DNA of 38,760 bases from Atractiella rhizophila (taxonomy: Eukaryota), in contig MU271617.1 of the NCBI GenBank assembly GCA_021432655.1, forward strand, positions 1 to 38,760, in the 5' to 3' direction. The notes below the pieces were generated by a model, which saw only the letters and a program-made list of their open reading frames with translations, was not told the origin of the DNA and ran no database searches. Below, in pieces: positions 1 to 38,760 of this stretch; within the stretch, counting starts at the first letter, position 1, and every line of letters starts with the position of its first letter. The position numbers were made by a program, and so were the translations under genes.

Positions 1-1584
1 TCGTCATTCTTCAACGCCTTCAGTCGCTCCTTGCTCAATCTCTCCAACCTCTTCTGCTCCTCTCTCTCCGCCTCAACATGAAACTTCAACACGGCTCGTC
101 CCAATTTCCCAGCCCGTGTACGGCGCATGGAGTGCGCGGAGAGGAGGGAAAGGCGATGAGCGGTTACCTGGGACAGTTGGGAGGAGTGGGCCGCCTTCGA
201 ACGCGCCGTCCGCTCCTGCTTTTGCTTCTTCTCCACCTCCAGCAAGGCTTTGGAGTCGCGCAAAGTCGGCTTCTTGTACCTCCTGAACGCCGTCCGATCC
301 TCCACCAGACTCAGACCTGCCGCTGGCGTGTAGGATTGCATGACTCGTTGACGAAGAGTGCGTTGGAGTGTGAGGAGTGAGATCGCCTTGGATTCGATGA
401 GGAGTTTCGTTTTCAGCTCCTCGTAGTAAGGCGCGTCGGGCAGATTGGCTGATAACTCGCTGAGTTCACGAAGGCGGATCGCGGTTTTGAGAGAGGCAAG
501 ATGTTCCGAAGCTTGGATGAGAGAGTACGGGTCGAGACCGGAGGGAAGGAGGGAAGGTATGACTTTGCGTTCGGTGAGAGCGAGGATGGAGAAGTCGAGA
601 TCGACCTCGTCCGTCGACGCGAACGGGTTGGCGATGTCAGTGTACGGGTACGTGGGGGTGTCGATGAACTCGATTTCCGCCTCGTCCGGCTCCTTTCGCT
701 CCTGCTTTGGTAGCTGAGTCTGACCCTGTGCAGGGGCAGTTGGCAGAGATGGAGCCTGTCCGAGAGGCTGCGAGGTCGGCGGCGCTTGAGAAGGCGCTTT
801 CCCCACGATCCCAACACTCATCCGTCCGTGTCCCTCCTCCAGCTGCCTCTTTAGTTCGCCCCATTCCTTACTACTTGGTCCATCTCCTGCACCCGCCACC
901 CCAGTGGCACCAACACCAACTCCTCCAGCGGTCATGGGAGAGAGAGTGGTGCCTTGAATTGCCTGTTGCAACTCCGGAGAGATGGGTTGGCCTGACGCGA
1001 GCGCCTGATACGCGGTCACCTGTGCTTTGAGCCGGGCTACCGATTGTGCGGGAAGTAAAGGAGGGGAAGGGGATGGATTGGCAGTCCCATTGGTCGCGTT
1101 TGCGGAGGCTGGTGCAGGTGGTTGAGCGGAAGGAGTCGCCTGTTGCGGGGGCGCGGACTGTTGAGACAGTTGTTCGGCTGCCATGCGTGGTGAGATAGTA
1201 CTTGGAGGGAAGAGAACACACGCACTCTTTGCCCTAGTGAAATAGCCCAATATCGTTCTCCATACGGTCGCTTCGGTTGTATGGAGTTGATTGTTCTGTT
1301 TGAGATGCTGGACTTTCTAATGTCGTCCACATAACAGCATGTAAGAAGCTCGTCCAAACCCAAACGCCAACCGCTCAAACCCAGACAATGAAGGAACGAC
1401 GTACACTCAAGACGTGCGCGACAGGCAGCGTCCTCGTCTCCTTCGAGGCGAAGACGGTGACCGTCCCCCTGACCACATCAACGCTGAAGGGCGGTATGTG
1501 GTTCCCGAGGTTAATCACGTTCGGCTGCCCCTGCGCTGGCCCTTGCAATCCGCCTGCCCCTGGAAGTGAAGACACCGCTTGCAT
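1..1584 (-). CDS. SNF2: SWI/SNF-RSC family chromatin-remodelling ATPase (Snf2/Sth1/Snf21-like), 5' portion; continues past the left edge
   Basis: Spliced minus-strand frame from ATG 1584 gives a QLQ motif (SVARLKAQVTAYQALASGQPISPELQQAI, about 960-1050), IPSLLPSGLDPYSL and an HSA helix (KLGRAVLKFHVEAEREEQKRLERLSKERLKALKNDD). Snf2 and Sth1 paralogs cannot be separated from this fragment. Confidence 0.88.
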
Positions 1585-2308
1585 CCTCGATTCTGGGATT
1601 TGTTTGAATTTGAGTTCTGGCCACAACGAACGAATGCTTGATAGTCTCGAACTAGACCTTTACTATCAGGTCGACTCACGTGTTGATGAATTTATGTCTG
1701 TGACTAAACCTGAGGCAACACTAGTGATGGATGAGACATAATATCGTAGACTCTCCATTATAAAAGAACAGGAAGACTTGGGAATCAACTGGTTATTATG
1801 ACAAGAGGCCAAAAAGTTAACTGTGGCATGACGGATCCAAAGTTCGAAAAGTGGGGAGCAAGTTGGCGATGTCTCCGTGAAGGAACCATGTGGTTTAAGG
1901 ATGAGGATGAGATTATCAACGGATACGATGAAATCGTCCAGCAAATGATTCCAAACTCTTACTTCTTAAGCTCCTATTTTGCGAGCCGCCTCGAATCGGC
2001 CATAGTTGACCCAGGGAACGAGAACGAACAGCTCTGTCCGCTTGGAGAGCGACGAGCGATAGGAAGTCTGCACAGACGTCCCAGCTGAGCAGCTGATTTC
2101 CCAAAACAATCGAGTGTTCCCTCGCTATCCGAAAAATTGAGTATCAGCTCGAGATCGGCTCTTGTTCTTGAGCTGGCACGATGCAGACTCACGCTACATC
2201 ACAATATTTATGGAATAATTTATGGCTGCGCTGCTCACAGGGAGTGTGCCATACGCCTCTAGGGATGTCATTGGAATTGATGTCTCCAGTGAGTCCAACA
2301 AGTGGATC

Positions 2309-2318
2309 AAAAACAAAA
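2309..2318 (-). terminator. RNA polymerase III terminator of the tRNA gene
   Basis: TTTTGTTTTT on the minus strand just after the tRNA discriminator base. Confidence 0.75.
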
Positions 2319-2319
2319 C

Positions 2320-2411
2320 CGTCGAGAGCAGGGTTTGAACCTGCGCGTTTTACAACACTTGATCTCAAAATTATTCAAGTCAAGCTCCTTAGACCACTCG
2401 GACATCTCGAC
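2320..2411 (-). tRNA. tRNA-Ser(UGA) with 10-nt intron
   Basis: Minus strand: acceptor GTCGAGA/TCTCGAC plus G73, D arm TGTCCGAGTGGTCTAAGGA, anticodon stem CTTGA/TCAAG around CT-TGA-A-[TAATTTTGAG]-A, long variable arm, T arm GCAGGTTCAAACCCTGC. Confidence 0.93.
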
Positions 2412-2620
2412 AGGACTATTGCTTTAATCTAGCCATAAACATAAAAAGTCTTTTAGGAGTTTTCTATGGTTCCAAGTGAGAACGCCTTCGTGCTCCATAC
2501 TCAAAGTTTTAAGTAAAGTAAGCCTGCACTCCCTGCTTTACACTACCTTCACAGCTCTGCCAACGTCAAGTCGTGATACAACTATTATAGGACATTAACA
2601 CATCGTCGTTCTCTTCATCA

Positions 2621-4583
2621 ATGCGTTCCGGCATGTCGCGACGCAAGTACCTGCTCTTCGGAGCCCTTGCTCTCTTTTCGGGCCTTTCCTCATCATTTTA
2701 CCTTCTCGACATACGGACGGCACCTTCATTACCCTCTGTCAGCTCAGCCCAACAGTACATCGCTGAAAAATGGCAGCATTTCGCAGCTTTTCCTTATTCT
2801 GCCATGCAGCGGCCGTTCCAGCTTTCCAACTATCTGTCAAACGCAACAGATGGACCTAGCGAGCTTTCCTTCCGTTGTGAGTTATCACCTCTATTCCACG
2901 ATCTAATTGATTCTATACTGAAACATTCTTGCAGCAAAACTCCTACCGGATCTGCGGTACGCGACCACTTTCTATGTGGCAGGATTCAACAACCAATTCA
3001 TCTCCCTGTTCAACTTCCTCGACCTCCTCTTCCTCCTCCGCTCTTCTCCATACCCTACGAACTACGTTCCAATTCTCCCTCCCTTCCACCCAGCACACAT
3101 CGACACTTCAGAGTCTCTAGAATTCCTCCCTGTCTCTACGGTCTTCGACATAAAGCGATATGAGAGGGAAACAGGAATGCCTCTCCTCGAGTGGGGGGAC
3201 GTCAAGACCCTACGTGGAAGATCGAAGGGAAGGGAATATGAGCCGTTAGGTTGTTGGAGCAGTTGGGCTGCGAGCTTTGCACATCGAGAACCGGGAGATC
3301 GCATCTCGGAAGGTTACAACTTCCTGAGGACGGCGACGATGGAGCATCTGTCCCTCGATTTGCAGTACACTCAGCTCCCGGACACGGTCGTCAGCCCCAT
3401 CTCGAAATGGCCACGCCCGACGCACCTCGCATTTCTTGCGGACTGGCTTTCACCGGCCATCGATGAGGGGAATAACGTCGTGTCCGACTACCTCCACAAT
3501 CCCAGAGACCTGCAAGCTGCGAAGGTTGCCAGTGCGTATAATCAGACCATTCAGCAGATGAGAGGAGAGAAGTGGATAGCGCCGGAGATGGGGAAAGGGG
3601 AGCTGATGTGCTTCGACAATCTTTACTACGTGCGGCTACGCTGATTTTCTATTTCGACTCTTGGAACTGATACATTGGATGCTTTCAGGCTGGTGACAGT
3701 GGGACACTCGCGCAACCGGAACTCAGTGTGCCAGATGCGTATATCGACTCTGGACCAGGAGTTGGGGGTCCGTCCATCTTTCTCATTGGGTTACTCCCAC
3801 TAATTCCAACAACAGGCGCCTTCCTCGGTGCAGGACGCTTCCTTTACTGGTCCGAAACTGTGTTGACACGTACAGCAACCGCACTCCTAGCGATCCTCGA
3901 CCTCCCATCGAGCTCAGGCACCCTCCCCCCCGTAAGTGTCTGATCCTTTGCACCATCGTTGGCGCTCATACAGTAACGCGGGAGTAGTACATTGCAATGC
4001 ACATCCGCCGCACCGATTTTCTCCCTCGTTGCCACGGCAAACCATGCTTTACAGTCGAATCTTTTGCGCGACATCTAAACGGTCTGATTGAGACTGAGCC
4101 CACGCTCAAAGGGCTACCTGTTGTCGTCACGACGGATGAAACCGACGAGGAGTATGTTGTTCTCTTGGTGATAAGCTTGGCCTACTAACATAGTAACAGA
4201 TATCATAAAGAAATTGCATTGCAGGGATGGAAGCTCCTCAACCACCAAACGCTCCAGACGGAAGAGGTTTACGGCCCGTGGTACGTGTACTTACGCTGAA
4301 CAGGAGCTACCCTGCATTCTGACGACCGTGAAAGGTGGCCAACGCTTATCGATTCTTGTCTCCTATCTTCCGGCAAGGCCCTGGTAGGAACAGCAAGCAG
4401 CACGAGTTGGTGTTCCTTCTTGCCTGCTTCCGTTGACGACTTATCTGCTCCCCAGTGACAGGCATGGCGGGCTTGAGGTTGAAGGTGTGGAATGGAGGAA
4501 AGACCGTCGCTGTCGGGTACGTCTCTCTCACCGTCCTTTCAAAAGACAAGCTTTCTGACCGTTTGTGTAGACCTTTCGACTAG
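2621..4583 (+). CDS. Type II membrane GDP-fucose O-fucosyltransferase-like glycosyltransferase (multi-exon)
   Basis: N-terminal TM (YLLFGALALFSGL), AGFNNQF motif, YIAMHIRRTDF motif, VVVTTDE, LVGTASSTM. GT-AG introns join the frames and end at VGPFD*. Confidence 0.8.
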
Positions 4584-5961
4584 ACCTTTGTGAACAATGC
4601 ACATCTGATCAAGGCAGTTCTTTCTTTTGGGTTTTTGGTGTTTGATGTGCTTTGCATCCTGTGCTTTGTAACGTCACTACTTAGCAGCTGAATGAGTCCT
4701 CGTAATACAAACTCTCGTTATTGTTGACCTGCACATATCACTTCGCAAATATGCCTTCGAAGTCCCAGACTATCCACCTCTTCTTCCACAGAAGCCTGCT
4801 TCCAAGATGCAGCTGTTGGTTCCTCCAAGCCGAAACATATCTTGCCGTACTTTTACTTTCAGACGCCACAGGGGCGATGAGAGATGTTCAGGTGAAGGGA
4901 ATGGAGGGAGGAAAGGCGGTCTGCAGTTTCCGAGTCAGGAGGCGGCTAGGTCAAGTTGCGGATGCCGTTCAAACTGATATCGATGTGGAGGGACGGGACG
5001 ACTTAGGGATCGGGAGAAGGGAAAGTGGAATAGTTCGCGTGAACCTCCTCTGCTGTGTCGCTGTCACAGAACGAGAACTGTCATAGGAATTAATCCAAGC
5101 GCCAAATTCACCGTTCATTTCTGCCAAGCATCAATTCGTTTATCGGAGTTCTCCTCTTTTCACTCCTTAGGTCTCTGGTTCGTTACTGCGCCATTTCTGA
5201 GGCTAGAGTCAAGCGTGAGTGGCCGGGATAGCAGCGTCCTTCCCAAGACAGCCAATGAAAACGAAAGTGCTAATTTCATTAATGATCCATCAATCAGTCC
5301 TCGGCTTCAGAAGACTCATTCATCTCTGGTTCGGTCGAGCTCCAGTTGAACGACGAGTGACCATGGACACGGCGATGCTATGAGTCCGTCAATTTGCGAG
5401 GCAATGACTAAAAGGGGGTTGATTTTCACCATATCAATCTCTACAGAAACTCGAACGTCAGCTGTCAGAGGATATCAGTGCTGTCATACAGACCTCGATC
5501 AAGCTCGCTCGAGGCTTAACGGGATACGCCGCACGCAGGTCAGGTCAGCAGAGCAACGCAGCGCAAAGGACAAGCTGTGCTCTAGCTCTCATCCAAAATT
5601 TCCACAATACGACACAGGACACAGTCAGTAGAATGTCCAGTGAAACTCTGGGTGGCAATGAGGTTCGAAATCGGCCAAGTCCAAGGAGGAGCGGAGTCGC
5701 TCGCTCGCGGGTAAACGGACGGGAACCGAGAATATTCGACTGTCGCCTGCCGAGCTGGCAAGAGCATGGCTGCATTGGAAAGCTTGAGTATAGCATTGGG
5801 CACTCGGCGCTGAAAGGCCTGCGGTGGACAGGAGGGCAGCACAAATAGACTGACGTCGCAGCCGCAAATAGAGGAGCACAACAATAAATCGCCACCCACC
5901 TCGACTTCTCCATCCTTCAATCAGCCAGACCCCTCTCAGCCTCATCTACTTCTACTTGAGA

Positions 5962-8683
5962 ATGATCCATTTCTTTCTACACCATCATCGCGACTCTGCC
6001 AGGTCCACGCCGAAGGATAAGCGGAAGAAGGCGTCGACTTCGCCTCTGATACGATCACGTGCTCCAGAACCAGTGGAGGAACACATCTGCCTCCGCTCCA
6101 GTTTCACGAAGCCGCAACGACCACGACCATCCGCCCTGACCATCTTCCCCGCCTACGCTCCTCCCTTGCCACCCGCACCATCTCAGCCCACTGTCCCTCA
6201 ACTGCCGCTGAAATCGCACAGGAACAACATGGCGACCCGCCCCTCCGCGCGCTCCTCCTCCGCCGCCATCGCCGTCGAAATCGCGTCCTGCCTCGCCTAC
6301 GAAACGCATCTCCCGCCCCACGTCGCCCGTCAAACGCGATCCCAATGCCACACCCACCAAATCCCGTGATCCCTTCTCCTCCACCCCGCCCGTGTCGGCT
6401 AAGAACCCGTTTCGACCTGCCCATGCGAAGAATCACAGCGTGGTCGTGGCGAGCGAGGAACCGACGATGAGCGAGTTGCTGTCCCAGCAGAACTTTGGGA
6501 ATACGCCGGGTGGAGTTGTCAGGGAGAAGGAGAGGGAGAGAAGGTCGAATGAGGAGGGTGTGGTCAGTTGGAGAAAGGGTCAGGGATTTCGGGATTGGGA
6601 GAAGGAGATTTTGGGGAAGACGGCCGTGAGGAGGAAGGCGGATTTGGCCAATCTCTGTGAGTCGCTTCTCTCACGTTGCATTGAGGTCGCATGGATGTAT
6701 GATGCTGTTTCATTTCATGAGAGATATAACATTTAGCTCGAAAGAGTGAAGCTCATTTGATTAGCCTGCACAATAACTCCGTACAATATTCTGGTTACGC
6801 GGTTCACAAACTACCCAAGGCTCCACAGATCGCTGATCTGTTTACTCATAGATTTCTACGACTACTACTTCGACCTCCTCTCCTACCTCCACAGCCGACA
6901 ACAACGTCTCTCCTCCTTCCACCAAGCGACCCGGCAGCTCTCCGATGCCGAAAGAGAGGAAGAATGGGCCTCATACACCGGTCGAGAACGCGCACACCTT
7001 CGAAAGAGACGCACGAAACTCAAGTTGGACGCGTTCCACATCGTCTGTCAGGTGGGGCAGGGAGGGTATGGAGAGATCTTTTTGGCGAAGCAGAAGGAGT
7101 CGGGAGAGATTGTGGCGTTGAAGAGGATGAGGAAGAAGACGTTGGCGAAGATGGACGAGGTGTGTCTTTCGATTTCTGCTCGCTTGTGGGAAAGGAGATG
7201 GGGATGCTGAGACGTAACTTTTGATAGATCCGACATGTACTCACGGAGAGAGATATCCTTTCTCAAGTCGAATCTCCCTGGCTTGTCCGCCTCCTATATG
7301 CCTTTCAAGATCCCACCTACATCTACCTAGCAATGGTGTGTCCTCCATTTTACCAACATCGAAGCAGCAACTGATCTGATGTGATAGGACTTCATAGCGG
7401 GCGGCGACTTCCGGACGCTGCTTAACAACGCGGGTGTGCTGAAAGAAGAGCATGCGCGATTCTACATCAGCGAGATGATTATGAGCGTTGCAGAGCTGCA
7501 CAAATTGGGGTACATCCATCGCGATCTCAAACCGGAGGTACGTCTTCAGATCTCTTACAACACTCATTCGCGATGGATGCGTACCTGATTGTCGCGCATA
7601 GAACTTCCTCATCGATCGCACCGGCCACATCAAACTCACAGACTTCGGCTTGGCTGCTGGAGCTTTGAATCCAGGAAAGATTGATCGACTGAAAGATAAG
7701 GTTCGTCATGCCTTTCGATCTCACTGGATCGACTGGAACTGACCTTCGGATTGGGGCGTGGTGGTAGCTTGAGCAGATGAAGGAGGAAAAGCTTGTTTTC
7801 AGGAGCACGATGGAGAGGAAGACGATGTACATGTCGATGCGGCAGGAGGCTCCTCGGAGTGCAGATTCGGTCGTCGGCAGTCCAGACTACATGGCCATCG
7901 ACAGTGCGTTTTCCCTTCGTTCCTTAGGCATGACCAGAAGCTGATAGGACGGTTCTAGCCATCCGGGGCCAGTCGTACGATCATTCCGTAGACTATTGGT
8001 CCCTCGGTTGCATCCTCTTCGAATTCCTCGCCGGATATCCTCCCTTCTCCGGCGCGACGCCGGAGGAGACGTGGAACAATTTGAAGAATTGGCAAAGGGC
8101 TTTGAGACGGCCACATTATGAGAGGGAGGAGGACAAGATCTTCAATATGTCCGATAACGGCTGGGACGCCATCACTGCGTATGTCCCTTGACCTGCTTCG
8201 ATATGAAGTGAGCTGGATCTGAATCGATGACGCAGGTTTATTGCGAGCAAGAAGACGCGTGTGAGGTCGCTCGATGAAGTCAAGCGATTGGCCTTCTTCG
8301 ATGGTGTTCCATGGTCCACTTTACGCGACACACCAGCCCCTTTCGTCCCAGAACTAGACAGCGAAGTGGAGTGCGTCCCTCCTTCCTTTAATTCAACAAC
8401 TGACATTTACCATGATTGCAGTCCATCGTATTTCGACGATTTCTCTTCCGAAGCGGACCTCGCAAAGTACGCAGAAGTGAAAGAGAAGCAACGGAACGTG
8501 GACAAGATCCCGGAGGTCGAGCAGCCGTTCAATAGAGGGGTTTGGGTCGGATTCACTTTTAAGAGCAAGAATCAGATGAGGGCTTCGCCGTCCGGGGGAG
8601 AGGTGGGCGAGTGGGGATTGATGCCGCCGAGAGGAGGGGATGGGAGGGAGTTTGAGGAGGATGAGTTGGAGGCTTTGTTTTAG
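5962..8683 (+). CDS. DBF2: NDR/LATS-family Ser/Thr kinase, Dbf2/Sid2-like (multi-exon; start uncertain, apparent frameshift near 6241)
   Basis: YFYDYYFDLLSYL and LRKRRTKL Mob-binding region, QVGQGGYGEIFLA, IHRDLKPEN, LTDFGL, SADSVVGSPDYMA, DYWSLG and an AGC tail (PFVPELD...YFDDF...WVGFTF). Confidence 0.93.
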
Positions 8684-9099
8684 ATGGTCAGATCAAGAGG
8701 GAAAGATGTGTTGTGTGTGCTCGCTGCCGAAGATGTTGCATGAATGTACGGTACAATTTTGGACGAAGAATTGTTGTTTTCCTTCCATTACTTCTTGACA
8801 CCTGCAAAGCCAAAGCACAATCCATTTCGAGGATGTTAACAACATCCAATTCCCTGATTGCTGAGGAATAGATTACGGCTGGAGCCTGCATCGTCTTGCC
8901 ATTCCAGCGCAGCGTGCAGCCAGATCCTTCGTCACGGACAGGCTGAGGTACCTTGCAGAATACCCTCCCACCGCAGGTTGAAATGGAAGATGTCGTGTAG
9001 TTTTGATCATGCTCGCGCGATAACTGAAAAAATAAAATGAGAAAATGTGCCAATGCTGTCTAGGATGAAGCAGCGCTCACTTCTCAGCAAATGGTGCAA

Positions 9100-9357
9100 C
9101 TAGAAAACGCCATCTTCTCCCCATTCTGCCATCCTCACACCCGCCAAATTGTTCTTCTGAAACATGATCAGGCCAACCCGCTTCTGTCGTCCATGGGGCT
9201 GCATGATCTCCACCGCTCCGTCGAGGACGAGGTTCAGGTCGCGATCGATGCAGACGAAGGTGCCGTGAAAGACGCGGTTGGAGGCCGTACTGACGATGAG
9301 CGTGTTGCCGATGAGGGATTGGAGGAAGTCGCGTGCTTGCGAAGTATTCGTGGACAT
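9100..9357 (-). CDS. MAK31: Sm-fold protein, most like NatC auxiliary subunit Naa38/Mak31
   Basis: 85 aa with Sm1 motif (LIGNTLIVSTASNRVFHGTFVCIDRDLNLVL) and Sm2 motif (RVGLIMF). GTFVC.D is typical of Naa38/LSMD1. Confidence 0.7.
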   Translation of the reverse strand: MSTNTSQARDFLQSLIGNTLIVSTASNRVFHGTFVCIDRDLNLVLDGAVEIMQPHGRQKRVGLIMFQKNNLAGVRMAEWGEDGVF

Positions 9358-9432
9358 GCTGATCCTCTGGCTGCTGATCCTGAAGCCTGTGATTGTGATT
9401 GGACTGGTCTTAGGAGAGTTTTGTGCTTTATA

Positions 9433-11817
9433 TGTAAATGAAAAAGTCGCAGGGTTACTACCACATGCCGCGTATGAAGAAGTGCTGCGAGAACAGTACC
9501 TCGTACAACTTGAGGAGGCAGCGCAGGGAAGGTCGTATTTCGTACTACCGGAAGCGAGGAGGGCCTACTAGCCCCTCCTTGAACCACCGCAGGTTCTGGA
9601 GCGGTAACTGCTGCTGGGTCGTCAGCAGGAAGCACAATACGAAACGCTGAAGACGCTCCCACATGAGGAAGTTAAGGCGGAAGCCGAGGAGGAAGAAGAG
9701 GTGGCAGAAGACGAGGACACGCCCTCGACTTCCCCGCCCACAACTCCTCCTCCGCCTCCTCCTTCTTCTTCGCAGAGGGGTAGGCTTAAGCTCCAACTGG
9801 AAGAAGCTGAGCCCTAGCTACGCTTACCACAGCTCTCCACCAAGACCTAAACCAATTCTGCCCTTCTTCGCTAAACTGGGCTGCACTCTGGAAACTCCTC
9901 CATGACATTGCTACTTCCGTCTTAATTAGAGGTGTGGTCTCTGTCCTCGCGGTCCCTGCATGCCTTCGTCGAACCAGTGGCCGTTGAGCAGGTTTCTGCT
10001 GCGTTGGGTTGTTCGAGCTCGGAGGGTTTGCCAAGCGTGGTACTTGTGGTGGTCGTTGAAGTGGTGTTCGCATTTCCGGTCTCTATCGAAAAGGGAGGAA
10101 GCTCTACTGGACGCTGAATAGCAACTAGAGCTCTGGCGGGTACCACATTACTTCCTGTCCCCAGTACTCCCGCTGCACCTTCCACAGCAAGTAGAACTTC
10201 AGCCGTAACACCTTCTTGAAGAACGGCTTTCCTAGCCAAAAACCTAGAAACCGCAAGCGCTGCATAAACCGCTTTCACAGCCGGTCGAAGAAGAGACCCT
10301 AAGGGTAGAGAAAACGCTCGAGCCGCGGCCTCAACTTGAAGAAGTACTCAGGTGCTGGCTGCATCACGAACGTCACGGTAAGCTAAAAGAAAACTGCTAC
10401 GTGGCAATTCCTACTCAGACTGCCCGACTTGTGCGCTTCGGTTTGTGTAGTTGCTGGGGCTGGTGGTAAACGGTTTCTTTTCTCTTTGTATGCTTAAATA
10501 ACAAGAGGGTGTAGGAGGGTCATTGCATCAGGGCTACTGGTTCAAGTAGCCGCTTGGATAAAGGAAGGCTCAGCTCCTCGTCAGGTGGCTGTGGTGCTTC
10601 CCGAAGCCGCCGTTCCTTGAACTGGAACGTAGCCCAAGCAACCCCAGCTGTTCTGGTCATCCCCCCTGGACTTGGAAGAGGTACAGCTAAGGTCTCGGAG
10701 GTTAGAGCTCGCGGTAGAAGTTAGGCAGTGGCCACGTTACCAGAGGCAACCACCACCCGTCCAGCATCATAAGCCCTGCCTTGAAAAAGTCCTCAGGTAG
10801 GACACGCTTCAGTCCGCGCATAGGAGGTCAGACATCCATTCTTTCGTTAATCAAAAACCTTCCTACCTTCTCCGGCTCTCTCTCTTGCTTGTCGTTCTTA
10901 CTGCTGCGGACAAGCCATTCGAAGACGGGCAGTTGGAGCATGAGCTGAGGCACTGGTGTAGAGGTAAGAACTACTCGAACCAGTGGAAACGGAAGAACTA
11001 CTAAAAGTGCGCGAGGCCAAGGAAGAGGCGCTATAGGAGTTCACGAAGGTAAACTCGTATGATGTCCGGTAGGTTAGTTGCAGCTCGGTCGTTTCCTTCT
11101 TCTGATGGGTGTCACTATTGGTATGGGCCCTTAACTCGAGGGGGTGCCACGCAGGCGCCCATGCTCACTGGAGGATTGGCGCTCTGCTCCCTTTCTAGCT
11201 CCAACTTTCTTAGGACTTCGGTTAACTGACGCGAAGGCCTAACCATCCACTCCTGAAACTACTCCAGGCCCAGACCGGTCTAGGGAGCGGACGCTGTGTT
11301 TCATTATGTAAAAGTAATAGCGTAGGGGTGAAAGCTTCCTTCGTTTTGCTGCATGGCTGAAGAAGCACAGGAGCATCTTCTGAAAACGGCTCAGAACTTA
11401 GAAGTTGAGACGGACCCACAAACAAGGTCGTGGCAACTACGGTCTCCATCGGAACCACCTCAAAGGAGGTTTCTTCCCCAAGAACAGCTCCTGGTTCTGC
11501 AAACGAGGGGAGACCATCTCCCATACACGACGACTCTCTGGCCTGTCTGGAGGCGGATGATGCTACTGAAACAACCTGTACGACTCGACCTTCATCGACC
11601 TTCGACCCCTTCACTTCACCAAAGCACCTCACTACTTTACGTGCTTACCCCTTCCTCGAAAATACGGGCCGACTTTAGCCAATGTTACGTCAAAGTGCAC
11701 ACTAGCGCTCAAACAATCGACTACAGGCCCTTATAAGTAGGCTGGCAATGGGCCTGCAAGCGTAGTTGTAGTAGTTGGACGAACGAATTGTGGTGGTGCC
11801 GATGATCGGATGATGAA
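9433..11817. pseudogene. Decayed, compositionally atypical island with stop-riddled reading frames (probable relic mobile or foreign element)
   Basis: Protein-like frames broken by in-frame stops (+ strand about 9440-9900: ARRAY*PLLEPPQVLER*LLLG; - strand about 11100-9920; + strand about 11350-11800). No GATC, high TpA, abuts an assembly gap. No recognisable domain; left boundary approximate. Confidence 0.55.
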
Positions 11818-12068
11818 NNNNNNNNNNNNNNNNNNNNNNNNNNNNNNNNNNNNNNNNNNNNNNNNNNNNNNNNNNNNNNNNNNNNNNNNNNNNNNNNNNN
11901 NNNNNNNNNNNNNNNNNNNNNNNNNNNNNNNNNNNNNNNNNNNNNNNNNNNNNNNNNNNNNNNNNNNNNNNNNNNNNNNNNNNNNNNNNNNNNNNNNNNN
12001 NNNNNNNNNNNNNNNNNNNNNNNNNNNNNNNNNNNNNNNNNNNNNNNNNNNNNNNNNNNNNNNNNNNN
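11818..12068. other. Assembly gap (251 N)
   Basis: Run of N bases. Confidence 1.
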
Positions 12069-12100
12069 GAGGCAGAAAGTTCAACTCCCTAAAGTCCCCT

Positions 12101-12535
12101 CTCCCTTATCGGAACCAAATGATGGACTCGACGATAAACGAAGAGAAACATGAACGATTATGCGCTTGCGGCTGGCGGACGAGTCGCAAATAGTAACTCA
12201 AGTCCCTTCCAAATCAGAGGAGGAGTATCGTCGCGGCCCGAAACTTCCTCACTTCAAACAGGCTCCAATACCTCCAAAGAGAGAATCGTGTGCGTTTCGT
12301 TGCTTGAATCGCACGGAAGCGAGCTTCTCGTAGGAACCAAACAAACGATCGAGAGATTCAGAGGAGTTCCTGCGAAAGTTGATTAGCGGAGGGGTTTTGT
12401 AGCGACAAGATACCAAGAGCGGCGCACAACCGATGATGGATATAGAGCTATCAGTTGATGCTCCATAAGTTGGTGTTTGGACCCTCGATCACGTGACAAT
12501 TCAACGAATCAAAGGCCTGCTTACTGCTTACATCA
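12101..12535 (-). mobile_element. Putative LTR retroelement 5' end: LTR (12120 to about 12468 or 12535) plus tRNA-Glu-type primer-binding site (12101-12117)
   Basis: Minus strand reads ...GAGTCCATCA-TT-TGGTTCCGATAAGGGAG: a CA end, 2-nt spacer and a TGG-initiated sequence complementary to a tRNA 3' end CUCCCU-UAUCGGA-A-CCA. Candidate inverted termini are TCCATAA (12462-12468) or CATCA (ending 12535). Confidence 0.6.
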
Positions 12536-13155
12536 CGTTTCCGTTGTCGCGTAGCCCTAAATCAGACGGGAGCCACTGTAGATCTTCCTTCGCCGGAGCC
12601 GCTGGGTGAGAAGAAGCGGAAGTAGGGGAAAGAACAGCAGGATAGTTAAATGATATCATGTTTGTCGATTCTGTTCACCCAACTTCTGGAGAGCACACTT
12701 CCTGTCCCAGAGACATGTGAGTTTGGCCTGTTTACTTCCGAGCGAAGGTATCACGTAAATCGTTGCTGTGTGGATCAAATCCCATTGCTCCTACATTCAG
12801 TTTTTTCAATGTTTTCTAGCGGGATCTTGCGCGATGTTTGTCCAGCTTCAAAGCAGTTTGCATCCTGACATGTGAATTCAAAAATTTCGATTAGAAGGAT
12901 AGTACCCCTCTTAACTCCTCTGCAGGGAGTTGAGATGGCGATCACCTATTCAACGATAAAGAAGGACACTTGTCATAGGAGAAGTCATAGCAGATACGAT
13001 GGACAGAACAAGCTTGGGGAAATAGATGAGATAGGCTTCAAATTGTAAGGATGGACGTGATTGAGGGTGCCAAACAACCGGATTTGAGCGTTACTCTCGC
13101 CTTACTCTGGTGTTTTCGTTTTGAGGCGCAACGACCATTGTCGTTCCAGGCCACC

Positions 13156-14153
13156 ATGGCCAGTCCATTTATTTCTCTAGTGCAGCTTGCACAAGTATTT
13201 TATGATAGGTTTGAACGTGTAAGTAAGCTTGAAATGCTTTTGAAAACGAGAGAGAACAGAAATCGAAGGCGCTAACACGATGACACTTTGCCTCTCGTCG
13301 TTCATTCTCTGCTCATGATGCAAATTACTCATTAAATGGGCTCTGCACAGGCTTACAACAGCACGGAAGACGTTTGCGAGCTCCTTGAGCAGCTGAAAAC
13401 GTTACTTGAGAATATTCGGCTCCTGGAACATATAGCTGGACACGAGTTTTCAAATATTATTGGGAAAGCAGCGGAACAGTATGCCAGGTAAGCTCCTTCT
13501 TGCGTGCTGAAAGGGCAGGTGTGAAAAAAAAATTACAGCCTGGTTCGACGACACGATGCTGCCTTCAACGAGTACGCCAAGTTGGGTTCACTCCGACGGG
13601 CTTTTAAAGTCTCTCAAATTGAGAGACATGTTAAGCGCGTTGGGAGTGACGTCTTTCGTATTTATGTCGAACTCAACGTGTGTATCCTCTTGCCGCAGAT
13701 AAGATCACTGAAGTGCACCAGTTCCGGCTCTCGATACTCGTTTTTCACAAAACATACGAAACGCGGAAACAGCAAAATACCATACCCGCACAGAATCAAG
13801 ATGAGCTCAAGGAACCTCGCGCCTTTCAGCTTGAACAAGCGAGAAGATCCCCTGAATGGTCAGCCCTCTTCCTGCGACTGCAGCGCATAATTGCTAGTTC
13901 GCCAGAATTGCAGGAGAAGCTCTCAGTGATTGCATCTTCTGAAACTGAGTGGCCAGTCTGTTCTTCCAACCCAAATTCCCTCTCTCAAGCCACAGATATA
14001 TCGAGTCCAAGCAACGCCTCAGAAACTTTGTTTCTGGCAGCAATTGGATTTTCATGCCAGCTAGTGGTGTGTTCATTGATTGCCCTCGGACTCATGATTT
14101 CAGGACATATATCTTCCAATGCGTCCCCTTCGTTGGCATTTGACCTCGATTAA
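13156..14153 (+). CDS. About 256-aa protein with N-terminal MLKL/HeLo-like four-helix-bundle domain and hydrophobic C-terminal segment
   Basis: GCCACCATGG start; exons 13156-13218, 13351-13487, 13539-13677 and 13722-14153 join in frame via GT-AG introns. MASPFISLVQLAQVFYDRFERAYNSTEDVCELLEQLKTL...LRRAFKVSQIERHVKRVGSDVFRIYVELNFRLSI resembles the MLKL N-terminal domain pattern (by eye). Confidence 0.62.
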
Positions 14154-16566
14154 TGGCTTTCAGTCTCAAACAATGCCACAATGTTTGATCTTTGTATGTT
14201 TGTTGTGTTGCTCTATGTGTTAGGTTTTTAAACATTCTTACTTAACGGTAGATTTGGTCTGGTATTATCATGTGCATCTTTAATTGATGTATTGGATAGT
14301 ATTGCAATGGAATCGCTTCGTGTTTCTCCAACATTTTCCGGCCGACCGGAATGATCGATGGAAAAGCCACGCAAATAAAACCAGCAAAGCAAACAGACAA
14401 AACATTAGATACAATGGCGTAATTGGTTTAAGAGTTTGAAAGGCATTTTGAGGGTGATAGGAACAGCTCTCTCATTCGTATAGGAAGGATCGGAGTATAT
14501 ATCCTTCTCCTTCTTTCACACCCTCTATCTTATCCTTAATTCCAGATTGAGAACGCTCCAAGAGTGGGTAGAGCGCTGGCTTGACAACACATGCTTGTGC
14601 AAGGACGACTGCTTGTGAATGCTCGGGATCGAATGCGAGAGCATACAGGTATCAAAGGATCGAAAAAGCATTCATTTTCTTTCTTAGCTCACGCTCATTT
14701 CCTATCACACCTTACGTTGAGAATCAAAAGGGCTGAGGCGACTTCTATCCCGTCGTGAACTACACTGAGTTGCACTTCGAATTTGGTAAAAAGAGTAAAA
14801 CTAATTCTTGAGTGGAAACAAGGAGAGCTGCACTTCTCTTCCCCAATTACTTGTATGCCACTCTGAAGAGGAAGCTTACTGAAAACACGCTTTGATAGTA
14901 ATGGTGCACAGAAGGGGCTTATCAGAGAGTAGAGAGTCAACGAGCGTTCACTTTTCTAGGTGCACACAGTGTCAAACTCCAAAACTACCTCCACACTCTC
15001 CTCCTCCTTTGGAGACAAATCAAGATATGCTTACTTCAGAAAACATCAGCATTAAAACAAAGATGAGAGAAGTCATCAAACTTGGGTAAGCTAGAGAGTT
15101 CAAGCCAATACTTCGCTAGACCGTACAAGTCAACTCCTCCTCGTTCCTTGTCCTGTTTTACTCTTTTAGTTTGTCTTGACCGAGAGGGCCAGTTTGAGCG
15201 ACACGACAAATCAAAACGCAGCCACAAGAGCGCGCGCTCCAGTGGCATTTGGCGTTGCCCATCTTGCGACTCTGTAGACCATCGAGAGAACAAAAGTATA
15301 CCAAACCAAGGTTTGGCAACCCTGAAACTATACGAGTCAAGCTGAACAGTGTCCGTGTGAGCTCTAGAGCGCTTTTTTGGAAGTTTAGAGCACAACATTT
15401 TATCCCTTAAGGCAAGGCTCGAACGACAACGGAGAAGCCCTTGAAATGCCTATGGAGTACTTCAACCGCTTCGCTATAACGTTCCATCACTGCGATATAT
15501 CACCATTTGAGGTCTTTTTATGACATCTCTTGATGTACATGCCAAGATGTCATTGTTCCTCCCGTCGCAGCCGTAAAGACGGTAACTCAGGATCACACAG
15601 GCAGCTCTCGGCTCTAGGCCCACAAGACCTCCAAGACAAAGAAACGTATAACAATATTGTAGCCACGATAAGCAGCCTCTTAATCCGAACGTTTAGTTAA
15701 TAACATTCCGTCATAACTCTTCTTATGGGTATGGGAGTAAGAGAAGTAGAGGTATTCTGGACGAGCGACGTTTCACTCTGCGATTTTTTGCGACGCAGGT
15801 TTTTCCTCGATGAACTACTTTGCATTGAAAAGAAAAATAGAACGCTCTTGCACTCCGTCACCGTTAAAAAGATGGTTGGGACGCACCTCAGACGTATTAT
15901 TGGGCTAGGCATCAATCGCTCTCAATCCGCAACACCCAATCAGAGCTCCTCTCCATCACTCGGAAACCTTGCTAAATCACCAAACAATACGCGGCAGAGA
16001 TGAGATCGAGAGAAGCGATAAGTGCAAAAGGGGGAACCTGTCTCAGCAGAAACAAGATCACCGCTGAAGTTGACGCACGTGCCGTATTCCTGCACTTTTC
16101 TTTTTCTGAAAAGAACCACTGGCAGTCATTCTCAAAACCCTGCTCAAAATTGCCTGTCTAGCAAACACCCAGTGAAAGATTTTGACCCAATGTCCACAAA
16201 TTTCTTTATTCCTTCACGTAAATGGATCGGATAGCGTGTATCTGTCACCGACAGCGTCCATGAAAGGACAACTCAATTATGGCTTCTATCAGCTTCTGTT
16301 ATGTCGATCCACTCGTGCTCATCTCATCTCTGAAACGCTCTTTGATTCGAGCCCTATATAATTATACGAGGAAGGTTTCACACGGTTCAGGTTCAGGTTC
16401 ACGGTTATTCGAATATGTTGCACAAATGGCCCGGAATGGGTGAAGTAGCTGATGGAACACTGGAGGCTGGAAACGGAAGGCCAAGAAGATAAATGACATG
16501 TCCCATCGTTTTACCCACACCTCACACTCAAACGCAACTGCAGCCCTTTGAGCAGAGAATCGCTCC

Positions 16567-18666
16567 ATGGCGTCAAGGACTTTCAAGTCGCTCACAGCCT
16601 CTCGCTTTCTCTTTTTGCTAACGATTCTCAACATCATTCTCTTCCTTGCACGGCTCAAGGGCCTTCCGGGTTACGAAGATCAATGGCAGGAAGATCTCGA
16701 TGAAGGAGCCTTAGATGGTTCAGTGGAAGGTGATTATCAGCCTGAGGTCATCTGAACTCGAGTGGCAAGATCTGACTTGCCGAGGAAGATGTAGGAGTCG
16801 AATTGAAATCAAGACACGACGACCAACTTCGCCTTTCGCCGGGTCATTCAGAGCGATTCTCTTCTTCAAAGGGAGACACCCTCAGTTCTCCCTCAATCAT
16901 TTCTCCAGGTTTGTCTTTTCACGTCTGAAGCTTATCCGGCCCATCCCAGTACGTTGAGCTTATTCCTCCAATTCCAGAGAGAATCCCATCCTGCGATCCC
17001 GCCGACTCCCTTTCCAATCCGCGCACCATCGCGTATGGTCGTGATGCAGTTCATTTATCGCTCGCTCATGAAGGGACGGGAAATCGGGTGCGGAGGTTCT
17101 TGAAGAAGCTGAGAAGCGGCAAGGGGGTGAAGATTGGAGTATTGGGAGGTTCAGGTAGAGTCACCTCTCGTTCCGCACCGATATTGAGAGCTGAACACGT
17201 GTTTATCTTCATTTCAGTAACGAGAGGACATGGCTTACAGAAAGAGGAAGGCGGGGTGATGAAGAATGCATGGCAATATAGAATCTTCGAATGGATGAAA
17301 GAGCAGTTTCCGGACGCTCAGCACGAGCTGTTCAATGGACCAGTGCCAGCCGTGGTCGTGTACGTCTTCAACTCCGTAGAGGGAGATTGATGCCAATATG
17401 AAGAGAGGGCAGACAATATTTCTCCGTTTGCTTCTCCCAGCACATACCCGTAGATGAGGTAGATCTAGTCTTTGTACGGGCTCCTCGTTTCCTCCCTGTC
17501 TTTTCTCTCATGGTCTTTCTGGATCAAGGTTGAGCTAGACATCAACTCCCAGCGTAGTGACGAAGCCTTTCGCGCATACGATTCATTATATCGCTCACTC
17601 CTCTCCCTCCCTCAATCTCCCGCCGTCATCGCTATTTCTACATTTGCGCTCGTCTTCTCTGAAATCGGTACGGGCTGGCCATCTATGCTTCCCGTGGCGC
17701 AATACAATGACATTCCCATCATCACCATCCGGAATTGGCTTCTCCCTCACCTACTTCTGCATCCGTTGGATAAGGATATACTGTTCTTCAATGAGAAACT
17801 CGACCATTGGGATAATCGACATATCAATCACGTGGGACATCAGGTCTTAGCGGATTTCACAATCCTTTATCTGCAAAAGCAACTTTGTGAGTTGGAGTTG
17901 AGAGAGAACGAAGTCTGGAGGGAGAAGGTGGAGAGGCCAGGCACTGAGTGGACGAATGTCAATACTGCCGAGTTTGGGGAGGTCCCAAAGGTTGATTTTC
18001 CGCTCAATGTTTTTGTCCATCACGCTGACAACTTGCTTTCAGATTAGACTGACCGACCGCTTCCCTTGGGAATCCGATTCACCCATGATCACGTCAGAGG
18101 AAATGACCCAGCCTCTCTGTCGCACGCTGGCATCCGAACTCGACCCACTTGTACCTTCTTCCCCTCTTCCCTCCTCAGGTACCACGGACGTTACCGAAGG
18201 TGGGTCAAGTTCCCATTCGCCTCCCATCATAGGATGGACACAAGAGCGTATCGACGACAAACCATTCTTCGTCTCCCGTGTTCCTTTCACGAGGATCAGC
18301 TTCAGCATCTCCGTTTCTAAACCCGGCGACGCGAAGATAGCTCTGGGACAAGGAGGGGAGGTGGGACTGTTCATTTGGCGTACACCCGTCACTGGGGACG
18401 AAGGCATGGGCAAGGCTGCTTGCTGGATCGAAGGCGTGCATGAGGAGCCGGAGGAGGGATGGGGAGGGAGAGACTATTTGAACTGGGAAGGTGCAGTCGT
18501 GGATGGATATAAAAGTGAAGGGTTGAAGTTGGTCGAGTGGACGCGACCTTTGAGGTTCAAGAGAGCCGTGAAGGAAGGAAATCATACATTACATTGTATG
18601 CTCCTTCCTTTTACAAGCAGCGGGGGGATAGAGTTCAGGATTCAGGGGATCACCGTGATGAGTTGA
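16567..18666 (+). CDS. CAP64/CAS3-like SGNH-fold type II membrane protein (multi-exon)
   Basis: N-terminal TM, KIGVLGGSVTRGHG (block I), NGPVPA, DLVFVELDIN, RSLLSLPQSPAVI, AQYNDIPIITIRN, DNRHINHVGHQVLAD (DxxH). Confidence 0.8.
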
Positions 18667-18814
18667 TGCTTTCTATCGCCCTGTCATTTGTCCTTACACT
18701 CAATTTTGCTCAGTCTCCTGGTTAACCTCTTCTTGTATGTGATATTGGATAGCATATTGGATAGCATGTCGTACTGATTCCACGTGGTATAATCAAAGCA
18801 AACATCACATAAGT

Positions 18815-20777
18815 CTACTTCTTCCCATTTTTGTCACCTTCCTTATCCAAAAAAGGGTCATTGTCCTGAAACCCAACTGCCTCCTCACCCTCCTTCTCTC
18901 CCACCTTTGGCTTCTTAGCGATCGGTTTCCCAACCTTAAATTTAGCGACGAAGAAGCCATCCATATTGAGCGTATGCGGCCAAAACCGTCTTGTTTTCTT
19001 CAACGACTCGTCGAAGTGCTTCCCTCGGAAGTTGACGAATCCCTCTCGACCAAACTCTAGGCCGGTATCCACAAGCACTGCATGTGGACGCTTCTTTAAT
19101 GCGTAGTCGACGACCGCTTCGTCCTCTTCAACCGTAAGGGAGCAGGTACTATATACAACGTATCCGCCGCTGGTGGAAGTAGGAGCGACGGAGTCGATGG
19201 CGGATAAGATGAGCTCTTTCTGGAGGTGGGTAAGAAGAGCAAAGTCTTTTTCGGACTTCACCAACGGCTCATAAGCATTAGGTAGAGAGGGAAAGCGAAT
19301 GACGTACTTTGCTCATCTTCACACTTTGATCTTTGCTGATGACGCCGGTTCCACTGCACGGCGCATCGAGCAAAACTCTATCGAATCCACCAAGCACCTT
19401 CGGGAACTCTCGTCCATCATAATTGCTCACGACGACATTCCGACATCCCAACCTAGCCACATTCGCAGCCAAGCTCTTGCATCGTTTCTTGCTCGCATCG
19501 TTGGCGAAGATTGTCCCAGAATTTTGCATGAGAGCAGACATGTGAGTTGCTTTCCCTCCTGGTGCTGAGGACATGTCTAATATTCTTTCGTTTGGAAGCG
19601 GAGCAAGGGCGAGGACGGGAAGGAAGGAGGAGGCGGATTGGAGGATGTAATGACCTGCGAGGTATTCTGGTGTCGCACCTGTTGCGAGATTCAGTCTTTA
19701 CTCCGCTTTTTGAGGGAGTAGTTCAGGCGCACCGATAGGGATGCTGCTCTCGAATATTTGCAGACCCTCTTTGGTCCACTTTCCCAATCGGTTCAAGCGT
19801 CACTCCGCGATTTATCAAGGTCTGCGCCAGGTCTCTTCGCTTCGTTTTCAGGGTGTTCGTGCGGATTGTGACTGGCCGTTGAGTGTCTGACGAATCGAAG
19901 AAAGGGACAACTTCCTCAATGGGTAGGAGTTGGAAGAGCTTGTCGGCTAGATAAGTGTTATAGCCATAATACTCGCAAATATCGGAGATCAATAATTCGG
20001 ACATTTCATTCCTTGACCTGTTGGGCAGTTTCAGCGTTTGCGAGCAAGCGAAAACGAAAGAGGAAACAACGGACCGTCCTCCTTTCAGTTCTTCGTAATC
20101 TGGATTCTTCCAATCCCTCAGCACCTTCACCGAGCTCTGCATCCGCATCTTCACAAACTGGAGATCCGGAATATTGCCTCCCTTGGACCGGCGCAAGCTG
20201 TCGTCCAACGGCCCATTGGCATGCGGGCTTTCATCGTCGTCCATTTCTTCCTCGGGTTGCTGGAACATCTCTAACGTCTCGGAAGGTTTGGAGTTTTTGG
20301 CGGACGTTGAAGCGCCTGGTGCCTCCATTTCTGCATCGGATGAAGAAGCTTCTCCTTCCTGTTCAACCTCGCCGTCAACAGGTAACGAATCAACCCATTC
20401 GTCCGTCTCCGGAAGGCCATCATCAGGTTCAATGAGATCTTCTTCATCAAAAAGAGCCCTTCAAGGGAGAGCTTCATTTAGCTCGAAATCCTACCAGTAA
20501 CGACAAAACGAAAAATGGCTCACTCTCGATCCCTCTCAAGCCCATCTCCTCCATCTCCATCCTCAAACGCCTCATCGTCCCACTCATCGTCCTCTCCCGC
20601 CTTCTTCTTTCCCTTCCCTTTGCCAGTGACTTTCGCAGCTCCAAGCGAAGTCTTCCGCTTCTTTGCGTTGCTAGCCCCGTCTGTAGCTGGCGCTTTTCGC
20701 TTTTTCGAACGAGGATCGGGCTTGGTGCTCCCGAGTGGAGCCGGCGAGGGCTGCTTCAGACGTGCTTTCCGTCCCAT
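18815..20777 (-). CDS. NOP2: 25S rRNA cytosine-C5 methyltransferase Nop2 (multi-exon; apparent frameshift at about 19781)
   Basis: YYGYNTYL, RPVTIRTNTLKTKRRDLAQTLINRGV, GATPEYLAGHYILQ, LDMSSAPGGK, FDRVLLDAPCSGTGV, VYSTCS, NMDGFFVAKFK. Confidence 0.96.
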
Positions 20778-20933
20778 TTTGTGATTTTGCTGCAGAAATA
20801 CTTCACTTCAAAAGCAAGCTGTTAGAGAATTTTTTCAAACAATCGGGATGAACCCTAGTCAGGGCTCTGGTTTGTCACTAAGGCAGCAAAAAGTTACGTC
20901 AGTCACACAACAACTCACTCACAGAACTCGAGC
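20778..20933. promoter_or_regulatory. 156-bp divergent promoter between NOP2 and the SMN-like gene
   Basis: RRPE-like TGAAAAAATT (minus, 20828-20837), AACCCTA (20851-20857), TTACGTCA (20894-20901), HomolD-type CAGTCACA (20900-20907). Confidence 0.55.
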
Positions 20934-21805
20934 ATGTCGCGTATCCTCACATCCTACGCAGATATTGACTCTCCTTCGACTCATGCACAACCTCGCACGA
21001 GTTTAAGCGTTGGTGGCGAAAAAATCTGAAAAGGAAACGGTCTTCCTCAGCAGAACGTCCTGCCACACAGATACCAGAGCTGAAAATGGAAGATTTGAGT
21101 TGCTCTGAAGAAGAAGAAGTGGTTGACTACGAGGAAGAAATAAATACGATAGCCGTGGTTCCTTTGGACGTAATTAATACTGAGGCGTTAGAATGGCACG
21201 ATGATGCTTTTTTGCAGGTCAGTCCTCATATTTTGAAGACCTGGTAAGATAACACTAACGCACAGAATGGTGGACACAGGTATGGAACGCTGCTGTGGAC
21301 GATTGGAAAGTTGCTAACAACCTTTTGGACCCCAACTCAACCTCACGGCGAACGAGTGACCTGTTCGTTCTTCGTCCTTTCTCTCTTCAGGAAATCGACA
21401 AGTAATCTCACCTTCTTATTCTTAGATGGAATTTGCCTTCGTTTTCTCAGGATGAGACAGCAGTGGAGCAAACACAGCCCACCTGCCCTTCAATCCCCAT
21501 CCAAAATCCTTCCGAGCGCCACTACAACGACAGTCGTGCAGAGCTCCGTGAGTTCAGAGGAGCACGACAAACCCAACGCAAGTTTCGTCCCTCCGCATCC
21601 GATCCAATCGCTCCCATCTGCCCTCCAAACGCTCTCTGAATGTCCAGAAATGAGTTCTACGGTGCACGACGCGCTTCAAGCGTGGTACGACGCGGGCTAT
21701 AAGGCTGGTCCGTTTTCGCTCATTTTGTCCAGCTTCGAAGTGGCTGATGAGCTTATGGGGGGAGCAGGCCGGTTGCATGCGCGGCTGGAGGAGATGGGGA
21801 AGTAG
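20934..21805 (+). CDS. SMN (survival motor neuron)-like snRNP assembly factor (multi-exon; apparent frameshift at 21019-21024)
   Basis: WHDDAFLQVWNAAVDDWK resembles the Gemin2-binding WDDxxL motif; C-terminal ALQAWYDAGYKAG resembles the YG box. Confidence 0.72.
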
Positions 21806-22060
21806 GACAGTCTGTTTAACGTGCGATTGTCAAAGAGGATCCTTAAATACTTGTAGCTCGATCCCTCATTGATTTGACGGAATGTCTTTCCCTGCCGAGT
21901 AGGGTAGTTTTCATGCTCTCGCTCATCACAGAAGGTTGAAATAGAGAAGGATAAGTTATGCACTTTTGATTAGCATGAACAAGTAGCTATCAACACCTCG
22001 ACACAACATAGCAACCAGATGTATATATCTCCAACATCCTCCATAACTAGGATGAATGTA

Positions 22061-23775
22061 TCACTCTTCCTCTTCAAAAGCCGAATAAACGACCGCCGCC
22101 CACTCCTTCATCTCCCTCACCTCCGCCAACGCCTCCACCCACTCATTCGGTATACTCTGCACCATCTCCCTACTCTGTCTCGCGACAGTCGGGAGCAAAC
22201 TAGCGAGTCTAACAGACTTCTCCATCTCCATCTCCCTCCCTCCCACCTCCTGAAACCTCACTCCCTTCTTCGCTCCCACCGCATCCCAACTCCTCACCTC
22301 CTCCTCCTCCCCCTCATGTCTCTCCGCCGGTGGACTCCGGAATACAGGTTCTATCGATTTGAGCAGTGTGTCGAACGCTTTGTCGATCAGGAGGGAGGAG
22401 ACGAGGGAGAAGTCGGGCGAGTCGAGAAAGTCGCGGGTTTCGGAGAGCAGGGAGGAGAGGGAGGGTGTGAGGACGCAGTCCGGGGGAGAGAGACCCGAAA
22501 GATAGAGAGTTGAGGATTCGAGGGAAGGAGGAGGGAGGAGGAAGGAGGAGAAAGAGAATGCGGTGGAATCTGGGTTTGTTTCGACTAGGTGTCGGATGCG
22601 GAAGAGCAGTGTAGAGAGCTCCGAGTAGCGCAGGGGTGCCTTCAGAGGTAGACTGAACTCAGAAAGAGGAATTAGATTGGTTGTTTTTGATGATTGAAGG
22701 GAGTGGGAAGGACGTACCTCCCGATCACTTCCTCTGTTGCCTGACGCACTCGACTCTCCACTTCCCTCCATCCCCTATTGACCAACCACCAACTGAGCGT
22801 CAAATACTGTCTCTCCGTCCTCGAATCCACCCTCCTTCCCTCGCCCAATCCTCCCTCCTCTCCAACGCCAACTTCACCTTCACCTTCTGACGGCGCAGAG
22901 TTCATAGCGACAACGGAATCGAGGTAAGCGAACCGACCGAGGATGTTGAGTTGGAGATGGGTGAGGAGGAAGAGGAGGACGAGGGAGTAGGAGAGAGTGA
23001 GTGGTTGGATGAAGGAGAGGAGCTTGAGGTCGTGCCAGAGCTCCGCTTTCGTCTTGCTCGTCCCTGTCTCTGTCGCTGCTTCTTCCAGAGACGAGGAGGG
23101 AGGGATGGGTGAGGATGAACGAGAGCGTTTTCCAGGAGATGGATGGGGGAAGGAAGTAAGAGGCGGAGGTGGGAGAGACGCCGTGGATTCTTCCATGTCA
23201 TTCGACTCTTCATTTCCATTCGGCAGCCCATTCACATGCTGCTCCTCTTTCTCTTTCTCCTCTCCCTCTCCCACCTCTGCTTCAGTCTCCGCCTCCGCCT
23301 CATCCCCATTGACCAACACTGTGGACTCATTCACCAACCGTTCCCTCTCTTCCTCTTCCCTCCTTATCCGCTCCTCCTCCTCCTTCTCCCTCAACATCCG
23401 CCTCTGTCTCTCCCCCACCGCTCTAATCTCAGCCGTGACGGCTTCGACATCACACTCCTCCAACACCTTCCCACCCAGCGCCGGCAACAAAGCGAGGACG
23501 GTGAAGAGACAATCTTCCTGATTCTGCTGAAACCGTCTCCTCAGACTATCGCCCGTTCAATCCAAGTCAGCATTCCAGCGTTGCCAAACGCAAACGGAGA
23601 GAATGAACGAGAGTTAGTAAGACACGCACTTTTCTTTGCCCGCCTTCTCGGATTGGAGGCGCTGGGATAAGGAAGAGAATTTGGACTTGCCCCAGGAGAA
23701 GAGGAGGTAGGAGGAGCCAGTGAGGAGGAGCAGGGTTTGGAGGACGGGCGGAGGGGAAAGGAGGAGGGAGGTCAT
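22061..23775 (-). CDS. PEX3: Peroxin-3 (three exons)
   Basis: N-terminal TM, KENLRRRFQQNQEDCLFTVLALLP, KAELWHDLKLLSF, LTHLQLNILGRFAYL, QYLTLSWWLVNRGW, RLASLLP, AAVVYSAF. Confidence 0.94.
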
Positions 23776-24416
23776 CCTTTCTGCACTTCTACGCTGAGGA
23801 ATGCCTACACGTCGAACGAAACAAGTCGTCGTTGTTTTTTGCCTATCGTCAGGTCAAGTTGCCGGTGAATTTCACGCGTTTTTCGCCCAGCATTACTCTA
23901 TTGATACAACACAGTGGGCACAGACGCCAGCTCAGCTCCATCAGATTCAGATTCATTGGAGGGACAGCGAGGAGATGGGGTACGATAATCCATGAATAGA
24001 TAGCTTACGGACTACTCTTCAGTAGGTCAGATCAACTCAAACCACTTTCTCAATAAGAAAATGAAATGCTCAAAAAATGTGAGAAAGAGAAATGCCAAAA
24101 GTCAAAGTCAAAGTCAAACTGCCAGCGCGGCATTCTGGATGTCAAGTCAAGAGGAGGAGGAGGGCGTGGAAAATATGTGAGCGGGAGTTGGGAAGATGGG
24201 ATGGGAGGGAGATGAGGTGGTGATACAATCGAAGAATCGTCGAGAACGAAGAACCCAAAGAACCAACCATCCAACCATCCTCCTCCTCCTCTCAAACGAT
24301 GCAAGTCCAGGTCGGAGACTCATCAACTGAGTGTATAACGCAAAGAATGTATGATATCGGACTTATTGATCGTCGAGGGTGGAAGGGGATGAGAGATGGG
24401 TGAGAGTGATGGGTGT

Positions 24417-24851
24417 TCACATGATGGTGCAACACCCGCTCTGTGCCTTCGGTGCGTAGGGATCTTCGCGTTTGTCCAGCGGACCCCATACCGATGGGAC
24501 CTTACCCAACACCGACGTTAGAATGGGCACATTCTCACCGAACCATGACACTCTAAGGAGGAAGCGAAGACGTACGAGGAAGTCGCGGGTTGTTTTGCAG
24601 TAGCGGATCAACCTGTCCCCACCCTCACATCAATACCCAATGTAGACAGAAACGAGGGAAATGAAGACTTTGGACTGAAAGAGAAGGGAAGGGAAGGGAG
24701 GGGAGAGACATGGAGAGAAGACATACGATGCGCTCGCCTCCGAAATCCTGACTCTGGGCCTATCCAAGTCCTCTCTCAGCCTCTGGTTGTGTTCTGTGAG
24801 CCTCCTGAGCTTGAGTTCGGACATGGACTGTTTTTGGGGACGGGCCATCAT
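24417..24851 (-). CDS. STE18: Heterotrimeric G-protein gamma subunit (three exons)
   Basis: [54 protein letters not shown]...DPY with a CCTIM prenylation/palmitoylation tail. Confidence 0.95.
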
Positions 24852-25146
24852 CTTCGGAAAGTGGACTCGGTGGAGTGATTAAAAGTGAAAAACTGCAACT
24901 GTTAATATATAGTCAGTAAGTATTCTTTCTCGCTTGTTCATAGGGATGGACTAGGGTATTGGGGTGGGAGGTGGCACCTTTTGGAAGTGGAAGGAAGGTG
25001 AGAAGAACGTCGTCGTTGATTCCGCCGTCTAAGAAAGACCAAACAACGCCCAAACACGACCAATTCGTCCAACACCTGACGCGAACAAACAAACGACCAG
25101 CACGCAGTCATTATTATTCGTTGTTCTGTTCTTTGGAGAGGTTATC

Positions 25147-27352
25147 ATGGTCTCCTCCTCCCTGACCGCTACCCCAAACGCAAAACTAACCGAGCGAATC
25201 GACACACTCCAACTCAAACATGAGCTCGCCCTCCTCCTTCCCGAATACGCCGGTCTCGTCTATTGGGACTCCCTCAAGGCTTTCATGAACGCAAAGATTG
25301 GGAGGGAAGAATGGGAGAATAGAGTGAGAGGCGTGTTTGGTGGATTGAGGAGCGAGGGAAGAGAGAAGGCCGGTCAGTGTTTTGTCTCTGGCTCGCTTTG
25401 CGTCGCTTTGCGTTGGTGTCGGTTCATGGCATGAAGCGGGGAGGATCTCTATCTTGCTTGAACGTTTGAATCATATTGTGTGCCTCATCGAACGCTCTAT
25501 CGTTAATAAGACTGTTTCATTGCTGCTAAAAGGCACATTCTCTACCAAACGAGACTCCGCATATCCTCATCGCAAACAAAGACCACTACTCTACACAGAG
25601 CCTACTGGTGTATCTGAAGACTAACCAAATTCCAACAGTGGCGCTCCACAACCGCCTCCTCCTCTCCATCCTGCACAACGCCTCCCTGCCCACTCCAAAT
25701 CCCCCACCCATCCGACACATGGGCTTCTCCAAACGCAAGCGTTCTCTCGCCGACGAGCTCGCCAACGGCCCCTCCTCCCGCTTCAACAACACCAACCTGC
25801 TGGTGGAAGGGGAAAGAGAACCGAAGCGACGGGCGGTGGCGAGCTTGTCGAGGAGGGAGCGGGAGCGGTTGAGGGCTGTGGAGGCACCATTAGTTGGGGC
25901 GGGGGATAAGGAGAAGGGCGCTGCGGTTGCGACTGCTGTTGCAGTGGGAGGTGATGGAGAGGGAGGGAAGGAGGGTGAGGAGAAGAAGAAGGATGAGGTG
26001 GCGAAGAAGAAGAGGACTAAGAAGTTACCGTTGCCTCCTGCTATTGATGTACCCTGTTCGTGTTTCCCCTCTTCTTCTCCTCACCTTTCTGTTTGTCTGT
26101 CAGGATGATGCTTATGCTTTGGTTTCGCTATGGGAACAGCCCAGTTTCAGGATTTGAAGAAGACGGAACTGGCGAGGGAGATGAAGAATGTGCCTGATCA
26201 GGCTAACCTTCAGAAGAGGATGGCTCTGGTGGCAGTTGAGCATTCCTTGCTGCATACACCGGATGCGACCGTAGCACATCTCGGGCACACAGCTATGGAG
26301 GTACGAAATCCCCCCTTCCTTCCGTCATGACGAGCTCATTGAGCGCTTTACAGACACATCTCCGCTCTTTCCTCGAACACCTCGTCTCTGCAGCGCGCTT
26401 GCAAGAGTATACTTCGAATGGCAGCAGTGGTGGGGAATTGGCGCTATTGCCTGGTCCAGAGGCAGCAAAAAAGTTGGAGGAGAAAGACATCGACCTGGTC
26501 GACCTCTCTGTCTTGCTTACCATTTCACCTCATCTTTACGTTCGACCAACGGTCGCTGCAGTGGAGAGGGTGATGATGACGAAAGACCTAGGGGTGGATT
26601 CTTCATCTTCCGGGGATGAAGATGAAGAGGAGGAAGAGAGTGGTGAAGAGAGTGAAGAGGAGGGAGGAGGCGGGAGGGGAAGGAATGCGAAGAAGCTTGG
26701 ATGGGTCGTCAGTGAGGAAATGAGGAGGGAGGCGGAGAGCGATAGGAAGACGGTAGGTGGTAAAACGCCGTCGAGGACGCCAGCAGGGTCGAGGATTGGA
26801 GGTGGGAAGGGAGTGAATGGGGAGAAAGAAGGGGAGAGGAAGAAGAACGATTATTCGCGTTGGATTCCTACCGACCATCGACCTTCTCTCAAAACTTCAC
26901 ACTCATTGCAGAACCTTTCTTCCGCTCCTCAGACCGACGGTAACAGCACTCAGAATGGCGATAAGGGAGGAGCGACGAGCAGTGTGCACGTCGCGAATGG
27001 GCAAGCGAACGGACTGGTGGATGTGGCAATGGCGAAAGTGAATGGGTTCGCTGAGGAGAAAGAAAAGGAAAAACAGAAGCAGGGGACAGGGTCACACGAA
27101 GACTTGATGCGCGCCGAACTCTTTCCCGAACTCGAACCACCATCCAACTCGCACCAATCAAAGTCGAAATCTCACGAAACTGATGGTGATTCAGACGCTG
27201 AAGGAGAACGTCCATCTGCTACTGGGGACGGTAGGAATGGGAATGGAACGATCAACGCGTCGTCGATGGTTGGTGTGATGGGAGGTGGGAAGGGTGGTGA
27301 CATTCTCAGGTTTCTTCATGAATATGTCAGCGTTCCCAATGGAACGATCTGA
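25147..27352 (+). CDS. ADA1: SAGA subunit Ada1/Hfi1 (Tad1)-like protein (multi-exon; 3' end could extend to about 27432)
   Basis: RIDTLQLKHEL...YWDSLKAFMNAKIGREEWE, LHNRLLLSILHNA and histone-fold region VPDQANLQKRMALVAVEHSL...AMETHLRSFL. Confidence 0.82.
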
Positions 27353-29789
27353 AGGGAGGACGCGTCGCGGTAACCTAATCTCTCAAGGTCACAGAGGAGG
27401 TCAGAGTCTGCCACAACTTCATCAGAGGTTGACTCTGACGGTGCTCAAGTTGGCACGTCGGCGCTATCGGCGCTCCGAATCACGATGTCCCGGCTCAGCC
27501 TCGACTTTGCGTCTCGAAGCATCGTTTTTGGAGGAGCTTGACCCGCTCTAAGGTTAATCAATTCGAAGTTGGGCATGGCAAATCGACTCAATCAATAATC
27601 AAATCACAACTTGCTCACTCAGCCAATCACGAACGCGACGGGTGATCCAGGAGGATCGCTCTCGCGAAAAGACAAGCAAGATCAGCTCAACTCAACTATC
27701 TCAGCTGCGGTCCTTGTTGCTTCATACACACTTTCAGGACAATCAATAACCTTGGGTTGCGTTCTTATTGCACTTAGTTCGATGCCCGTCATCTCTTCCA
27801 TCTCCATCTCCATCTGGCCTCATCCACCTCCATCTCAATCCGTCGGTCTCCTCGTTCGTTCGTGCGCTCACCTCACCTCACCGGCGTTCCGACCGTGACA
27901 ACGGAACGGGAACAACTGGAGAAGGCTTCACTTGCCCTTTCACGAGGCTTTATTGCCTCCAGTCAACAATGATGTTTGTCGCCTCGCCTTCGGCTCATTG
28001 GCATCGCGGTCAAGTTGAGGCACCGAAGGCAATCAACGTGAAAGTGAAACTTGGAGCTTGGAGGAGGTTCGTGAATGAAAGAGAAGAGAAGGGACGACGG
28101 GTGGACGTGTGGACGGTTTAAGGAGGCGTTTAGGGATGTGTTTAGGATGTGTTGGGTTGATTTGAATCGATTGATGCGCATGAGACTATAGACGAAGCGT
28201 GCGTGAGAGCTTTCTCTCCGCCTCTCCGATTCGGTCGTGTTATTTGTCCACATAATTTACCGTGTCAGTTCCACTCACGAATCCCTAAGTCGGCATAAGT
28301 GCGTCGCGTAGTACGTGTACAGTTTGAGAAGTTGCCGAGCACAAGAAGGTCCAAGTGAACATTGAAAGCGAAATCTGACAACGCACCTCCTAAGGCCTAA
28401 AATACGCATCGCGTTAATGAACCCCTGGAAATTGATTATCTTCCGTTCACGCGTACCCTTTCCTGTTGCTGTTCGTTGCAAGGGCATGCCGAGTTGGAAC
28501 ACGAAGGACACGACAACTTAAGAAGGTTCTGATTGACGCGTCTTCACGTGACGCTTGTTTTTCGCTTCGGAGCTGGAGCAAGAGCCTTGTGATAGGATGA
28601 TGGAAGGGTGATGGAAGAATGAGGAGGCAAAGAAGATTGAAACGAAAGGAAGGAAAGAGATTTCCGCCCAATTACTTCCACATCACATTCCTCCATACAA
28701 TGAAATGCACCTTCCTCAAGGCAACGAACGAACGATAACTCTCGACCTCGACCGAGATTCATGCAGCCTTGATGAACGATGTCAGGAACGAGTGGATGCA
28801 AAGTAAGCAAAAAAGCTTCTCTGTCGATCCATCGGCTCTCGGTGCTTTGCCTCCACTCGAAGAAGGTCCCTTGAAATCAATCAAGACAAAGAGCTTTGGC
28901 CATGACTTCTGAATATGAATGTATGAACGTTGTTACGGGAACATGACCGTATGACCATACGTTGACCTTGATCAATCCCTGATTAGAGTACCTCACTTTT
29001 GAGTGGATCAGCGCATGCAAGGATTGAAAGGCTGATGAAAGGCATGAAAGGCAAGGGAGAAGATTAGGTGAAGAAGAATGCAACGCCGCTGCGGAATCTG
29101 ATCAGCAAGATTGGGACAAACTCAAAAATGAAAAATTAAGGTTTAAGCGCAGCTGGATGGAGATATTTCTCTCGTTCCGGCGACCACCACCAACCGTGTC
29201 AGGTGGAGAATTGCTTCGCTCCTTATTTCATTGCATATCAACCTCCTCTGCTCTGGGATGGCTTCCCTTTGCAGCCAGCAGAATAACAGCATACAACAGT
29301 CAGGTAATAGCCCAATAACCGCCAGCGGTGGTCGCGTCCTTTGTCAATAAATCACAAATAACGTCCTATTCAGTCATATCGAACGTGAGTGCTTCTTCTC
29401 CCTTTCAGAGTCCCTTTCACATTCGTTCGGTTAGTCCCTTCTTCTTTGTTAACGTCCACTTTAACCCTTCTTCCAACTGGCGTCCGACATCGATACGTCA
29501 ACCCATCAAATATCCAACTACACCCAGTCCACCCCACAAGACATCGAGCAAGCCTCTAATTTCGTAAACCGAACCTCGAAAGCGCTCCCAGACTCTAATC
29601 GAAGGAGCCAATTCGACGGACAGCCTAACACGCTCGAACCGCAGGGATCTCTTTTGTCTCATTTTCCAGTGTCCGAACCAGCTTCCACGCCACGCCACCC
29701 CTTTCTCATAAGCCCACCTCGGCGGAACGAGACGCAGTCTTTCGCACTGACACCCGCACCGTTTGGTTTGGCCTAGTTGGAAAGTTGAG

Positions 29790-32700
29790 ATGTTCTATTT
29801 ATCTTCTCCCGTTCAGCCTTCAAATACGCCCTACTTGCCTTTCCCACTGCCTCCCCACTCTTACACCTACTCTTCGTCTAATTCTCCTTCGGCCTCGCCA
29901 CCTTACTATCCTACCAATTTACAACTCCCCACTCCAAACCCTTCTCATCGTCCGTCGTCCAAACGACCCAGGTCTTCTATGGCTGGCTCTTTCCCATTAC
30001 CGATAGAACAAGATGAAACATTTCTTCATGTTTCTCCATCAGACGGACCTTCGACGAGTCGACATCCAATCTCATCGATATCGCTCGAGAAATCAAAGAA
30101 CAACACTTATGCATCAGCATACATGACATGTCGAGACGGTGGTGCGGAAGTGTTGGCTGAATTCACAGCTCGGGTTTGTCTTCCTCTCCTTCCTCCCAGC
30201 ATCATCGGTTATGGAATGCATCTCCAAAGCAAACAAGGGCAAGTGCTGATGTTTTCCTCGATTGTGGGCACAGATCGTAGCTTACTTCTGGAACGCTGAT
30301 TTGCCTCCTTCGAGCACGACCAATGGGAACGGGGAAAGGAGAAGGTTCGAAGATTCGATGCGAGACCGTCTTCAGGCTCCTTTGCCTCCAAGAGACTTGT
30401 CTTCGAAAGCGATGAGGAGCCAAATGAGCGCACCTAAAGATTTCGTTGCTTTTGTTTTGAAGCTACTCAGCGCAAGTCCGTCTTTTCCCCTTTTCTCTCT
30501 CCCCTCCCCACCGATCGTTGTTGATGTTGATTGTTGATCCTTTGATTGATAGCACGACTGACAACTTCGGTCATCCTCATCTCGATATGCTTCATCAAGG
30601 GACTGACAGAGGCTGTGAGGAGGAGGGAGGAGCGGAAGGCAATGTTTGGTGGGAGGATAGAGCTGTTTTATGTCATCGCTTTGATGCTAGGGAACAAGAT
30701 TATGGATGACCACAGTCCGTTCTCATTCCCTTCCGTCACTCTTCCACCTGTCTTACTTGATTCTTGACAGCCTTCACTCATAACACCTGGTCCGGACTAT
30801 CAAACAATCACTTCTCCCCAGCAGATCTCACAAATACAGAGCTCGCCTGGCTGAAGGCGGTAAACTTTTCGATGCACGTCGATTCTTCCATGTTTGAGGG
30901 ATGGAAGCGATTCTGGGAGGGGCATCTTTTCTCCTTCGAACACGAGACCTCTTCCCGCCGCTCCTCTCGTTCCTCACGGTCTTCACGGTCGACAGCAGCA
31001 CGGAGGAAGATGTTCGGTTCGGTGGCCAGTTCGAAGAGGGATAGATTGAGGATGAAGGACGTGTATGCGGCACCGTTCATGGAGGATATGGATTTGGATA
31101 CGAGTGCGAGGGATTGGATCATGGATTGGGATTTTAGACATCCCGTTCCTCTCCCTCATACTCTCTCCCCTCTGCAGCCTACCATCTCGATGGAAACCGT
31201 CACTGTCACTGTGCCGAGGAATCCTTGGTTGACCTCCTTTCCCAACATGACCACCAACCCATCCTCATTCAACCTGTCCCTGTACATCCCGCACCTCAGA
31301 TCCTCAACCAACAGTTCGATATCGACGAGGAACCGTTGATGAGGAACGACAACAATAAGCGGGAGATAATGTCGAATGGAAGGGGGTGGGAAGAACCAGC
31401 GGCGAAGAGGATGGCTTATTCCCTCAATTCGTCCCCTGTCTTCGCATACAATCCTCCTCCTCCCTCCTATTCCTCTTATGCCTCCTCGCGACCTGTCACG
31501 TCCTATAACACTTCCTCCTCCATCTTTCCATACGCCATCTCCGTCGCCTCCTCAGACTCTCGCCCCGTCAGCTCGTATGAGCTCCCGAATTCTTCACACT
31601 ACCTCACCGTCCCTCAGCCCCGTACATCGATGTATGCGTATCCATCGAACACGAATACAAACGCCAATGCACCTCAACCCTTTCAACTCGAATATTACTC
31701 TCTGGCAGCAGACACGCACAATCCGAGAGGCACCTTGAACTCGCACTCCATCTCCAACCTCGTAAACGCGCAATATCCTCTCCCTCCATCCACCGTTCCA
31801 ACCGGATCCTTTGACTTTCAACTCCCTCTACCTCATCTCGCTTCGTCGCTCGGGTACGGGAGCGCGAATGGATGTGGGTGTGCAGAGTGTAAACCAACGG
31901 TTAGAGGACGAGAGTGGTATGGAGGACAGGGAGGAGTGGATGGACAGGTTTATGCGGAGCAGAAGACTGCCATTCCTTCTCTTCATCCGCTAGAAGAGCC
32001 TAGATCGATTTATGCCCCACGAGCCCACTTCGATCCTTCACCTCAGTCTCAATATTCGAACCTCGTACCTGAAACTATGGTTCACATTGGCTCTTCCCAC
32101 TCGTCGCCTTACGCCTCCTTACCGATCCAACCCCACCATCTGTTCTCGCAAGCATCCCCTTCCCAACCTTTCCAATCGCAGTCATGCTCCGCCTCCCCCT
32201 TTGCCAGCTTCAATGGGAGCTGGGTGCAAGATTTCCAGTCGCTCAATTTGGCTGGTAGTGGGATAGGTCGAAAAGGCAGCGATGCCGTCACTTACAGTTC
32301 GAGCACCGGATTCGAAGTCTTGTCGTCGACGAGCTCAGATGCGGGTTGTGGAAGCGGACAGCCTTCCACGATGTCCATCGATCTTGGAGCTATGGGATTG
32401 GGCTTGGGAAGTCTTGGAACTGCCTGTTGGAATCGAACGTCGAATGGCACTTGGGCTCTTCAGGATACCATCGCGGGAGTGAGTGCAGGTGCGAGTCAGA
32501 TGTGGACCTCAATATCTTATCAACCTCCTAATGTCGTACCCATTTCAACCGTCGAACAATTACCCCAGCCTCAGATCAGCTCTTCCTTACCCACTCTCAC
32601 TTTTGTCCGCCCGTCGAATGAATCGATCAACGTCATTGGCCGTCCCATGTCTAGTCAACTGTCTCAGAATCCTTCCTACCTTCACCCATCGCCATACGTC

Positions 32701-32838
32701 CCCCAGCCTTCGTTGGCCTCCGAAAATAATCAAGATCAGGCTCAGCTCAAGGCTTATTATGTCCCAACCTGGGATGATCAGAATAATACCTTCTTTACGT
32801 ATAACCCTTGCAACAGCGGATACCCAACTCAGCAGTAG
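29790..32838 (+). CDS. Pho85-type cyclin, Clg1/Pcl-like, with long low-complexity C-terminus (multi-exon)
   Basis: Cyclin box FVAFVLKLLSATRLTTSVILISICFI...IALMLGNKIMDDHTFTHNTWS...LTNTELAWLKAVNFSMHV. The frame junction at about 31060-31340 is unresolved. Confidence 0.82.
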
Positions 32839-33115
32839 ATTTCTCATTCAACTTCGATCCTCCTACAATACATTTTCCTGCTTCCCATACATCCCCAGTT
32901 GTGATCCGCCGTTGAGTTTCGTTGTACAGTTCAATTTAGAGGTCTCATACGTATAAGAAGGTACTTCAGTTGTCGTTCACTTTGAGCTTTCAAAAACCGT
33001 CAGTCTTTGGTCTTTCTGTTATTAGTGTTTAGCTCGCAGTTTCCTCCCTTCTTCAGCTTACCCAACTCAAGTATCCTACGCTTCTCCTACCCCAATCTCC
33101 ATGCTCTGCTACGTT

Positions 33116-33725
33116 TACGTGGACTTAACTCTAACTCGCCTTCGTGTGAACAATTCTCTACAGTTTATGCATTCATTTATTCTTCAAATGTAAGGTCTGC
33201 CTAACCTCCTACGTACATCCTCTGTCGATTTCGATAAGAAGATTCGATTTGTATCCACGCAGTCTCAGTTATTTCTTTGATCTTTTGACTTTCGGTTTTG
33301 TTTCTACCTGAAAAGTCTCAAAGCGGTTTCGGTTGTGATTGTATCTACTTCCTTCGGCCTTTTTCCACCTTTTCGCCATTGTATCACTTACTGCAGACAT
33401 AAGCAATGAGATATTTCCATTACGTGGACTTAACTCTAACTCGCCTTCGTGTGAACAATTCTCTACAGTTTATGCATTCATTTATTCTTCAAATGTAAGG
33501 TCTGCCTAACCTCCTACGTACATCCTCTGTCGATTTCGATAAGAAGATTCGATTTGTATCCACGCAGTCTCAGTTATTTCTTTGATCTTTTGACTTTCGG
33601 TTTTGTTTCTACCTGAAAAGTCTCAAAGCGGTTTCGGTTGTGATTGTATCTACTTCCTTCGGCCTTTTTCCACCTTTTCGCCATTGTATCACTTACTGCA
33701 GACATAAGCAATGAGATATTTCCAT
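33116..33725. repeat. 305-bp direct tandem duplication
   Basis: 33116-33420 and 33421-33725 both run TACGTGGACTTAACTC...GAGATATTTCCAT and look identical by eye; TT microhomology at the junction. Confidence 0.95.
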
Positions 33726-34926
33726 TTTTTTCAGTACTTTATCGCAGGCCGGGGTGCAAGCGTGGAAGCATGGCTCGTTCAAGCTGAAGCAGTATCATCT
33801 GAAGGAGCAGAGATCTGAAGACGCCACTTCACTTCACCGTGACTTTGACAATGTTGACTACATGTCAGACTCGTGTTAGGCGTCCGTCTATTGTCAGTCT
33901 AATCGATGGAAAATGAATGCTAGTCACGAATGATTTGCTCATTTTGTTCGTTTTTAGCTAAGGAGCACTTGTCGAGACCTTCGGTTTCTTCTTCACCTGG
34001 ATTAGAAAACAGACAGTCCTATGATTTGACGCCTCCAAGTCTAAGTACACTAGTATATCTTCCCGTTCTGGAATTCTGGAGGGCTTTAGATCTTTAGAGG
34101 GCAGAGGGTCAATATGGCATGCAGGCCAGCACATGCTACCCCTTACTCTCTTTACCCAAGCAATGCACTTCAGTTTCAGCATTCTCACACTTTTCGCGAT
34201 GTAGATCGTCGTTTTTCGTTACCATCGTTTATTCTAGATCGACAGGGGGTTGCAATAAAGAGCATTCACATCTTCACAGCTCAAATATCTCAATGACAAG
34301 AATTGACCATAAATCTCATTCTAGCGATGGTGCTCAGATCTCGCTCCGTTTGGTGGGTCTTTCATGACCATAACCCTCTTTGCGACCAGGATGTTATAGT
34401 CAGAGATTCCTTCTCAGGGATGGCAGAAACCGTACAACATCGAACAGAACCATCACACGCCACCCATTCCCTTTCTCATTTCTAATCCCTTATAGGACAG
34501 ACCTGCTTAACGCGTCGTCACCACGGTTAAGGTAAGAAGGAAATCCACCGCGATCCAGCCGCGACCAGCTGACATCATGGTCTGTCGATCTCCCAATCAT
34601 CTTCTCAGAGTCGCGTCGAGGTGGCGTCTTCGGCAACAACATAAAAGGGTGGAACCACTCGCTCTCATCCCGTTCCTCGAGCGAAAAAGTCAGGGAAAAT
34701 GTGTTTGGAAAGTCAACGAGCAACAGTTTCAAGGGTTGGTTGGAAGGTTCGCGAAAGAAGTCGGAGAGATCGTGGAATGGGATTGCGCAGCTCTAATGGA
34801 TTGGATTTCGAAAAACCACGACCACCTCTCCTTCTTCCCTGCTTTCTTCCCTTTTCTTTTTCCATCCAACGCCAATCGAGAGAAACTTAACTTTCGGTGT
34901 ATATTCTGTCAGGGGACGAAAAGACG

Positions 34927-35077
34927 ATGAGCGACTTTCAGCAGTCGGGTATGGTGGATTTGAATGGGGTGGACATGGGAATGGGGATGGATATAGGAAT
35001 GCCTTTACAATCCGAGTATGGCAGTGATGGAGGCATGAAGAATGATTTCAAACTTGTTCTTCCAGAACGGACAAGAG
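34927..35077 (+). CDS. Candidate alternative first coding exon of the downstream bZIP gene
   Basis: MSDFQQSGMVDLNG...LVLPERTR followed by a phase-1 donor G|GTGAGC that fits the phase-1 acceptor TCTTCAG at 36417. An upstream acceptor CTGTCAG lies at 34912. Confidence 0.5.
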
Positions 35078-36244
35078 GTGAGCCTTTTCTCATGCATTGG
35101 TGGGGACGCGATGCTGGTGAAATCCTTCTCTTTGTATCAATATGTTTTCCTCTTTTCGAGGGATGAGGACCGGCTGATTTGTTTCCCAAGCTCTCCTCAT
35201 TTTTCCTTTTCGCCCATTTGAAGGATGCTTGTGCTTGTTCATGCATCATGCAAGTTCGGTTAGGGTTCTTGCCCAGTTCCCACAATCACTTTCACCCTGA
35301 CATGGAGTCGGGTCGTGATTTTTCTCCCTAGATGTACTTACATTTTCGAGAGCCTGATTCGACTTTCCTGTTGACTGTTTACGCAATTTTCTGCCGAACA
35401 TATTTTATTTTGTGTTGACAAGCCATTCTGGTCTGGACCTCAAAATTGTTCGGCCTAACGCCCTCTTATCCCTTGAGTTCCTAGTTGGAACGACTTGTAT
35501 ATCCCTCCGCCATTGATCAAAGCCGTTGTGATGGAGCTTTTGCTCCTGTCACCAGCAGCGCAAGGCAGAACGATCTTTCTTTCTTGCAGCCCTGATCTGA
35601 AATCCCGTTGCGTGAGTGCGGCGTGACCTGCATTTGAGAACCTTATTTATCGAAAGTACCCTAAACTTTATTCAAAAATCCCCGTTCCACTGTGATAATT
35701 TACCGAACCTTCGGTTTTCACCTTATTTCGTAGATTTTTCAATATGCCTACTGCCGTTGCTTGTGCTCGGAGGAAATGATGGATATCGATGGATTGCTAG
35801 AAAGATTGATCGAGAACGGCTTGCTGTTCAAACAAAATTCAATGGCTTCGCTTTGGCATCCATCTTCAACCTGTGACATTTGTGAAAGCTCGGCTTTCCC
35901 AAAAGAATTTCGAAAAGGGTGTGAGATGAGGGGAAAGCAACGGGAATGAGATCCCTTACTTGTCGCGGAGAACTTATTCAGTCGGTTGAATCATTCAACC
36001 TCACATTCGCTCACTGGAGATGGACCAGAGCATGCCTGAATTTGCGACCTTTTTCCCTCCCAATGGGCAACAAACAACTCAAAAGACTCAAAAGCAAGCG
36101 AAAAGAGCAAAAGCAATCAAGGTCCAAAGAACACCGGTAGTCCGGTCCTTTTTTGCCGGGATAATTTAATCGGACCCGGAACGGGTGACTTTCTTTGTCT
36201 CCACATGCGAGAACCTTGATCGTTGCCCATTTGGACATCGTGTC

Positions 36245-36252
36245 TGACGTCA
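36245..36252. promoter_or_regulatory. Perfect palindromic CRE (TGACGTCA)
   Basis: Exact ATF/CREB consensus about 110 bp upstream of ATG 36363. Confidence 0.55.
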
Positions 36253-36362
36253 ATGATTGCTCATCTTCATAATCCCCCTTCCTTTTTTTTCCGCGATTCT
36301 CTCCTCTCTTGCTCCTACCAAAATTTCTACTTTTCCCTCTTCTTCGTCATTTTCACGTAACA

Positions 36363-38465
36363 ATGGTGGAACCCGTACTTACCCCTCGTCCTTTCCCATT
36401 CCGTCGCCACTCTTCAGCCCAGTTTCACCACCAAAACCAACCTGAAACTCCTTCGAGATTCCTCGAGGCCCTTGGGGTGGCGGATTTCCACAAAACTACC
36501 TCTTCACAAGTCAACTCCAATCTTTGGGACGTCGGTCTCACCCCTTCCATCTTTGGACCTGGAAGGACGACAGGACTAACTCCGTTTGTCGGCGCACCGA
36601 CGCAGAAAGAGGTTGACCCTTTCGATTATCACTTCGCGAAGAAGTCGAGGGAGCGAGAGTTGGCAACGGCACAAAAGGCCGACGATATCTTCAGCTATCT
36701 CGATCTTCACACACCTGTTTTAGAGAAGGGTCCAATCAACTGGATGGGATTCGACGGCACTGCGACTGCAGGGGTGAAAAGACCGAGGGCAGAGGAAGAG
36801 CCGACTCTTGATCTGGCTGGCGACAACATTCTCAATCTTCAACCAAAACGTCCAAGGCTGGAAGGAGATCAGCCCGTCCAGGATCCTACGCTACTTCAAC
36901 AGCTTCAGTCTCGTCTGAGACCTGTCAGGACCGATACGGATTCTGCTTCCTCGTCCGACGCACAGTCGCTTCTTTCTTCTACAAGGAAGAGCACAATGAG
37001 CCTCACGACTATGGATCCTGAGTCCCAGAAGCCTACTCCGCTCAATAACATTAAACCCCAGCTCTTCGATCCTCTTGATCCTTCCAACTCTCCTGTCTCG
37101 GTTTCTAACCCTGTCTCTGCCGACCCATCAATGATTCTGTATCCTTCATCTGCTCAAAGTGTACCCCAGGAACTTGTTATTTCCGGCGAGATGCTAGCAT
37201 CCCTATCAGGGAAACCTCAGCCTCAGCTCCCTGTCACTGTAGCCGCCTACTCTGCTAATCTTCACGCTACGACGGCAGCAACGCTCAACATGTACGCTCC
37301 CGGCACAGCTGGTCCTCTCCCAGGAGCAGCTGGCGGACCTTCAACTTTGGTGATCAATGGCCAGATGGCGGGAATGACAGGTCCACAAAACGCAGTTCCT
37401 GCTACCTATGCATATCAGGCAGCTCCTCAAAGCCTAGACCTCGCTCTTCCTCAACAACCCATGGTAATGAACCCTCGACTTTCCCTTCCCTCCAATATTC
37501 CAACTACCAGCGCTTCGGTAGCTGCGACCATGGTCGCTACTACCACAGGGAAGAAGTCGACTCGAAGGGCGACCAGCCCGGCTGTCAAGAGTAAATCGGC
37601 GGGATCGTCGAAGAGCAAGAAGAAGAGTAAAGATAAGGAGAAGAAGGTGGAGAAGGAAGAGGAAGTTGATCCCGAAGAAGAGAAGAGGAAGCAATTTCTG
37701 GAGAGGAATAGGATTGCGGCTTGCAAGTCGAGGCAGAAGAAGAAGGAATGGGTGTCCAACCTGAGCAACAGTACGACTTTTATCCATACTTTCTGACATA
37801 AATTTGTTGACCCTGTTTTTGTAGTGGCGGAAGATTTGACGACCAAAAATCTCAGCCTGCAAAACCTCGTCAACAGTCTCAGAGAGGAGATCATTCAACT
37901 TCGAACTGAACTGTCGAGTCAAGCAGGATGCGATTGTCAGCATGCAAAACAGTTCTTGCGGCGGGAACAGCAGCGTCTTTCCCAAGTGGCGCCAACACCA
38001 ATGGTACAAACTATCTCCATTCCTGCTCCTCAACATGTCGATCCTTCGCTATATCACCCTCACCCGCCCCCTCCAGCTCCCTACTCGGCGTCGAGCAATT
38101 CTAACGACGCCTCTCCTATGTTCATTGCATCCCCAGCGACCACCGATGTTGGATCAGTCCCGCATGGTCATTTCGAGGGACAACCGCCACGATCTGCTCG
38201 AGGCTCCATGTCGATCGCCATGCCTGGGCCCATGTTCAACAACTCGCTACCGGTGCGACCTTCGTCGGCTCCCCCAACCACTCCGTCTGACCTAAGACTT
38301 CTCGGAATCCACAACCGAGATTATTTTGCTCAACCTACCCAGGCACAGTTGCAACAGCAACATGGTTACGTCCAGCCTGATGGACCAAGGTTCTCTCCAA
38401 GCAAATGGCTGTCAAACTTTGACTTCGACAATGTAGATCCATTGGTTCAGGCTCAAGCTCATTGA
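36363..38465 (+). CDS. ATF/CREB-family bZIP transcription factor (Atf1-like)
   Basis: EEKRKQFLERNRIAACKSRQKKKEWVSNL, intron 37771-37824, then the zipper (MAEDLTTKNLSLQNLVNSLREEIIQLRTEL...GCDC); GLTP and TGLTP Thr-Pro motifs in the N-terminus. Confidence 0.9.
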
Positions 38466-38760
38466 GGGGACTGTATTCAACTGCTCAGTACATTACGATT
38501 TTGTATCAACATGCTGTGGACTTTTCGTTGTCCATTTTCGTTGCTCATTATGCCTTCCCGTTTATCTTTTGAAGTACTTTATGGGCTTTTCGTGTTGAAA
38601 AATATTGAATCAGTCGCAATACACGCTACTTTACTCCTTCTGTTTCATGGCCTACACGATTAGAACTTCTTCGAGTTTCTACACACGTCGAGAAACTGGA
38701 CACTTATTATCGCATTTTTTGACGAAGACATGCTTCTCGGTTCCAGGTTGTGTTTCCAAA

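Follow-up and report, generated by a model that had tools for sequence, protein, structure and literature searches.

The window analysed here, a stretch of 38,760 nt from contig MU271617.1 of Atractiella rhizophila, contains at positions 13156–14153 (+) an MLKL-like candidate gene that is real, occupies a single locus and is conserved under purifying selection. The gene consists of four coding exons, and its 256 codons (256 aa) form an open frame after splicing. The head of the encoded protein (residues 1–121) is probably a divergent MLKL/HeLo-like fold, as judged from sequence features, and a hydrophobic helix close to the C-terminus probably fixes the protein in a membrane as a tail anchor, according to its hydropathy. 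The best reading of these data, which we offer tentatively, is a membrane-tethered MLKL-like effector or channel that would be activated in trans.

Gene structure and comparison of the two haplotypes

The coding region is organized as follows:

13156–13218 (+): coding exon 1, with the start codon and predicted helix 1 (residues 1–21); GTAAGT donor, phase 0 into exon 2
13219–13350 (+): intron 1, 132 nt, with in-frame stops; contains the ATG used by the public model P0001
13351–13487 (+): coding exon 2, with helix 2 and the start of helix 3; 2 synonymous changes between the copies; covered by an X2 contig
13488–13538 (+): intron 2, 51 nt, with in-frame stops; 5 substitutions and 2 unaligned bases between the copies
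13539–13677 (+): coding exon 3, with the end of helix 3, a possible short cross helix and most of helix 4
13678–13721 (+): intron 3, 44 nt; 7 substitutions between the copies
13722–14153 (+): coding exon 4, with the end of helix 4, the second helical region, the linker, the hydrophobic helix, the tail and the stop codon

The start codon is found in a Kozak-type context (GCCACCATGG), and the three introns (132, 51 and 44 nt) are of the GT..AG type. A second genomic copy, located on contig C179, has 96% DNA identity and an intact reading frame, with splice sites and stop retained in both copies. Since this contig is colinear with that of the window (94.6–97.4% over the alignable parts of window 4094–26053), the second copy represents the other haplotype of one locus and not a paralog. 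The four-exon frame and strong start context described in an earlier note on this DNA were therefore borne out.

The differences between the two copies are concentrated in the introns, where 227 nt carry 22 substitutions, compared with 13 substitutions over 771 nt of exon (Fisher p 2.5e-7); intron 1 presents 10 substitutions plus indels. Of the exon differences, eleven are synonymous and the other two change an amino acid (pN/pS 0.058; binomial p 8e-6). Exon 1 has 1 synonymous change and exon 3, which is covered by an X2 contig, has 3; exon 4, covered in part by X1 and X2 contigs, has 5, together with both amino-acid changes (L/V and L/I), which are conservative and lie inside the hydrophobic tail. 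All 7 differences in the bundle (residues 1–125) are synonymous (p 5e-5), and the tail is the least constrained region, with 2 synonymous and 2 non-synonymous differences (p 0.26).

Searches of the same genome with the DNA, exon 3, exon 4 and the public model returned no copy beyond the two haplotypes, so that the paralog count is one locus at a depth where few candidates are scored and distant paralogs are missed. The gene had been described as missed as a unit, which does not hold for the C179 copy: a public model of 240 aa (P0001), labelled as a hypothetical protein of Atractiella rhizophila, is already present. This model, which is itself a prediction, splices out intron 2 and starts at an ATG within intron 1, and is therefore without helix 1. 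An imperfect inverted repeat with 25-nt arms, 76% complementary, is present within exon 3 (13593–13643) and may be due to chance.

Transcripts of the locus

Contigs from X1 and X2 reach a depth of 2–4 over the locus. Neither run is recorded as RNA; X2 was treated as such only because it contains spliced joints, and the RNA status of X1 is only a guess. Two features are added upstream of the start codon:

12558–12716 (+): upstream untranslated exon, from X2 contigs 12558–12696 and 12617–12716; 5′ end undefined
12717–13149 (+): putative 5′UTR intron, from sequence only; conserved in C179; acceptor AG 6 nt before the start codon

With the upstream exon, the gene has at least five exons. The X2 contig that covers 12617–12716 joins on to 13351, and the junction 12716/13351 is GT..AG, with a GTGAGT donor at 12717 that is retained in C179. 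The position of the AG ahead of the start codon means that the upstream exon could also splice to exon 1.

The same X2 contig, with a depth of 2.85, skips exon 1, retains intron 2, carries a G>T change at donor position +5 and ends with 17 loose letters past 13677 that correspond to the start of exon 4. It confirms intron 3 and the acceptor of exon 2 (13350), and the isoform that it represents, by skipping exon 1 and keeping intron 2, cannot encode the MLKL-like protein. The junctions proposed earlier were thus recovered in part: inclusion of exon 1 and removal of intron 2 were not seen, with no junction into 13150, between exons 1 and 2 or between exons 2 and 3 in the X1 and X2 contigs. A further suggestion, a short intron at 14064–14103, is weakly opposed by an X1 contig, possibly of DNA origin, that runs across this interval without a gap.

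Repression by upstream ORFs was also considered and dropped because the frames of the upstream ATGs, which are out of frame with the gene, differ between the haplotypes. The low-depth contigs of X1 and X2 show variants absent from both assembled copies at 13492, 13904, 13912, 13925, 14010 and 14066. One of these variants affects donor position +5 of intron 2, and two others alter amino acids beyond the bundle; they represent a further haplotype or errors. Another X2 contig (14371–14565), about 220 nt past the stop codon, may correspond to a long 3′UTR or to a separate transcript.

Genomic neighbourhood

The genes identified around the candidate are mostly housekeeping genes with Pfam matches:

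9100–9400: LSM domain
9408–11817 (probably also 12069–12110; no strand assigned): reversed fumarate reductase-cytochrome b5 gene, context outside the MLKL-like gene
16929–18666 (+): multi-exon gene resembling CAP64-like SGNH hydrolases by motif; 3 of its ORF pieces without Pfam match
18815–20460: RsmB/F-type RNA methyltransferase
22061–23556: Peroxin-3
25033–26108: SAGA-Tad1
36273–37796: weak bZIP

The candidate had been assigned to an accessory block close to mobile-element relics, and neither part of this description was sustained. The region 9408–12110 of the window at first had no counterpart in C179. When window 9399–11817 is reversed without complementing, it yields the fumarate reductase-cytochrome b5 gene that the other haplotype carries (G000:C179:66830-69247), with a match of 98.5% over 2423 nt and the Pfam domains FAD_binding_2 and Cyt-b5. 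Because the backward reading restores the gene, this 2.4 kb segment is an assembly error; a haplotype-specific, idiomorph-like block at 9408–12110 was rejected, and the supposed accessory block is an artefact within a colinear housekeeping neighbourhood. As this case indicates, stretches of the assembly that look "accessory" can be artefacts with housekeeping genes concealed in them.

As for mobile elements, no transposon Pfam family was found in the 99 ORF pieces scanned (56 + 43), and the flanks (12070–13150 and 14160–16900) are present only as the two haplotype copies each, in a search that skips very common words. No trace of a kinase or NACHT domain was detected in the gene or its flanks by comparison with 80 kinase and NACHT loci of the genome or with Pfam. 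Farther along the window, 33115–33726 holds an exact 307-nt direct tandem duplication, whose perfect identity suggests either an artefact of the assembly or a duplication of very recent date.

Organization of the predicted protein

The protein can be divided into four segments followed by a short polar end:

13156–13745 (+): residues 1–121, probable MLKL-type four-helix bundle, from Atlas features, amphipathic helices 2–4 and the 7 synonymous and 0 non-synonymous changes
13803–13934 (+): residues 141–184, second helical region, helical in a low-confidence model; candidate brace-like regulatory helices
13938–14024 (+): residues 186–214, S/N/P-rich linker, coil in the model and probably disordered
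14025–14102 (+): residues 215–240, hydrophobic non-amphipathic helix of 26 residues; probable tail anchor

The amphipathic helices, second helical region, linker and hydrophobic tail that the earlier note had described are all present. Compared with shuffled sequences, amphipathicity is marked for helices 2, 3 and 4 (p 0.021, 0.005 and 0.010), and helix 1 gives p 0.075. Helix 1 is predicted by hydrophobic moment only, and helices 2–4 also appear in the structure models (pLDDT 42–59), including those encoded by exon 2. In the region where a cross helix (hM) would be located, the models break after helix 3, and the next segment continues into helix 4. The linker contains 9 S, 3 N, 3 P and 0 G in 29 residues.

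The best 19-residue Kyte-Doolittle mean of the C-terminal helix is 2.27, a value reached by 43 of 2000 shuffles, and its hydrophobic moment is 0.13. Both allele changes in this helix preserve its hydrophobicity, and 16 polar residues follow it up to the C-terminus. No hydrophobic signal was found at the N-terminus, where the first 19 residues average only 0.78. By hydropathy, the protein therefore has the layout of tail-anchored proteins with a cytosolic head, in which a signal peptide is absent and a single hydrophobic helix lies close to the C-terminus, which raises the membrane anchor from possible, as first suggested, to probable.

Probable relationship of the head to MLKL

The Atlas language-model search with residues 1–112 of P0001 returned as top matches two small clusters of fungal proteins that have no Pfam family in common (0.95 and 0.93). 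The cluster at rank 3 (0.92) has MLKL_N in 22% of its members, that at rank 16 (0.86) in 57%, and the next matches belong to DUF7708 (0.85) and MCAfunc (0.84–0.86). These three are the only families named among the 30 matches, 19 of which are without a common family; 8 of the 10 best matches having a family share a family or clan. The search with the whole protein found a basidiomycete cluster with MLKL_N (26%) at 0.90, which is evidence of the same type and not independent. On the scale of these scores, shuffled proteins reach 0.95 once in 100, a rate not measured for protein parts. The structure arm of Atlas named no MLKL family.

The profile searches gave best E-values of 0.12 in Pfam and 0.099 in NCBIfam, both for unrelated families, and no match in PADLOC. 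The Pfam profiles MLKL_N, HeLo, PigL_N/Helo_like_N, SesA and RPW8 did not match P0001 or the single exons, none of these queries holding the whole domain, and RPW8, MCAfunc and SNARE profiles did not match P0001. Scanned exon by exon, the genome gave no match to MLKL_N, this gene and the control included, and the scan with MLKL_N, PigL_N and DUF7708 produced nothing or noise only. The single MLKL_N candidate elsewhere in the genome was discarded, as it sits in a HEAT-repeat-like gene, and so was the single DUF7708 candidate, in non-coding-looking DNA, both according to their translations.

The sequence searches covered 1.8–5.8 billion proteins. No relative was found by phmmer over 1.84 billion representatives, and the word searches with exon 3 (11 candidates) and with residues 6–175, near-length (150) and longer (849), recovered only the public model of this gene. 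None of the 849 longer candidates (421–2000 aa) was related at E<=10, in a search that is weak according to the tool's own note. Likewise, 0 of 203 pattern matches in JGI metagenome contigs were confirmed, and no relative was present among PDB sequences. As no relatives were found, an alignment could not be assembled.

The single-sequence models of P0001, which is without helix 1, have pLDDT values of 42.1 and 58.6. Fold searches with these models retrieved generic bundles only, with best Z of 9.5 and 10.8, where values under about 13 are noise for bundles. Foldseek gave no match at E<=0.001, and MLKL was absent among the listed fold matches of the models.

Since the other tools gave nothing specific, it is the language-model features that carry the assignment of the head. 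The length and helix layout are compatible with an MLKL-type bundle, with three long helices in exons 2–4. We also consider that the spacing of hydrophobic residues in helix 1 and that of the basic-aromatic stretch linking helix 3 to helix 4 resemble MLKL. Thus, the MLKL/HeLo-like four-helix bundle claimed earlier stands as probable by these features, with helices 2–4 recovered in the models, but neither the fold itself nor a match to a Pfam, NCBIfam or PADLOC profile of MLKL or HeLo was obtained with queries that held only part of the domain.

NLR and kinase repertoire of the genome

The genome presents an expanded NLR family, with 52 NACHT matches, 41 of them over the cut-off. A patatin motif occurs in 24 of the 30 NACHT loci inspected (L010–L039), with TPR-like repeats downstream in those that were read. 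None of the 52 matches is located on C438 or C179, and no NLR Pfam domain was found in the window ORFs scanned. In addition, no head similar to that of the MLKL-like protein was seen in 30 of the 52 NACHT matches or in 50 loci or stretches around 144 kinase matches. By analogy with other systems, the patatin-type NLR family is a candidate trigger for the MLKL-like protein.

At the kinase loci on G000:C70, C171, C16 and C130 (L077–L080), a PAS-domain kinase gene, presumably Rim15-like, occurs in several copies that are almost identical. One of the copies has internal stops and adjoins an apparent hAT-type transposase fragment.

Proposed function and alternative explanations

According to the reading that we tentatively prefer, the tail helix would anchor the protein in the plasma membrane or in an endomembrane. 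The bundle would be suspended from a flexible linker and kept closed by the second helical region. A trigger would then come in trans, in the form of clustering, cleavage or binding by a sensor whose gene lies elsewhere, such as a member of the large NLR family. The copies would oligomerise, helix 1 would enter the bilayer and an ion-conducting pore would form, leading to death of the hyphal compartment or to signalling. The steps beyond the anchored bundle are an inference by analogy with other systems; oligomerisation, helix 1 insertion and pore formation are described for MLKL and HET-S (PMC12881547). If the head has the MLKL-type fold, pore or death activity would be rather likely by the same analogy.

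A bolder version of this reading supposes a pre-tethered MLKL-type executioner, tail-anchored and fired in trans without kinase, fused NTPase or amyloid, in which the start codon and the pore-forming helix share one small exon, so that skipping this exon would turn the gene off. Such a mechanism is unlikely. If true, it would be a fourth control mode for fungal four-helix bundles, and the protein would become a candidate downstream killer for the patatin NLRs of Atractiella rhizophila.

Among the alternatives, we regard as somewhat unlikely that the protein has the MLKL-type fold and is not an executioner, being instead a membrane-tethered adaptor, a decoy, an inhibitor of bundle proteins or an MCA-like, non-lethal calcium channel. 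The single locus, the housekeeping neighbourhood and the near-zero amino-acid difference between haplotypes suit a steady job over an arms race, although executioner domains can also be conserved. The MCAfunc clusters in the Atlas list point in the same direction, and the same fold need not imply cell death (PMC9815663). However, an orphan with no relatives detected among the 1.84 billion representatives would be odd for a basic channel.

An unrelated tail-anchored helical bundle, for example an adaptor for trafficking or tethering whose three-helix head is syntaxin-Habc-like, would make the MLKL likeness generic, and is unlikely. The best matches of the three-helix model include the Habc domains of syntaxin 6, Sec20, syntaxin 1 and Vti1b (Z 9.1–10.1, rmsd 1.7–2.6, 83–93 residues), and a helical head with a C-terminal anchor is the layout of SNAREs. 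Nevertheless, these Z values are within the noise for bundles and come from a model without helix 1, the Atlas features favour clusters of the MLKL clan, and the protein has neither a SNARE Pfam match nor the relatives expected of the conserved SNAREs. The segment before the anchor also differs, since a linker with prolines (29 residues, S/N/P-rich) takes the place of the 60–70 residue coil that directly precedes the anchor in SNAREs. If the fold or the activity fails, the protein would be an ordinary orphan membrane protein.

Bundles of the MLKL-like type usually form the N-terminal domain of an NLR or a kinase (PMC12881547, PMC9815663), which would suit a truncated remnant of a larger gene of this kind, now decaying or repurposed, as would the weak constraint on the tail; given the absence of relatives, an old truncation is a possible origin. 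This explanation is nonetheless improbable, in view of the frame, splice sites and stop that are intact in both copies under purifying selection, the lack of kinase or NACHT traces, and the absence of a longer relative in the search, weak by its own account, of 849 candidates. That the locus is transcribed and the full-length protein rarely or never made, as the low depth and the non-productive nature of the sole informative contig might suggest, is very improbable, since the pN/pS of 0.058 and the intron-enriched divergence require a translated product.

Comparison with known systems

The closest described proteins are the BaMLKL, of which a survey reported hundreds of stand-alone basidiomycete members, almost none of which has an amyloid motif (Wojciechowski et al. 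2022, PMC9815663); about 500 were scanned, few had such motifs, and 241 homologs had up to 400 aa (PMC9815663). The protein studied here resembles them as a small basidiomycete protein with a probable MLKL-type bundle, no NTPase and no recognisable amyloid motif. A short cross helix (hM) between helices 3 and 4 is given there as a feature of the bundle (PMC9815663). On the other hand, BaMLKL has an extra N-terminal helix (hG) before helix 1 that is absent here (PMC9815663), and BaMLKL is not known to have a C-terminal hydrophobic anchor. No link at the sequence level between this protein and BaMLKL was demonstrated.

As in animal MLKL and plant MLKL/Pm13, the probable bundle is at the extreme N-terminus and is followed by a second helical region, here a candidate brace. 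In MLKL proper a kinase or pseudokinase domain comes next, whereas this protein has a linker and a membrane anchor, and the frame ends at 14153 in both copies. All-in-one fungal NLRs carry NACHT or NB-ARC after the bundle, and this was found neither in the gene and its flanks nor in the window ORFs scanned.

Like HET-S and HELLP, the protein would be a two-part effector in which a head formed by the bundle is joined to a short controlling region at the C-terminus, and it would need a trigger in trans. Those systems have a C-terminal amyloid motif and an adjacent NLR; here the tail is a hydrophobic helix and no NLR is adjacent. A simple pattern check detected nothing of the G-x-Q/N-x-G type, and glycine is absent from the linker, which contains 3 prolines. 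The statement in the earlier note that no kinase, NACHT or recognisable amyloid partner is visible in or beside the gene was supported. Plant RPW8/HR proteins and MCA channels also work at membranes by means of an MLKL-related bundle that is fused to neither an NTPase nor a kinase; to our knowledge, both lack a single-pass anchor at the C-terminus preceded by a disordered linker.

The same note had proposed an undescribed activation architecture. The lack of NLR, kinase and amyloid partners is not new, because singular BaMLKL have been reported by the hundreds (PMC9815663), and it is the anchor that remains unusual: no tail-anchored fungal MLKL-like protein was found in the literature by titles and abstract openings. 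What seems new is the anchor at the C-terminus, the presence of such a protein in a lineage unnamed in the main text of PMC9815663, from which the word stem "Pucciniomyc" is absent, and possibly a skippable helix 1 exon, as seen in one contig. It is an open question how the solitary MLKL-like proteins of basidiomycetes are restrained and then fired (PMC9815663). A small, single-copy and conserved example that bears a membrane anchor instead of an amyloid or kinase tail would offer one answer that can be tested by a few truncations.
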